DNA of 64,000 nt. It comes from a virus (lineage: Duplodnaviria > Caudoviricetes). The translations under genes were made by a program, and so were the position numbers. This document shows positions 1 through 64,000 of this stretch, one piece after another; position 1 is the first letter of the stretch; each line of letters starts with the position of its first letter. The notes under the pieces were generated by a model, which saw only the letters and a list, made by a program, of their open reading frames with translations, did not search any database and was not told the DNA's origin. The stretch spans positions 24,493 through 88,492 of IMG/VR virus record IMGVR_UViG_2721755344_000003; one strand, 5' to 3'.

Positions 1-66
1 ATAAATGTTCCTTCTTTAATATCACTTAAAGATTTGTCTGCATTTGATCCCATAGTATTTAATTAT

Positions 67-327
67 TTAGTTTAGAAACTTGATCTTCTTTATACATCCT
101 CTTGGAATGCCAATCATTGATATATATGTATTATCTTCTCCTATTGAAGATGCTATAGTCACAACTTTTTTATTTTTCATGATCAAAAATCCTTTTGTTA
201 CAATCCTGAATTCTTTAGAAGAGAATTTCTTTATACCATCAATACTTTTCCATTGACCGGAACTTACCGAATCTACCCAATGAACTTCAACAAACTTCTT
301 CTTATTTCTTATCTTTTTAAATCTCAT
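67..327 (-). CDS. Conserved small phage hypothetical protein
   Basis: 86 aa; V-x-W-x-D and IPxGCI pattern recurrent in phage small proteins; overlaps the adjacent gene by 4 nt. Confidence 0.7.
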   Translation of the reverse strand: MRFKKIRNKKKFVEVHWVDSVSSGQWKSIDGIKKFSSKEFRIVTKGFLIMKNKKVVTIASSIGEDNTYISMIGIPRGCIKKIKFLN

Positions 328-548
328 GCAAATCCCTTTCCTCCACGTTTACTTTTGTGATGTTTTGCCTTCCATACCCTGTAAGGATATTTCACATACC
401 TGAAAGTATCTTTCTTATCCTCTTCCAATAATGCCCTATAGGAGATGTCAGGAACTCTCTCGCTTACACTTTTCAGGTCGGTGAACGATTCCAGGTTCCA
501 TGTGTCGATATTCAACACTACATAAAAATATTCCCTGTCTCTGTTCAT
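324..548 (-). CDS. Hypothetical protein
   Basis: 74 aa; coupled to both neighbours by 4-nt ATGA overlaps. Confidence 0.65.
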   Translation of the reverse strand: MNRDREYFYVVLNIDTWNLESFTDLKSVSERVPDISYRALLEEDKKDTFRYVKYPYRVWKAKHHKSKRGGKGFA

Positions 549-787
549 AATCTTTCAATTTGTTTTAATCCAAACCATGCCATATAACCTGCATCATCAA
601 TCTCTAAACCATACTTCTGCATCCCCTGAGTTATCGTCCTCGTTTTTATAGTGGCATATTTGCCTACAAGATCCACACGAATATCATTTACCTCCATCTT
701 TGCACCAGGATAACTATCTATCTTCCATATCGGATGTCCTACCAATATCTTCACCCTTGCACCAATTCTGTACTTAAATCGTCCCAT
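545..787 (-). CDS. Hypothetical protein, possible SH3/KOW-like beta barrel
   Basis: 80 aa; YRIGARVKI ... LVGKYATI pattern; first gene leftward from the strand switch. Confidence 0.6.
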   Translation of the reverse strand: MGRFKYRIGARVKILVGHPIWKIDSYPGAKMEVNDIRVDLVGKYATIKTRTITQGMQKYGLEIDDAGYMAWFGLKQIERL

Positions 788-824
788 ATCTTAAAATCTA
801 TCACAGTAAAGTTGTATATAATAT

Positions 825-980
825 ACATTCTGTCAAAATATACTTATTAACAAAATGACATTCTATCATGAATTAGTTAATTGCGATAGAATGTATTTTT
901 TTTTGTCTAAACCCGTCTTTTTCGACACTAGAATGTCACTCCATTGTAAAATAATTATTACAACAAAATGACACTCTATC
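825..980. repeat. Five copies of an ACATTCT(A/G)TC-core motif in both orientations (operator- or iteron-like)
   Basis: 825-834 ACATTCTGTC; 851-867 CAAAATGACATTCTATC; 885-899 inverted; 929-938 inverted; 964-980 CAAAATGACACTCTATC (1 mismatch to 851-867). Confidence 0.75.
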
Positions 981-1043
981 GTATCTCATTATACCCAAAC
1001 CAACCAAAGACTATATTATTATCCCTTCCCTATCCATAAACAT

Positions 1044-1111
1044 CCCCTCCTGTATATACCCCCCCCGTATATATAGTGTGCCCCCCTATATACCCCCGGA
1101 TAATCACCCCC
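1044..1111 (-). other. C-tract cluster (G-quadruplex-capable on the minus strand) in the divergent intergenic region
   Basis: C4 1044-47, C8 1059-66, C6 1081-86, C5 1093-97, C5 1107-11, mostly separated by TATATA-containing spacers, in an AT-rich genome. Confidence 0.6.
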
Positions 1112-1146
1112 ATGTTTTACGGTAATCAAACTTTAAATTTTAATTT

Positions 1147-1473
1147 ATGAATTCACTGAGAGAAAAGAGTCCGCAGGGTGCAGACCCACGCAGGGACTTC
1201 GATGCTTGCCACATCATAAATGTGAGCAAAGCAAATCAGATCTCTACTAAAAACTGGGAATACCATACAGTGCAAACTGATGGTGCAAACAAGACTGAGA
1301 ACATTGGTGTTGGGTTACTCATGGTAGCTCACAACAAGTTCGGTAGCGTCCTGCTCACAACGAGCGGTAAAGCTGTACCGAAAGGAACAGCAAAGGAAGA
1401 CGTTGAATATCTTGTCAACAGCAAAGTCATGATTGGCAGGAAAGCAGGAGAGATCTATCTTCAGTCAGCTTAA
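1147..1473 (+). CDS. Hypothetical protein, first gene of the plus arm (monocistronic)
   Basis: 108 aa; visibly more GC/C-ending codons than neighbours; followed by its own terminator. Confidence 0.8.
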   Translation: MNSLREKSPQGADPRRDFDACHIINVSKANQISTKNWEYHTVQTDGANKTENIGVGLLMVAHNKFGSVLLTTSGKAVPKGTAKEDVEYLVNSKVMIGRKAGEIYLQSA

Positions 1474-1476
1474 AGG

Positions 1477-1499
1477 AAGGGGGGAAACCCCCTTTTTTT
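1477..1499 (+). terminator. Rho-independent terminator
   Basis: GGGGG-GAAA-CCCCC followed by T7 directly after the 1473 stop. Confidence 0.9.
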
Positions 1500-1816
1500 A
1501 AAACCCTTCCTGCAATATATATATCCAATATAATGATATAATATCAGGCTTGGATTGGCTTACAGAGCAGGATAGATCATGCATTCCTTCTGATTGGAAT
1601 GTGAGGATAATACAGATGGTGGAGTATTATAAGATATATAGAAAGAGTAAGGAGATAAGAATATGTATATCTTCGTTTCGATGAACATTAATAAGTAACT
1701 AAAGAAAGGAAGGATATATATGATGTGAGGTAATATAATCTTCGATAATTTAGCAACCATACTGTGATATGGAATAAGGCTACGATGATCTGGAAGGACC
1801 AGGGAGCAGTCTTGCT

Positions 1817-1908
1817 TAACTGTGAGAATCAGTGACAAACCTGTGGGGCTTATATCTCATCCGATTTAAGGCGGCAAGTGAGTATTAGTGCAGAGTATAA
1901 AATCAGGT
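1817..1908 (+). ncRNA. Hatchet self-cleaving ribozyme
   Basis: ACTG-TGAGAAT-CAGT (P1), GACAAACCTGTGGGGCTTATATCTCAT ... GTGAGTATTAGTGCAGAGTATAAAATCAGGT closely matches the hatchet core as I recall it. P2 ACCTG(1839-43)/CAGGT(1904-08) and P4 CTCAT(1856-60)/GTGAG(1878-82) show compensatory changes versus the reference ACAUG/CAUGU and CUAA/UUAG. Confidence 0.9.
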
Positions 1909-2028
1909 AGTCATCTTGTAGTAATGCATATGAATTGACTATAAATGACTTAAATAAGTCCTTACAAGCCAATGAAAGGCAAAACTCCTTATTAATCTTT
2001 GTATCTTTGATTATTAATAACTAACCAT

Positions 2029-2232
2029 ATGAAAAAGATTAGATTTTTATTCCTGGTATTCTCCAAGCCTATCATTAAATCCTGGATTCAATGGGGAGAA
2101 TTGAACTATTCTGTCAAAGTATTTGGTAAGATAATAATTGTGAGACAAAGAATAATCTTGGATAAAGTAATGTATATAATATATGCATCATTTGGTGATA
2201 ATCAAGATGTAGATCCTATTTATCTTTATTAA
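2029..2232 (+). CDS. Hypothetical protein
   Basis: 67 aa; AT-rich leader typical of SD-less Bacteroidota translation starts. Confidence 0.6.
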   Translation: MKKIRFLFLVFSKPIIKSWIQWGELNYSVKVFGKIIIVRQRIILDKVMYIIYASFGDNQDVDPIYLY

Positions 2233-2236
2233 ATAT

Positions 2237-2638
2237 ATGAAATTAATAATCACACTAAGTAGTGGATTAAGAGTCGGTAATTTCAGTTCACCTTATGCAT
2301 TTGAATTTGAAGATGGAACAATATTGCCTGCTATAGATGATATAACAGCGAAATTAGGCACATTAGATAGAGATGATGAAATAGTTCAAATTGGTAAGAT
2401 ATATTCGACTATACATCCTGTATTTAAGTTAAATAATATGATTGAGTTTGAATTGGATCAATGGATAAATGTATTTTTAGATGACAAAGTAGATATAGTG
2501 ATAGTTCCATTACCAGTATTACAAGCAATGCAATCAGATAAAGGATGGAAATCATCAATATTGAGTCTTCCATTCAGGACAATATATATTGTGGATAGGA
2601 TAAAGAAGATAATATCAATTAATAAATTCTGTATATGA
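2237..2638 (+). CDS. Conserved phage hypothetical protein
   Basis: 133 aa; LSSGLRVGNFSSPYAFEFEDGTILPA N-terminus resembles a recurrent Bacteroidota-phage family. Confidence 0.75.
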   Translation: MKLIITLSSGLRVGNFSSPYAFEFEDGTILPAIDDITAKLGTLDRDDEIVQIGKIYSTIHPVFKLNNMIEFELDQWINVFLDDKVDIVIVPLPVLQAMQSDKGWKSSILSLPFRTIYIVDRIKKIISINKFCI

Positions 2639-2871
2639 TATCTATTGAACTAACTAATAAGATTGAAGAACTAGTGATATTTACTAATTCGTTTAAAGAT
2701 CAGAATAATATGACTAAAGATGATCTTAATAAGAGTTATGACATGTTGGTAGATATAGAAGATTGTATGAGCAGAATCATATTTAAACCAACAGCAGTGT
2801 TTGAATTAATGGATATGCAACGTCAAATAATCGATATAAAGAATGACATATCTAAACTTTTAAATCAATGA
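2635..2871 (+). CDS. Hypothetical helical protein
   Basis: 78 aa; ATGA overlaps on both sides. Confidence 0.65.
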   Translation: MISIELTNKIEELVIFTNSFKDQNNMTKDDLNKSYDMLVDIEDCMSRIIFKPTAVFELMDMQRQIIDIKNDISKLLNQ

Positions 2872-3359
2872 AATATTCATCAAGTATTCTTTATTTTATA
2901 TGTTCATTTTTCATAACATCTTCTTTTACAGAAATATTAAAAGCACAAAACATAGTTTCTACCGCTGGAGATCACTTTAAAAATAATACAGCTCAGTTAA
3001 GCTGGACCGTCGGAGAGGTAACCATTGAAACTCTATCAGGCACCAGTAATATTCTTACTCAGGGATTTCACCAGACTAACTTAATAGCAACTGCTATCAA
3101 TGAAATACTTGATCTTGGTTTTGAAATTAAAGCCTATCCGAATCCTACTCAGGATTATCTGATCCTTAAAATATCAAAAGATAAACTTAATGGAATGCAG
3201 TACAAACTTTACGATATGCAAGGGAAATTATTGCATCATAAGTTGATTGAAGAAAGTGAAACAGAAATTTCTTTTAAAGATCTTGTCCCATCAACATATC
3301 TTATCAAAGTAATTGAAATGAATAAAGAACTTAAAACCTTCATGATAGTTAAACAATAA
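2868..3359 (+). CDS. T9SS type-A C-terminal sorting domain-containing secreted protein
   Basis: Signal peptide; IKAYPNPTQDYL ... YKLYDMQGKLL ... YLIKV ... KTFMIVKQ is the classic Por secretion CTD. Confidence 0.9.
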   Translation: MKYSSSILYFICSFFITSSFTEILKAQNIVSTAGDHFKNNTAQLSWTVGEVTIETLSGTSNILTQGFHQTNLIATAINEILDLGFEIKAYPNPTQDYLILKISKDKLNGMQYKLYDMQGKLLHHKLIEESETEISFKDLVPSTYLIKVIEMNKELKTFMIVKQ

Positions 3360-3371
3360 AAAAACAAAGCC

Positions 3372-4808
3372 ATGAGAAAGTTATACTCAATTTTGGTCGC
3401 ATTAATACTGTCTGTAACATTATTTGCACAGGCACCATCAAGTTTTAAATACCAGACAGTTGTTAGAAACTCTTCTGGACAGTTGATTACAAATACCCAG
3501 GTTACTATTCAAATAGCAATACTTAGAGGTAGTATCAGTGGTGATCCGGTTTATATTGAAACCTTCAGTCCGACAACAAATGATTTTGGTTTGGTGAACC
3601 TGAATATAGGTTCAGGAATAATGATCTTAGGTAATTTTGAAACTATTGATTGGGGAATTGATACTTATTTTATTAAAGTCTGGTTTAATAGTACAGAGAT
3701 GGGCACCAGTCAGTTATTAAGTGTCCCTTATGCATTATATGCAAACAAAGCAGAGACTCTATCGGAAAATGCTTTAACAGGAAATGAAAATGCTTTCATC
3801 GAATGGGATAAAAATATATTAGATGATTTTGATGGTAAATATAGCAGTCTTTCCAATATACCAACTTTTGCCAATATTGCAATAACAGGAGATTATAATG
3901 ATCTTGCTAATAAACCACTCTTATCCGATAGTGCCTGGGGATCATTACCACTAGGAAAAGCAGGACAGATATTAACCATAGATCAATTTGGTAAACCATT
4001 ATGGGTTACTCTTTCTGGAAAGCCAGATGCAACAACTCTGCCAGTGTCAAATATAAATGGTGGATTAACAACATTTAATTGCAATGTCAACCCAAATGGA
4101 CTTTTAACTTCAGTAATATTTGAATATGGTATTGACACTGGTTATGGTAAAGTAATATTGCCTACTCAGAATACTATCATTGGAAATTCAATTATTGCTT
4201 TAAGTGCTGATATAGGAAATTTAGCGGTAGGTACCACTTATCATTTCAGAGTAAAAGCCATAAATACATTTGGTACTTCGTATGGAGAAGATATGTATTT
4301 CACACCTTATTATTCTTTAGAATCAATTGCTATTGGACAATTCTATGCTGGTGGTGTAATATTCTATATTGATGAAACTGGACAACACGGATTAGTTTGT
4401 GCTTCAACTAATCAAAGTCAAGGAATACAATGGTATAATGGAGCCGATATTTTAACAGATGCTACTGATAAATTAATTGGAACTGGACAGCAAAATACAG
4501 CAAAAATAATTGCTATTCAAGGACCTGGAATTTATGCTGCAAGTCTTTGTGATCAATTAGAATTAAATGGCTTTAATGATTGGTTTATGCCTTCATATGA
4601 TGAACTTAAACAGATGTTTCTTAATAGGGCAATTATTGGAGGTTTTGAAATGTCATCATATCGTTGGTGGTATTGGAGTTCGACAGAAAAAGGTTTAACT
4701 TTAGCTAATATGTGGGATTTTAGTAGGGATAATCCAGATATGAATGGCGAAGCCTATGCAACAAAAAATGGTAGTGGAGCTGGTGTAAGAGCTATTCGTA
4801 CTTTTTAA
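3372..4808 (+). CDS. Secreted Bacteroidota-type protein with Fn3-like repeat and C-terminal DUF1566 (Lcl, C-type-lectin-like) domain
   Basis: Signal peptide + AQAPSSFKYQTVVRN; SVPYALYA motif; Fn3-like TTYHFRVKAINTFGTSYG; C-terminal DWFMPSYDEL ... YWSSTE ... VRAIRTF. Confidence 0.8.
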   Translation: MRKLYSILVALILSVTLFAQAPSSFKYQTVVRNSSGQLITNTQVTIQIAILRGSISGDPVYIETFSPTTNDFGLVNLNIGSGIMILGNFETIDWGIDTYFIKVWFNSTEMGTSQLLSVPYALYANKAETLSENALTGNENAFIEWDKNILDDFDGKYSSLSNIPTFANIAITGDYNDLANKPLLSDSAWGSLPLGKAGQILTIDQFGKPLWVTLSGKPDATTLPVSNINGGLTTFNCNVNPNGLLTSVIFEYGIDTGYGKVILPTQNTIIGNSIIALSADIGNLAVGTTYHFRVKAINTFGTSYGEDMYFTPYYSLESIAIGQFYAGGVIFYIDETGQHGLVCASTNQSQGIQWYNGADILTDATDKLIGTGQQNTAKIIAIQGPGIYAASLCDQLELNGFNDWFMPSYDELKQMFLNRAIIGGFEMSSYRWWYWSSTEKGLTLANMWDFSRDNPDMNGEAYATKNGSGAGVRAIRTF

Positions 4809-4859
4809 ATTGTTAAAATGAATTTATTCGTTTGACAATAAACTATTAAATTAAACATT

Positions 4860-5144
4860 ATGACATTTCATCTTAAGGGGGAAATAAAAACTGGTAGAGT
4901 CTGGTTAAGATATAAAGAATTGTATCCTGGAGAAAGTCAAAGATTAATAAATCATTCGCCAGATGGTTTTAATTGGGGGTATGGTGGATCAGGACCAGCA
5001 CAATTAGCATTAGCTATATGCCTTGAATTGTTTGATAGAAAGAAAGCATTGAAAGTATATCAAGTGCTTAAATGGAGACATATTGCTACATTACCACAGA
5101 CAGATTTTGAACGGGATATTACCATAGATCAATATCTTTTATGA
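4860..5144 (+). CDS. DUF6166-like phage protein
   Basis: NHSPDGFNWGYGGSGPAQLALA signature. Confidence 0.8.
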   Translation: MTFHLKGEIKTGRVWLRYKELYPGESQRLINHSPDGFNWGYGGSGPAQLALAICLELFDRKKALKVYQVLKWRHIATLPQTDFERDITIDQYLL

Positions 5145-5698
5145 AAAAAGATAGGCTTGATATTGCTCATGTTATATATGAATGGTGGAAAACCAAACAG
5201 AATAAAAAAGATTATCTCGATGCCACAATAACAGTAGAACAATTTTTAAGTATAAAAACAATAAGTGAAGATATAGAATTTATAGAAGAAGGCACACGAA
5301 TATTCATAAAACACAGAAATAAACCAGATGAGATTATATATAAAGGAATCGAAGCGGTTAAAGAAATCAGAGCAGCTTTGTCTTCGTGCAGTACATGTAA
5401 TTATGAAATATACGTCAGATTTAATGAAGGAGGAGAAAAGAAACAAGAAGAAGATTGGTATTGGAACAGAGATTGCATGTGTCTTAATATTGATTGTTCA
5501 AATCATTTTAATAATATTGTAAAGAACAGAACAACCAGAGAACCAATACAACCAGTATATGAATGTCCATATTGGAAACAAAGGATAAAGGAGTTATTAA
5601 CAGATTATGAACAGACTACAACAGTTATTACGACAGGCAAAAGAATTAAAAAGAAAAGGGGAAAATACAAAAGATATTCAAAACCAAATTATGGATGA
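5141..5698 (+). CDS. Hypothetical protein with Cys cluster
   Basis: 185 aa; CSTC, CMC-x4-C and CPYW motifs. Confidence 0.7.
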   Translation: MKKDRLDIAHVIYEWWKTKQNKKDYLDATITVEQFLSIKTISEDIEFIEEGTRIFIKHRNKPDEIIYKGIEAVKEIRAALSSCSTCNYEIYVRFNEGGEKKQEEDWYWNRDCMCLNIDCSNHFNNIVKNRTTREPIQPVYECPYWKQRIKELLTDYEQTTTVITTGKRIKKKRGKYKRYSKPNYG

Positions 5699-5730
5699 AT
5701 TTATATTAGATAAAGAAAATTATATAACCT

Positions 5731-6168
5731 ATGAAGAAAAACATCGTCGTATGCATTCTAATGATTCTGGCAGGGATCGTTAATGCACAGAAACCACAAA
5801 TCAAATTACCTGAATGGGAAACAACAGGAACTGTTATAGGACCACCAGAGAATGCCATATTAGGTACATTTGAAGAAGTATTAGAAAAAGTCATGAAATT
5901 AACAGGTATGGACACTATGTATATTCTCACAGATCAACCTGGTTTATATATTCCAGATTATTCCATGACTATCAGACAAACTGTCTATATATATATTCCA
6001 AGTAATGACAATAGACAGTCTCCTGGTTATTCTAATAATGGTTATGATCCTACTCATGGAAGATATGAGAATAGGTATTATAATGCAAATCCGGGCTTAT
6101 TAATGCCCTTGCCAGCACCACCACCATTGCCAAGATCTGTACCATGGTATTATATAAGAAAGCGGTGA
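5731..6168 (+). CDS. Secreted hypothetical protein with Pro-rich C-terminus
   Basis: MKKNIVVCILMILAGIVNAQ signal peptide; PLPAPPPLP tail. Confidence 0.7.
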   Translation: MKKNIVVCILMILAGIVNAQKPQIKLPEWETTGTVIGPPENAILGTFEEVLEKVMKLTGMDTMYILTDQPGLYIPDYSMTIRQTVYIYIPSNDNRQSPGYSNNGYDPTHGRYENRYYNANPGLLMPLPAPPPLPRSVPWYYIRKR

Positions 6169-6323
6169 GGCCGAAGTCTTAAACAGCCGTAACAGTTACC
6201 ATGTCATAAGACCGACTGGACTGACAGAGAAAGAGAGAAACATGGCGATTATCTGTCAGATACACGGAGGCTGATAATCCTCAGATGCAGGATATGGCCT
6301 ATGAGGACCGCTTTCTTTTTTTT
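6156..6323 (+). ncRNA. Candidate structured RNA of unknown class
   Basis: 11-bp closing stem AAGAAAGCGGT(6156-66)/ACCGCTTTCTT(6307-17); nested GGCC/GGCC, CAGCC/GGCTG, CTGACAGA(6221-28)/TCTGTCAG(6252-59), ATCCT/AGGAT; ends in a U-tract. Confidence 0.6.
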
Positions 6324-6344
6324 AATATCAACGATCTCTTTAAG

Positions 6345-6423
6345 GCGGGGTAATGGCATAATACAATTCTTTTCTGGTTAGTTTAGGATTGTATAAAAAG
6401 GTTCGAATCCTTTTCCCTGCTCA
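6345..6423 (+). tRNA. Degenerate tRNA-like element (no D-stem, extended anticodon-position stem, no encoded CCA)
   Basis: Acceptor GCGGGG/CCCTGC with a G3-U70 pair; T-arm AAAGG-TTCGAAT-CCTTT; 10-bp stem ATACAATTCT/AGGATTGTAT; anticodon not assignable. Confidence 0.5.
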
Positions 6424-6460
6424 AAGTAAAAGACAAAGTTATTTTTTAATACTAGTCAAT

Positions 6461-6640
6461 ATGATACTAATAATATCAACATTTTGTTTATGGTTATTGG
6501 GAGGAGTAGGCATCAGTTTATCATTAAATAGAAAAAAAGATCCTAGATGGTTGAGGATGTTATATGCTATCATAGGTATAGGTCTATGTGCAGAAGCAGG
6601 ATATATTCTTAGCATAATCTTTTTTAAACAATTAGAATAA
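6461..6640 (+). CDS. Small two-TM membrane protein
   Basis: ATG at 6461 preferred over the TTG at 6389, which lies inside the tRNA-like element; two hydrophobic helices. Confidence 0.65.
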   Translation: MILIISTFCLWLLGGVGISLSLNRKKDPRWLRMLYAIIGIGLCAEAGYILSIIFFKQLE

Positions 6641-6939
6641 TGAAAACAATTTGGAAATATAAATTATCTCTTGATAATTCTAATGATATTAGTGTTCCTT
6701 ATGCTTCTCAAAATATTAGAATACCTATTAGATCAGTAATTCTTGATGTTCAAGAACAAAGAGGTATTCCTTGCCTTTGGGCTTTAGTAGAAGATACTAA
6801 TAAGATTGTTGAAAGACATATAAGAATATATGGAACAGGTCATAAAATAGACCAGTTCGATCAACATGTTTATATAGGAACATTTCAATTTCATGATTAT
6901 GGCTTAGTTTTTCATGTTTTTGAATTTATTGATAAATAA
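6640..6939 (+). CDS. Conserved phage protein (DUF7352-like)
   Basis: MKTIWKY ... VQEQ ... LWALV ... IYGTGH ... YIGTFQ ... LVFHVFE pattern. Confidence 0.75.
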   Translation: MKTIWKYKLSLDNSNDISVPYASQNIRIPIRSVILDVQEQRGIPCLWALVEDTNKIVERHIRIYGTGHKIDQFDQHVYIGTFQFHDYGLVFHVFEFIDK

Positions 6940-6944
6940 GAATA

Positions 6945-7256
6945 ATGAAATCATTTTGCTTTAAGACAACAACAGCAGGTGGCGATCCTGCCAAAATAAT
7001 AATTACTAACTATGATGACTGTGTTAATAATAATATTATCATTATTACCAAACGTATTCTCACAAAAGATTACAGAATAGCAAAACGGTGCAAAATGCAT
7101 ATATTAAGAAAAATAGGTGACAAATATTATGTGGAAAGTAGGTTTTCATTAAAATTAGAAACGTTGCTGAATATTATACATGGATTAATAATAACAGAAG
7201 ATGCAAGAATATCTATTAAAAATCATAAAGGCAACAAAAGGATTCAAAAAAGGTAA
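6945..7256 (+). CDS. Hypothetical protein
   Basis: 103 aa in a co-directional cluster. Confidence 0.6.
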   Translation: MKSFCFKTTTAGGDPAKIIITNYDDCVNNNIIIITKRILTKDYRIAKRCKMHILRKIGDKYYVESRFSLKLETLLNIIHGLIITEDARISIKNHKGNKRIQKR

Positions 7257-7404
7257 ACAGTTTATTGGATTCGAAAGATTATCTGTATTGCCTAATCATT
7301 ATATTACAATTAATGAAGATAATATAGAAAAGACAATACCAAAGAAAAATTGTAAAGTATTAGCTACATCTATAGTTAAAAGAGAAAAAAATAATATCTT
7401 ATGA
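7201..7404 (+). CDS. Hypothetical protein
   Basis: 67 aa; coupled to the next gene. Confidence 0.55.
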   Translation: MQEYLLKIIKATKGFKKGKQFIGFERLSVLPNHYITINEDNIEKTIPKKNCKVLATSIVKREKNNIL

Positions 7405-7670
7405 ATTTATCGAAAAGAAATAAAGATGCTACTATATACATTGCAGAGCATCAAGAACAAAAGATCCAAAAGACCATGATATATGGATGGGATCCAATAA
7501 GAAAAGAAGCTTGGAGAATACTCATAAATGGAAGAATAGTAGATATGCGATCTACAAGACCATATAATACAACATCTATCATAGGACCATGTACGCTGGT
7601 TAAGGAATTGGAACCATTTTGTGTATCAGATGAACATCTTGATGCTATTAAAAATGAGAAACCATTTTAA
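7401..7670 (+). CDS. Hypothetical protein
   Basis: 89 aa; ATGA overlap with the previous gene. Confidence 0.65.
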   Translation: MNLSKRNKDATIYIAEHQEQKIQKTMIYGWDPIRKEAWRILINGRIVDMRSTRPYNTTSIIGPCTLVKELEPFCVSDEHLDAIKNEKPF

Positions 7671-7679
7671 TATATAGTT

Positions 7680-7916
7680 ATGGGAACAACACAACGTAAT
7701 GCAGGAAAACAAGAATTCAATCCACCTGAGATGGTAAGAAAACCTGTAGATGAATTATTAATGGCATGGGCAAGTGCTAGGATGTATTTTGGCAGATCTC
7801 AGAAAGGAATTAAAAGTACTAAAAGTAATGATATGCTTAATCTACTGCATAAGAAAGAAAGAAGGAGAAAAGAAAGAATAAAAAAATTATCTCGGAGAAT
7901 GAATCGTGGACGCTGA
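7680..7916 (+). CDS. Basic hypothetical protein
   Basis: 78 aa; C-terminal RRRKERIKKLSRRMNR. Confidence 0.65.
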   Translation: MGTTQRNAGKQEFNPPEMVRKPVDELLMAWASARMYFGRSQKGIKSTKSNDMLNLLHKKERRRKERIKKLSRRMNRGR

Positions 7917-8147
7917 TCGTTTCTTTTTACGCTTATATAATGAATCTGGAGGCATATAAAGAGAGAAGTGTTTATCAATATAGATATTATAATTTTTGAA
8001 CATTGCAATGCATATATTGCGTGTAACAAAAGATATTGTAGATCCTATCATTCGATTTGTCAATAATTTAAATATAGGATTTTTCTTCACTAATTGTTTC
8101 TTCACGGCTCGTACATAATCATTATTACACTTTAAATCAAACAACAT
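7887..8147 (-). CDS. Possible HU/IHF-like small DNA-binding protein (lone antisense gene)
   Basis: Fills a 230-nt plus-strand gap; RMIGSTISFVTRNICIAMFKN-YNIYIDKHFSLY parallels HU helix 2 + beta strands; basic tail. Confidence 0.4.
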   Translation of the reverse strand: MLFDLKCNNDYVRAVKKQLVKKNPIFKLLTNRMIGSTISFVTRNICIAMFKNYNIYIDKHFSLYMPPDSLYKRKKKRSASTIHSPR

Positions 8148-8559
8148 GAATGAACAAATTTATTCAAAAGTCGAATATACAAAAGAAAAGTATATTCCAC
8201 AATTTCCTGATTTGAACAATTATGATATTATGGTTATCCAGGCATTTTGTAAAGTGACACCATGCAAAGTTATCATTAAACCGGCAGATATTAACAATAA
8301 AAGGAAAGCACTACTTATCGATTACGAACAGGATTTTCCTTATCTTGTTCAGAAGGATTCGGAAGGTATGTTCATATATTCTCATAGGACACAAGAAAAG
8401 AAATACATAAATTTCAGAGTTATTCTTAAAGAACTTGTCATCAAATATGGGATATCTAAATCTCTAAATCTATTGAGTCAATTCCTTGCTGATGGTATAG
8501 TAACAACAGAAGAAGTAAATAGTCAACTGACATTTCATTTTAAGTATGAAGAAATGTAA
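8146..8559 (+). CDS. Hypothetical protein
   Basis: 137 aa; AAATCAAACAAC leader. Confidence 0.7.
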   Translation: MNEQIYSKVEYTKEKYIPQFPDLNNYDIMVIQAFCKVTPCKVIIKPADINNKRKALLIDYEQDFPYLVQKDSEGMFIYSHRTQEKKYINFRVILKELVIKYGISKSLNLLSQFLADGIVTTEEVNSQLTFHFKYEEM

Positions 8560-9058
8560 TGTACCAGGATGTAATAATCGTATATTTAGTCAGGGTAAAT
8601 GTAAATATCATCTGTATAAACTTCCATCATATCAAAAAAAGTTAAACAAGACCAGTGATAGACGCAAAGAAGATGAAAAAACCTATAAACGAGTCTGTAA
8701 ACAAGTCGATGCTGCATCTATTAGGAATAGAGGATTCGTACAATGTTTTTTCTGTCCACAGCCAATCCTGGGAGTGGTCGATCATCACCATGTTGCCGGG
8801 AAACAGGGAATTAGTGATAACGGAATTAATCTATACTTGGACCCACAAGGGATTGTACCGTGTCACCCTAGCTGTCATAGACCAGAGCAAAATGGATACC
8901 ATTCATTATCTCTTCAAGAGATACAACAACAGCGATACTTCAGAGAACTTATGGAGAAGATTAAATCTGTATCTATACAAAAATATACTGATTGGTGTAT
9001 AAAACTAAATATCAATCCTGATGAGCCGATCACAGATTGCCTATCTGGAGAGTATTAA
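8546..9058 (+). CDS. HNH-type endonuclease with N-terminal Zn finger
   Basis: CNVPGC...CKYH; CFFC ... DHHHVAG ... CHPSCH. Confidence 0.75.
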   Translation: MKKCNVPGCNNRIFSQGKCKYHLYKLPSYQKKLNKTSDRRKEDEKTYKRVCKQVDAASIRNRGFVQCFFCPQPILGVVDHHHVAGKQGISDNGINLYLDPQGIVPCHPSCHRPEQNGYHSLSLQEIQQQRYFRELMEKIKSVSIQKYTDWCIKLNINPDEPITDCLSGEY

Positions 9059-9680
9059 ACCAGTATTCATAAGACCAGAATTACTTCTTGAGCCACAGAT
9101 AATAAAACCATTGCATGGTCTCAATCCACGTACTATATTAGGACAGTCATGGTGGGATGAGAAACGAGTGATAGCATATAAGGAAAATAATTATTGTTGT
9201 TGGGCATGTGGTACACATAAGAATCTTATAAAAGATGTTAAACAACGTTTGGAAGCACATGAATCTTACAATATCAATATTACACTCAAAAGATATAGAC
9301 TGCAGGAGATAGTAGCATTATGTCCTAAATGTCATAATTATATCCACGGTGGAAGGTTGACAATATTATATCAGCAGGGATTAATAACAAAAGAACAGTA
9401 TATTCTGATAAATAATTGGGGGGATACTGTATTATATAAAGCAAATCTTAATCTTAATGATGCCTGGTGGATAACATTTCAAGATCATTTCTTTCCTGAG
9501 AAAATGGGAACATGGAATGAATGGTACTTAGAAATAGAAGGAACAAGATATTATTCAAAATTCAAATCATATGAAGAATGGCAAGAATTCTATTCAAGAT
9601 CAGACAGATCTGAGTTACGGAAGAATACCACCACAAGCAATAGAGATAGAAGAAGCCGTTCTGGGAGCCATCCTGATTGA
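9021..9680 (+). CDS. HNH-type endonuclease
   Basis: CWACG ... LEAHE ... LCPKCHNYIH. Confidence 0.75.
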   Translation: MSRSQIAYLESIKPVFIRPELLLEPQIIKPLHGLNPRTILGQSWWDEKRVIAYKENNYCCWACGTHKNLIKDVKQRLEAHESYNINITLKRYRLQEIVALCPKCHNYIHGGRLTILYQQGLITKEQYILINNWGDTVLYKANLNLNDAWWITFQDHFFPEKMGTWNEWYLEIEGTRYYSKFKSYEEWQEFYSRSDRSELRKNTTTSNRDRRSRSGSHPD

Positions 9681-11418
9681 GAAAGATGCACAAGGCATAG
9701 TATTTAGCCTTTTAGATCCTGAACATTTCTATAAAAGTTCTCACCAGATTATATACCAGGCATTAAAAGAAATGAAAGAAAAGAATACTGCTATAGATCT
9801 TCTTACATTAACAGAGCATCTCAAAAGAATAGGAAAATTAGAAGAGATAGGTGGTCCATATTACCTCACTACGCTCACTAGCAAAGTTGCTACTGCAGCA
9901 CATCTATTAGACCATATACTTATACTCAAAGATAAATATATCTTCAGAGAAGCGATAAGGATAGGTCATGATCTACAAAAAATAGGATTTGAAGAAGATC
10001 TTAACATAGATGTTATCCTAGCTAATATATCTACAAGGTTAACAGCATTAACAGATGTATCTGATATATTTGGGGAAAATTTTAAAGATATCATAGGTGA
10101 GACATTAGCTGATATAAAGGGAAAACAAGAAGGAACGATAAGAATAGGATTAAAAACTGGATATAATGGTATAGATAAGATCTTCGATTTTTGTTCTAAT
10201 AATATAATATTTATATCTGCTATAGAAAAAGCCGGAAAGACCAAGTTTCTCATTAATATTATTGTACAGTTATTTCTTAATAATAAGGATATAGGTATAT
10301 GCTGGTATTCCATGGAAGATGATAAAATGAAGGTCATCAGAAACATGATTGCTATTCTTACCGGAATTCAGGATGAAGATCAGCAAAGCAAACACAAGAA
10401 AATATCCGATGAAGATCTCAACAATATAATCAAAGCAACAGAAGCATTTAAGAACTTCGATATTGAAATTATTGATCGTCCTACTACAATAGATAAAATA
10501 GCAAGTCATTTCGACAGATTTTGTCTCAAAAGATATAATAAGGTTAATATCCTGGCAATAGATAATTTTAATATCTGCAGAGATATGGAAAAAGATCTTA
10601 AAGATGATTTATCCCGGGAGAATTATATATGTGGCAGACTGCAGCAGATCAATAGAGAGAACAATCTCGATAATAGAATATCATTTACCTTAGTACTGGA
10701 TCATCTAAGCCCTAAACAATTTCCTGTAGATGCATTGAAAGATGGATACAGACCAAAAGCAAAATTCGTATTAGGAACCAGCAGAAAGAATCAGATAGTA
10801 ACTCAATTGTTCTTATTAAATAGACCAAATATGTTTGACGATCTGATGGATGAAGAGAGGACAAAACCAAATATAACTATCAATAATGAAGTATGGAAGA
10901 GAGAGGATGTATTAAGAGAATTATTAGTAGGTCAAATGGCAAGAAACAGAAATGGTACTATAGATGAAAGGTATGCGATAGTTCGATTCCTGGCAGATTA
11001 TGGTATCATGGATATAAGAGAATGGTATAATGCTGATGTTGATAAGGCAAAGAACATCCAGGAATTTCAAGAAAGAGGAATATATCATATTACTCAGAAA
11101 CAATTCATGGATGAGATGTTTGTTATTAATTCGGAAGGTCATCCTCAACAAACGTGTGCAGAAGTAAATTATATCCTGGGCAAAGAAGATGTGATAGGAA
11201 GGAAGATATCCTTTGATTTCCTTATTCAGAGATACAGAGAATATTACAATTACAAACTTAAACTCCAAGCTAATGATCCTCAATATACAGCCAAAGATAA
11301 CAGGATAAGACCAATATTAACATGGATAAGAGAATCAATGTATAATCAGAGATTTAAAAAGGGTACAACCAGCAGGGAAATAAGCAGAGATTATTATTTA
11401 TATAATATCAAAGACTAA
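9571..11418 (+). CDS. dnaB: DnaB-like replicative helicase, divergent, with C-terminal extension
   Basis: GRIPPQAIEIEEAVLGAILIE N-terminus; Walker A EKAGKT; LAIDN; ARNRNG finger; ~130 extra C-terminal aa. Confidence 0.85.
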   Translation: MKNGKNSIQDQTDLSYGRIPPQAIEIEEAVLGAILIEKDAQGIVFSLLDPEHFYKSSHQIIYQALKEMKEKNTAIDLLTLTEHLKRIGKLEEIGGPYYLTTLTSKVATAAHLLDHILILKDKYIFREAIRIGHDLQKIGFEEDLNIDVILANISTRLTALTDVSDIFGENFKDIIGETLADIKGKQEGTIRIGLKTGYNGIDKIFDFCSNNIIFISAIEKAGKTKFLINIIVQLFLNNKDIGICWYSMEDDKMKVIRNMIAILTGIQDEDQQSKHKKISDEDLNNIIKATEAFKNFDIEIIDRPTTIDKIASHFDRFCLKRYNKVNILAIDNFNICRDMEKDLKDDLSRENYICGRLQQINRENNLDNRISFTLVLDHLSPKQFPVDALKDGYRPKAKFVLGTSRKNQIVTQLFLLNRPNMFDDLMDEERTKPNITINNEVWKREDVLRELLVGQMARNRNGTIDERYAIVRFLADYGIMDIREWYNADVDKAKNIQEFQERGIYHITQKQFMDEMFVINSEGHPQQTCAEVNYILGKEDVIGRKISFDFLIQRYREYYNYKLKLQANDPQYTAKDNRIRPILTWIRESMYNQRFKKGTTSREISRDYYLYNIKD

Positions 11419-11429
11419 ATCACAATAAA

Positions 11430-11627
11430 ATGACATCAAAGCAATTAAGAAAAAAAATACTTGCAAGAATATTAAAATGCAATCTGGAATTAAGATCTGC
11501 TACTACGGGTAAAAAATATAATTCTCTTATTAAAGAACGTGATAAAGACATTGAAACTATTATTCAAAAAGCCAGATTAAATTGGGAACAATCTGCAATA
11601 AACAAATATTTAAGAGATATTAATTAA
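11430..11627 (+). CDS. Hypothetical protein
   Basis: 65-aa basic ORF. Confidence 0.6.
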   Translation: MTSKQLRKKILARILKCNLELRSATTGKKYNSLIKERDKDIETIIQKARLNWEQSAINKYLRDIN

Positions 11628-11642
11628 TATCAAAGACTAGTT

Positions 11643-11810
11643 ATGAAAGCAACAACGAAAGCATTACTTAAAGAAGCACAAGAATATTGTGATGAAAATG
11701 ATAAATCAACAGAATTTATGTTACAATACATGCAAGATATAGCAAAGGTTGATCTTGATACAGTCATTAGTTACTTAACCAAATATGGTGGATTCACAAA
11801 AGAAAAATAA
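11643..11810 (+). CDS. Small conserved phage protein (not in ORF track)
   Basis: 55 aa, MKATTKALLKEAQEYCDENDKSTEFMLQYMQD..., fills the gap. Confidence 0.7.
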   Translation: MKATTKALLKEAQEYCDENDKSTEFMLQYMQDIAKVDLDTVISYLTKYGGFTKEK

Positions 11811-11816
11811 TATATC

Positions 11817-12125
11817 ATGGCAGATTTTGATAAACTTCTTGAACCTCCAATAAAAGATCAGAGGGTAATAGAAGATCAACAAGAATATAGATATGTAGGA
11901 TCTCTTAAAATGAAAAAGGGAACATCTTTATATTATTATGATCCTGATATAGAGGAATGTGATGTTGTTAAAACAATGGATACAGCAACGATAGGATTCG
12001 ATGGAGAAGCATTCTTAAGAAAAAGGGCACAATGGAGCGATAAATATTATTATACTGTAGCTATAAATAAAAAGAATGCATTACGTAAAATATTAAAATT
12101 CATAAAAAGCCGTGGGAAGACTTAA
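11817..12125 (+). CDS. Conserved phage hypothetical protein
   Basis: 102 aa; Y-x-VAINKKNALRK motif. Confidence 0.7.
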   Translation: MADFDKLLEPPIKDQRVIEDQQEYRYVGSLKMKKGTSLYYYDPDIEECDVVKTMDTATIGFDGEAFLRKRAQWSDKYYYTVAINKKNALRKILKFIKSRGKT

Positions 12126-12483
12126 AGAAAAGATGATGAATACATTTGTTATGAAACAAAAGTATTATCAAGATGAACATTTTGATGATGCTTATCATTA
12201 TCAAAAAGAGGCCATTCAGAAGAATGCAGATAATAGAATGGTATTACCAGAAATGAAGAAATTTATTCTGGAAAATTTACATAAAAGAAGAGATTTCAAG
12301 TTAATTGTTGATATAGCATACAGACTAAAGATACCAAAAGGAACAAATTGGATAATAGAAGCTAATAGAGTAATGGAAAAGCATGGATATAAGATTTTCA
12401 TGGAATTAAAGTCTTCTGATACACAATGGAGAGGTCATAATAAGCATACTGATGATTATTATTATATACTCAAACAATTATGA
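12112..12483 (+). CDS. Hypothetical protein
   Basis: 123 aa; coupled to neighbours. Confidence 0.65.
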   Translation: MGRLKEKMMNTFVMKQKYYQDEHFDDAYHYQKEAIQKNADNRMVLPEMKKFILENLHKRRDFKLIVDIAYRLKIPKGTNWIIEANRVMEKHGYKIFMELKSSDTQWRGHNKHTDDYYYILKQL

Positions 12484-12863
12484 ACACAAATGAAAAAATA
12501 GCCAAGTGGGTCGGTGTTAGAAAACATAGGTTTGTAGGTTATCTTGGAGAAACTTATTGTTACATAAATGAGAATATTGATAAAGAATCTCATGAAAACA
12601 GAGAAGTAGAATATCTTGATTTTCTCCATGACCGCAACCAGCAGAAATGGATTGAGGATAAATTAATTGAATTGGGGTATGGAATAAATTATACTTATTC
12701 TCAAATGTGGAAAAAACATTTTTACAATATTGTGCCAAAAGAGGTTGATGAAACCAACATTCATAAATATTTTAAAGGAGAATCAGAAATATCAAAAAGT
12801 ATTGCCCTTATTTCAGCAGTTAAACAATTAATAGATAAAGAAAATGGAATGCAAAAATTGTAA
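12480..12863 (+). CDS. Phage protein, possible ABA-sandwich family
   Basis: NEKIAKWVG ... DFLHDRNQQKWIEDKL pattern. Confidence 0.55.
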   Translation: MNTNEKIAKWVGVRKHRFVGYLGETYCYINENIDKESHENREVEYLDFLHDRNQQKWIEDKLIELGYGINYTYSQMWKKHFYNIVPKEVDETNIHKYFKGESEISKSIALISAVKQLIDKENGMQKL

Positions 12864-12981
12864 ATATTATGATAGTGTGAAGTGTACAGATTCAGAAGAA
12901 TTTGTAAATGCGGATACGGGTTTTCCGATATGTAGATATAATTCAAATGCTATAAAATTAAGTGAATATTTGGAAGGATAA
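12844..12981 (+). CDS. Cys-rich microprotein (not in ORF track)
   Basis: 45 aa, MECKNCKYYDSVKC...PICRY. Confidence 0.6.
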   Translation: MECKNCKYYDSVKCTDSEEFVNADTGFPICRYNSNAIKLSEYLEG

Positions 12982-13016
12982 GTACAATTTATACACACCC
13001 TTAAAAGATAAAGAAA

Positions 13017-13160
13017 ATGAATAAATTAAAATCAGACATTAGAAAAGCAATTACAGCAAATACCAAATATAGAGCAATTAAGGTTTGGAAACCTGAAATT
13101 GATGAAAATATGGCAGGCCAAACCTGGATGTCCATTGTAATTTTAGTAAAAGAGAAATAA
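13017..13160 (+). CDS. Microprotein (not in ORF track)
   Basis: 47 aa, MNKLKSDIRKAITANTKY...; abuts the next ATG. Confidence 0.55.
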   Translation: MNKLKSDIRKAITANTKYRAIKVWKPEIDENMAGQTWMSIVILVKEK

Positions 13161-13161
13161 A

Positions 13162-13455
13162 ATGATCCCAGCTCGAATAATTGAAATAGTACCTAAGGTG
13201 ATGGTGGAATGGCCGCCAGAACCAGAACCATTACAACATGAACCATCGAAACATTTTTTACAAAGACTTCATAAATGGAAAAAATTCAGAACCATTGCCG
13301 AAGTGGAGAATGTGACTCATATAAAAGGGTATGATTTATGGTCAATATTAGGTAAAGGTGATGGGGTAGTTAAAACATATACAGAACTACATCTCAATCA
13401 AATCGTCTTCATTGAACCAACAGAGACAGGTAAATGTAAAATAGTAAAGATATGA
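13162..13455 (+). CDS. Hypothetical protein
   Basis: 97 aa. Confidence 0.65.
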   Translation: MIPARIIEIVPKVMVEWPPEPEPLQHEPSKHFLQRLHKWKKFRTIAEVENVTHIKGYDLWSILGKGDGVVKTYTELHLNQIVFIEPTETGKCKIVKI

Positions 13456-13577
13456 AAAAAAGAAAAAATCCAAAAGAAGAAGAAATCAAAACTAAAAAAT
13501 GTCATATAAATGGTGATTGTTCATATGGAGAGCATGATGATCTCTATAAATGTGAAATTTGTAAGTATTATTATTAA
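13452..13577 (+). CDS. Cys-rich microprotein (not in ORF track)
   Basis: 41 aa, ...CHINGDC...CEICKYYY; ATGA overlap. Confidence 0.55.
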   Translation: MKKRKNPKEEEIKTKKCHINGDCSYGEHDDLYKCEICKYYY

Positions 13578-13606
13578 TTAACCCTCAATCTAAATAACTA
13601 AACAAA

Positions 13607-13843
13607 ATGTCAAGAAGCGATAGACACATAGATGAACTGAGACACAGATTCAATAATGAGAAATTCATTGAAACAAATGACAGATTTGAAAGATGGTGCA
13701 GAGATATGCAATCTTTTGAAAGAGAATTAAGCAAAAAGCAATGTCCTAAGTGTCAGCATTTATATTCTTTACAACCTGTAAGTATGACGGAATATATTTG
13801 TACAAACTGTAACTATACTGGCTTTATATCGACGATAAAATGA
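13607..13843 (+). CDS. Zn-ribbon protein
   Basis: CPKC ... CTNC. Confidence 0.7.
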   Translation: MSRSDRHIDELRHRFNNEKFIETNDRFERWCRDMQSFERELSKKQCPKCQHLYSLQPVSMTEYICTNCNYTGFISTIK

Positions 13844-14457
13844 CATTTCTTAGCAAAAAATATCAGGATTATCTTAATGGACTATTCAAAAAACGAATGA
13901 TAGGGAATACACACATCATTCCTATAGGATTAAATATACTGATAATTGATAAATGTGTTATTAAAAAAGCAAAGACCGGTACACCATATCTTATGATAGA
14001 TATTATCAAACAATCAGAACAGTCATATAGATCTATACGTATATTTTATTGGGGAGATTATGATAATAAAGATAAATGCAATATCAACGGAATACCATAT
14101 GGAATATTAGGACTAGAGATGTTTCTTGATAGAGCATTTGGATATAAACTTATTCATTATAGCAATGATCAATTATCATGGATTGTGAAGCAAATAAGAA
14201 AATTAAAGAAAAAGCCATTTAAAGCCATTATAAGTCATTTTCCGAAACTCTACTATAAAGAGAACAAGTTGGTCCTGGGACGATCAGATAATCTGCCTAT
14301 GATTACCTATGAACCTCAGATCACCGAATATGCCAGTATAGATAATCAGGAGTTTGGTAAAAATCTTAATTATTTACAATTAAGTAATAAATTAATACCT
14401 GACGAAGAAAGAATATATCAGAAATATTTAATGCTTAAAAAAAATGCCAAAGGATAA
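13840..14457 (+). CDS. Hypothetical protein, possibly OB-fold-like
   Basis: 205 aa; KKAKTGTPYLMIDI beta-rich N-terminal part. Confidence 0.7.
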   Translation: MTFLSKKYQDYLNGLFKKRMIGNTHIIPIGLNILIIDKCVIKKAKTGTPYLMIDIIKQSEQSYRSIRIFYWGDYDNKDKCNINGIPYGILGLEMFLDRAFGYKLIHYSNDQLSWIVKQIRKLKKKPFKAIISHFPKLYYKENKLVLGRSDNLPMITYEPQITEYASIDNQEFGKNLNYLQLSNKLIPDEERIYQKYLMLKKNAKG

Positions 14458-14635
14458 TAGATTTTGGAATGATCTACAGAGATGTATTGATGAATTAAGG
14501 ATTGAGATTAAAGAGAAAGAACCTGATAGAATAACAATGGATTTCTGGTTATTTAAGATTGAACATCGTATTAAGATGTTAAAAGAATATATAGAGAAAA
14601 TTGAGAAATCAAATAATAAATCTAAAATAAAATGA
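14444..14635 (+). CDS. Small coiled-coil protein
   Basis: 63 aa; coupled to neighbours. Confidence 0.55.
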   Translation: MPKDNRFWNDLQRCIDELRIEIKEKEPDRITMDFWLFKIEHRIKMLKEYIEKIEKSNNKSKIK

Positions 14636-14886
14636 AACATGCAAGAGAAGATTACAATCGTATTCAGGATCCCGCAGGATTAATTCCTGATGATGAACCT
14701 GTATTTCTTTTAAGAGGACAAGATATCTTGGCTCCTGATCTATTAAGAACATGGGCAATCCAATTACTTGCCAAAGGAGGTAGTGGAATTATGGCAGAAA
14801 TGGTAATGAAATGGTCTAAAAAAATGACCGAATGGCAAGAGAAACATAAGGCAAAATTACCAGATTTACCAGAATATGAACATTAA
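14632..14886 (+). CDS. Conserved phage protein
   Basis: DEPVFLLRGQDILAP...WA motif widespread in phage small proteins. Confidence 0.8.
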   Translation: MKHAREDYNRIQDPAGLIPDDEPVFLLRGQDILAPDLLRTWAIQLLAKGGSGIMAEMVMKWSKKMTEWQEKHKAKLPDLPEYEH

Positions 14887-14898
14887 TTTTATATCATA

Positions 14899-15138
14899 AT
14901 GCGTATCAACTGTAAAGTTTTCAGTTGGGATAAGAAGATGAAAGAAATTATCAGTGATCTTAGTTTTGAATTAACGAGTAAAACATCGTATAGTTCAGTA
15001 AAAGGTTATCCTGAAAAGTCTATTGTCTTTCTAAGTGGTCATCCGTATACCATCAATATCCCATATATGGAACTAAAAGAATTGTTTAAACAACTTAAAG
15101 GAATAACCAACGATGAAAGAAATTATCCTGGAGTTTAA
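14899..15138 (+). CDS. Hypothetical protein
   Basis: 79 aa. Confidence 0.6.
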   Translation: MRINCKVFSWDKKMKEIISDLSFELTSKTSYSSVKGYPEKSIVFLSGHPYTINIPYMELKELFKQLKGITNDERNYPGV

Positions 15139-16564
15139 AAATTATAAACTTCTTAAAAATGAGAAGTTTGATCTTAGCAATTACATGGTATATTGCTTTG
15201 AAGGTCGTAATGGTATAGGAAAATCCAGTGCTATTACGGGTCTTGAAGAACTGATAAGTGCTATGGCATTTACTGTCCAGCCAGTTACTGGTGGAGAAAA
15301 GGAAGGATGGAAGAAAGTGATATGGGAAGGTGTGGATGGTAAACTATACACTATCGAACATACTTTTGATGTGAAGAATGGTAAGGGTAAGTTCGTTGCT
15401 TATAATGACAAGGCAGAACAGATAACATCTGTCACTAAAATCAGGGAATTATTAGGTACATATAGTCGAATAACCGTGGATCAGTTCTTTGAAAAAGCAA
15501 ATACTGCACCTGGGAGAAGAGAACTTATAAATAACTTTTTTAATAAGATTCTTACAAATGAAGAAAGGACTGAAATTCAGACATGCAAAGCATACGCAGA
15601 AAAAGCCTATGATGAAAGAACGGAATATGGTAGAACTATGAAGATCATTGAACCTATGCTCATTGAATTAACTGATGAACAATTAAAAACTGTTGATCGA
15701 CTACCTGAAGCAAGAGAAAAAGTCAAGTTAAGAAGAGAACAACTTAATCAACGAAGAGAACTAAAAAGAGATTTTGAAAGTATTAATCATGATATAGAGG
15801 ACCTGAAACATAATATTTTACTAATAAAAGAAATAGGTAAAACATGGTTTCCGGATGATACATATCAGAAATGGGATAAAATATTAACTGATACTGAAAA
15901 TACGTTCATCATTTTCTCTAAGAATTATAAAGAAAAGAAAGAGACTGATCTCCCATCTGAAGAAGATTTAACCAATATGATTCTCAGAGCAGAAAAGATC
16001 ATTGAAGAAGGTAGTGTATTTCATGCCAGGCAAAGCCAGTATCTTGTTAATAAAGAGAAATATGATCATTTTAAAGAAAGATATAATGAAGCTGAAGAAA
16101 TTATTAACACTAAGCGTGCAAGAATCAAAGAAATCTATGTTAATAGTAAATTACCGGCAGGAATAACTATTGAAGATGACGGGTTTTCGTTTCATGGATA
16201 TGACTTCTCTAAAGAACAAGTTAGTGAAAGTGAAGCCAAACTTGCTATCGCAGAATTAATGTGTCAAATAGATACAGCAGGATTAATAGTACTCGGTAAT
16301 GCAGCAATATTTGGTAAAGAGAGAATGGAACAGATCTGTGAAATAGCAAAGAAATATAATAAGAAAGTATTCCTGGAAAGAGTTGTCGATGATCTCGATG
16401 AAGTCCGGTTAGTGGGTATTGTTGATGTAACTGATATAAAAGAATCAAGTAAAACCAAAGAACCTAATAATAAGAAAAATGGGAAAAAGCAAAAAACAGA
16501 ACCAGAAACAAAACCAAAGACAGACCCAGGACCAAATAAACCAGTGGAAGATGAACCACTATGA
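15113..16564 (+). CDS. SMC/Rad50-like ATPase
   Basis: FKNYK start, Walker A GRNGIGKS, long coiled coil, QVSESEA signature-like region. Confidence 0.8.
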   Translation: MKEIILEFKNYKLLKNEKFDLSNYMVYCFEGRNGIGKSSAITGLEELISAMAFTVQPVTGGEKEGWKKVIWEGVDGKLYTIEHTFDVKNGKGKFVAYNDKAEQITSVTKIRELLGTYSRITVDQFFEKANTAPGRRELINNFFNKILTNEERTEIQTCKAYAEKAYDERTEYGRTMKIIEPMLIELTDEQLKTVDRLPEAREKVKLRREQLNQRRELKRDFESINHDIEDLKHNILLIKEIGKTWFPDDTYQKWDKILTDTENTFIIFSKNYKEKKETDLPSEEDLTNMILRAEKIIEEGSVFHARQSQYLVNKEKYDHFKERYNEAEEIINTKRARIKEIYVNSKLPAGITIEDDGFSFHGYDFSKEQVSESEAKLAIAELMCQIDTAGLIVLGNAAIFGKERMEQICEIAKKYNKKVFLERVVDDLDEVRLVGIVDVTDIKESSKTKEPNNKKNGKKQKTEPETKPKTDPGPNKPVEDEPL

Positions 16565-16658
16565 ATGTAAAAAGTGTGGATGTAAGAAATTCACACATGC
16601 ACGATTTGGTGGTGTAATATATTTCAAATGTACAAATTGTAAACACATAAGCACTTAA
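16551..16658 (+). CDS. 35-aa C4 Zn-ribbon microprotein (not in ORF track)
   Basis: MNHYECKKCGCKKFTHARFGGVIYFKCTNCKHIST. Confidence 0.65.
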   Translation: MNHYECKKCGCKKFTHARFGGVIYFKCTNCKHIST

Positions 16659-16669
16659 ATCAAACAATT

Positions 16670-17440
16670 ATGAGTAGAACAAATCCAAGATCGTCTATGC
16701 CTAATCCAGCCAAGAGATTTATCAAATGGAATGGAGAAAAAGGTGAATTCAGTTACTATGATAAGGAGAATAAAAAGGATGTGATCGTTCCTCTTCCTAT
16801 CAGTTTCCTTGTTCTTGATGAACTGGCAACAGTAACCGGATTTAATCAAAGAACCAAGAGTAATATTTACTCTAATGAGGTACATAATACTAATGATGAA
16901 CCTCTAAATGTCAGATGTTTTGGTGGTAAGGGTGGTAAAGGATATGTCCTTTCAAAAGGATTCTATTCTGACATTAAAGCATCTCTTTTGTCCCAGGCAA
17001 GAGATGTAAGATATACTAAAAGTGTATATGCTATCATGAAGAATGATAAAAAAGAATTTGAACTTGTCAACTTTCATTTTCATGGTAGTACTCTTAATGC
17101 ATGGATAAAGAAAGACTTTGATCCATTGAAATGTGCTATCATCATCAAGGCTTATCTGGAAGCAAAGACCGGATCTATAACATACAGATATCCCAAGTTC
17201 GAACAACTGGCGGTAAAGAAAGAAACTGAAGAACTTGCATTGAAATTTGATAAGGATCTTCAGGATTATCTGCGTGAGTATAAGAAAGCCCAGGTTGTCA
17301 CTGTTGAGACAGAAGAAGTGCCACCAGGGACAGTGACAGAAGAAGAACCTGAAACTACTCAGGAAGCACCGGAAGGTGATTTGACAGAAACAGTATATAA
17401 TCAAGGCACTTCAGGTACTGAAGACGATTTACCATTCTAA
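16670..17440 (+). CDS. Putative single-stranded DNA-binding/annealing protein
   Basis: NPAKRFIKW N-terminus; acidic disordered tail ending DDLPF (SSB-Ct-like). Confidence 0.65.
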   Translation: MSRTNPRSSMPNPAKRFIKWNGEKGEFSYYDKENKKDVIVPLPISFLVLDELATVTGFNQRTKSNIYSNEVHNTNDEPLNVRCFGGKGGKGYVLSKGFYSDIKASLLSQARDVRYTKSVYAIMKNDKKEFELVNFHFHGSTLNAWIKKDFDPLKCAIIIKAYLEAKTGSITYRYPKFEQLAVKKETEELALKFDKDLQDYLREYKKAQVVTVETEEVPPGTVTEEEPETTQEAPEGDLTETVYNQGTSGTEDDLPF

Positions 17441-17442
17441 CT

Positions 17443-18396
17443 ATGGAAGAAAAAATATTTGTATCCTCTAGTCTGATCCAAGAATTTCTTTATAAAGGTA
17501 ATTCAAAGGAATATTGTCAGAGATATGTGCGTGAGGTAATTCTTGAAAAAAAGTATAAAAAGAAGACGACAATGCCAATGGACGAAGGATTGTACTTTGA
17601 AACATTATGTCTTGGATCAGGCAGAGATGGTCAACAACTAACGGATCTTCCCAGGGGTAGACTAACCAAGGAAGAAGAACGTGAGATCATAATAGCACGT
17701 TCTGAAGGACGGATAGAACCAAAAGGCAAAATGCTAACAAGCCAACACAGGATTCTGAGTCAGTATAGAAGATTTGAGATAAAATGTGCCACACATCAAA
17801 TAAGTGTCATTAAGGGAATAAATACTCAAGTTAAGTTATTTAAACAATTCAAAGAAAATGAGAGAGTAATTCTTGTTGGCGATCTTGATCTATGTCCTAC
17901 TACCATATTGTTCAGAAAACCTCATCCAAAAACCAAACATAAGATGAATCTAACAACAATAGATCTTAAGTTAACGGGACATATAGATAATACATTTGGT
18001 AAGTTCTGTTATGGATCTCCTGATCAACTAGACGATACTCAAGGCAAAATGTATCATGAACTGGTAAGAGATCTGGATCTTGAGCTTAATGAAAAGTATA
18101 ATCCAGGCAATTTACTCAAACATCTATTTACTGAGTTTGTTCAGGAAGTGATATCTGCTGATCTGTATCTTTTCTATATATGGGTATTCGACTACAAGAA
18201 AGAGAAACTTGATGATAAATTCATTGAGATAGAATGGGATATTAATAAAAGAAGGGAATTGTATGAATGTGTCAGGAAAACAGTAGCCGAAGTTGATGAA
18301 GTGATGAAAGGATATAAAACTAATCCTATGAAGGAAACATGCGAATTATGTCCAGTAACAGATTGTAAAGACCGTTATGAATATGAAACCATCTGA
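17443..18396 (+). CDS. PD-(D/E)XK (RecE/Cas4-like) exonuclease
   Basis: GDLDL ... IDLKLT; C-terminal CELCPVTDC. Confidence 0.8.
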   Translation: MEEKIFVSSSLIQEFLYKGNSKEYCQRYVREVILEKKYKKKTTMPMDEGLYFETLCLGSGRDGQQLTDLPRGRLTKEEEREIIIARSEGRIEPKGKMLTSQHRILSQYRRFEIKCATHQISVIKGINTQVKLFKQFKENERVILVGDLDLCPTTILFRKPHPKTKHKMNLTTIDLKLTGHIDNTFGKFCYGSPDQLDDTQGKMYHELVRDLDLELNEKYNPGNLLKHLFTEFVQEVISADLYLFYIWVFDYKKEKLDDKFIEIEWDINKRRELYECVRKTVAEVDEVMKGYKTNPMKETCELCPVTDCKDRYEYETI

Positions 18397-18562
18397 TAAA
18401 ATAAAGATCAATATTAGGGATGAGGAACCCATGGATCTTGAAGATTTTGAAAAAGAGTCAAACTTTATTAAATATTATGGAAAACGCAACATTCGATTTC
18501 GAAAAGAACAATGTAGAAGTGATAACACTGGACACATTGAAAGGAACAAGGAACGAAACTGA
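18377..18562 (+). CDS. Hypothetical protein
   Basis: 61 aa; overlaps both neighbours; 3' part uncertain. Confidence 0.35.
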   Translation: MNMKPSDKIKINIRDEEPMDLEDFEKESNFIKYYGKRNIRFRKEQCRSDNTGHIERNKERN

Positions 18563-19352
18563 CTATGGATATCAACCTGTAAATGGAATATTGCATTATG
18601 ATTTCATCGATGCTATCCTGAATAAGATAAGCCAAAATGGTTTGGATGGCAAACTTGAAACTATATATGCAGGAAGGGGAGGATCCAGAACAGTCCCGGG
18701 AGTATCATTCATCGGTGATGTTAGTAGTGAAGGAAGCAAACGTGTGTTGAAAAATTATATCCTTCGCAGAGTGATAGGTAAAATACTTATCAGTAATTTG
18801 GCTACCGAAGAATATGTAGGAGCCGTGGCATTCAGTTATCATCAATTAGGATTGGAGATAGCTATTGGAGCAAACATCAGAGTATGCAGCAATATGAGTA
18901 TCTATGGTAAGCAATTTTTCTTCTCCACTTATGGTGATGATAAACTTCCTAATGTAAATAGATTATATGAAGTTCTTGATGATTACCTGGCTAAATATGA
19001 AGAGACCATGGCAATGCAAAAGAAATTTATAGATGGATTAAAAAGTATTGCATTACCAAGGGAACACGTGGCAGAACTTGTTGGTGATCTTACATTCTTA
19101 AGAATATCTCATGATAATAATGAGATGAAAGATCAGCCTAAATATCCATTAAACCAGAGTCAGATAGGTGCCCTGGCAGAAAAATACCTGGTAGAAGAAT
19201 ATAAGAAGAAATCTACTCAACCAATTCAGTTATATGATTTATATAACTATGCTACCAATATGTATAAACCTGGAGAGACAGACTTTCCTAACGTATTGGT
19301 ATGTAATTCCCGGTTAGGACAATATTTAATCGATAAGTTTAACCTAAATTAA
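18477..19352 (+). CDS. DUF932-like protein
   Basis: GANIRVCSNMSI motif; start at 18477 (MENATFDF) preferred over 18420. Confidence 0.65.
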   Translation: MENATFDFEKNNVEVITLDTLKGTRNETDYGYQPVNGILHYDFIDAILNKISQNGLDGKLETIYAGRGGSRTVPGVSFIGDVSSEGSKRVLKNYILRRVIGKILISNLATEEYVGAVAFSYHQLGLEIAIGANIRVCSNMSIYGKQFFFSTYGDDKLPNVNRLYEVLDDYLAKYEETMAMQKKFIDGLKSIALPREHVAELVGDLTFLRISHDNNEMKDQPKYPLNQSQIGALAEKYLVEEYKKKSTQPIQLYDLYNYATNMYKPGETDFPNVLVCNSRLGQYLIDKFNLN

Positions 19353-19359
19353 TTAGCCT

Positions 19360-19851
19360 ATGAATCTTAATGAATTTGATTTACAAGTAGTAAAAATCAA
19401 GGAGAACTCAGTATATGTAGAATATACATCTCCCAACAAACTTCACAAAGAAGATGTGGATATTCTTCCTCATCCGGATCTTATTAAAGAAGTTGGTAAA
19501 CTAACTCCTATCTTAAACAAGGTGTTTGAGAATAACCGCATGAAGGCTACAGGGATCTCTGTAAAGAAGTTGAATGAAGACAGACTTGTAACTATCACCG
19601 GTGTAATAACGTTTGCCTCTGGTAAGAAAAAAGGTATTAGCAGTGAAGGATTTCAGGCATCAGGATATTATGATTTTGAAGATAAATTGTTTGAAGTTAC
19701 TGATAACATAATCCTGGAAACTTACGCTTTTCTCTTTGATGAAAAGACAGGCGACAAACAAGGGAAATTATTTGATCCTGCTGATAAACCAAAAGATAAG
19801 AAATCTAAGGGTAAAGCAGCAGCTATCAAAGAGGAAGACGATCCCATATAA
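19360..19851 (+). CDS. Hypothetical protein
   Basis: 163 aa; followed by a terminator. Confidence 0.75.
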   Translation: MNLNEFDLQVVKIKENSVYVEYTSPNKLHKEDVDILPHPDLIKEVGKLTPILNKVFENNRMKATGISVKKLNEDRLVTITGVITFASGKKKGISSEGFQASGYYDFEDKLFEVTDNIILETYAFLFDEKTGDKQGKLFDPADKPKDKKSKGKAAAIKEEDDPI

Positions 19852-19881
19852 AAAATAGTTTAGGATGAGAAAGTTGGTACT

Positions 19882-19909
19882 GTGCCCCAGGGAGACTTGG
19901 GGCACTTTT
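19882..19909 (+). terminator. Rho-independent terminator
   Basis: GTGCCCCAG-GGAGAC-TTGGGGCAC followed by TTTT. Confidence 0.85.
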
Positions 19910-19920
19910 ATTTAAATATT

Positions 19921-20139
19921 ATGAATTTATCAGAAGAAAAAGAAAACATGGTGGTTGCCAGAAAAGTAGAACTTATACCATGGCCGGAATCACAAGGATG
20001 TATAGGATGTCAGTTTGCAGCACTTGTACATCAGAGTGAGACTATAGGATCCTCAACATATATTTGCCTTGCAAAAGACAAGTCAAAAGTATCATGTGAT
20101 AATCCTGATTCAATAAACTTACGCAATACTTCATTTTAA
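19921..20139 (+). CDS. Cys-containing small protein
   Basis: ATG at 19921 (the GTG at 19882 is within the terminator); CIGC motif. Confidence 0.6.
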   Translation: MNLSEEKENMVVARKVELIPWPESQGCIGCQFAALVHQSETIGSSTYICLAKDKSKVSCDNPDSINLRNTSF

Positions 20140-20144
20140 AAATC

Positions 20145-20312
20145 ATGAAAGAAGAACTATTAAGATTTGCTATATTGAATGGTATCAAAACGATGACATT
20201 ACAATTATCCAATGGTGAAACGTGGATCTTCAGAATGATAAATTCCTCGGTAGAAGAAAAAGTATATCAATTCTATCGTAAAGGAACTATACCAATAACT
20301 TATATTAAATAA
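20145..20312 (+). CDS. Microprotein (not in ORF track)
   Basis: 55 aa, MKEELLRFAILNG... Confidence 0.55.
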   Translation: MKEELLRFAILNGIKTMTLQLSNGETWIFRMINSSVEEKVYQFYRKGTIPITYIK

Positions 20313-20322
20313 TATAATTTAT

Positions 20323-20487
20323 ATGACACGAAAAGTAAAAATTTCTGTAATAAGTTCTAATGGTAATAGAAAATTTATCACTGTTACCTTAGAAGGTGGT
20401 TCTCCTTGGTTTGGGTTTATCTGGATTGATGATATGTTATTTACTATATATAAAACGTCAAGAAGTTTTAAAATCAAAAAAACATAA
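20323..20487 (+). CDS. Microprotein (not in ORF track)
   Basis: 54 aa, MTRKVKISVISSNG...; preferred over the antisense ORF 20319-20513. Confidence 0.55.
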   Translation: MTRKVKISVISSNGNRKFITVTLEGGSPWFGFIWIDDMLFTIYKTSRSFKIKKT

Positions 20488-20489
20488 CT

Positions 20490-20945
20490 ATGAAAATACC
20501 ACTTGAAAGACATAATATCGAAGGATTATTCGATATTGACGGTGAGTCAGAAGATCAAGCAATAGTCTGCCTGGATAAAAATGTAGAAGAACTTGAAATG
20601 GAATACATATCAGAATGTAAGGCACACGATGAATGCAAAAAGAAGTATGATGAGACATTAAGAAAACTTAAAGACCGAGAAGATACATCTATTAGATGGA
20701 GTGTAGAAGATTTCGTATTTCGTGCATTTGAATTGAAAAGGGATAGTGAGAATTGGGAAGAACCCGAAGAAGATTTTGATGATACAAATCTTGAAGATGC
20801 AAAGTTATATCTTAAAAAATATGATCCTGATAAATTCGAAGATGCTCTTTATGACATGATGCGTCATCATGATGCAACTATAGGTATTACCTGGGATACT
20901 GTTGATATTTATCTTGATGAAGACTGTTTAAAAGATAAAAAATGA
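20490..20945 (+). CDS. Acidic hypothetical protein
   Basis: 151 aa, D/E-rich. Confidence 0.75.
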   Translation: MKIPLERHNIEGLFDIDGESEDQAIVCLDKNVEELEMEYISECKAHDECKKKYDETLRKLKDREDTSIRWSVEDFVFRAFELKRDSENWEEPEEDFDDTNLEDAKLYLKKYDPDKFEDALYDMMRHHDATIGITWDTVDIYLDEDCLKDKK

Positions 20946-21364
20946 AAACTGATACTGTAGATCCGGCAAGATTGAGTACGGGTCATTGGGATCATAATAC
21001 TAACAAACAAATTGATGAAGGAGATATTGGTCGATCATACAGTGCTGACGTTATTGCTTCAGATAGTGCTTTTCGTAAACCATTTAAATGGAAGGATGGT
21101 TGGAGAATATCTGTTGGTAGTGTATCCATAGGACTCAAAATAGAATCTGTCAAAACATATCGTCTAGTTCCTTTTAACACTTACGAAGGTGAGAAATTTA
21201 CTTATGAAGAATCTCACAATCTTGATGATAATCATGTAAGTAGATTTAGTTATGAGGGGATGATAGTTAAGAAAGGGAAAGAACAATATATATTGACAGA
21301 ATTATTAATTCTTATTTCTGACGAAAAAAAGATCGAAACAACAAAACAATTAACACTATTTTAA
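20942..21364 (+). CDS. Hypothetical protein
   Basis: 140 aa; ends QLTLF (sliding-clamp-binding-like motif). Confidence 0.7.
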   Translation: MKTDTVDPARLSTGHWDHNTNKQIDEGDIGRSYSADVIASDSAFRKPFKWKDGWRISVGSVSIGLKIESVKTYRLVPFNTYEGEKFTYEESHNLDDNHVSRFSYEGMIVKKGKEQYILTELLILISDEKKIETTKQLTLF

Positions 21365-21365
21365 T

Positions 21366-21728
21366 ATGTGTTTTTATTATAACTCAACCATGAAACTTCA
21401 AACTGCCAAAAAGGATATAGTTTGTTATAAGGTTGCAAATCGACACCTTTGTGATTCAAGAACTTTCCAATCTTTCTATTATTATTATAACTATACTATT
21501 GGAAGAAAAGCATCCAAACGCACACCTCTTTGAATAATTTTCAATACTTGGGATCAAAATCATGGAAGAATAGATAGAGGATTTCATTCTTATATACATA
21601 AACCAAATCCTATTATAGAACAAAGAATCAAATGTATTATTCCAAAAGGTACTGAATATTATGTAAATTATAAAGATGGTACACGTGTAAGTACTGCAAT
21701 AAAACCAATTGAATATCTTAAAAATTAA
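21366..21728 (+). pseudogene. Conserved Bacteroidota-phage protein interrupted by an in-frame TGA (nonsense allele or readthrough)
   Basis: MCF...AKKDIVCYKV ... TGA(21531-33) ... GFHSY ... KCIIPKGTEYYV...VS continues in the same frame. Confidence 0.75.
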
Positions 21729-21733
21729 ATCAT

Positions 21734-22081
21734 ATGAGTTACTACACAGGTTATAATATAAGTTTTAATCCTGAACCAACTATAGAAGAATTTAATCAGA
21801 TATTAAAAGATCTTACAGAACTATCAGGATATTCTGAAGGAACATTTGATTCCAGACCACCTACTCCACCAGCAAGTTTCATATCATTATATACATCATG
21901 GTATGATTATGAAGAAAACATGATAGCAGTGTCAAAAAAACATCCAAATATATTAATGGAAGTTAATGGAGCAGGAGAGAATAATGATGATCTATGGACT
22001 GCCTGGTTCAAAAATGGTAAATACTATAGAACAGATGCTGAAATTATCTATCCTGTATATGATGAATCTAAAATGATATAA
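21734..22081 (+). CDS. Conserved phage protein
   Basis: WYDYEENM...SKKHP...GAGE...DLW...FKNGK pattern. Confidence 0.75.
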   Translation: MSYYTGYNISFNPEPTIEEFNQILKDLTELSGYSEGTFDSRPPTPPASFISLYTSWYDYEENMIAVSKKHPNILMEVNGAGENNDDLWTAWFKNGKYYRTDAEIIYPVYDESKMI

Positions 22082-22084
22082 TCT

Positions 22085-22333
22085 ATGAGTCTTGATCAAC
22101 CTACTGAAACTATCCGGATGAATAAATATCATTTCGATGATGTTTATAAAATTATTGATTATAGTCCATCCTCTTATAAAATTCAGAGATTCGATTCAAA
22201 ACAACCAAACGGAGTATCAACAATCTACCTTCCAAAATCTGAATGTAACATAGAACACTATCATAATGGAATGGTCATATTAAATATACCTCTATGGCTT
22301 ATTAGTAAATATCAACAATTCTTTAAAAGATAA
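22085..22333 (+). CDS. Hypothetical protein
   Basis: 82 aa; YLPKSE ... IPLWL. Confidence 0.7.
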   Translation: MSLDQPTETIRMNKYHFDDVYKIIDYSPSSYKIQRFDSKQPNGVSTIYLPKSECNIEHYHNGMVILNIPLWLISKYQQFFKR

Positions 22334-22473
22334 TGGGAAAAATAAAAACAGCAATGTTGCAATGGATGGAGGAAGAAAATCTGACTCCAGAGGATCTTGA
22401 AAATATGGATGATATCAATGAAAGATTTAAAGAATGGGTAGAAAAACATTTAACACCAGAACAAAATGAATGA
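22333..22473 (+). CDS. Microprotein (not in ORF track)
   Basis: 46 aa, MGKIKTAMLQWMEEE...; TAATG coupling. Confidence 0.6.
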   Translation: MGKIKTAMLQWMEEENLTPEDLENMDDINERFKEWVEKHLTPEQNE

Positions 22474-22669
22474 TCATATAAAAAATATTTGTAAGATAGG
22501 ACAAGGATATGATTGTTGCCGATATCTTATAGTAGGTCCCAATGGTTTTGAATGTGCAAAAAATACTTCTCTTTCCGTGCTACTTGATTCAAGAGTCGAG
22601 AATAAAACAATTACTGCAAGAGGAGATAATTGTAAAGGAAGAACCATTGAAGAATTAAATAAAAAATAA
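22466..22669 (+). CDS. Cys-rich small protein
   Basis: CKIGQG..CCRYL..G..GFECAK...ARGDNC. Confidence 0.75.
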   Translation: MNDHIKNICKIGQGYDCCRYLIVGPNGFECAKNTSLSVLLDSRVENKTITARGDNCKGRTIEELNKK

Positions 22670-22674
22670 TCCCA

Positions 22675-22860
22675 ATGAATGATCCAACAAATGAACATGA
22701 TGTTCCAGAAATTGAATATACTGAATGTGAAGGAACAGGTTATGTAGGTGAACTCGAACCTTGCTATACTTGTTGTGGCACAGGTAAAAGACCAATGAGC
22801 AATGACGAACTCGATACATTTAAAAACAATCAGAAATATGGACACCATGAAAAACTTTAA
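22675..22860 (+). CDS. DnaJ-type Zn-finger microprotein
   Basis: ECEGTG ... CYTCCGTG repeats. Confidence 0.65.
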   Translation: MNDPTNEHDVPEIEYTECEGTGYVGELEPCYTCCGTGKRPMSNDELDTFKNNQKYGHHEKL

Positions 22861-23176
22861 AACAGTAAAATTCCGTGAATGGAACTGCAGAATATCTTTT
22901 GACAGGTATCTTAATAACCGTATCGCTATACAATTGTACGATTTAGAAGACGGATCTCCTGTTGCCACAGCGACAGTTAATATTCCTGATCTTGATTTTC
23001 TCAACAAAGATGAAGTAATTATCAAGGACTACTCTGAGAATGAAGGAATGCTTGAAGCACTTATAAATGCAGACATTATATCTAAACCATTGTATTATGT
23101 ACTAACTAGTTTTGTAAAATGTCCTGTATGTAAATTATTAATAACTCCAGAAAATTATGAAAACGAAAACGATTAA
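22847..23176 (+). CDS. DUF4313-like protein
   Basis: YLNNRIAIQL...DGSPVATATVNI...KDYSENEG; start 22847 preferred. Confidence 0.6.
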   Translation: MKNFKTVKFREWNCRISFDRYLNNRIAIQLYDLEDGSPVATATVNIPDLDFLNKDEVIIKDYSENEGMLEALINADIISKPLYYVLTSFVKCPVCKLLITPENYENEND

Positions 23177-24026
23177 AAAAGAATTGAATAATGTCTATTC
23201 AAAATGGATAACATCAATAGATAATAAAGATCTTGTTGATCTTATCAAAAAAAATATTATTATCACCGGTGGATGTATTGCCTCAATGTTACTCGGTGAA
23301 GAAGTTAATGACTACGATATTTATTTTGCAACAGCAGAAACAGTTGCAAAAGTATCTGAGTACTATCTTAAGAAAGCACAAGAGATAGATAAAAGTCTGG
23401 AAACTGCCAGAATCCATTATTTCAATGACGAAAAAGTATTATGCAATATGGATGATTTCATCAATAGCAAACAAGGGAGATTAAAAATCTTCATTGAAGG
23501 TAGAGGATATATTTCATTTGATGGTAAAAAAAGAAAATTATACGAACCAATATTTATTTCTTCGAATGCTATCATGTTAAAAGGTAAGATCCAGGTTGTT
23601 CTCAGATTTTGGGGATCTCCGGCTGATATACACAAGAATTATGATTTTGTTCATTGCATGTCTTACTGGACACCAAGGGAACTTGTCATTCCGGTTGATA
23701 CAGCAATATGTCTATTGACGAGAGAATTAAAATATCAGGGAAGCAGATATCCCTTGACATCAATTATACGTACCAGGAAATTCATCAGGAGAGGATGGAA
23801 GATAACTGCAGGAGAATATCTTAAGATGGCAGCACAACTCCAGGAAATAGATTTATTTAATCCTTCCGTTTTGGAAGATCAACTCATAGGTGTAGATATT
23901 TCTTATTTCCTAATGCTTATAGATGAGATGAAAAAGGCTATAGAGGATTCAAAAGTTGAAATAATCAACTCGGCATACATAATCGATCTTGTTGACAAAA
24001 TCTTTAATAATGAACATGACGACTAA
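23157..24026 (+). CDS. Pol-beta-superfamily nucleotidyltransferase (CCA/poly(A)-polymerase-like head)
   Basis: ITGGCIASMLLGEEVNDYDIYF (GG...DxD) and downstream NYDFVHC. Confidence 0.75.
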   Translation: MKTKTIKKELNNVYSKWITSIDNKDLVDLIKKNIIITGGCIASMLLGEEVNDYDIYFATAETVAKVSEYYLKKAQEIDKSLETARIHYFNDEKVLCNMDDFINSKQGRLKIFIEGRGYISFDGKKRKLYEPIFISSNAIMLKGKIQVVLRFWGSPADIHKNYDFVHCMSYWTPRELVIPVDTAICLLTRELKYQGSRYPLTSIIRTRKFIRRGWKITAGEYLKMAAQLQEIDLFNPSVLEDQLIGVDISYFLMLIDEMKKAIEDSKVEIINSAYIIDLVDKIFNNEHDD

Positions 24027-24294
24027 AATGAAGAAGCAACCAATCATATCCAGGTTCTCAGGATCTATTATCATAGAGTTTAAGAATGATTCATGTGGAC
24101 TATACAAGAATCGTCATCTTGAAATTGTCAATATAGGTACTCAGATACGATTCTATGAAGTAAGAGAAGATAGAAAATTGGCATATTGTCTCAAAAAGAC
24201 AACGATAAGAGAACTGATAAAACTTCATAGACTACCTAATACTACTATCATAAGGAGAGCATTAAAAGGAGATAAATCAATCTTTAATAAATAA
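23989..24294 (+). CDS. Hypothetical protein
   Basis: 101 aa; true start may be slightly downstream. Confidence 0.55.
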   Translation: MLTKSLIMNMTTKMKKQPIISRFSGSIIIEFKNDSCGLYKNRHLEIVNIGTQIRFYEVREDRKLAYCLKKTTIRELIKLHRLPNTTIIRRALKGDKSIFNK

Positions 24295-24776
24295 TGAGAA
24301 AAAAAGAAGTAATTTATATTCAACAACAACTCAGATTTCAAAATGTTTCTGAGATAGGTATTCACTATATATCTAAAGGATCAAAGATCAAAATGATTAC
24401 CAGTAAAACAGTATATGAAAGATTATTCGACTGGTGGAGTAATACAATCAACATTACCGAATCATTTGCCGTAATGTTATTAAACAGAGTTAATAATGAA
24501 ATAGGAATATTTGAACTAAGTAGGGGTGGCATATCGGGTACGATTACTGATACACGATTAATCTGTGTTGTTGCATTACTTTCCGGAGCATCAGGTGTTA
24601 TCCTGGCACACAATCATCCAAGTGGAAGCTTAAAACCAAGCGAAGCGGACATAAATTTAACTGCCAGGATAAAAGAATCATTATCATTAATAGATATACA
24701 TCTTCTCGATCATCTCATTATTACTCCGGAAAAAAACCAATACTTTTCATTCACCGATGATGATTTAATTCTATAG
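24294..24776 (+). CDS. radC: RadC/JAB domain protein
   Basis: ESF ... ILAHNHPSGSLKPSEAD ... LLDHLII. Confidence 0.92.
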   Translation: MRKKEVIYIQQQLRFQNVSEIGIHYISKGSKIKMITSKTVYERLFDWWSNTINITESFAVMLLNRVNNEIGIFELSRGGISGTITDTRLICVVALLSGASGVILAHNHPSGSLKPSEADINLTARIKESLSLIDIHLLDHLIITPEKNQYFSFTDDDLIL

Positions 24777-24780
24777 TAAT

Positions 24781-24999
24781 ATGGAACAATTAAAAAAGAA
24801 CCAGGATTATAAGTATACAATTATTGCTCAATTTGCACAAGAGAATGAATGTGAGATAGAGAATTACGGAAACTTCATAATAGGAGAAAATCTTCTTATT
24901 TTAAGAGATGAAGATAATAGAATAATGTCATTCATACTTACTGGAGCAACATTCGATCATTCGATTTATACTTGTGTATATAATGATTTTGAAACTTAA
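24781..24999 (+). CDS. Hypothetical protein
   Basis: 72 aa. Confidence 0.6.
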   Translation: MEQLKKNQDYKYTIIAQFAQENECEIENYGNFIIGENLLILRDEDNRIMSFILTGATFDHSIYTCVYNDFET

Positions 25000-25115
25000 T
25001 CAACGCAACTTACTGCTGTTAGTAAAATAATCTGTATTTAAACAAGCATTCGTTTACCTTTGTTTAAACTTTCCTGGAAATACCAGGATCGTAATGTCTA
25101 ACTAAACTGATATAG

Positions 25116-25580
25116 ATGAAGAAGCTAATGTTACTTACTTTATCTATATTCCTACTTCTTTCAGTTATTTATCCCACAGTGTCATTCGATGCAGATAGAA
25201 GGTATTGTAAAACTCCTATGAAACATTTTTTCAAGGAAGACAAATTACTGACTGCTGTAATGAATGAAGAAAGTGGATTTAGTGATACTATAATAAACCG
25301 AAAGGAAGATGCGGTAGGAATATTACAGATAAGACCTATCATGCTGGATCATGTAAACTGGATATTAAAACAACAAGGAGATAGTTTACAATTTACATTA
25401 AATGATAGACTCGATTCAACAAAAAGTGTCAAAATGTGGTATATTGTACAAAAATGGGATAATCCCAAGTATGATCCACGTATTGCATGTTATCTATGGA
25501 ATGGTGGCATACCAAGATATAAAGAAATGAGTCATGCTTATTGGCTCAGAATAAAAGACAAAATAAACGATGATACATGA
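25116..25580 (+). CDS. Lytic transglycosylase (SLT/lysozyme-like) with N-terminal signal/TM segment
   Basis: AVMNEES (catalytic Glu), AVGILQI, WNGG motifs. Confidence 0.8.
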   Translation: MKKLMLLTLSIFLLLSVIYPTVSFDADRRYCKTPMKHFFKEDKLLTAVMNEESGFSDTIINRKEDAVGILQIRPIMLDHVNWILKQQGDSLQFTLNDRLDSTKSVKMWYIVQKWDNPKYDPRIACYLWNGGIPRYKEMSHAYWLRIKDKINDDT

Positions 25581-26472
25581 GATTGAGATCAAAGAACCAA
25601 TATGGTATAATAGAAGTGTAGGGTTAAATACCCTGGCAATGGATGACAAGGATTCCATTGACGTAACTATATCCTATAGAAACAAAGAAGAAAAACTTCT
25701 TTATCCTGGTACATTCCGTATTCCCGTTGCTATTGTACGTACATTTGAAAGAGCCACAGTAAAAGGTACACCTATAGGATTAAATATCGTTCCTATCGTT
25801 GCATTGGAGAATTATCTTCTTAAAGATGATCTTGACTACATAGGCAAACAGAATATTCCTATAGAACAAACCTTATTCAAAGAAAGCGAAATAAAGCCAC
25901 CAGACGAATTGTCTGGCATAGATGAATATCTACTTAAGATAAACAATATCGCTTCTCCTGCCTTCTCTGGTACATTTAGGGATATAAGAATCGTGCTCCG
26001 TGGAGAACCACTTGCAAAACAATCTACCAGGTTCTTCGTCAAAAGAGATAAACAGGGAAACGTATTTACTTACAAGGATCCTGCCGGAAGAACACAAGTC
26101 ATAGTAGATACTTATACTGATAGTGATGTAAGCAAGAAACAGAAGGAATGGAGATCACAGATCGAACAACAACTAATAACCAATTATCCCGGGTGGATAC
26201 CATTCTCAGAAGAAGTTCATATCACTAAATTTGAATGTATTTTCAAGATGCCTAAAAACTTTCCAAAACATAAGATCCATCAATTAGAAAATAGAACTGC
26301 AATATTCTATAAGAATACTAAACCGGATCTTCCGGATAATCTTAAGAAGATACCATTTGATGCTATGAATGGACTTGTATTCGTTGATGATAATATCGTA
26401 GTATCTGAAAATGGTGTACTTAAAAGATATGGTATACGTCCTGGAATAATAATCGAAATGAAAGGAAAATAA
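25570..26472 (+). CDS. rusA: RusA-like Holliday junction resolvase with N-terminal extension
   Basis: C-terminal GEPLAKQSTR ... KPDLPDNLKK..FDAMNG..FVDDNIVV. Confidence 0.8.
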   Translation: MIHEIEIKEPIWYNRSVGLNTLAMDDKDSIDVTISYRNKEEKLLYPGTFRIPVAIVRTFERATVKGTPIGLNIVPIVALENYLLKDDLDYIGKQNIPIEQTLFKESEIKPPDELSGIDEYLLKINNIASPAFSGTFRDIRIVLRGEPLAKQSTRFFVKRDKQGNVFTYKDPAGRTQVIVDTYTDSDVSKKQKEWRSQIEQQLITNYPGWIPFSEEVHITKFECIFKMPKNFPKHKIHQLENRTAIFYKNTKPDLPDNLKKIPFDAMNGLVFVDDNIVVSENGVLKRYGIRPGIIIEMKGK

Positions 26473-26520
26473 AATGTCCCTGACGTTCTTTTTCGTTTCA
26501 CAATGGTTAGTTAATAATGT

Positions 26521-26552
26521 ATACAGGGATATCAGGGACTTCCCTGTATTTT
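26521..26552 (+). terminator. Rho-independent terminator
   Basis: ATACAGGGA / TCCCTGTAT stem followed by TTT. Confidence 0.7.
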
Positions 26553-26572
26553 AATTTAAAACAAAATAAATA

Positions 26573-26854
26573 ATGATACGAATAATAAATAATCATAAGG
26601 ATATAGACTGCAGAATAGTAACATCCGGTTGTCCTTATCTTAATATAGGATCCCAAACAATGACAGAGAGAATAAAGGTTATTACCTGTCTGGCATTGAA
26701 TATAATTCTACCATTTAAACAAAAGAGAGTACATGGATGTATCAATACAGAAATAGAGATTATAGAAACTCCATGGGAATGTCCTATACTCGAACAAAGA
26801 AGGAAAGAAGGAACAGAACCCAAAGTGATGATGTCTATTATACCAATAAAATGA
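26573..26854 (+). CDS. Hypothetical protein with Cys residues
   Basis: 93 aa; AT-rich leader. Confidence 0.6.
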   Translation: MIRIINNHKDIDCRIVTSGCPYLNIGSQTMTERIKVITCLALNIILPFKQKRVHGCINTEIEIIETPWECPILEQRRKEGTEPKVMMSIIPIK

Positions 26855-27096
26855 CATTCTATTCTTCATTACCACCTAATACACGCCTTGGAAAGATCTC
26901 AGACTTCATAGAAATAGGTCCGGACTATCCTAACTACTACAAAGTAAAAATAGGAATGAAATATATTCTATTCTCACCAGAACGTCCTGACGGAACAAAA
27001 GAAGACAGATGGTATGAACAAGAAATTACAGAAGTAACCACCTCAGATAATCTAGATCCCTGGATTAAAGAAGGAAGGTTATTTGTGTTTGTTTGA
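26851..27096 (+). CDS. Hypothetical protein (last plus-strand gene)
   Basis: ATG at 26851 gives an ATGA overlap with the previous stop; 81 aa. Confidence 0.65.
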   Translation: MTFYSSLPPNTRLGKISDFIEIGPDYPNYYKVKIGMKYILFSPERPDGTKEDRWYEQEITEVTTSDNLDPWIKEGRLFVFV

Positions 27097-27109
27097 TTGC
27101 CGTGATGAC

Positions 27110-27142
27110 AAAGGGGGAAAGTGCCATGAGCATCCCCCTTTT
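27110..27142. terminator. Probable bidirectional terminator between the convergent arms
   Basis: AAAGGGGGA / TCCCCCTTT stem between the stops at 27096 and 27162. Confidence 0.8.
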
Positions 27143-27161
27143 ACCATTTAGATTATTCATT

Positions 27162-30100
27162 CTAATCAATGGAATCTCTTATACGTTGTATAAACCTTAC
27201 GTCTCTTACCGGTCCTATATTACCTATATCGGAAACATTAGTCAAATTAGCTAACCTTATTATAGCACCAACAATAGGAATAGGATTCTGAAGAAAATCT
27301 TCCGCAGTAAAAGCAATGATAATGTCTCTCTTTATCCAGGCAAATTGTTGTTCCAGTTTATCATTATCCCATGATTTAAATAACCCTACTATCATACTAA
27401 ATATTGCAAGAGTAACAGCAGACTTCATAAGATTAAGTTTTCTGGAGAACGATTGTTGATTCCACCATTCCGGGAAATTCTGTTTTTTAAGATTAGTAAG
27501 TGCTTTCATTGTGGCATGAATACTCTGCCATGCTCCTTCTAATGTTAACATATCTTTCTGTGCAATCCATTCTCCTGTATCATCCTGTATTGCCTTATAA
27601 CCTACTCCATATTCTACCTGACGTGTTTTAGCAAACAATCCCATATTAAATAACCTGGGAAATGAGAACATTCTAAATACACTTATCATTGATCCTAACC
27701 ATGTCATAGATGCTAACGGTTTATCTATTTCAGTAAAACCACCAACAATATATTTATCTGCATACCACTTAAGTGTTTTATTAGATAACGTAAAATCATG
27801 TCCCATAGGTTTATTAACACCTTCTTTGACAAGATTATTTTTTATATGTTGAAGTATAGCATATTCTCCATGTTCGGTTTTCTTAATACCATCTTTGGTA
27901 TAGAATCTAAGATCCTTGATCTCATTGTAAGTTATCTTGCCAGACTTATTATCATAACTATAAGCATCGTAACTTCCTTCCATCAACATCCACGACACCA
28001 TGCCTATCATGCGTGCCTTATAATCTGTCATTCTATTACCAAAATGTCCCATTTGTTCTGTCACTAAATTTTTAGCTGTGGGATTGACAGTAATATTATC
28101 TATGAAATCTCTCTCTGTACTTTCTATTAATTGGAGATCAAGGGCAAGTCTGCGTACTTTCTGTAAATCTTTCATAAAAATCAGATGAGCTTTAAAATTA
28201 TCAGCAGGACTTGGCAGATATCTTTTTTCTTCTTCAGATGTTATATTCACAAGGCCGGTGCCCAATGCTGTCATAACACTCTGAAGCGTATTAAATATTT
28301 CACTTTTTAATGCAATGACAGGACGAAATCCAAGCATTCCCAATGTAAATCCACGATTAACAGATCTCATTACAGAGGTAACATCAAACTTATGACCAAA
28401 TAACTCTATCTGTGCAGGTTCGTCTGCAGTCTTACGAAAAGCTAAACGTTGAGTATATAAATCTAAAAACTTCTTAGTATTCTTTAATGAATCATCTCTG
28501 CCAATAATCCATTCCATATAACTAAGCATTGCCTGGGCATTGTTATAAGCAGGAAGAAATTGTGTCTCATAAACTTCTTTACGTATACCAGCTAACATAA
28601 AATATATCATTGTATCAACAAGATTGGTACTCATAATATCATTATCATATTCACTCTTGACTTTAACCTTACCATTGATATCACGATATAACCCTGCAGA
28701 ACCAAGTCTATTTTCTTCTCTTAACTGATTATGAAGAGAATTACCAAGCTGATCAAGATTATCATTCCTTCCTAACTCATCAGTAAATAGATTCTCGTAA
28801 TTAGCCATATGAAGTCCCAATTTCTTCCATGCCTCACTGATATTCTTTTTCTTCAGACTGAGCATAAGTTCATTAATACTTTTTGTTATTACCGGAATAT
28901 CTCCTCTCGTATATTGAGCATAGAATTGTTTCTCAGCATCTTTCCTTTCTACTTTATATTCTCCCTTTGCTCCTATATTAAATGAACTTTGCTTCATCTG
29001 ATGAAAGATATTATCTATCCATCTTTCTTCAAGTTTATCAAGTAATAGATTGGCAAACTCAATATCAGTATCAGTAATCCTTCTTATTGGATCTGCTATG
29101 TTATATAAAGCTTGTGTCTCTTTATCTTTAAGACTCCAATGTATCTTAGGAAGTTTAACTTCTATTTCTTCACCTTTCTGATTAGTTAATTTCTCTCTCT
29201 TATACAAATGTTCAAAATACTTCGATCCCATATCACGTACTCTTGATGTAATTCTATCAGCAGGAAAACTCTGAAAATATTGTTCTATAATCTTTTCAGT
29301 AATAGGAAAGAATATATGATCAAACTGACGTATTTTCTCAAGAGTTATATTCTTAGCAAGTTCCCCATTCTGATTACTGTATTGTAAAACTTCATTATGA
29401 ACATCAAAAGGATTAACAATCCATTTTTCAAGATTCTTCATATCACGAATCTCATTGACAAATCCTAGACGACCAGTTTCCAATTCACGTATAGCAAATG
29501 CTATCATCTGTGCTTCATATCGATTCGCTGCCTTATCCCAACCTTTACCAAAATGTTGTTCAACATCAGATTGCATCTTTTTAAGCATACGAATCTGATC
29601 TGCATTACTTGTACTTGGATCAATAAACGCTTCATACTGGATCTTTGCATTGCCAGATAATACTCCACCCTCTTCATCTTTTATATCTCTGAGATAAGTA
29701 ATAACCCTAGTTACCCATGATTGAATATAATTCATATCATAAAGTGTATCATCAGTCAACACTTCTTTGATAACCGGATTTTCTATCACATTCATAAACG
29801 AAGGAACTTTCTTAAGAACTTCTATATTCCGAATAAGTTTATTCAAATCGACAACCAGATGAGATTCTACACCTCCATATGTTACTCTTATACTACCAAG
29901 ATTACGAAATCTTACTTTATTATCAGTACTTTTTCTCATACTCATTGCCGACATACCTATAAAAATATTGTGTATATCAGCATCACTATTCCCCATATCT
30001 CCACCCATATTTGTAAAATCTGCAGCACCCTGGATAGTACTGGTAAGATGACTACCTTCCAGAAATAATCTTCTCCTAGAAAGAGATTTAGTTGTTATAT

Positions 30101-33100
30101 CAAGAATACTTACGTCTGCAGTTCCATCACTTTCAATATCATGAACAATAATATATGGATCATAACCAGTGAATGCGGGATTATATAAACCAGCCAGATA
30201 CTTGTTCTTATGATTCTTAAGTTTTGAATACTTTATTATCTCAACAACAGTATCATAACCACCTATATAATGAATAAGATCCTTTAATACTTTATAATTA
30301 TATTTACCCTGAAACGCTTCCTTTCCTGCACTGACAACACTATGACCTTCCTTGAATAAAGTAATGAATCTTTCCAATTGTGTTGGTAAGTTCTCTTCTT
30401 CTTTATTCATGGCGGGAACAATAGAATTCCTTATAAAAGCCTTTAATGATTCATCACTTATCGTATCATCATAAGAAAATGTTTGTGATCCCACCTGGTA
30501 AATTAATTTACCACCACTTGTTCTACCACGCATAGTATTTGATATACCATTGATAAGATGTTCTTCAGACAATTGATCCATAGATACCTGATCGGTGGTA
30601 TTATTATTAAGATAAGAAGCAAAATCTTTTATATCATTAACAGGATTATGAACAGGTATATTAGCATCAGATGCCTTCCCATTCTGACCATAGGCAGCAA
30701 GATAGATAGATCTATTTACATCATCATTGAAATCCAGAATTTTATTACCTGCAACAAAATCATCAGCCAAAGCAGTAAATAAATCCCCAAGAGTAGCATT
30801 TGCAAAGTCAAGTTGATCTATATTACTTGCAGGCTTTTTCACAATAGGTGTAACAATACCAAATATATTCTGAAAAAATCCTTTTACAGTTTCAACAATC
30901 TCACGTATCAATCCTTTGAAATAATTCCATAATTGTAATGCTACATTATAACCACCAACATTATTATTTATAACCCATGATTTTACTTTCTGGAATGTAT
31001 AAAATCCACCAACTATTGATAACATCTCATTCCTTAACTTCTCTTCATTCAATACTCTTCCATGTTCAAGATAGATTCTGCGTATGGCATTGGAAAAATC
31101 TTTATTTAATTCCATATATCTACCTATAGCATCATGCATTCTTACATATAATTCAGGATTGCGAATCTTAATAATCCTATTCCAGATATGTTGAAGTTCA
31201 TGTAATCCCGTATCATAAGCCATCCTGTCAGTGTTGATATGTATTCCCTTGTTATCTATCCAAGCATTATGATTTTTATATCCCTGTTGTTCAGAGGTAA
31301 GATCAGTTTCTTTTATAATATCCAATCCTGGAACAACAAGTCCTAGTCTGTCAATAACTGCAGTTGTTGCCCTGGCATCAACCTGACGTGCCTCTAATGC
31401 TTTAAATATATCGATACTAAGATCCATATCGTTTATATCATCATTCTTCTTATCAAGAATTGCAGGATCTTTTTTTATCTGTACCTTTTCATATGGTGCT
31501 AATACTTCAATGAGAAACTTTTCTATTTTTTTACCTATACCTGGTGAAACGCTCTCACTATTGGCAGCGACATTTAAAATCTTAATATTATTATCAACTA
31601 TCCATTTTCTGAAAGTTTTTAAATCGGTAGTTGTAGTAGATGGTTTGATATATTTCTTAATAAGATTACGTGTTAATGCCACTCTTGATTCTTTCTCATC
31701 TTCGATCCATAGGAATGTACCATCAGCCATTCTTACATTAAGATCTATACTTTCCTTATATGACTGAATAAGATCTTTAGTTTTATTTGGTTCAAGACCA
31801 AACTCTTTTAATTCCTTATCACTTCCACTTTCATTTTTATACCTGTATGCAGTTGCACCACCAGTAGGTATACCAAGAATACGTGCAGCATATAAAGCAT
31901 TTTTCTCTCCTAATTGACCACTACTATTTATTTGAGTAATACCAAGATATCTTTCTCCTTCCTTCTCTCCCCTCTTCTTCATCTTTTCACGATAAACAAG
32001 ATCCATCATCGCCTGTTGTTCACGTTCTTTTTTATACAATGGATCATCGCTCTTTACGAATGTAACAGATGTTGGTGTAACATCCTTAGCTTTTACCACC
32101 TCTCCTGTCTCAGTAATATATTCAGATCCTTCCTTATATCCATGACCACGAAAATATTCTTTTACAACCTTACCTGGTTTATCTGCTATCTTACGTATCT
32201 CATCAAGTTCTTTAGCTGTAAGATTACGTAATAGTTCCTGGGATATTGTTGTCATCTTTATTCCACTATCAAAACCACCACGATTTATTGTAGGATTAAC
32301 AAACTGAAATGCATCCAATTCATTACTCCAACGTTTATTACTTCTAACCCAATATAATCCTGCTATCTGTCGTCTTGAAGTTACTACATCTGGCATTTTC
32401 TTTTTCTTCTCTATCACATCACTCCTTCTTATTGTCCTTGCCATCCCGGGACGTGTCTCAACATATTCCTTGAAGTTCTTACCTACATCATCCATAACTG
32501 CCTGTAAAAACTCCTTATGTTTAAGCATATTCTTAAATTCTTCCATGCTATCACTTAACCCTTTATTCCCAAAATACATCATTGTACCCATAATATCACT
32601 GATAGTTCCCTTCTTCCACCTCATAAATGTTGCCATAAGATTATTTGCACCGAACATTTCCTGTAATCTTTTTGGTAACATTTTAAAGTCATTAGATAAG
32701 TTTGCTATATCATTATCAGACAGTCCGAAATTATCTCTTAATCCAAAAAATTCTTGTCCTGTTCTTCCTATTAATTGTAACCTATTTAAAAATCCACTAT
32801 TCTTTATAGCATTTATATCTTCTTTAGTAAATCCACCAATATCTTTTATATCTTCCCAATAGACATCATAATCTGACTTTTCAAGTTTGGATATATTAAT
32901 AATATGTTCCATAAAATATGGAAACTGAAGTAGGTACATAGCACGATCATAACCACTGGATATATTCAACTTATTCGTAGTTGTACTTTTCTTATGCCAG
33001 TGACCATCATAATATTCAGGATAAGACAGATCAAACCTATCTTCAGAATATTTACTCTTCCAATGAAAATCAAGTATCTCTTCAGTTATGGCAGTAAAAA

Positions 33101-36100
33101 ATCCATAGTATATCTTCTTTGACCCCCAATTTGATCTATTCTGTCCATGTAAGAAATTCATTCCCCATTTATAAAATTCAGGATCATTCAAAAGAAATGT
33201 CTTCATATTTTGTTCAAACTCCTCGGCATGTTCACGATAATATTCATTGAACTGAGGAAGATTTCTCAATATTTCAGTTATATTAATCTGACTTGCTATA
33301 TCCGATTCGTTTTTGAACAACCGGTTTTTCTCTGCATCAATATCTTTTCTTAATGGATGAGTAAGATCATTATCAAAGAAACTATAGTCATCACTATTGG
33401 AGGCATAATAAGTCATGTGAGAATCAAGAGTCCATTCTTTAGGTGGAATATTTCGATCGCCAAAGAAATCTTTATATGTCATACCAGTATATCTCTGAGC
33501 ATTGAATGTAAACATCTCATTCTCAAAATCCAGGGCAATAATACCATTACGAAGACCAATAAACGTACCGAGTCTCCTTAATGCCTCTGCTTTAACTGCA
33601 ATAGATTTAAGTTCCTTAAGTTTACTATAATTATCATTTGACTCAAGTGTATCTTCTAACTTATTTCTTAAAGAAATCTTATCTTCTATCTGATCTACAA
33701 GTAAAGGATTATCTTTCCACTTAGGAGTATCCACTTTAATTTTCTTAATCTCTTTATTATAATCATCAATTGCTTTAATAGTTTCTTCTATCTCTTTCTT
33801 TTCAAGTGGTTGATATAATTTAATATCTTTATCGATCACATCTAATAGTAAGTGATCCCTCATACTTTCACTTGCAGATTCTCCAGCTTCAACATCATAA
33901 AATACATTTCTTATTGCCGGATGAAAAAAGAATTTTCTTATATCATCCACTGTCTTTCCTTCAGTGATAAGAACAGGAAGTAATGGAACAGCAGATAAAC
34001 TTATACCGAATCTTCCCAGGATAAGTTTTTTAACATTATCCAAGGCAGCAACAAGCCAGTCACCTTCTTTAGACAATATAGATTCCTTTCCTGCAACATC
34101 CAGATTCTGAAACATTTTAAGGAATCCTGGTGCAAGTGAAAATCCGGCAGGACCAAGTTGTGCCATATAAGCTATAGTACTCATACTTCTAGCTAATATA
34201 CCTATAGCTTTTTTACCACTACGTGAGATATTATACATCTCAAGATGATTAGCATAAGAATTCCAACGCATAAACCGTGGATCTCTTGGTATCTTATCAG
34301 CTTCTTCTTCAAGATTATTTATCTCAGAAGTGATAAATATATTCTCTGAATTTATCTTATCAAGATAAATTGTCCTTAACTGATCAAGAATAGCATTTTG
34401 TATACCACCAGCATTATCACTCCTGTCAACAAGATTATTCTCATCCAAAGCATAGAAATAAACACTTCTTTGGTCAATATCGAAGTCAGTATCATCATAT
34501 ACTGTCTGTTCACTTGGGATATATGTATTATTGCCATTATCATTGACAAAGAATGTTATATCTCCTAGGAATGCACTTTGTAATCCATGTGAAGGTATAC
34601 GTGTAGATATAGCACTAAGAGTATTCTCAACATTGTCTATCCAACTTATTATATTGTTAAGATCAACAGTAACTTCTGTATCTGGTTTAAATATTCCTTC
34701 AAGTTCACGAAACTGACGTACCATCGGTGTAGCATTAAAATCTGTTTTCGGAAGATTCTCAGCTATAGTATTCATCCTGGCACTCCTATCCATCTTGCGT
34801 ATATTAATACGTAATCCATCATTAAGAATAATAGTAAATAAATCATTCACACTCTCTGAAGGTTTTACACCAAATCTTGTCATATATGAAAATGGCATAA
34901 CCATCTCGCCAGGAGTTGTACCATCCTCACCTTTTCTCATACCATGTAGTTTTCTACGTGTATATCCTTTAGATAATACCTGACTAATATTCTCCCGGGT
35001 AATTTCCATCTTAAGATCTCTCTCAACTTCTTTAAGAGAATAAGGAATACCATCTTTTTCAAATACATCAAAATAATCTGCCGTTACCTGATTTGCTCTA
35101 AGACCACTGAAGAATGGTTTAATAGCTTTTCTGGTTATAAGACTACGGTAAGCCTGTAATAATTTCTGACGAAGAGGTGGAATTCCTACAGAGATCTGTT
35201 CATTAAGGACAAGTTCTGCATAGTTTCCTATCTGCCCCATCTCATTTAAAGCATCCATTCCTACACCACGTAAATATTTCTCATATTGTGCAATCCTACG
35301 ATCTTCACCTTTCAATCCTGGTTCAACAATCTCTTCCGATATCTTATCATCTATCTCTCTTTTTGCATTAATAAATAATGTACGGAATAAACGATTTATC
35401 TCTTTCCCTGCTCTACGATTAACTTCATTGCCAACCCCTGCATAAGACATGATCTGAAGCATTGGCGTTACCCTGGATGGATCAAAGACATCCTGATAAG
35501 GATTTAATACCACTTTAATCTTATCGTTTCTTATATCATCAGAAAGAAGATCTAAACCCCTCTTCCCTTCCTTGATATTAAGAGGATCATAGATATCATT
35601 CCATGGATTATAAATATTAATTTTGGATATAGCACCTTTAACAGAAGATCTATTGGCTAATTTCCAAACAAGATTACTTTTGAACGAATCTCTCATCTCG
35701 TCATCATCAATATAATATTCTACGGTTTGACGTATGGCTTTAGCGAAATCATTCCTGCCAGTATAATCATAGAACATCTTCCATGTGGCAAATACATCTA
35801 TCTTTCTTCCTAACTCCTTAGACATTAACATACTGGTATGATCAACCATGGTCTTAAACATATCCCTCATAGGGATACCCATATTATATGTATCGCCAGT
35901 AATAAAATCTACAGCTTCTTTATGAAGAATCTTCTTACCACTTGTAAGATTAACATCATTATAAAGACTCTTAACATCTGTTTTATCTATCGGACCATAT
36001 TTGCCACCGAGACTTTGATAGAATAAATATTCCCATAAAGGATTACCAAGATTACCACCATCACTGAGCTTATAAATCTTTTTTAATTCCGGATTAACAT

Positions 36101-39100
36101 CTTCCAGATCCTTCACATAAATGACTTTCGATATCTTACTAAGACCATATTTAATATCAGTATCAAGAAAATTACCACCAGTATTAACAGGACCGGAATA
36201 TTTACTTTTATCTGTAGGACTCTTAAAATGACTCTGATCAGCAAAGACAAGTGGATCCATATTGTATTTTAAGATCTCTGAAGCAAAAAAGAATGCCCTG
36301 AAGAATGGATTATAACCCATTATTCTACCTTCTCTTAATCCAGTATTAGTTTTATAATACCAATCACTTTCTGAAGGAGATAATCCTTTCATCCATGATA
36401 AAGGTTTATACCTGGCATGAGATAATTTTGTAGCAAAATTCTTATACTCTTCATCAAAAATATTATTCAACATATTAAGATTCCATTCCTTCTGAATATT
36501 GCTCCAATTCTGTTTATTAAACACTGGATCATCAAACACCGGTGCCCTGCCAAGTTGCAATATATTACCTTTAACCTCATAATCAGTAATGTCTTCCAGT
36601 TCTCTTAATGCTCTTTCAATCAATTTAGGATCCTTTGTACTCCATTCTCTTGAAAAAGGTATATTCCTACCAAGAACCTTAGTTACTCTTGCCTGACTCA
36701 ACTGTGCAACCCTTGCTCTATGTTGAAACTCCTTATATACTGCATTAAGAATAAGATCTTCATTAATAGTCATTCCGGTTATCCTACCATTTTCATCCCT
36801 TGTGATATCTTCAATAAGATGTTTATGTCCAGTATTATCAAATGTAAATTCTGCAAGAAATATACGTCCAGTATCAGATATATTGCCCACATCAATTAAT
36901 AATTTTTCCGGCTGACCTAATCTGTTACGTTGAATACTATCAGCAAAAGCTGAGATAAGCATAGTATTAAGATCAGACTCATTGGGATCATCAGTAGCCT
37001 TGATCTGATCAATACTTGTATAATCTATAAGACGTATAATCTCTGCAGTACTCTTTGGATCCAGTAAAATATTATAGTATTCTTTGACACCATCTCTCAT
37101 CTGCACAAACTGACTTGTATTGATAACAGAAGGATCTGCAACAATATCTTTCTTTACTTGATCCTTTATCCATCTACTACCATGTGCAAATGTTTCTTTA
37201 AGTTCAGATGATAATTCGAAATTATATCTTATATGACCTACATAATCAGTTCCCCACCGATTCCAATCCTCTCCTCTGTGATAACTTTCACTTATACCAA
37301 GAGCAGTTAAAAAAGGATAAAAATCTACCGGAGTTGGTAATATCTCTTTATTGATAGTTCCTTCATCATCTTCCAGGTCCACAACCTTATTTATATCATC
37401 CAGATTTTCTTCACGTAGGTTAAATTTCTTAAGAAACCTATTCATATGATCCTGAAACGGTATCTTTTTCCTTGCTTCTTCCTTATACTTCTCTTCATTC
37501 TTATTAATCTTCTTATATTTTTTCTCCGCTTCTTCTTCGGTAAATTCTCCAAGTTCAAGTCTTCTGTCAATATCCAAAGTATCTGTTGCATACTTATCAT
37601 GAATACCTTTAAGATTCTCACTAAGTTTAATATTGGCATAAATACTATAGAACATATTAGCAAATCCTTCAGCGACAAGATCTGAAATAAATGTATCACT
37701 ACTAACATCAAGATTAGTTATTTTCTCAGCAAGTCTATCACGTACTGCAGGAACATTATTATCTATCATATTCAAGAATGCATCCTGACGCATATGAGAT
37801 AAACCAAGAAAACTTTTCATATGAAGTAACATCTCCTTACGACTTGTTTCTGGAAGATCAGCAAACATCCATTTCCCATTGCGATTTATTATTACCTGTG
37901 TTTCCTTATCACGTCCTACATAATAAATACCATCATCACGTATATCCCACACCTTTCCCTTATTCTCTTTATCACCAATAAGGGCATCATGAATCTCTTT
38001 AACTACAGATTGACTACCAGGATAAAATACCCTGCGTACTATATGAGTCTTAAATTCATTCTTTATAATTTCCTCAGTATTTTCTTCCTGTGTACGTAAA
38101 CTAATAAATCTATCCGGATCAAAACCGGTTATCCTTAGATCTGCTTGTGTACGTTTAATAAGAGATTTATTAAAATTTATAGTAGCAGTTATAAGATTAG
38201 CAATATCTATCCCTCTATCTTTTAAATTACCATCTTCCTCATTAAGATATCTATCAGATATTTCCTTCAATGATCCTATAGTCTTAGTGATCACTCCTTC
38301 ACCTTCAATAAATGGCATACCATAATACTTCTCTACAAAACTTAGAATATTATTCGATTTATAATTATTACTCTTTGCTCCTGATGCCAGATCAAGAAGT
38401 TCCTGGAAGAATGTATCAGTGAAATTTAAAGTAGGATCATTCTTTAAACGAGTTTTAGTTTTATCAGCAACTTCCTTAAGTGATCTACTTAAATCATTAA
38501 CATTGACAAATCGTTGTCCTTCACCAAATGGACTTATAGTATCAAAAGATTTTACTTTCTCAATCTCACCAGACTCTGTATGTCTGTATTCATTATATTC
38601 CGTAACTGTAAGTTGCCAATCAACAATATCATCCTTATACATTTCCGGATCAACCTTGTCATGATCAGTCTGTATACTATCCTGCCCCCATTTAACAAAT
38701 GCCTTACGATAAAAATTATATCCCGGGAATACACTCTGGATAAATGTTCTTATTGTTTTTTCATCTGACAATCTATAATAATAATATTGTTTTAAACTTT
38801 CATTGTCAAGACTTGGAAGATCATCCGGAGATATTGCACCAATAAGTTTATCAACATTTGTATTAACAACAGCTAATTGTCTGCGTCTGGTTGCCTTAAA
38901 TGCATTCTCTACAGCACTGATAGCATCATTAAGAGGAACAGGATTCTTACCAAGATTATTAAAATGACTCTTGCGATGAATATTATATGCTATCTGTCTA
39001 CGTATATCATGAACAGTTTCCGCCCTTCCAAACTCTCTGTATAATCCCTGATAATTATTATAATCGGAAACAGGACGATTCTTAATATTCTCTGTCAGAT

Positions 39101-42100
39101 CTTCATCATCTGTCCAATATTGACTTGACTTTTGAAGTGTACCCGAACTATCAAATCCTTCTATTGGATTATTACTTATACCTTCATTAACTCCATCAAG
39201 GATCATTGCATCAGTCTCTCTTGCATCTGTATTATTTGTCTTTGGTAATTTAAAGTTTATAGTATTTAACTCATCCTCTTCGGTTTGTTCCCTTCCAACT
39301 TTATCAACAGTATTTTCTAATTGATCTTTCCAATTATTAAGAATATCATTGACACTGAAATTTGCATAAGGAACATGAATCTCTTTAACATCAGTGACAA
39401 GAAGATCTTCATCTGCTTCTGCAACGACAGGAACCTTACCGGTCTTCTCTATATTCAAAGGCCAATAAAGTTTATTTAACATACTCTGAACTGCATTAAA
39501 ATAACCAGTATGAACTGTTCCAGCTTTTTCAAGATTACTCATTATTTCCATCCAGGCATTATTGACTGCAGTAGTCATCATCTCACCCATAATCTTAGCT
39601 TTTCCCTTAAATGGATCACTGACAGTACGTGATACTTTATTTACATCAACAACATTTTTTCCATTAAATTCCTCATATTTAAACCATCTGCTCAAAAATG
39701 CATTAATGTTCTTATTTTTTTCGGTTATTAATGCACGATTAGCCATTAATAATCTATACATGAATGTCTGAGGAAATAAAGTATTAAATTTACCACCATC
39801 ACCCTTGGGAACTCTTGAAAGAATAAGTTTATCACTTAATCGTTCTGCATCCAACTTGTCAACCATATTTTTTAACCTGGGTGCATGAAATAAAATATAC
39901 GGATAATCATTTAACTTATTTTCATTAACAGGATCATTCTGATTATATCTTTTTAATACTCCTATCTTCCCATTTTTTGTCCTGGCTTGTTCAAACCTTT
40001 TACTGAATTTTGTATCATGTGCCTCAAATTCCATTAATTTGTCCGATGCTTTAAAATCAGATCCTATAACATATATTGGCAATCCATTCTGATAATTACG
40101 TGTTAATTCTCCTTTTACTACAAATACCTGTCCTAATGAAAACTTACCATTGACTGCATTCTTAGCACCCAATCTTCTAAGACTTGCTTTAGCGATATTA
40201 AGTTCTCTGTTATACGAATTTAATAATGGATCTCCTTTTGCAAAATGATGAGGATCATTTATGAGTTCAAGGATTTTAATATAATCGTCATCTTTAGAAT
40301 AATCTAATCCTTTATCACTAATCAAGGATTGTTTTTCGCCAACAACATAATCATATTCTGTTTCTGCCAAAGCAGATATATAAGAATATTTATCCGATAA
40401 ATTATTTGTTGCCGTATCGATATCATCAATAGCTTTATTAAGATCTTCATTCCTTCCTTTATATTTATTAATCCAGTTTAATGATCCTTTCGGAGTAAGT
40501 TTAACCATTAAAAGATCATGGAATACTTTTGTAGAATTACTTTCATCAGTTAACGTTGCAGTATTAACATATTCAGTCTCTATATTAAACTGTTTAAAGT
40601 TTGTCAGAAATAAAGTATGTGCTGCCCTTACAGATTTAAGATCACTTAGACTTAATATTCCAGTTGCCGGTTGCATTACAGTAAATACGGATCCACCCAA
40701 TGCCCTATGTGTGTCATATATCTGTCCTGCCCTAGAGAATGGTTTTAAGTTCTCATCATCCTCATCATCAACCTCAATATATATATCCTCTTTAATATCT
40801 GCAGTTTTCTTTTTTTCCTGTTTCACTTCTTCATCAGCAATATATTCTGTTTCTCCATCTTCAGGAGCAATATGACCAATCTTAACTTGATACGGATACT
40901 TCTTTATTGGATCTCCATCTTTATCATCATATACCATACCAGTAACACTATCCTGTTTCGGATTAGGATCATCAGTCAGTAATATATACTTTCCTTTCAA
41001 CTGACCATCTACAATATGATACCATTTTCCTTTCTTCGGAATATCTTCTTTATTTTCTTTCTTGTCCTTCTTTTTTTCTTCCCATGCATTCTTTACTTCA
41101 GAATAAGAAACAATCTTATGTTTGCGTCTATAATTTTCAGGATCATATCTATACCATATATCCCCATCTTTTTCATAACCTACTTTATACTCTCCTTTAT
41201 CATTTTTTCTAGTTACAATAAACTGTTGATCAATGCTACTATCTGAAGGTTCTTCATCTACAACATACGATCCTGGCGTAATATCCTTAATTATAATATT
41301 ATCAAGTTCTTTTTTCCTCTTACCAAGAATCTCTCCAATATATCTGTCATTCTCCAATTTCCCAGTTCTCCAATTTACTCTTGATCTATCAGTAGTATTC
41401 TTGGTTGTATTCTCTACAACACCAACAAACTGTTCTGCTCTACCTATAGCAGTATATCCTACCCTTCCAGGTATAGTTATACTCTTACCTACAAGACGTG
41501 CAAAAGACATGAGATTAGTAATATCAATAGGAATATAAACTTCTGCTCTTCTCAATCCCATAACATTACTTGGATAACCCGGTTTAATAATCTCATCAAG
41601 TTTAGGACTGAGAATCCAGATGTTTTCCAGTTGTGATTTAATAAATTCAGGATCCTGTTTCCTCAGATCTTCGAAGTGTTCATTATCAAGAAGTATGAGA
41701 GCTTTATTAACAGTCTGTGATTTCTTATAGGCATCTATGACATCTTTCTGTGTGGCAAAATAACGTGTTCCGGTGAAGTCTGAGACAGCCTGTTCATAAT
41801 CAGTAGTTGGTTTACCATTCTTATCTTTAGCTTCAAAATACGCCTCGGGAAGACTCGTAGCACCACTTATACCAGGAAGAATATATTCCTTATACCATGC
41901 AGAAAGATCATTAAGAATAGGAATATCTTTAAGAAACTGTTTCGTCAGTGGAATAGTTCTCAATCCCAACATCTCTATAGCAGCATGACTTAACATTCTG
42001 TCAAGAGAAAACATCTGAGACTTATCTGCCATAAATATAATTAACTTATTACCTAATTTTTCATAGATCTTTTTAAATTGTGAATCATCAATAGTACTTG

Positions 42101-45100
42101 CCTCATCCCATAAGATTATATCCCCGGATATATCAACTTTATCGTTAAAAAATTCCTCCGTGGTTATATGTTTTATATCAAAACCATCTTTACTATTTCC
42201 CGGATCAAACTTGTTAAATTCACTAGTGATTAAATTATGAAGGGCATTGGTCATTGCAATCGCAGTAACAGTAGGTTTTTTTCCAGTAATAACCTCATAC
42301 TGTTTTAATATCATAGGCACACTATGAGCAGTCTTACCGGTAGCATAATCACCTCGCAGACATATCGCATTGGGCATAAAATAACTATCAACGGCAGGTT
42401 CCCTTCCATCCTTTTCCTTCTTCACACGTTCTTCGATCTCATATATACGTGATAAATATTTACTACCACCATTAACCAGAAAAGCCACTACCTGATTCTC
42501 TGCCTGTTCCTGTTCGAATGTTGATGCTTTATTAACCCAATTAGTATAGAAATCATTTCTTCCTTTTAATAGATCATTTGTCTTTGCTGAACCAACTCTT
42601 TCAAGCCAATTAATAAAATAGAAATATCCTGTCTCATTACCAGCAAGTGTACCTGTTATAGAATTAAGATCATTAATAAATTCTACACCTTTCTGGAAAC
42701 TACCCACACCAGTATGGTCATTAACCTCGGTATATCTGAATACATCGGTTGTTCCCAATGCAGTTATTATCTCTTCAAGTTTTTCATCAGTAAGTTCTTC
42801 ATTTATCTTATCAAAGATCTGTGATTCGATCTTATTTATTATAGTCATATTTTTTTCCCATACAGTTCTCTGTTGATCAGTCATCACTTTACTCTCAAAC
42901 CTATTTTTTGTATCTACATGAGAAACTGTTTCAAGTAATACCTTCTCTTCAGTAAACCCATCAAAATGATCAAGAAAATGTTTTATACACATCCTGGTGA
43001 GTTCCTGTGTCTCATAACGATAACGATCCTGATATGATTGTTTATTATCACCCATCATATTAAGAATCTCATCAAGATTATTTACTCTTGCATTTAACCT
43101 TGCCAATCTTGTACGTACACCATTGTCAGAATTAATATAATCTTCTTCTGTCAACGGTCTGTCTTTCTTTGGAACAATATGTTTTATTACCTTTTCATTA
43201 TTAAGAACAGCACTATTAGTAAATGCTACCCTATCAGTTTTACTAAGATCTTTTTTTAGTTGATCAACTTCTGTTCTAACCTCCGTCAATGACCTGGCAG
43301 GAAAAGGATCACTAAGAGGAATACCCGGCCTGTCCTTTTCATATGCAGATCTTTCAAGATTACTTACACGTCCTTTAATATCTTTATCATAAAAATCATT
43401 AAGTAATACATTTTCTGTTATTCTCTCTGGCACTAATGTACGATCACCAGATAAAACTTTTTCTATTTCGCTAGTAAGATTATCATATTGTATTATCTGT
43501 GACTCATATCCTTCAAAAACTTTCTTTAAATCAGAATATCTCTGTTCTTCTCCAGGGTTAAAATCCCTAGTCCCATATTGATCATCAAGATCATGATATT
43601 CATTTGCAAGATCTCCAATAATTTTTCTTGCCGGTTGTATACCTTCCCATAACTTTTTATAACTATCAGCAAGTTCCTGAGATTTGAAATCAAGACCACC
43701 TTTTATTACCGGATCAAGAATGTTAATAACATCCTGTATTGCCTGATCAACAGGAAGACCTGGCATTGTAACTCTCTCCCTTAACCCTTCAAATGCACGT
43801 ATAACTTCTGGTGCCATAGTCTGTCGTCTTAATGTCTCTGCGGTAAGTTCTTTTTCATAATCTACCTTACGTTGTTCAAATGAACGTGAAAATTCTAATG
43901 CTTCATCATAATTTGCTCTGACAGCAAGAGAAAAATAAAAATTCATTCTTAACTGATATTCCGGAGAGTTACGTTCTTTCTCAGATATAGGTTGTCCCTT
44001 ATACATTTGATCAGATATGATCTTCTCTGTCTCAATCAATGGTGCAGCCAAACGCTTTACAAGATCATTATAAGCATACGAATAATCAGTACCAGGCTCA
44101 GTCTTCATCACCTCATCAACAAGGATCTGTTTCTGAGTTATAAGTTCACCAAGTTCAGCAATCCTATCTGTATCAGTCTTTGTCTTATTAGGTTTATTAT
44201 TAAGATCGACAAGTTCTTTATTATAATTACCTATACTGGCAATATCTATTGCTGCTTTATTAATCAAACTTCTATTGCCACCATTCTTTGTTATCAATGC
44301 AGGATTCTTAAGATTGAAAGTGGTAATAATTTCCTTATAAGCATCTATCTCATCAAGAGTAGATTTTTTATATACATCAAAACGACTTACTTTACCACTA
44401 CCAAAAACAATAGGTTTACCTTCTATATCAATAAACTTCTCAGGTGCTTCTCCAGCATTACTAAGATTATTTAATATTGTCTCAGTTGTTCTACGTAATT
44501 TAGGATTATCGAGTTCAGCAAAAGCATATTCAACTTTAGTAAGATCTTTTTCCAGATTCTTATTCCTATTGATATAATGTGTCATCACACCCATCGGTGC
44601 AGCACTAAGAAATGCTATAACACCTTCATCTTTAAACCCACTCCATGCATCGATTTTACCATAAGCACCGCCACTACTTATAGTCTGATTGGCACCATCA
44701 AGATCTTTCTGAATATCTCTGTATTGTTCTAACGAATACTTTGTCTTTTCACCAGAAGGACTAACAGCAAGATAAAATTTCTTACCAGTATCAGTGTCAG
44801 TTTGAGGAATAAAATCATATTCTTCCCATTTTCTTTTTGTATCATATGCAAGTTCAAGACTTATCCCATTCATGGAATGTTGTATGCCAGCATCCATCCA
44901 TCCTTCAACACCTTCTTCTGCCCACTCTTCAAATCCTGCTATTGTTCCAGCAGCTAATACATATTTATCTGCACCATCTCTTAATTTATCGTAAAAATTA
45001 AACCACATTCCTTTACCACGATTAATCATCTGATCCTTTGTTTCTACCATCGCCTCTGCAGGGAACCATGACCTGATATGTTTCTGTAACATCTTCTTTC

Positions 45101-46271
45101 CCGCACCTGACATTGGATTAGTTAATATATTGGGACCAATGATGTTTTCACTTATCATCGTAGAAATAAAGAAAGGATAATATGATCTAGCTGCAACCTC
45201 ATCCGGAACACCAAGTTTTTTCATTGTTTCCCAACTTAATCCGGCTTTCTGTGAAGCAGCAAAAGCAGTAGAGAACGTTTGTGCCATTCTTCCTGCAGCA
45301 ACTCTACCCATACCCATAGTAGTACCTAACATTCCTGCACCATAAGCAGTACCAAGAACAGTAAATAACTGTGCCATACCATCGCCCCAGGCAAAAGAAA
45401 ATGAAAATGGACTACTGAATATACCCTGTTTCTCATCCTCATTCTGATGTGTTAGATAACCAGCAAGAAGAGATCCACGTCTTCCTATATCATCTGTACG
45501 TTTATTTCTTTCGGTTCCACTGATAAGATCATTGGTGGCATCTATAAGACTTGTAACACCAAGTATAGGTTTAGCTATAAGAGCCTGTTGAAATCCCCTG
45601 AGAAATGATCCCACCCAATTTTTTGAATACATACTTCTTTCACCAAGCCATGTACGTATTCTCTCTGGATTTGACCACTCCCCATCTTTTAACTCACGAT
45701 AAAAATATTCCGGTTGTCCCTGATTAGGATCTCCCTTCTCCCATGTCAGATAATTGTCAGCAAACTTACTTTGTGTTAACGGTCTCCATATATCATTCTT
45801 ATCCAGATAAGCACCTACTGATGCAGATGATTGATCTTCTGTTACAGTTTTAAGAAATCCTACATTGGGAACACCTTCCATTCCAAGATTGGTTGTTTCT
45901 CCAGCTTTATGAGGCGTTGTCATATGTACAGCAATAGGATAATTACCTATTCTATCAACAAGAGGATAACGTAATCCACCCCAATCATAATAAGGATCCT
46001 GTTCAAATTGATTAGATTTATATGCAATAAAAGCCTGTTCTGAATTTACCCACAACTTATTAAACTCTTGAGGATTCTTCTGAATATACTGATCCAATCC
46101 AGGAGTCTTCTTTATAAAACTTTCTCTATCTGACCACTCTACAGGTATACCACTACGTGCAGATAAAGCATAAATATCATTAAAACTCATTCCCTTTCCT
46201 ATATACAGAGCATTAAAATCAAGAGTCCTGCCATCAACAGGAATCCTTGGAGTACCATTACCGTTTGCCAT
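27162..46271 (-). CDS. Giant polyvalent virion protein: crAss-type virion RNA polymerase fused with ejection-type N-terminus, SF1-helicase-like, SLOG-like and zincin-like domains
   Basis: 6369 aa. RIPSHGLQS and DFDID (34473-34487, aa ~3929) match the crAss-like vRNAP active site. GDYATGKT/WDEAS/ADKSQ/YTAIGRA helicase motifs; HELQH at 31188-31202; Gly/Ala-rich hydrophobic N-terminus. Confidence 0.9.
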   Translation of the reverse strand: MANGNGTPRIPVDGRTLDFNALYIGKGMSFNDIYALSARSGIPVEWSDRESFIKKTPGLDQYIQKNPQEFNKLWVNSEQAFIAYKSNQFEQDPYYDWGGLRYPLVDRIGNYPIAVHMTTPHKAGETTNLGMEGVPNVGFLKTVTEDQSSASVGAYLDKNDIWRPLTQSKFADNYLTWEKGDPNQGQPEYFYRELKDGEWSNPERIRTWLGERSMYSKNWVGSFLRGFQQALIAKPILGVTSLIDATNDLISGTERNKRTDDIGRRGSLLAGYLTHQNEDEKQGIFSSPFSFSFAWGDGMAQLFTVLGTAYGAGMLGTTMGMGRVAAGRMAQTFSTAFAASQKAGLSWETMKKLGVPDEVAARSYYPFFISTMISENIIGPNILTNPMSGAGKKMLQKHIRSWFPAEAMVETKDQMINRGKGMWFNFYDKLRDGADKYVLAAGTIAGFEEWAEEGVEGWMDAGIQHSMNGISLELAYDTKRKWEEYDFIPQTDTDTGKKFYLAVSPSGEKTKYSLEQYRDIQKDLDGANQTISSGGAYGKIDAWSGFKDEGVIAFLSAAPMGVMTHYINRNKNLEKDLTKVEYAFAELDNPKLRRTTETILNNLSNAGEAPEKFIDIEGKPIVFGSGKVSRFDVYKKSTLDEIDAYKEIITTFNLKNPALITKNGGNRSLINKAAIDIASIGNYNKELVDLNNKPNKTKTDTDRIAELGELITQKQILVDEVMKTEPGTDYSYAYNDLVKRLAAPLIETEKIISDQMYKGQPISEKERNSPEYQLRMNFYFSLAVRANYDEALEFSRSFEQRKVDYEKELTAETLRRQTMAPEVIRAFEGLRERVTMPGLPVDQAIQDVINILDPVIKGGLDFKSQELADSYKKLWEGIQPARKIIGDLANEYHDLDDQYGTRDFNPGEEQRYSDLKKVFEGYESQIIQYDNLTSEIEKVLSGDRTLVPERITENVLLNDFYDKDIKGRVSNLERSAYEKDRPGIPLSDPFPARSLTEVRTEVDQLKKDLSKTDRVAFTNSAVLNNEKVIKHIVPKKDRPLTEEDYINSDNGVRTRLARLNARVNNLDEILNMMGDNKQSYQDRYRYETQELTRMCIKHFLDHFDGFTEEKVLLETVSHVDTKNRFESKVMTDQQRTVWEKNMTIINKIESQIFDKINEELTDEKLEEIITALGTTDVFRYTEVNDHTGVGSFQKGVEFINDLNSITGTLAGNETGYFYFINWLERVGSAKTNDLLKGRNDFYTNWVNKASTFEQEQAENQVVAFLVNGGSKYLSRIYEIEERVKKEKDGREPAVDSYFMPNAICLRGDYATGKTAHSVPMILKQYEVITGKKPTVTAIAMTNALHNLITSEFNKFDPGNSKDGFDIKHITTEEFFNDKVDISGDIILWDEASTIDDSQFKKIYEKLGNKLIIFMADKSQMFSLDRMLSHAAIEMLGLRTIPLTKQFLKDIPILNDLSAWYKEYILPGISGATSLPEAYFEAKDKNGKPTTDYEQAVSDFTGTRYFATQKDVIDAYKKSQTVNKALILLDNEHFEDLRKQDPEFIKSQLENIWILSPKLDEIIKPGYPSNVMGLRRAEVYIPIDITNLMSFARLVGKSITIPGRVGYTAIGRAEQFVGVVENTTKNTTDRSRVNWRTGKLENDRYIGEILGKRKKELDNIIIKDITPGSYVVDEEPSDSSIDQQFIVTRKNDKGEYKVGYEKDGDIWYRYDPENYRRKHKIVSYSEVKNAWEEKKKDKKENKEDIPKKGKWYHIVDGQLKGKYILLTDDPNPKQDSVTGMVYDDKDGDPIKKYPYQVKIGHIAPEDGETEYIADEEVKQEKKKTADIKEDIYIEVDDEDDENLKPFSRAGQIYDTHRALGGSVFTVMQPATGILSLSDLKSVRAAHTLFLTNFKQFNIETEYVNTATLTDESNSTKVFHDLLMVKLTPKGSLNWINKYKGRNEDLNKAIDDIDTATNNLSDKYSYISALAETEYDYVVGEKQSLISDKGLDYSKDDDYIKILELINDPHHFAKGDPLLNSYNRELNIAKASLRRLGAKNAVNGKFSLGQVFVVKGELTRNYQNGLPIYVIGSDFKASDKLMEFEAHDTKFSKRFEQARTKNGKIGVLKRYNQNDPVNENKLNDYPYILFHAPRLKNMVDKLDAERLSDKLILSRVPKGDGGKFNTLFPQTFMYRLLMANRALITEKNKNINAFLSRWFKYEEFNGKNVVDVNKVSRTVSDPFKGKAKIMGEMMTTAVNNAWMEIMSNLEKAGTVHTGYFNAVQSMLNKLYWPLNIEKTGKVPVVAEADEDLLVTDVKEIHVPYANFSVNDILNNWKDQLENTVDKVGREQTEEDELNTINFKLPKTNNTDARETDAMILDGVNEGISNNPIEGFDSSGTLQKSSQYWTDDEDLTENIKNRPVSDYNNYQGLYREFGRAETVHDIRRQIAYNIHRKSHFNNLGKNPVPLNDAISAVENAFKATRRRQLAVVNTNVDKLIGAISPDDLPSLDNESLKQYYYYRLSDEKTIRTFIQSVFPGYNFYRKAFVKWGQDSIQTDHDKVDPEMYKDDIVDWQLTVTEYNEYRHTESGEIEKVKSFDTISPFGEGQRFVNVNDLSRSLKEVADKTKTRLKNDPTLNFTDTFFQELLDLASGAKSNNYKSNNILSFVEKYYGMPFIEGEGVITKTIGSLKEISDRYLNEEDGNLKDRGIDIANLITATINFNKSLIKRTQADLRITGFDPDRFISLRTQEENTEEIIKNEFKTHIVRRVFYPGSQSVVKEIHDALIGDKENKGKVWDIRDDGIYYVGRDKETQVIINRNGKWMFADLPETSRKEMLLHMKSFLGLSHMRQDAFLNMIDNNVPAVRDRLAEKITNLDVSSDTFISDLVAEGFANMFYSIYANIKLSENLKGIHDKYATDTLDIDRRLELGEFTEEEAEKKYKKINKNEEKYKEEARKKIPFQDHMNRFLKKFNLREENLDDINKVVDLEDDEGTINKEILPTPVDFYPFLTALGISESYHRGEDWNRWGTDYVGHIRYNFELSSELKETFAHGSRWIKDQVKKDIVADPSVINTSQFVQMRDGVKEYYNILLDPKSTAEIIRLIDYTSIDQIKATDDPNESDLNTMLISAFADSIQRNRLGQPEKLLIDVGNISDTGRIFLAEFTFDNTGHKHLIEDITRDENGRITGMTINEDLILNAVYKEFQHRARVAQLSQARVTKVLGRNIPFSREWSTKDPKLIERALRELEDITDYEVKGNILQLGRAPVFDDPVFNKQNWSNIQKEWNLNMLNNIFDEEYKNFATKLSHARYKPLSWMKGLSPSESDWYYKTNTGLREGRIMGYNPFFRAFFFASEILKYNMDPLVFADQSHFKSPTDKSKYSGPVNTGGNFLDTDIKYGLSKISKVIYVKDLEDVNPELKKIYKLSDGGNLGNPLWEYLFYQSLGGKYGPIDKTDVKSLYNDVNLTSGKKILHKEAVDFITGDTYNMGIPMRDMFKTMVDHTSMLMSKELGRKIDVFATWKMFYDYTGRNDFAKAIRQTVEYYIDDDEMRDSFKSNLVWKLANRSSVKGAISKINIYNPWNDIYDPLNIKEGKRGLDLLSDDIRNDKIKVVLNPYQDVFDPSRVTPMLQIMSYAGVGNEVNRRAGKEINRLFRTLFINAKREIDDKISEEIVEPGLKGEDRRIAQYEKYLRGVGMDALNEMGQIGNYAELVLNEQISVGIPPLRQKLLQAYRSLITRKAIKPFFSGLRANQVTADYFDVFEKDGIPYSLKEVERDLKMEITRENISQVLSKGYTRRKLHGMRKGEDGTTPGEMVMPFSYMTRFGVKPSESVNDLFTIILNDGLRINIRKMDRSARMNTIAENLPKTDFNATPMVRQFRELEGIFKPDTEVTVDLNNIISWIDNVENTLSAISTRIPSHGLQSAFLGDITFFVNDNGNNTYIPSEQTVYDDTDFDIDQRSVYFYALDENNLVDRSDNAGGIQNAILDQLRTIYLDKINSENIFITSEINNLEEEADKIPRDPRFMRWNSYANHLEMYNISRSGKKAIGILARSMSTIAYMAQLGPAGFSLAPGFLKMFQNLDVAGKESILSKEGDWLVAALDNVKKLILGRFGISLSAVPLLPVLITEGKTVDDIRKFFFHPAIRNVFYDVEAGESASESMRDHLLLDVIDKDIKLYQPLEKKEIEETIKAIDDYNKEIKKIKVDTPKWKDNPLLVDQIEDKISLRNKLEDTLESNDNYSKLKELKSIAVKAEALRRLGTFIGLRNGIIALDFENEMFTFNAQRYTGMTYKDFFGDRNIPPKEWTLDSHMTYYASNSDDYSFFDNDLTHPLRKDIDAEKNRLFKNESDIASQINITEILRNLPQFNEYYREHAEEFEQNMKTFLLNDPEFYKWGMNFLHGQNRSNWGSKKIYYGFFTAITEEILDFHWKSKYSEDRFDLSYPEYYDGHWHKKSTTTNKLNISSGYDRAMYLLQFPYFMEHIINISKLEKSDYDVYWEDIKDIGGFTKEDINAIKNSGFLNRLQLIGRTGQEFFGLRDNFGLSDNDIANLSNDFKMLPKRLQEMFGANNLMATFMRWKKGTISDIMGTMMYFGNKGLSDSMEEFKNMLKHKEFLQAVMDDVGKNFKEYVETRPGMARTIRRSDVIEKKKKMPDVVTSRRQIAGLYWVRSNKRWSNELDAFQFVNPTINRGGFDSGIKMTTISQELLRNLTAKELDEIRKIADKPGKVVKEYFRGHGYKEGSEYITETGEVVKAKDVTPTSVTFVKSDDPLYKKEREQQAMMDLVYREKMKKRGEKEGERYLGITQINSSGQLGEKNALYAARILGIPTGGATAYRYKNESGSDKELKEFGLEPNKTKDLIQSYKESIDLNVRMADGTFLWIEDEKESRVALTRNLIKKYIKPSTTTTDLKTFRKWIVDNNIKILNVAANSESVSPGIGKKIEKFLIEVLAPYEKVQIKKDPAILDKKNDDINDMDLSIDIFKALEARQVDARATTAVIDRLGLVVPGLDIIKETDLTSEQQGYKNHNAWIDNKGIHINTDRMAYDTGLHELQHIWNRIIKIRNPELYVRMHDAIGRYMELNKDFSNAIRRIYLEHGRVLNEEKLRNEMLSIVGGFYTFQKVKSWVINNNVGGYNVALQLWNYFKGLIREIVETVKGFFQNIFGIVTPIVKKPASNIDQLDFANATLGDLFTALADDFVAGNKILDFNDDVNRSIYLAAYGQNGKASDANIPVHNPVNDIKDFASYLNNNTTDQVSMDQLSEEHLINGISNTMRGRTSGGKLIYQVGSQTFSYDDTISDESLKAFIRNSIVPAMNKEEENLPTQLERFITLFKEGHSVVSAGKEAFQGKYNYKVLKDLIHYIGGYDTVVEIIKYSKLKNHKNKYLAGLYNPAFTGYDPYIIVHDIESDGTADVSILDITTKSLSRRRLFLEGSHLTSTIQGAADFTNMGGDMGNSDADIHNIFIGMSAMSMRKSTDNKVRFRNLGSIRVTYGGVESHLVVDLNKLIRNIEVLKKVPSFMNVIENPVIKEVLTDDTLYDMNYIQSWVTRVITYLRDIKDEEGGVLSGNAKIQYEAFIDPSTSNADQIRMLKKMQSDVEQHFGKGWDKAANRYEAQMIAFAIRELETGRLGFVNEIRDMKNLEKWIVNPFDVHNEVLQYSNQNGELAKNITLEKIRQFDHIFFPITEKIIEQYFQSFPADRITSRVRDMGSKYFEHLYKREKLTNQKGEEIEVKLPKIHWSLKDKETQALYNIADPIRRITDTDIEFANLLLDKLEERWIDNIFHQMKQSSFNIGAKGEYKVERKDAEKQFYAQYTRGDIPVITKSINELMLSLKKKNISEAWKKLGLHMANYENLFTDELGRNDNLDQLGNSLHNQLREENRLGSAGLYRDINGKVKVKSEYDNDIMSTNLVDTMIYFMLAGIRKEVYETQFLPAYNNAQAMLSYMEWIIGRDDSLKNTKKFLDLYTQRLAFRKTADEPAQIELFGHKFDVTSVMRSVNRGFTLGMLGFRPVIALKSEIFNTLQSVMTALGTGLVNITSEEEKRYLPSPADNFKAHLIFMKDLQKVRRLALDLQLIESTERDFIDNITVNPTAKNLVTEQMGHFGNRMTDYKARMIGMVSWMLMEGSYDAYSYDNKSGKITYNEIKDLRFYTKDGIKKTEHGEYAILQHIKNNLVKEGVNKPMGHDFTLSNKTLKWYADKYIVGGFTEIDKPLASMTWLGSMISVFRMFSFPRLFNMGLFAKTRQVEYGVGYKAIQDDTGEWIAQKDMLTLEGAWQSIHATMKALTNLKKQNFPEWWNQQSFSRKLNLMKSAVTLAIFSMIVGLFKSWDNDKLEQQFAWIKRDIIIAFTAEDFLQNPIPIVGAIIRLANLTNVSDIGNIGPVRDVRFIQRIRDSID

Positions 46272-46276
46272 AATTA

Positions 46277-48568
46277 TTATTGTTGCGTAGGAATATTAAA
46301 ATTATACGTATCTTCCATTTCCTTGTAGAATTCTGCTGCAGCCTTATTCTTTTCTTTATTAAGTGCTGCAGAATATGGGATCATTGCACTACCGGTCTTG
46401 TAGGCACCAGGCATATCTTTAAACTGTGTGGATCCCCGTACAAGATAAAGTTCATCACCATGAGTCTTTAAAAATGCTTTTACTTTTTCTTCAGTTTGAG
46501 ATGTTAAAAGTTCAGTGGGAATAACAGAAGCAAATTGTTCATAACTTGTTACACGAACAATACCAAGTTTCTTACCAAGAGCAGAAACATTATTTGCTTT
46601 TAATCCTGTAGCACCGAGATCAGTTATTGCATAATTCTGAGTCTTATCCCATATAGCAGCCTTTATTTTTCCTGACTTCATATCTCTTTCTGAAAAAATA
46701 AACCATGAGTCATAATAAGGTTCAGTAACCCACTCTAAAGGATTTTCTGTTTGTACACCTTTATTATTTACCGGATATCCTTCTTCATCATATTTAATAT
46801 AATTTCTCGTAACATATTCAGGTCCGACAACAATACCTCCTTCCATTCCACGAAGAGGAAGTTCTATACCACCAGGCATCCTTATTGTCTCACCACCTTC
46901 TCCAAGTTTCTTCATTATATATGACGAAGCATTATCAGACTGCAATGCTGATAATGGAACTGCAGTCTTTCTAACATAATATGCTTCTTTAGGAGTTCTT
47001 GAATAAGTGATATCTTCTGGTGCCCATGAAACAGATTCAGCATCCATCTTGTTTAAGAGAGTAGGCCATTTTGATAAAAATTCCTCCCTAGTATATTTAT
47101 CATTAGTAAATGTATTAATATAATACTGAGTGTCTGGTGCTGTTTGAGGTTGTGTGATTCCGGGATACATACCATACATAGATGTTAAACCAACACCAGG
47201 TTCAACATATGTCACCCATCCTTTCCAATATGTACTCTTATAAAGTTCTTCAGGAGTAAGTTTACTTAATTCTCCATCTAAAAGATTCTGCATTAACGCA
47301 TTCTTATTTACTTCATCCATATTCGGATTAGCAGACGCAAGACGTGTTTTGATAAATGCCAATCTATTTGGTGGTATTATATCTTCCTTCATATAAGTCC
47401 ATCCAAGTTGATCATCATCAAGCATCACTGCACGTTGCCACCATAGATCACCACCCACTCCGGTAGTCTCACCGTATCCACCAGGAAGAGCAGAATAAGA
47501 AGGACGATAAATCTTTCTTCCGGCTAACTGATCAGTAACTTTATCTTTTGCCAATTCTTCAGGAGTATACATTTTATAATGTTTATCATTCTCCTTATCA
47601 TAAATATAATAAGCAGTCTTATTCCACTTGTCAATATCTTTTTTATCTGTAAGTTCAGTAAAGAAATCAGTAGTAGGATTAGTAAATGCCCTGTTCTTTT
47701 CATGAAACCATTCATTCATAAGATCCCTGTAAGCATCATCATCTGACTTAATTTTATTCCAAGCACTATTAGTTATCTCGTCTATATTTTCTTGATTCGT
47801 TTGCAATGTAACAACCATTTTGCGTTTCTCAGTATCACTTATAGGAACATCCTGAAGCCAAATTTTATCTTTACTACCTAACGAACTTGCTGCACTTGGA
47901 ATCCAATCATTTATTAACTGATTTAATTTACCTTGATAATCTGGTTCAACCATTCCAAGTCTCTCATTGAAATATGGTTCAACTGCAGTTTTTCCATCTC
48001 TCTTGATTTCTCTTACTCCACCATAGAGTCCATAATTACTTTCAATATTCATTGCATTTAGACCATAGGTAAGATCAACTTCACCAATACCAGGAATATT
48101 TTTTTTAACAGGTGCATATCCTGTCTCCGGATTCTCTTCAAGAATGTAATCATTCGAAGCAGGGGCAATTCTTGCACTATAAGCACGTGCATTAGTAGCA
48201 CTACCTTTAGCAAGAGTTTTAAAATATTGTTGTTGCACTTCCTTCCCTTGAATACCAATAAGAATATTTGAATAATTATTATATGCTTCCTGTCGAGTAA
48301 TAGATTCATTACTGAGATCCTCATATAATTTTCTAGTTGCGGCAGTTTTCTCACTTGCAATTATCTGATCACCTATAAGAATAGCCTCAGTATAATCAGG
48401 TATAGCATCAAGATTAGTATATTCGTTCTGACCTTCACCAGTAATTCCTGACGATCTGGTTGCACGTGATCCATATGCAGATCCTCCAGATGGAATACTT
48501 AATCCTTGCGTAAGATCAATGAGTTGAAATGGTAATGCCCGGGGAGCAATATATGGTTGTTTTGCCAT
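46277..48568 (-). CDS. Putative virion cargo/ejection protein
   Basis: 763 aa; position between muzzle and vRNAP as in crAss-like genomes. Confidence 0.55.
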   Translation of the reverse strand: MAKQPYIAPRALPFQLIDLTQGLSIPSGGSAYGSRATRSSGITGEGQNEYTNLDAIPDYTEAILIGDQIIASEKTAATRKLYEDLSNESITRQEAYNNYSNILIGIQGKEVQQQYFKTLAKGSATNARAYSARIAPASNDYILEENPETGYAPVKKNIPGIGEVDLTYGLNAMNIESNYGLYGGVREIKRDGKTAVEPYFNERLGMVEPDYQGKLNQLINDWIPSAASSLGSKDKIWLQDVPISDTEKRKMVVTLQTNQENIDEITNSAWNKIKSDDDAYRDLMNEWFHEKNRAFTNPTTDFFTELTDKKDIDKWNKTAYYIYDKENDKHYKMYTPEELAKDKVTDQLAGRKIYRPSYSALPGGYGETTGVGGDLWWQRAVMLDDDQLGWTYMKEDIIPPNRLAFIKTRLASANPNMDEVNKNALMQNLLDGELSKLTPEELYKSTYWKGWVTYVEPGVGLTSMYGMYPGITQPQTAPDTQYYINTFTNDKYTREEFLSKWPTLLNKMDAESVSWAPEDITYSRTPKEAYYVRKTAVPLSALQSDNASSYIMKKLGEGGETIRMPGGIELPLRGMEGGIVVGPEYVTRNYIKYDEEGYPVNNKGVQTENPLEWVTEPYYDSWFIFSERDMKSGKIKAAIWDKTQNYAITDLGATGLKANNVSALGKKLGIVRVTSYEQFASVIPTELLTSQTEEKVKAFLKTHGDELYLVRGSTQFKDMPGAYKTGSAMIPYSAALNKEKNKAAAEFYKEMEDTYNFNIPTQQ

Positions 48569-48584
48569 GTCATTAAGGATTTAT

Positions 48585-49577
48585 TTATGAATTACCACCA
48601 GTAATACTATTTATTATACTCTGTAAATATTTAACACTATCTATATCTCCATTTATTATAGCTTGATTCATTGCCGAATAAAGTTCAGGTACTCTGTATT
48701 GCATCGATGTTTTATAATTACCATAACTTACAAGACTCTGACCTAAATTAAGAACACCCTGAACACCAGTCTGCATTGCCTCACTCTTTATCCCTGCCTT
48801 CATTGCTTCAGTCTGCCAGTCATATCCTGCCTTCACACCCCCCCATTGTTGACGTTGCTGAATATTAAACTGTTCAACGCCAATCCCCTGTATTGCAGCC
48901 TGCCTCTTTATTTCTTCATTCCTTGCAGAGATCTGACGTTCTGCGTCAAGAATCTGAGCAAGAGCACCAGTACTTACATCCTTACCCAATAACTGACCTT
49001 GCCTTATAGTAGATGCGTAAAGATTCTTTAACATAGATTGTTGTGCTCCATATTCTCCGGCAGTAACACCCAAGTAAGGTTTCTTTACTTCTTTAGGAGC
49101 AGGAAGTTGCGGAGATGTCATCTTATCTGCCAAGTTAGATGAACGTACCGCATTGCCAATACCAAGCAACGTAGAGGCAACATTCAATGCTATACCGATA
49201 GGTGCCGTATAAGGAATTGCTGATAGTACTGAACCTCCAATACCGGTAATAGTAGAAGCAGTATTTAAATCTTTTGTTGTCTGATCAATACCAGGAGTTT
49301 GATTAGCACCAGGAGTTTCACGTGGAATATATCCTTCTGAACCATATTCTGTCTGTTGAACAATAGGTTCCGCAGTATAACTTGGTCGTACCGGTTTAGT
49401 GCCGGTCATACCACCAGTATATATATCATAATATTGCTCAGGTTGTAATCCTCCATATACATTAATACCTAATTGTTCTGGTCCATAAAATTTTTTCCCC
49501 CATGTTGACATTCCATATAACGATGAAGGAACTCTATATCCTGTTAATGGAATCTGAAACGGATCGATTGTATACAT
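48585..49577 (-). CDS. Putative cargo/ejection protein with Gly/Ala-rich membrane-active helices
   Basis: GIGGSVLSAIPYTAPIGIALNVASTLLGIG; Gln-rich coiled coil. Confidence 0.6.
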   Translation of the reverse strand: MYTIDPFQIPLTGYRVPSSLYGMSTWGKKFYGPEQLGINVYGGLQPEQYYDIYTGGMTGTKPVRPSYTAEPIVQQTEYGSEGYIPRETPGANQTPGIDQTTKDLNTASTITGIGGSVLSAIPYTAPIGIALNVASTLLGIGNAVRSSNLADKMTSPQLPAPKEVKKPYLGVTAGEYGAQQSMLKNLYASTIRQGQLLGKDVSTGALAQILDAERQISARNEEIKRQAAIQGIGVEQFNIQQRQQWGGVKAGYDWQTEAMKAGIKSEAMQTGVQGVLNLGQSLVSYGNYKTSMQYRVPELYSAMNQAIINGDIDSVKYLQSIINSITGGNS

Positions 49578-49581
49578 TTTA

Positions 49582-52500
49582 TTAATCTGTTATAGGTGTA
49601 AAATCTGTTATTATACTTTTTAAAAATTTAGCATTTATATCTGCATATTCTAATCTTACCTTAAGCCATGCACCTTTCATATCTGAATTTACAAAATATT
49701 CATCACCACTTCCATCACCAGTACCAGGAAATACCGTGACAGGTGTAACAGTTACCATTATAGGATATCTCCATTTATTACCAAAATATTCTGGTTGTAA
49801 CCAAAAACTTGTAATACCATCACCTAGATTATAAGTGGAAGTCTGATACTCGGTAGTATATATTATCTTATCAAATTCATACTTGTCAGTCTCTATCTCT
49901 AGTGCTTCAAAGATCTTGGAATAGAGTAATGTATTCTGTTCTTGATTCTGACCATTAACAATAAACTCAATAATAAAATCTTTAACCACACCATTAAAAA
50001 CAAGTACAGATCCAAGATCCATTTGAAATATATGGGAATGATTAGTAGTTACTTCAAGATCATAGAAATTATACATATCTGAATCAAGAGAAAAAATAAA
50101 TCGTGGAATATCATGATATCTCTGAGTAAATACATTAAACAATTCATTGTAAACAAGTATACCATAACCATAAGTCTGATGTTTAAATGCAAAGATCATC
50201 TCATCATACTTACCATGATATCCTGTTATAAAATAATTAGATCCAACAAAAGCATCTACAAATAAATCATCTAAAGCCTTATAATCTATTATACTTGTCC
50301 TTGTATGTCCAGCACCAATAAACCAATTATTCAACCAGGTCTTCATCATTCCTGTTCGTAAAAGATCCATGACAAGATATCTGCCATACTGACTCTTTGT
50401 AATTCTCCATATAGTTTGTTTCTCAACATCAATTCCATATCCTCTAAGAATACTCCACTGATGACGTGAACCATAAGTTATACCATTATCATTTAACTCA
50501 TAGAACTGTTCTGACAAAGCATCACCTACTCCAAGAACAAGATCTGATACATTCATATCCTGTTTAAGTTGTTGTTCATTTGTAAAGTGAAGTAAGATAG
50601 TAGAATTATGAACAGAGAATAATCTATTCTCAATATTCATTAATTTAACTATTTCTCCCTTACCAAGATTGTACGATTTCTCATAAGTAGGATAGATAGA
50701 TCTATATCCGTCAAGATATGCACCATCAATATGTGCATCAGAATGACGTATAGTATTTGGTTTTAAAATCTGACTTCTACTTAATAATGTCATACTATTA
50801 AATCTTACATAAGGCCACACTTCACTATATCCTAAATTGATTTGAAAAGCCTCTTCCATAGTAGATTCTGCATAATTTAATGCTGCCCATTCTTCCTCAC
50901 TAATATCAATCTTGGGATAATAACTAAATTCCGTTGTCTTATTACGCATCTCGATATTATTCTTATTTTCAGAATAAAAGTTAATACTTACACCATGCGT
51001 ATATAAATTAGTTGGACTACTTACATCAATATCATCCTTATCATTATCATCAAGATTACGTAATACACGTAACCATGATCTCTGAAGAAAACAATCTCCA
51101 CCTCTACTACTAATTATATCTGTAGTACAATAAGACATAGGATACCAACTAGATGAAGGAGACCATTCAATATTATAAAGCAATGCAACATTATCTCGAA
51201 TACCAGTATAAAAATCAGTAGTCGATGGATCTTCCTTGTAAATATTTACAAGTCTTAAATTAAACTCAACCTTATATGCTACAACATCTTTATTCAAATT
51301 AAAAATATCATCAGAACTATAATCAATATCAGTAATAAACCACGTTGTATCATAACTTACAATAGTATGTTCTACCTCATATATTCGTGAATCACCAGTA
51401 TCTGCATTATTATACGTTATCCATATTTTATCACCAGTAATAAAATTATGTACAGCAAGAGTAGTAAACTTACATTTCCCTCCACTATCTTCAACATCCA
51501 AAACTAAAAATCCCTGAACACCATAATCAGTATCCGTTATTTCAACACCTATATACTTTGGTGTTCTCATACTCCTATTTTTACATATACCAATATGATC
51601 TCTATAAAAAGCAATTTTTTCAGAGTGAGCATCATCAATATCCATATCTTCCCAATTATCATAATCTTCAAACTTACTACTAAACCTACCTGCTGTATGA
51701 TGAGTATCATAAGGACATTCATAAAGTTTACATTCACGGTAAACTGGAGTTATTCCTTCAGTAACAGATAATGATTCTTTTTCTGCAGCAAAAAGAACTG
51801 GATCAAGACCATCGGTTGCTCCAGTTGTTACTTTCATTCTACGAGCCGGAGATAACCCATCATTAAAATTATCTATGACAGTTATGTAAGCCGTTTGTCC
51901 ATCATAAAAACTTGCATTCCCAAGAATATGATCCATTGAAAATACACCATATCTTTGAATTGCCGGTTTTGGAATTCTTACACGCCCCCCAAAAAAATAT
52001 TTCTCATTAGTAGGATTTATAATCTCACATGGAATGGGAGCTTCAGTAGGATGAGAATATATCATTGGCATATATAGAGCTTCATCAAAATGCTCATCAA
52101 AATCCTCGAACCAACCAAGACCAAAAAATGGATTCCAATCACCCCAATCAATAATACTAAGTCTTATCATTTCTGCGTCCTCATTCAGAGCAGCAAATGA
52201 AAGACTAGATAATCCTTGATACAATAAATTCTTATATCTATCACCGACAACAAACCTTATTTCAGCAACATTAGAAAACTTAGATAAGTTATCATCATAA
52301 TACTTATATGCAGTTTCACCAGCACCCCAATCATAATCAAAACGCAATGACAACGATAATGCAATATCTTGTCTATTCACATCGTGACTTGAAGAAGTGT
52401 ACATTGGAAATCTATAAAATGATGCACCCTTTAATTCAGAATCATTACCAGCACCAGCAGCAGAAGGAGTAGATCTGTCATAAGCATCATATCCAGCAGT

Positions 52501-53772
52501 GGGATATATTTCTGACAATGTTCCATCAGTAAATAAATATTGCAATCCTATAGGATATATTTCTCCACGGAAGAATCCGGTTCTATTATATACATAAGTT
52601 TCATCTTTGTAATATGAATTTAATACTTCTACAGTATATCTTGGCATACATCTGGAAGCAAACTCGATAAGATCTACATTATTTATACTGATACTTTTCC
52701 AGTTTGCACCATAATATCTATTATCAATAGAAGTGTGTGACTTGCATATATTTTCCTTAGTTGGTGGTTTTAATATATCTGCAGCAACTATAACAAGTCT
52801 ACTTTCATCTCCACTAATAACAAGATTATGATATTCATCTCCCGTAATAGGATAATAATTATCAATAAGCCATTCTTCAGATGTAGAACAACAACCTTCG
52901 TTACCAAAAAATCTTACTATAGCAATTTGAAAATAATCATATGACTCATCAACATTACTAATAGAATCTATGATAATTCTTTTATTTGTCATAGATAATC
53001 CATCAACATCAAACATTCCTTGATTCTCATCATTTTGTCCATAACCTTCAGGAATAAGAAATGGTCCGTAAATACCTACAAATGAAGTAGCATTGAAATC
53101 TTTCGTCACATATCTTAAATGAAGAAATATATTCCCTGGTGGCAAACTACCTCCACTATCAAGACTTACACTTGCAACATCTATTACCGGAATAATTGTA
53201 GAAGAAAGAAACTGAAGGCATGTAGTATTTATCTGATCATCGAAATAAGTCCTATCTGTCTGTTCACCGGTGATCTTAAATCCGGTATTTATTATCCTAT
53301 TAGGATTAGTATCGTCACATATATAAAGATCGACACTGTTATCCCAGGATGTCTTAGGAAAAATCTCTGCCCAATTAGTATAAGTATAACCAAGAAGAGA
53401 AGTAGAAAAACTTCCATGATTACCTTTTGTTGCTCCACCATAATTATTAAGAGGAAGATAAGCAAGTGTAAAAGATGTATTAGTAGAACTCCATGCAGTA
53501 GGAGAAGGAAAACAACCAAGTTCAGATACACCTGTATCAACATTAATAGATAAGATATACATAATCCCATTAAAAACAGTATATCCTATTGGTTTAAAAT
53601 TAGTGGAAAGAGAGAAAACAACTGTATCACCATTAATAGTTGACACTATTAATCCCTGTCCTGTCTTCTCTATAAGACGTGCATTCTGAATAAGTGTAGC
53701 AGCATTACCAGGCATCCTTGAATAATCAAGATCCTGCATCATACCTTTCTCGAATGTATTTACAACTTTCAT
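49582..53772 (-). CDS. Tail stabilization / muzzle protein (P22 gp10-like, crAss-type)
   Basis: 1396 aa; N-terminal NTFEKGMMQDLD...NAR; C-terminal MKGAWLKVRL; synteny. Confidence 0.8.
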   Translation of the reverse strand: MKVVNTFEKGMMQDLDYSRMPGNAATLIQNARLIEKTGQGLIVSTINGDTVVFSLSTNFKPIGYTVFNGIMYILSINVDTGVSELGCFPSPTAWSSTNTSFTLAYLPLNNYGGATKGNHGSFSTSLLGYTYTNWAEIFPKTSWDNSVDLYICDDTNPNRIINTGFKITGEQTDRTYFDDQINTTCLQFLSSTIIPVIDVASVSLDSGGSLPPGNIFLHLRYVTKDFNATSFVGIYGPFLIPEGYGQNDENQGMFDVDGLSMTNKRIIIDSISNVDESYDYFQIAIVRFFGNEGCCSTSEEWLIDNYYPITGDEYHNLVISGDESRLVIVAADILKPPTKENICKSHTSIDNRYYGANWKSISINNVDLIEFASRCMPRYTVEVLNSYYKDETYVYNRTGFFRGEIYPIGLQYLFTDGTLSEIYPTAGYDAYDRSTPSAAGAGNDSELKGASFYRFPMYTSSSHDVNRQDIALSLSLRFDYDWGAGETAYKYYDDNLSKFSNVAEIRFVVGDRYKNLLYQGLSSLSFAALNEDAEMIRLSIIDWGDWNPFFGLGWFEDFDEHFDEALYMPMIYSHPTEAPIPCEIINPTNEKYFFGGRVRIPKPAIQRYGVFSMDHILGNASFYDGQTAYITVIDNFNDGLSPARRMKVTTGATDGLDPVLFAAEKESLSVTEGITPVYRECKLYECPYDTHHTAGRFSSKFEDYDNWEDMDIDDAHSEKIAFYRDHIGICKNRSMRTPKYIGVEITDTDYGVQGFLVLDVEDSGGKCKFTTLAVHNFITGDKIWITYNNADTGDSRIYEVEHTIVSYDTTWFITDIDYSSDDIFNLNKDVVAYKVEFNLRLVNIYKEDPSTTDFYTGIRDNVALLYNIEWSPSSSWYPMSYCTTDIISSRGGDCFLQRSWLRVLRNLDDNDKDDIDVSSPTNLYTHGVSINFYSENKNNIEMRNKTTEFSYYPKIDISEEEWAALNYAESTMEEAFQINLGYSEVWPYVRFNSMTLLSRSQILKPNTIRHSDAHIDGAYLDGYRSIYPTYEKSYNLGKGEIVKLMNIENRLFSVHNSTILLHFTNEQQLKQDMNVSDLVLGVGDALSEQFYELNDNGITYGSRHQWSILRGYGIDVEKQTIWRITKSQYGRYLVMDLLRTGMMKTWLNNWFIGAGHTRTSIIDYKALDDLFVDAFVGSNYFITGYHGKYDEMIFAFKHQTYGYGILVYNELFNVFTQRYHDIPRFIFSLDSDMYNFYDLEVTTNHSHIFQMDLGSVLVFNGVVKDFIIEFIVNGQNQEQNTLLYSKIFEALEIETDKYEFDKIIYTTEYQTSTYNLGDGITSFWLQPEYFGNKWRYPIMVTVTPVTVFPGTGDGSGDEYFVNSDMKGAWLKVRLEYADINAKFLKSIITDFTPITD

Positions 53773-54410
53773 TAGTCTAAATTATATAGTGGTATCCATC
53801 CCGGATGAACAACCATATTACACATAATCTTATTTATTTCTTCCAGATCGTTACGTGATATGTCCCTGAATCCTGATGATATGGCAGACAAGGATACGCC
53901 AAACCGTGACTCCCAATTATGATAAAATTCTGCACTTACCTTTTGATTAGCATAATCTTCTTCATACATTTTCATCACACAAAAATTATAACATGCCTGT
54001 TCATATCCTTTCCGGATATATGGATATCCTGTCTTTGGATCACAAGGAATGCCATAATAGTTTATATAACACTTGGTAAGAGTACAATCACTATCGAAAT
54101 GAAGATATACCCCGTCTTTATAATATTTTATCCTGGCATAATATTCGTCAAACACATCAAGTAAACGATGAATATTAATTGGAAGTAATGTCTTAAGATC
54201 TATTATATCCAGTTTATCAAGATCATCAGTTTTTTCAGGATCACCTTTATAAAGATATAATCTTACCGGATCCCTGATGAACTCAGTAACAACTTCTGCA
54301 CACCACCGTATAATATCACGGTCATTGAATCCTGTAAGTTTCTGTTTGTATACTGCAGCAAGTCTAAGATAGATCTCTTGCGGTGTAGTAAAGTCATTGT
54401 TTTCTGCCAT
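53772..54410 (-). CDS. Tail ring / tubular protein (crAss-type)
   Basis: 212 aa; YYGIPCD..GYP motif; directly upstream of the muzzle. Confidence 0.65.
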   Translation of the reverse strand: MAENNDFTTPQEIYLRLAAVYKQKLTGFNDRDIIRWCAEVVTEFIRDPVRLYLYKGDPEKTDDLDKLDIIDLKTLLPINIHRLLDVFDEYYARIKYYKDGVYLHFDSDCTLTKCYINYYGIPCDPKTGYPYIRKGYEQACYNFCVMKMYEEDYANQKVSAEFYHNWESRFGVSLSAISSGFRDISRNDLEEINKIMCNMVVHPGWIPLYNLD

Positions 54411-54921
54411 CGGTTTCTATTTTAGAATAACGTTCCCTATTCTCTATTTTCTTCTCTAATATCTTTCTCCATCTGTCAGTGAACTTAGCATGGTATAATA
54501 TACCACCGGTTCTTCTTCTCGCTCCCTTGTGCATCATAACGACAAGATCTGTCCTATATAACCTCAGACTCTTCTTATCAAATATATCCATCTCCCGTAC
54601 AGATAACCTTGCAAGATATTTATACGGCAGACGATATGTTATCTTCTGTTCAATAAGATCTTCCGTCAGACACTCAAAGAACGCATTACAGATGTTCCTA
54701 GCAATCCACCTACTCAGATATCCCCTCGACCTATATCCCCACTCTGCGGTCTTTATATGACTCAGGACAGGGTAAAACAACTCTCTCCAAGAACCGAAAC
54801 TATTATTAACCTTAAACTCTTCATTCTTATCATCTAAAAGATCTGTTAAATTATAGACCTTTATATATATCGTATCCTCAAAATCATCGATCTTTACTTT
54901 GTACTTGTACCAATAACTCAT
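54394..54921 (-). CDS. IHF/HU-like protein of the crAss structural cluster
   Basis: ICNAFFECLTEDLIEQKITYRLPYKYLARLSVRE resembles the IHF helix-strand pattern; synteny. Confidence 0.5.
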   Translation of the reverse strand: MSYWYKYKVKIDDFEDTIYIKVYNLTDLLDDKNEEFKVNNSFGSWRELFYPVLSHIKTAEWGYRSRGYLSRWIARNICNAFFECLTEDLIEQKITYRLPYKYLARLSVREMDIFDKKSLRLYRTDLVVMMHKGARRRTGGILYHAKFTDRWRKILEKKIENRERYSKIETDGRKQ

Positions 54922-55085
54922 TGTTTCTTACCCATTGAATATAGATTCTTTTTACTCTGTTCGAAGATCCCATTACACATTGCATATGCGTGTGACTGAT
55001 TCTTTGCCTTACCTTCTGATAAGACAAAAGGAATACATCTTCCAATAAATTCCTTCTTACTCTCGTTACTCTTCGGGGTTGGCAT
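54918..55085 (-). CDS. Small conserved phage protein (not in ORF track)
   Basis: 55 aa, MPTPKSNESKKEFIGRCIPFVLSEG...AYAMC; ATGA overlap with 54921. Confidence 0.75.
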   Translation of the reverse strand: MPTPKSNESKKEFIGRCIPFVLSEGKAKNQSHAYAMCNGIFEQSKKNLYSMGKKQ

Positions 55086-55482
55086 TATTATCTGCGTATT
55101 TAGTTATTCCCGGATTTCTTTCACCACCATGTCTGCCTGGATCAGTTCCACTATATTGAGCAGAATGATTTACCTTCATATCTATACCAAGAACATTCTT
55201 TATTGCCTTATAATAATCTCCACCATCAGGATTAAGAGTATGCCTACCAAGATAACCACCTTCTCCCTCAATCCCTGCAGTTGTCTCAGCATCCAATAAT
55301 CTGTCAGTAACAAATGCTTGGTCAATAGTTATACCTATATAAGATACACCATCAATAGTAACAGTATAAGTCTTTGCTGATCCGGATCCTACGACTGTAA
55401 AATCCTCGGTCTGATAACCAGGATAGAACACCTGGTCATCAACGACAGTTAATTCCTGAAAAGTAAGATATTGTGCCATCAC
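55066..55482 (-). CDS. Hypothetical structural-cluster protein
   Basis: 138 aa; coupled to the upstream gene. Confidence 0.65.
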   Translation of the reverse strand: MMAQYLTFQELTVVDDQVFYPGYQTEDFTVVGSGSAKTYTVTIDGVSYIGITIDQAFVTDRLLDAETTAGIEGEGGYLGRHTLNPDGGDYYKAIKNVLGIDMKVNHSAQYSGTDPGRHGGERNPGITKYADNNANPEE

Positions 55483-56165
55483 CCTTGTTGTTTAAGTTCC
55501 TTCTGAGCAGTAGGAACCACAACATTCTGAGTGTTATCTATCCGATCATTAACTATATCTACAGGCACAGCCATTTTCTCCAAGATATTCTTGGTGACAA
55601 TAAGTTCAAGTTTTGGAATCAATACATCTGGCAAAGGAAATATAGATGTCTTATCATCAAATCCTTCTATATTTCTTGGATCTTCAAAGATCCCTATCAC
55701 AGTAATATTCTCTACACCATAGGTATTCCTTAGTTTTAAACTACTCTCTACATAGGTATAACATGGATCGGTTGACGTGTACCTGTCATAATCTATGAGA
55801 CGGAATGCATCGAAGGTAAGACGATTATAACTGCGTGTATAATCCCAATCACCAACAAACTTGAGATCTGACCACCCAATATCTGCTACTGTCGATGGTA
55901 TTGTCACATACCATTTTTTATCATCAAGATGAAATGTTAATCCACCTATAGAGACTGAATTAACACTTTGAATAGCAGGATACTGAATCTCCTGATAGAA
56001 TTGATCCATCGTTGCCTTACTATTATGCGTTTCACGTATAAGAATATTTCGTACTGCAACAATCTGATCTTTCACCCATTTATCGGACAATAGACTATCA
56101 TCACTCAGACGTGGTTTGACCTGCCTGATGCAACTGTAAGTTATCCGTTGTAATGTCTTTTCCAT
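55479..56165 (-). CDS. Tail ring/neck protein (crAss-type)
   Basis: 228 aa; GIFEDPR ... FPLPD motifs; synteny. Confidence 0.65.
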   Translation of the reverse strand: MEKTLQRITYSCIRQVKPRLSDDSLLSDKWVKDQIVAVRNILIRETHNSKATMDQFYQEIQYPAIQSVNSVSIGGLTFHLDDKKWYVTIPSTVADIGWSDLKFVGDWDYTRSYNRLTFDAFRLIDYDRYTSTDPCYTYVESSLKLRNTYGVENITVIGIFEDPRNIEGFDDKTSIFPLPDVLIPKLELIVTKNILEKMAVPVDIVNDRIDNTQNVVVPTAQKELKQQG

Positions 56166-56177
56166 AATTATAAGAAA

Positions 56178-56204
56178 TAGGGTGGTCCAAAAGAACCACC
56201 CATA
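56178..56204 (-). terminator. Rho-independent terminator after the auxiliary capsid gene
   Basis: GGGTGGT/ACCACCC stem, with a T-rich tail on the minus strand. Confidence 0.75.
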
Positions 56205-56213
56205 TTTAAAAGT

Positions 56214-57401
56214 CTACCATGTTGTCGGCCATGAACCCGGAGTCAATTCGAAAGCATAAAGAAGAAGTTGTTCGAATGTCTTATCCGCAGTAAAACCGGC
56301 ATGTGTTGGTTCCCACATATAATTAGTATCATCCCAGAGATTAGTAGATATCAATGAAGTTAATACATAAAAATCAACTTCACGATATCTTGTCTCCACT
56401 GAACTAGCACCAGTAAGTCCTGGATGTGGCTCAATAGGATATCTGATATGATACTTAGTATATGAGGCATTAAGTGGTACATCAACAAATGTTCCAGCCT
56501 GATCTGGCTTAATAGCGAAATTTCTTACCATCCAGGTATAATCCATTACCGGATATGCACCTGCATCAAGAGTAGTCACTGTTGCCCAATCTTCATTCTC
56601 ATAACCTACCCTGAACTGAGTATCTGCACTCTTTGCAACAAGTCCAAGTAAATGAACTGTCACTGCACTTAATGTACCCTGAACAGCATTATTAGGAGTT
56701 ACAAACTTTTCCGTACCAGTCTCAATGACTGTAATCTGTAATGTTCCTGAACTATATGCTACTGCATAACCAGCCTGGGTAGTATTAATATTTAACAGTA
56801 GAGCAGTTTTCTTAATAGCACCAGTACCACCTGCTCCTGTAAAAGTAATAGTACCACCAACAAAAGGAACATCAAACGTACTGGTAGTAGCATTATCAAC
56901 AATATCAAAAGTGAATGCCAGACCAGCAGTAACAATAGCATTAGGATCATTATTAATGGCAATGATAAGACGTTCATTAATCTCGTCCACATCACCACCA
57001 TCAGCAGGATCCAGATGACCAGAAACAGCAGCATCAAGTTGAGGGATGACATGATTGTATGTTCTTTCAACTTCAATGTACTGATCTGTAGATCCGTCAT
57101 GTTTGGCTTTATTTGCAATAGCCACCCATGCCTCATAGTTGATATCAATATCAGGATAGGTCGGAGTTAAGGCAAGAGCAATAGCCTGTACTAAACCTGC
57201 ACTCGTAGTATCTTTCCTGCAATAATAACCTGCAGGAAGAACACCAGCAGCAGCAGCAGCTCCCTGAATATCAAGACCAAATTCCTTTACAACAAGATGT
57301 TTCAAAGCAGTAATACTATCTAAATATCCACCAAACTTGGTAGCATCCAGAGTATTAAACAGAAACTCCTGTTTAGCATGAATTAAATTTCCACCTTTCA
57401 T
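56214..57401 (-). CDS. Auxiliary capsid / decoration protein (crAss-type)
   Basis: 395 aa; Ala/Gly/Thr-rich, abundant-protein codon style; own terminator; synteny. Confidence 0.6.
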   Translation of the reverse strand: MKGGNLIHAKQEFLFNTLDATKFGGYLDSITALKHLVVKEFGLDIQGAAAAAGVLPAGYYCRKDTTSAGLVQAIALALTPTYPDIDINYEAWVAIANKAKHDGSTDQYIEVERTYNHVIPQLDAAVSGHLDPADGGDVDEINERLIIAINNDPNAIVTAGLAFTFDIVDNATTSTFDVPFVGGTITFTGAGGTGAIKKTALLLNINTTQAGYAVAYSSGTLQITVIETGTEKFVTPNNAVQGTLSAVTVHLLGLVAKSADTQFRVGYENEDWATVTTLDAGAYPVMDYTWMVRNFAIKPDQAGTFVDVPLNASYTKYHIRYPIEPHPGLTGASSVETRYREVDFYVLTSLISTNLWDDTNYMWEPTHAGFTADKTFEQLLLYAFELTPGSWPTTW

Positions 57402-57422
57402 TATAGTAAGTATTAAATGTTA

Positions 57423-58097
57423 TTACTTTGGTTTACTTGTGTCTTCTGCAGCAAACGTAGGAAATCTTCTGGACTCTATTCTTTCAAGATGTGTCTGTAC
57501 TGTCAGATCAACAATCTCAAGGATCTGTTCATCGGCAAAATCACCCTTTGGATTTGATGGTGGATTATAACTTATCTCAGTAGGATAACCGTAGTATTCA
57601 AACTGAGCATAATAAACAGTTACTCCTTCTCCAATATTCATAATCACATTACTTCCGATAATACGATACTTACCTTGTTCACTGTCAGGTTTCTCATATG
57701 GATCAATCTGTGAAATACTTTTCTGAGACGAATCTTCATAGACCATCTGTGTCCATTCGGTTGCAGTCTGCGTCTTTGCTCTCAATGCAGCAGCTCTCCA
57801 ATATTTCTTGGCACTGCCATAAAGAGAACCGGTGGGAAGGTAAAACTTATTTCCTATAATAGTTGAACCTGTTCCACCATGAAGAAAAGCCTCATCAAGT
57901 TCCACAAGGATTGCCCTCAGATCGTCAATACGTTTTTGACCAGCAGTAATGGTCGGACATTTGGATTTCATCCAATTTAGTTGCGACTCATTAATAAGCC
58001 GATTAAAACGTTCCGGTGGTACGGACCCGACACCATACTTTCTTATCCCGTCAAGGAAATACTTGTAGATGTCAACCGATGATGTGAATAGAGCCAT
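57423..58097 (-). CDS. Head-tail ring/adaptor protein (crAss-type)
   Basis: FNRLINESQ ... QKRIDDLR ... Y..YP motifs. Confidence 0.7.
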   Translation of the reverse strand: MALFTSSVDIYKYFLDGIRKYGVGSVPPERFNRLINESQLNWMKSKCPTITAGQKRIDDLRAILVELDEAFLHGGTGSTIIGNKFYLPTGSLYGSAKKYWRAAALRAKTQTATEWTQMVYEDSSQKSISQIDPYEKPDSEQGKYRIIGSNVIMNIGEGVTVYYAQFEYYGYPTEISYNPPSNPKGDFADEQILEIVDLTVQTHLERIESRRFPTFAAEDTSKPK

Positions 58098-58100
58098 TGA

Positions 58101-58913
58101 TTAAAGTGTTTCTTTTTTTTCCTTTAGTTCAGATGACCATTTTATAAGATACGGTTCATTATCATCTTTACGCATAAAACTTACGACTTCGGCAAATGTC
58201 ATACCAAGAAAGACTTCCATCTTTGGACTAACATAAAAACCTCTGCCCTGGGAATCTTTATATATGATCCTATAGTGTGCAAGTTCCTTGACAAAAAGAA
58301 TATCACTATTGTTCTTATCAAAGAACTGAATAACCATATCAGGACTCTTCCTGACAACACCATTGGTGCCTACAAGAGAATCCTTTAATTGTGTATCCGT
58401 CAACACACCTACATCAATGCCAAGCCATATTCCAAGACTTTTATAATCTTTATGTGCAAGGTTTGACCTCACAAGATCTTCAGCCTCGAAAATTCTATCC
58501 GCAAGAGTTAATGAACTTTCAGCTTCACCTTCCATATCTACAATATAGAAGTAATACTTTCCAGGATTACTTTCCATCTGAGCCTTACTCGCTGCTATCC
58601 GTGGTTGTGTAAGAAGATATTCAAGAAAATATTGATCACGTTCTCCAGTAAGATCTAGTTTCATCAGATGAGTCACAGGATAATGCTCATAAGGATCAAT
58701 AGGAAATATTTTATTCCTCTTGGTCACATCAATAGCATTCATCCCTTCTCTACCTGTAAGGTATACACCTTTCTTCTGATCCCATACCGGAGTAGTCATA
58801 TATGGTTTCTTTAAATATGTTCTCGCTTCACGGTTGTTCGGTACTACAGCCAGAGTTACTATTTTACCTACCGGTTGAGGTACCATCTTTTTTTCTTTTA
58901 TTTCTTGTGCCAT
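58101..58913 (-). CDS. Conserved crAss-type protein immediately downstream of the major capsid protein
   Basis: 270 aa; KSPDMVIQFF...FVKE...II pattern; synteny. Confidence 0.6.
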   Translation of the reverse strand: MAQEIKEKKMVPQPVGKIVTLAVVPNNREARTYLKKPYMTTPVWDQKKGVYLTGREGMNAIDVTKRNKIFPIDPYEHYPVTHLMKLDLTGERDQYFLEYLLTQPRIAASKAQMESNPGKYYFYIVDMEGEAESSLTLADRIFEAEDLVRSNLAHKDYKSLGIWLGIDVGVLTDTQLKDSLVGTNGVVRKSPDMVIQFFDKNNSDILFVKELAHYRIIYKDSQGRGFYVSPKMEVFLGMTFAEVVSFMRKDDNEPYLIKWSSELKEKKETL

Positions 58914-58930
58914 GACCTTTTATTTATTTG

Positions 58931-60382
58931 TTATGATACATTGGAATACCTTCTCAGTTCTGCAATACCATTAATATCATGTACTGCAACTCCAGTCTCA
59001 GCAATGATGTGATGATGTTCACCGTCAACAGAGTTAGCAATTGTACCTCCCCTATTGATACCAAGAACTTCACCTTCAATAAAACTCCTGTCACCAAGAC
59101 AGAGTAACTGAATATTCGGTTGTCCAATATCTACGTTTCCAAGTGAAACAAAGATAGCGTGATGAGATTCATTCCTAAGTCCATCGGATCCTATTGATCC
59201 AGGTCTTTCCGGAGAATCAAACCAACGATACCATTGTGGAATAATACGGATCCCACCAAACTCATAATAAGAATAGTTGTTATTGACACCTTTGCCACTC
59301 CCTGCACCTTCAACATTCTGAAGATCTGATCCGGCTTCTTCCTTCATAATCTTTGAAAATGTATTTCTGAAAGCCTGACCGCAGATACAAGCAACATTGG
59401 CAACACCTTCACTATCCTGATAGAGTTCCATATTACTCATGATGTTTTCAAGAACACGTTTGGTAAGTTTATTATAAGGTAATTTGAAAGCACCATCACC
59501 CTGGTTGACGACACCATCGCCACCCATGATCTCAAGTCCTTCCATATTCCTCAAAACAACTTTATCATTATCAGTAACGGTTCCCTGTCCAAGAATCAAT
59601 TGATTCTCACGATAACGATACCATCTTTCCAACATCTTCATATGAGCATGATCGGTCCACATCTTAACACCATTATGAGACATCCATACAGCATTCGGTC
59701 TTAACTGACGTGCAGTACCTGAAATACTCCATTTCATTCTCATGATGGTCATGAAAGTATACGCTTCCTCATCGAAGGTATATTTTTCATAGGCTGTCTC
59801 TGACATTTCTTCGTACATATTATAGAGTACACCAACTTCACATCCGGCAGCAAGTAGTAACGGATCAACAAATTCTGTAGGTTCTTTTGTGATAAGTTTC
59901 ACATGATATGCCCATTCACCGGATCCAATTTCATTGGGAAGATTATCGTCAGCACAGTATAGGTAAGTTTCATTATCCTGCAGTTCAAGAACATCTTTTG
60001 GAGAAAACCAGTTTATATTCAAAAAAATTGTGAATATAGTCTGATCCTTACCAAGAGTACCATCTGTAGTATGTGCTGGAACAGATGATGTGGCTGCCCT
60101 TGTCATGTAGGCTTTACGATCTTCAAGTCCTTTAACTTTCCACATGACCTTCCTATTTCCTACAACCCTGTATGTTTTTTTAGCAAGATTGGCATTGGAA
60201 TAAAGATCACCGGAAGTGAGTCCTTGATTAGCAAGTAGCGTTGTAAACGCAGTGTGTTTACTCCTGAAAAGTTCTGCAGCAAAGTCAAGCATCTCCGGAT
60301 TGCTTATAGCAAACTTGGAGAAGTGACTAGCTGTTGGTGTTTCATTGGCGAACTCTTTAGGATAACCAGGTAATAGTCTCAT
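58931..60382 (-). CDS. Major capsid protein (HK97 fold, crAss-type)
   Basis: 483 aa; YEEMSE, MTIMRMKWSISG, EIMGGDG motifs; position after portal and scaffold. Confidence 0.85.
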   Translation of the reverse strand: MRLLPGYPKEFANETPTASHFSKFAISNPEMLDFAAELFRSKHTAFTTLLANQGLTSGDLYSNANLAKKTYRVVGNRKVMWKVKGLEDRKAYMTRAATSSVPAHTTDGTLGKDQTIFTIFLNINWFSPKDVLELQDNETYLYCADDNLPNEIGSGEWAYHVKLITKEPTEFVDPLLLAAGCEVGVLYNMYEEMSETAYEKYTFDEEAYTFMTIMRMKWSISGTARQLRPNAVWMSHNGVKMWTDHAHMKMLERWYRYRENQLILGQGTVTDNDKVVLRNMEGLEIMGGDGVVNQGDGAFKLPYNKLTKRVLENIMSNMELYQDSEGVANVACICGQAFRNTFSKIMKEEAGSDLQNVEGAGSGKGVNNNYSYYEFGGIRIIPQWYRWFDSPERPGSIGSDGLRNESHHAIFVSLGNVDIGQPNIQLLCLGDRSFIEGEVLGINRGGTIANSVDGEHHHIIAETGVAVHDINGIAELRRYSNVS

Positions 60383-60416
60383 CTTAAAAGTTTTTAAAAA
60401 TGTTATTAATCGAATA

Positions 60417-61463
60417 TCAGGACCCTCTGTCTGGACTACTTAAAGCAGTTTTAACATCAGTCTTAACAATTTGTCCTGGTATTCCTTCTTGGATCTCTGG
60501 ATTCAGTTCAAGTTTATCCCAAATTTCCTGTTTCACCTTTTCTTTTAGATCAGTGTGATAGGCTTTAAACTCTCCCTGACGTAAAAGCATGTAAGCTAAC
60601 CGATATAAAGTTTCATTGTTTGACAATAACTCATTTATCGGTGCATCTTTATCAATACTTGGCGGAGTAATAAGCTCCCGAAAAACTGGTTCGAAAGCCT
60701 CATGTTGAGTTTGACTCAAAGGCAGACCTGCAATTTCCTTAATTTTTCTCGTATCAACAAATAATTTATTTAACATTACATTTCTTTCATCAGATATTTT
60801 CTTCACCTGTTCGTCTACAAGTTTCTTATTATCTACCTGTAACTGTTGTTGTGATGAAGTCTGTTGTTGTTTAATACTTTCCCTGATCCTTCGTGCTTCC
60901 TGTTTTTTCTGGATAGTATTAAGACCATCAACATAACTTTTGATATCATCCTCTTTTAACCCACCAGGATTTTTCGTCTCATCAAACAAACCATGTGTTT
61001 TGACAAGATCGTAACGAATAACTTCTTCATCGGTCTTTCCAAGAACAACCGTATCACCAATCTTTGCTTGTGTCCATTTAGCAAGATCAAAATCTGGTTG
61101 ACTTACAGCATTATGAAGATCAATAGCAAGAGGATTAATATTAATCTGTTGTTTTTCTACAGTTTTATACTTACCAGCAAAATAAGTATCGATCCTTTCC
61201 TGTTCATTATCCTTATTAAGATCTGTAGGTTCAACAAAAGTGTTTCCTTCTTTTGCTTTAATATAAGTCCATACTGGTGATGGAGTAAAAGTTTCTACTG
61301 GTGGAGTTGTCGTTTCACCTTCTCCTTTATCTGCTCCTACATTTGTCCCAGGAGCAACACCAGCATTAAGTAGATTAGTTCCATCAGGTGATCCTAACTG
61401 AGCACCTACGTTTTGTGGTGTAATACCTTGGGTATTGTCACCAACATCTTGTTTCTTTGCCAT
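60417..61463 (-). CDS. Putative capsid scaffolding protein
   Basis: 348 aa; disordered N-terminus, Gln-rich coiled coil; directly upstream of the major capsid gene. Confidence 0.6.
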   Translation of the reverse strand: MAKKQDVGDNTQGITPQNVGAQLGSPDGTNLLNAGVAPGTNVGADKGEGETTTPPVETFTPSPVWTYIKAKEGNTFVEPTDLNKDNEQERIDTYFAGKYKTVEKQQININPLAIDLHNAVSQPDFDLAKWTQAKIGDTVVLGKTDEEVIRYDLVKTHGLFDETKNPGGLKEDDIKSYVDGLNTIQKKQEARRIRESIKQQQTSSQQQLQVDNKKLVDEQVKKISDERNVMLNKLFVDTRKIKEIAGLPLSQTQHEAFEPVFRELITPPSIDKDAPINELLSNNETLYRLAYMLLRQGEFKAYHTDLKEKVKQEIWDKLELNPEIQEGIPGQIVKTDVKTALSSPDRGS

Positions 61464-61464
61464 T

Positions 61465-62028
61465 TTAATTAAATTTTTGTGTTTTATCTATACATACTAT
61501 GCCACCCTGTCGAATGACACCATAAATAATTCCTTCGAATACAATCTGTTCAACAAACTGTCTTGGATCATAATAAACAATATCTCCAACTTTTACTTCC
61601 ATGGGCAACTCTCTACCTTCAGGAGTAATAAAACCTTTTCCTATTGCCCTTACTACACCCTGTCTTGGATGATCCTGAAAATCACTAAGAGGAACTTCCG
61701 CAGTCTTCTTAGCATTGGGATCAATCCTTAACTGTGCATGTTCTCCTTTCATCTCTGCAGCAACCTCACTTGGAGTGAGTATTATCTTCTCTTTCCTATC
61801 GATATAAATAAGTTCAATAATTACCCTGTCAGCCAACGGTTGAAGAGGGAGTTCTGTAAAATCGACATACTGGATGTCATCTGGACCACCTTTAAGAAGT
61901 GATACCGGTTTTGTTTTAATGTCAGCCAACGGTTGAAGAGGGAGTTCTGTAAAATCGACATACTGGATGTCATCTGGACCACCTTTAAGAAGTGATACCG
62001 GTTTTGTTTTAATACCTTCTTGTTTCAT
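61465..62028 (-). CDS. groES: GroES/Cpn10 co-chaperonin with long mobile loop and duplicated N-terminus
   Basis: LQPLADRVII ... GVVRAIGKG ... PMEVKVGDIVYY ... GIIYGVIRQGGIV. Confidence 0.88.
   Translation of the reverse strand: MKQEGIKTKPVSLLKGGPDDIQYVDFTELPLQPLADIKTKPVSLLKGGPDDIQYVDFTELPLQPLADRVIIELIYIDRKEKIILTPSEVAAEMKGEHAQLRIDPNAKKTAEVPLSDFQDHPRQGVVRAIGKGFITPEGRELPMEVKVGDIVYYDPRQFVEQIVFEGIIYGVIRQGGIVCIDKTQKFN
61828..62013. repeat. Perfect 93-bp tandem duplication (31 codons) within groES
   Basis: 61828-61920 is identical to 61921-62013. Confidence 0.97.
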
Positions 62029-62045
62029 AACTTTTGTCTTTAAAT

Positions 62046-64000
62046 TTAGTCTTTAATATTTTCTAATGAACGTCCTTTATTTTTCTGTTTATCAGCAGTA
62101 ATCTTTTCCATACCAAGATTAAGATCCTTATTTATTCCTGCTTCTTGCAAGATAGCATTTAATTTTAACTCTGTCATACGAATAAACTCATCTATACTAC
62201 TATGTTTATCTTGTTGTGCTAACATCTGTGATTCAGTTACATTTTCCGCTACCACTTCAAACATCTTCATTTGATGTTCAAGATCCTGCCCACGTTTAGT
62301 AAGTTCAAGTGTTGCAGTCCTTATCTGTTTATCAGTCTCTTGTTTGGCTGCATCAATCTGAATCTTCATCTGTTCAAGTTGTGCTCTCTGTTTCTCCATA
62401 AGCATATCATATTCCTTACTCAACTTGGTATCTTCAAGTTTCATATCTTTCTGTGCCTGTAAACCCTGTTCAAATCTTTGTTGTTCAAGTTTCATTGCCT
62501 CTTCAGCAAAATATTCAAGTTTCTTCTTCAATTCAGTAAGACTATTAGTATCATACATCTCCAGAACATGAGAAAAAGGAAATGCATTACGTTCATGTTC
62601 TCTCAATGCAAGTTGTTTAAGTTCACCCATTTTCTGATCATCCTTATTCAGATTAGTAACTATAACATCATAATTACTTTTATCAAGTAATCCTGCAGGA
62701 ACTTTAAAGATCTGTTGTTCATTCTGTGCAGAAACATAATCTCTCGTATCACCATTCTTACTAACAAGAAATGCATCTATATTTAAAAGCATTTCCAAAG
62801 CCTCTGCTTCAATAAGATCATGGTCATAGAAAAGATATTCAGTTATAAGATTACTTGCTGTAGTAGCCATCTTATATGTTCCTACCTGGTCTGTCTGAAC
62901 AGTCTGTCCTTCTGCCTCCCGAGTAACACCGGTAATATCTCTTACGGTTTCTATGAGTTTATCTTTTATCTGACCAAGTAACATTATACTCTGAGTAAGT
63001 GTATTGTCATAAGTGGCAAATTGATTATATACTGGATTAACCCTGGATCCTTCCTTGATCGTCTGTATCCATGCAATACCTATCTTACGTTGATAGTGCC
63101 ATTCAGCATCACTCATCTCATCAGGTTTCTGACTCCTATCCATAATGAATCCTTTTACTCCACTTAATGCCAATAATAGTTCTTCATGATATCCTACGAT
63201 ATTATAAAGAAGTTGAACATCCTTAGTTGCCCAAATAAAACTGTATGGATATTCTGTAATATCATTATATGTCTTTCCTATAACAGGAAGTTTAACCTGG
63301 GAAAGATTGTCAATGGAACGAAGTTGAAATGGTTTTTTCTTAAATCCTACATATATATCTCCATCAATAATAACCCCTTGGTAAATATCACTGATATATC
63401 TTGTTTCAATACGTTCACCATCTTTCAGTGATACACTGTCTCTATGTTCTTCTTTGAGATAATTAGTAAAATATTTACCCGGTCTGTGTGGATTGGGAGT
63501 TTTTGTCATTGTTTCTTTTCTCTGGTTCTTCCACCATAACCTGATAACATCCACACCACCTACATTCTCACTTCCTGTATAAAAAGAATTTGTATTCTCA
63601 TCAAACGTAGCATTATTATCAGCATATGAATTCATACGTTGATAATTATTAAACTCATTACTATATGAACTCTCAATTTGTTTAATCTGTTTATCGGTAA
63701 GCAAATGACCAAACTCATCTTTTACCTGTGCCGATGTTAATCGTTCCCTTATGGCAACCCATTGTCCATCCTGCACCCATTTATTATTTCCTATCCTTGG
63801 ATAATAAACTTTCAATCCTGACATATTCTTAAAAGTAGGATATTTATTACCTAAAAGATAATCAACATAAAAATATTCCTTGCCAGTAACAAGTCTTTCA
63901 ATAAAAGCCTTTTTGGATTCTTCATGGATCTTAAGTACCTGGCGTAAATGAAATAGATTCTTCTGAGCAAGTTCTTCTCTGAAATCAAGAGGTTCAAACC
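62046..64000 (-). CDS. Portal protein (5' end outside the window)
   Basis: Frame stays open from 63824 to the window edge (FEPLDFREELAQKN...); VTREAEGQ and crAss-type portal features; synteny. Confidence 0.85.
   Translation of the reverse strand, partial: FEPLDFREELAQKNLFHLRQVLKIHEESKKAFIERLVTGKEYFYVDYLLGNKYPTFKNMSGLKVYYPRIGNNKWVQDGQWVAIRERLTSAQVKDEFGHLLTDKQIKQIESSYSNEFNNYQRMNSYADNNATFDENTNSFYTGSENVGGVDVIRLWWKNQRKETMTKTPNPHRPGKYFTNYLKEEHRDSVSLKDGERIETRYISDIYQGVIIDGDIYVGFKKKPFQLRSIDNLSQVKLPVIGKTYNDITEYPYSFIWATKDVQLLYNIVGYHEELLLALSGVKGFIMDRSQKPDEMSDAEWHYQRKIGIAWIQTIKEGSRVNPVYNQFATYDNTLTQSIMLLGQIKDKLIETVRDITGVTREAEGQTVQTDQVGTYKMATTASNLITEYLFYDHDLIEAEALEMLLNIDAFLVSKNGDTRDYVSAQNEQQIFKVPAGLLDKSNYDVIVTNLNKDDQKMGELKQLALREHERNAFPFSHVLEMYDTNSLTELKKKLEYFAEEAMKLEQQRFEQGLQAQKDMKLEDTKLSKEYDMLMEKQRAQLEQMKIQIDAAKQETDKQIRTATLELTKRGQDLEHQMKMFEVVAENVTESQMLAQQDKHSSIDEFIRMTELKLNAILQEAGINKDLNLGMEKITADKQKNKGRSLENIKD

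Follow-up and report, generated by a model that had tools for sequence, protein, structure and literature searches.

What does a self-cleaving RNA do when it lies between a terminator and the first gene of a long phage gene block? The question is raised by a stretch of viral DNA of 64,000 nucleotides (hereafter the window), which comprises bases 24493–88492 of an 88,492-bp virus record that carries direct terminal repeats and is rated 100% complete. A first-pass annotation of the window had proposed a hatchet ribozyme near its left end, at the head of an early gene block of a crAss-like phage. Hatchets (RF02678; Weinberg et al. 2015; Li et al. 2015, PMC4604424; product crystal structure, PMC6561176) cleave in a Mg2+-dependent reaction in which the 2′-oxygen of nucleotide −1 attacks, yielding a 2′,3′-cyclic phosphate and a 5′-OH (PMC4604424). 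Here we establish the identity of the element, map its anatomy and surroundings, compare it with hatchets in other viral genomes and weigh the functions that these data suggest.

A hatchet ribozyme at the junction of two gene blocks

A cmscan search of the whole window matched the Rfam Hatchet model RF02678 at 1813–1908 on the plus strand with 76.4 bits, against a gathering score of 51, and an E value of 5.6e-14. The match is full-length (model positions 1–133 of 133) and begins 4 nt 5′ of 1817, the first P1 base, at which the original call had started. It is the sole Rfam match at or above the gathering score in the 88.5-kb phage genome, and was again the sole match when 1–8000 was searched at E ≤ 1. 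The Rfam search of the window and of the remainder of the genome found no other ribozymes or RAGATH RNAs, and a search of 14 control genomes with RF02678 gave 0 matches. Sequence 1813–1908 is a genuine hatchet ribozyme, as first proposed, and a further example of a known RNA class in a type of virus already known for that class. Because its conserved positions are intact, the window copy is probably active as a ribozyme.

Architecture, covariation and the predicted cut site

The minimum-free-energy fold of the isolated 96 nt reproduced all of P1, P2, P3 and P4. The P1 hairpin (1817–1835, plus strand), which is common to the Rfam match, the fold and the alignment, pairs 1817–1822 with 1830–1835 around a 7-nt loop, UGAGAAU; five of its pairs are standard, and the second, adjoining U1–A19, is an A1818·G1834 mismatch at a position also unpaired in 2 of 14 other aligned hatchets. 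The 5′ strand of P2 (1839–1843) makes five out of five standard pairs with 1904–1908 and is followed by the conserved U28 G29 G30 G31 (1844–1847), invariant in an alignment of 15 hatchets. P3 (1847–1891) joins 1847–1850 to 1887–1889 and 1891, with an additional A1852–U1885 pair, and encloses P4, which pairs 1856–1860 with 1878–1882 beneath an apical part at 1861–1877. The 3′ portion (1890–1908) consists of G63 C64 A65 G66 (1890–1893), a linker, A73–A75 (1900–1902) and the 3′ strand of P2 (1904–1908).

With U1 placed at 1817, window numbering agrees with that of the crystal structure, the 5′ half being numbered identically to the crystallised construct. The conserved segments C20–A22, U28–G31, G63–G66 and A73–A75 (PMC6561176) thereby correspond to 1836–1838, 1844–1847, 1890–1893 and 1900–1902, and G31, the likely general base (PMC6561176), to 1847.

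Covariation was scored over 21 pairs in an alignment of the window copy with 14 other hatchets. Standard pairs occupied 98.1% of cells and changes on both sides were found in 11 of the 21 pairs; none of 500 shuffles scored as high, and sliding the partners out of register left 27–39% paired. At all invariant columns, the residue of the window copy is the shared one. P3 was invariant, three of the five P2 pairs covaried and all five P4 pairs varied on both sides across the family, with the window P2 bearing A–U and C–G where the commonest pairs are G–C and A–U. The compensatory changes that the first-pass annotation had seen in P2 and P4 are thus borne out by pair counts across 15 hatchets.

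Because P1 is formed by 1817–1822 and 1830–1835, with CAA next at 1836–1838, we assign U1 to 1817 and predict the scissile bond, by homology to the crystal structure, between U(−1) at 1816 and U1 at 1817 on the plus strand. In that structure, U1 is the 5′-OH product nucleotide and the first paired base of P1; it pairs with A19 and stacks on C20–G30 (PMC6561176). The cut previously predicted around 1816/1817 agrees with this arrangement, a U1–A19 pair followed by C20 A21 A22. The −1 base is U in the window and U or C in the other collected hatchets whose P1 has six positions; in vitro, a hatchet carrying C(−1)U cleaves as the wild type does (PMC6561176).

About 90% of hatchets also have a P0 hairpin, placed a few nucleotides 5′ of the cut and dispensable for catalysis (PMC4604424). 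In the window, minimum-free-energy prediction gives a candidate P0-like hairpin at 1775–1814 on the plus strand, with a basal stem of 1775–1781 and 1808–1814 and an apical stem of 1789–1793 and 1799–1803; it ends 2 nt before the predicted cut, and its energy is unremarkable (−10.8 kcal/mol, z = −0.7 versus shuffles). The window copy shares with its class, in which P1 has three or six base pairs, helices P1–P4, six positions in P1, the UGAGAAU loop, the core nucleotides, the −1 pyrimidine and a predicted cut at the 5′ base of P1, but differs in the A·G at the second P1 pair, a G at −3 where U is usual, a short P4 and a weak candidate P0 that lacks the apical motif of many copies.

That apical motif, GU(C/U)(U/C)GUGA(AGA or GAA)UAG, was found in 23 of 54 hatchets and in 10 of 35 distinct upstream contexts (upstream of the hatchets in loci L032, L033, L116, L118, L119, L121–L125 and others). 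It folds as a short bulged stem capped by a GUGA tetraloop and ends 11–25 nt before the cut, on lower stems that differ in sequence; a few more copies lie elsewhere in those genomes, not beside a hatchet, and the window has none. The hatchet P0 was described in 2015 as being without sequence conservation (PMC4604424).

Affinities and gene layout of the phage

Of the 57 records matched by the capsid protein in tblastn, the best 15 were all either capsid genes of Crassvirales or phage contigs from human faeces that lack annotation, and within these 15 the identity to Crassvirales was 22–25%, with a best E of 9e-22. PHROG matches identified the portal (phrog_6547), capsid (phrog_11589) and terminase (phrog_6681). 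A 6369-aa ORF contains a single DFDxD motif (DFDID at residue 3929), a hallmark of crAss-like virion RNA polymerases (bioRxiv 10.1101/2020.03.07.982082); the region around DFDID had no PHROG match, and the motif together with the size of the ORF marks it as a putative virion RNA polymerase. By these sequence affinities the phage is distantly crAss-like, and the crAss-like label given at first sight survives with that qualification of distance.

The gene map consists of a long leftward block that continues across the record's ends and a rightward block of ~25 kb (2029 to about 27096) that carries replication genes and encodes a DnaB-type helicase; the hatchet sits at the divergent junction of the two. 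The protein encoded at 2868–3359, downstream of the hatchet, scored 39.6 bits (cut-off 27) for Por_Secre_tail, the C-terminal sorting domain of the type IX secretion system (T9SS), in line with the T9SS cassette that the first-pass annotation had placed in the block, and the 478-aa protein at 3372–4808 has a weak Lcl_C (DUF1566) match. Sorting-domain and DUF1566 proteins fit a Bacteroidota host, and the host is probably in that phylum, as judged from these genes. The DUF1566/Lcl_C-type protein at 3372–4808 has thousands of homologues, mostly on metagenome contigs, and the pair 2868–3359 and 3372–4808 recurs on another metagenome contig.

From the strand switch to the first gene of the block

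The strand switch lies at 787/788 and is followed by repeats, by a tract of C-rich runs and TATATA, and then by a lone 108-aa ORF (1147–1473, plus strand), the first rightward gene after the switch, whose product had no Pfam or PHROG match. Just past it is an intrinsic terminator (1480–1499, plus strand) composed of a G-rich stem, an AAA loop, a C-rich stem and a run of 7 T; the extended hairpin has an energy of −20 kcal/mol. A program-made terminator list gave this hairpin on the minus strand only, the plus-strand call being read from the sequence. Because this strong terminator splits the hatchet from the upstream gene, RNA containing the ribozyme would likely come from a start within 1500–1812 or from read-through.

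The 313 nt between terminator and ribozyme (1500–1812, plus strand) would, wholly or partly, constitute the 5′ cleavage fragment. This stretch has no credible ORF, no Rfam match at E ≤ 1 and an unexceptional fold energy (z = −0.63). On the other side, a 120-nt leader (1909–2028, plus strand), its fold z-score likewise unremarkable, separates the ribozyme from the first ORF of the rightward block (67 aa; 2029–2232, plus strand), with no terminator-like site between the hatchet and ATG 2029. The whole non-coding spacer, from the stop of the 108-aa gene to ORF 2029, spans 555 nt, in which the hatchet lies 317 nt past the terminator and the predicted cut 343 nt past the preceding stop codon. Encoded in the sense orientation and immediately 5′ of the first ORF, with no terminator-like site intervening, the hatchet keeps its description as heading a long gene block.

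In BLAST comparisons of window 1400–2300 with all fetched hatchet loci, similarity was confined to 1810–1914. The similarity covers the ribozyme span, from the cut site to the 3′ end of P2, so the conserved unit is the ribozyme itself. A Logan contig from run SRR4030043 covers window 1382–2762 and is 100% identical, thus offering no natural variation.

A promoter search that covered exact k-mer repeats, the motif found at 850 and 963, a 31-nt repeat, TAnnTTTG and TGnTATAAT returned nothing enriched or convincing. TAnnTTTG, the Bacteroidota-type −7 box, occurs once in the spacer, at 2002–2009 and hence 3′ of the ribozyme; it is not enriched in intergenic DNA of the phage genome, and if used as a promoter would give a block mRNA without the ribozyme. 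An extended −10 sequence, TGnTATAAT, lies at 1534–1542, and this motif is not enriched in intergenic DNA either. Early transcripts made by the virion polymerase of phage phi14:2 have no detectable common upstream motif (bioRxiv 10.1101/2020.03.07.982082).

Three repeat features of the junction were recorded alongside this search. At 1043–1112, C-rich runs alternate with TATATA in three to four copies of the unit TATATACCCCC, ending 35 nt before ATG 1147; the tract, unusual for a genome of ~33% G+C, may serve as a promoter or as a structural element of the DNA. When up to 3 mismatches are allowed, the motif ACAAAATGACAYTCTATC has four copies (850–867, 963–980, 885–902 on the minus strand, and 26846–26863), where chance would give 0.36; the divergent junction has three of them and the fourth lies close to the convergent end of the rightward block, and the motif could be an operator or polymerase site. 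Finally, 1669–1699 and 1995–2025 form a 31-nt direct repeat, 77% identical, with the second copy stopping 3 nt short of ATG 2029; no significant recurrence of the shared half was seen elsewhere in the window.

Hatchets in other viral genomes

Viral contigs were scanned with two patterns and the Rfam model was then run on whole records, which gave 58 further hatchets in 28 records of 50–175 kb (crAss size), with 1–3 per record; the records of other sizes that were picked up by the loose pattern held no true hatchet. According to a 2026 preprint, hatchets are largely confined to Crassvirales. In the 28 crAss-size records, the neighbouring ORF was on the hatchet's strand in 49 of 53 cases upstream and 48 of 52 downstream. 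In these other hatchets the median distance from the upstream stop codon to the cut is 71 nt, and often 27–75 nt separate the two, while the median distance from the ribozyme's end to the next ATG is 264 nt; where a divergent strand switch is visible, they lie ~2–6 kb into the block of small genes that starts there. Co-orientation, a cut a median 71 nt past a stop codon and a position in the first few kilobases after a divergent switch point to the formation of a transcript boundary. Against these medians of 71 and 264 nt, the window hatchet is placed atypically, at 343 nt from the stop codon and 120 nt from the ATG.

By BLAST, the 5′ half of the hatchet was found in 12 deposited phage records, all from human faeces (nine named ‘uncultured phage crNN_1’ and three ‘Bacteriophage sp.’ contigs that carry no annotation). 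One group of records is 92–93% identical in DNA to cr53_1 and cr115_1 over about half to two thirds of a 3.5-kb query, and cr115_1 (NC_055898) belongs to the genus Birpovirus of the Suoliviridae. The window copy resembles the hatchets of human-gut Crassvirales in being co-oriented with its genes, in lying in a spacer of a small-gene block by a divergent switch and in belonging to a crAss-size genome. It differs from them in number and company, since those genomes have 1–3 hatchets, set in the Birpovirus-like group amid RAGATH-6, -7 and -9, tRNA-Leu and a permuted tmRNA, and the phage of the window has one hatchet and no other Rfam RNA in its genome; in its cut, 343 nt past the stop codon and behind a terminator rather than typically 27–75 nt; in being the first element of its block; and in a capsid that is only 22–25% identical.

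Several further observations were made in the collected loci. Birpovirus-like loci L049, L050 and L059 contain a dense island of non-coding RNAs on one strand over ~7 kb just past the strand switch, consisting of RAGATH-6, RAGATH-7, two or three hatchets, tRNA-Leu(UAA), RAGATH-9 and a permuted tmRNA. Some deposited Crassvirales hatchets lie under coding sequences annotated ‘homing endonuclease’ or ‘hypothetical protein’ (NC_055869, 29285–29331; NC_055873, 33549–33595; NC_055894, 35459–35497); the hatchets in these records carry no ribozyme annotation, and some of the ORF calls there are possibly spurious. Perfect 7–8-nt complements of the P3/P4 3′ strand occur 220–290 nt downstream of the ribozyme in L126 and L121 (AGTGCAG) and in L017, L025 and L114 (GTATTAGT); in the window, whose leader is only 120 nt, there was no downstream complement of that strand beyond chance. 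In the 174-kb hatchet-bearing phage L141, two tandem tRNAs with CUA anticodons, called tRNA-Pyl by ARAGORN, at 3169–3319 suggest that TAG is recoded.

The nearest relative found has the junction layout but not the ribozyme

Megablast of window 1–8000 against deposited phages gave no match. A search of viral contigs for close relatives gave no match with the helicase or the capsid and only short domain matches with the 478-aa protein. This last protein was rejected as a synteny marker: its homologues are DUF1566 surface-type proteins, mostly on metagenome contigs, the two named ones from Cloacimonadota and Bacteroidales metagenome-assembled genomes. Homologues of the helicase led instead to a 92-kb relative, in which the helicase is 28% identical and the replication block syntenic, and to a 13.6-kb contig; across the regions read, both were free of hatchets and of other Rfam RNAs.

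At its own junction the 92-kb relative has a lone rightward gene, a strong terminator (L150, about 6460–6505), 1.27 kb without called genes and then the block. Its lone gene encodes 146 aa and is unrelated to the 108-aa gene of the window. In this relative, the synteny that the first-pass annotation had named as a check on its proposal was seen for the junction layout, and the hatchet is absent. As the nearest relative found has the layout without the hatchet, the layout is older than the ribozyme, which is not required for it; the layout is the conserved feature, rather than the lone gene or the ribozyme.

The cut as a proposed transcript boundary

We think it reasonably likely, if well short of certain, that the genuine hatchet on the sense strand sets a transcript boundary, uncoupling the mRNA of the rightward block from upstream RNA. 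Rightward transcription of the spacer would yield an RNA that folds into P1–P4 and cleaves its own chain at U1816/U1817. Of the two products, the upstream one, at most ~317 nt long if transcription starts past the terminator, would end in a 2′,3′-cyclic phosphate just behind the P0-like hairpin. The downstream RNA would begin with a 5′-OH at U1817 and continue through the compact 92-nt ribozyme fold and the 120-nt leader into ORF 2029 and beyond. Cleavage would thereby detach the block mRNA from leader sequence or from RNA that had read through the terminator, leaving it with a structured, phosphate-free 5′ end at a fixed position. We infer the co-transcription of hatchet and block, together with any effect on stability or translation, and protection from 5′-monophosphate-dependent decay would be a reasonable consequence of the putative 5′-OH end.

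Co-orientation with the downstream genes, here and across the 28 other genomes, speaks for the boundary reading, as do the full-length Rfam match, the covarying structure, the restriction of similarity to the ribozyme itself, the terminator at 1480–1499 and the lack of a terminator-like site in 1909–2028; the A·G mismatch in P1, the weak P0, the atypical position, the promoter motifs without enrichment, the sole TAnnTTTG box lying 3′ of the ribozyme and the absence from the nearest relative found speak against it. Ribozymes are familiar as transcript insulators from HDV-like ribozymes and RiboJ-type parts; the analogy is functional only, as fold and catalytic residues are unrelated. As in HDV-like ribozymes, the hatchet cut at the 5′ edge would leave an upstream RNA without ribozyme sequence and a downstream RNA that keeps a folded, cap-like structure with a 5′-OH.

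Because a hatchet cuts at its own 5′ edge, the upstream RNA would be freed without ribozyme sequence, its cyclic phosphate behind the P0 hairpin, and the main product might then be the 3′ end of that RNA. It would be either a discrete non-coding RNA of 1500–1816 or read-through from the 108-aa gene, with the block perhaps served by its own promoter in 1909–2028. We regard this as possible although doubtful for the window. It gains from the other crAss-like genomes, where the cut comes soon after a co-oriented stop codon with P0 between and the next start codon is distant, and from the retention of a P0 that catalysis does not need; the positional rule in those genomes favours a 3′-end role for the class. 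Phage phi14:2 adds to this, in that long intergenic stretches of its early region give abundant early non-coding RNAs (bioRxiv 10.1101/2020.03.07.982082). The window likewise has a long non-coding spacer among its first rightward genes, but phi14:2 has no hatchet, and transcription of the window spacer is putative. The TAnnTTTG box past the ribozyme would suit a separate promoter for the block, but it is a single match of a non-enriched motif; the upstream gene, moreover, already has a strong terminator, and 1500–1816, with its unexceptional fold, has no Rfam match and no conservation in the other loci. Both readings could hold together, because a single cut creates the two ends.

In another version of events, which we rate as unlikely, the hatchet would serve in this lineage to mature a leader RNA made early. 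The injected virion polymerase would start just past 1499, and the cut would release a discrete non-coding RNA of ~270–317 nt with a cyclic-phosphate end, comparable to the abundant early RNAs of phi14:2, together with an operon mRNA that is free of a 5′-phosphate and escapes 5′-end-dependent decay.

Patchy as its distribution is, it is distinctly improbable that the ribozyme is carried along as a dispensable passenger, a selfish or newly acquired RNA module whose cleavage has no selected role. It is missing from the nearest relative found, which has the same succession of gene, terminator and spacer, and from crAss001 and phi14:2, the crAss-like phages with published transcriptomes. Likeness to other phages covers the ribozyme only, and the 5′ half is 95–97% identical to the hatchets of very different gut crAss-like phages with capsids at 22–25% identity, which hints at horizontal spread. 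However, no core position and none of the four stems is disrupted, and the stems show compensatory changes, so that the hatchet is under purifying selection; orientation and neighbourhood are consistent across 28 genomes. Least credible by far is a chance resemblance without any ribozyme at 1813–1908: the 96 nt do fold no more stably than shuffles (z = +0.40), but this is expected because of the large internal loops, low fold energy not being a property of open ribozyme cores, and the E value across the full model, the clean control genomes, the complete set of conserved nucleotides and the covarying stems all argue against it.

Discussion

The ribozyme extends its class to a crAss-like lineage that is far from the human-gut genomes of the deposited examples, and the survey yields a testable positional rule for the class: co-orientation with the genes, a cut soon after a stop codon and nearness to a strand switch. 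The window also presents an unusually simple case, in which a single copy is shielded by a terminator from the upstream gene and immediately precedes the opening ORF of a long block; a dead-ribozyme mutant or end-mapping would thus be easily read. [quoted passage not shown]
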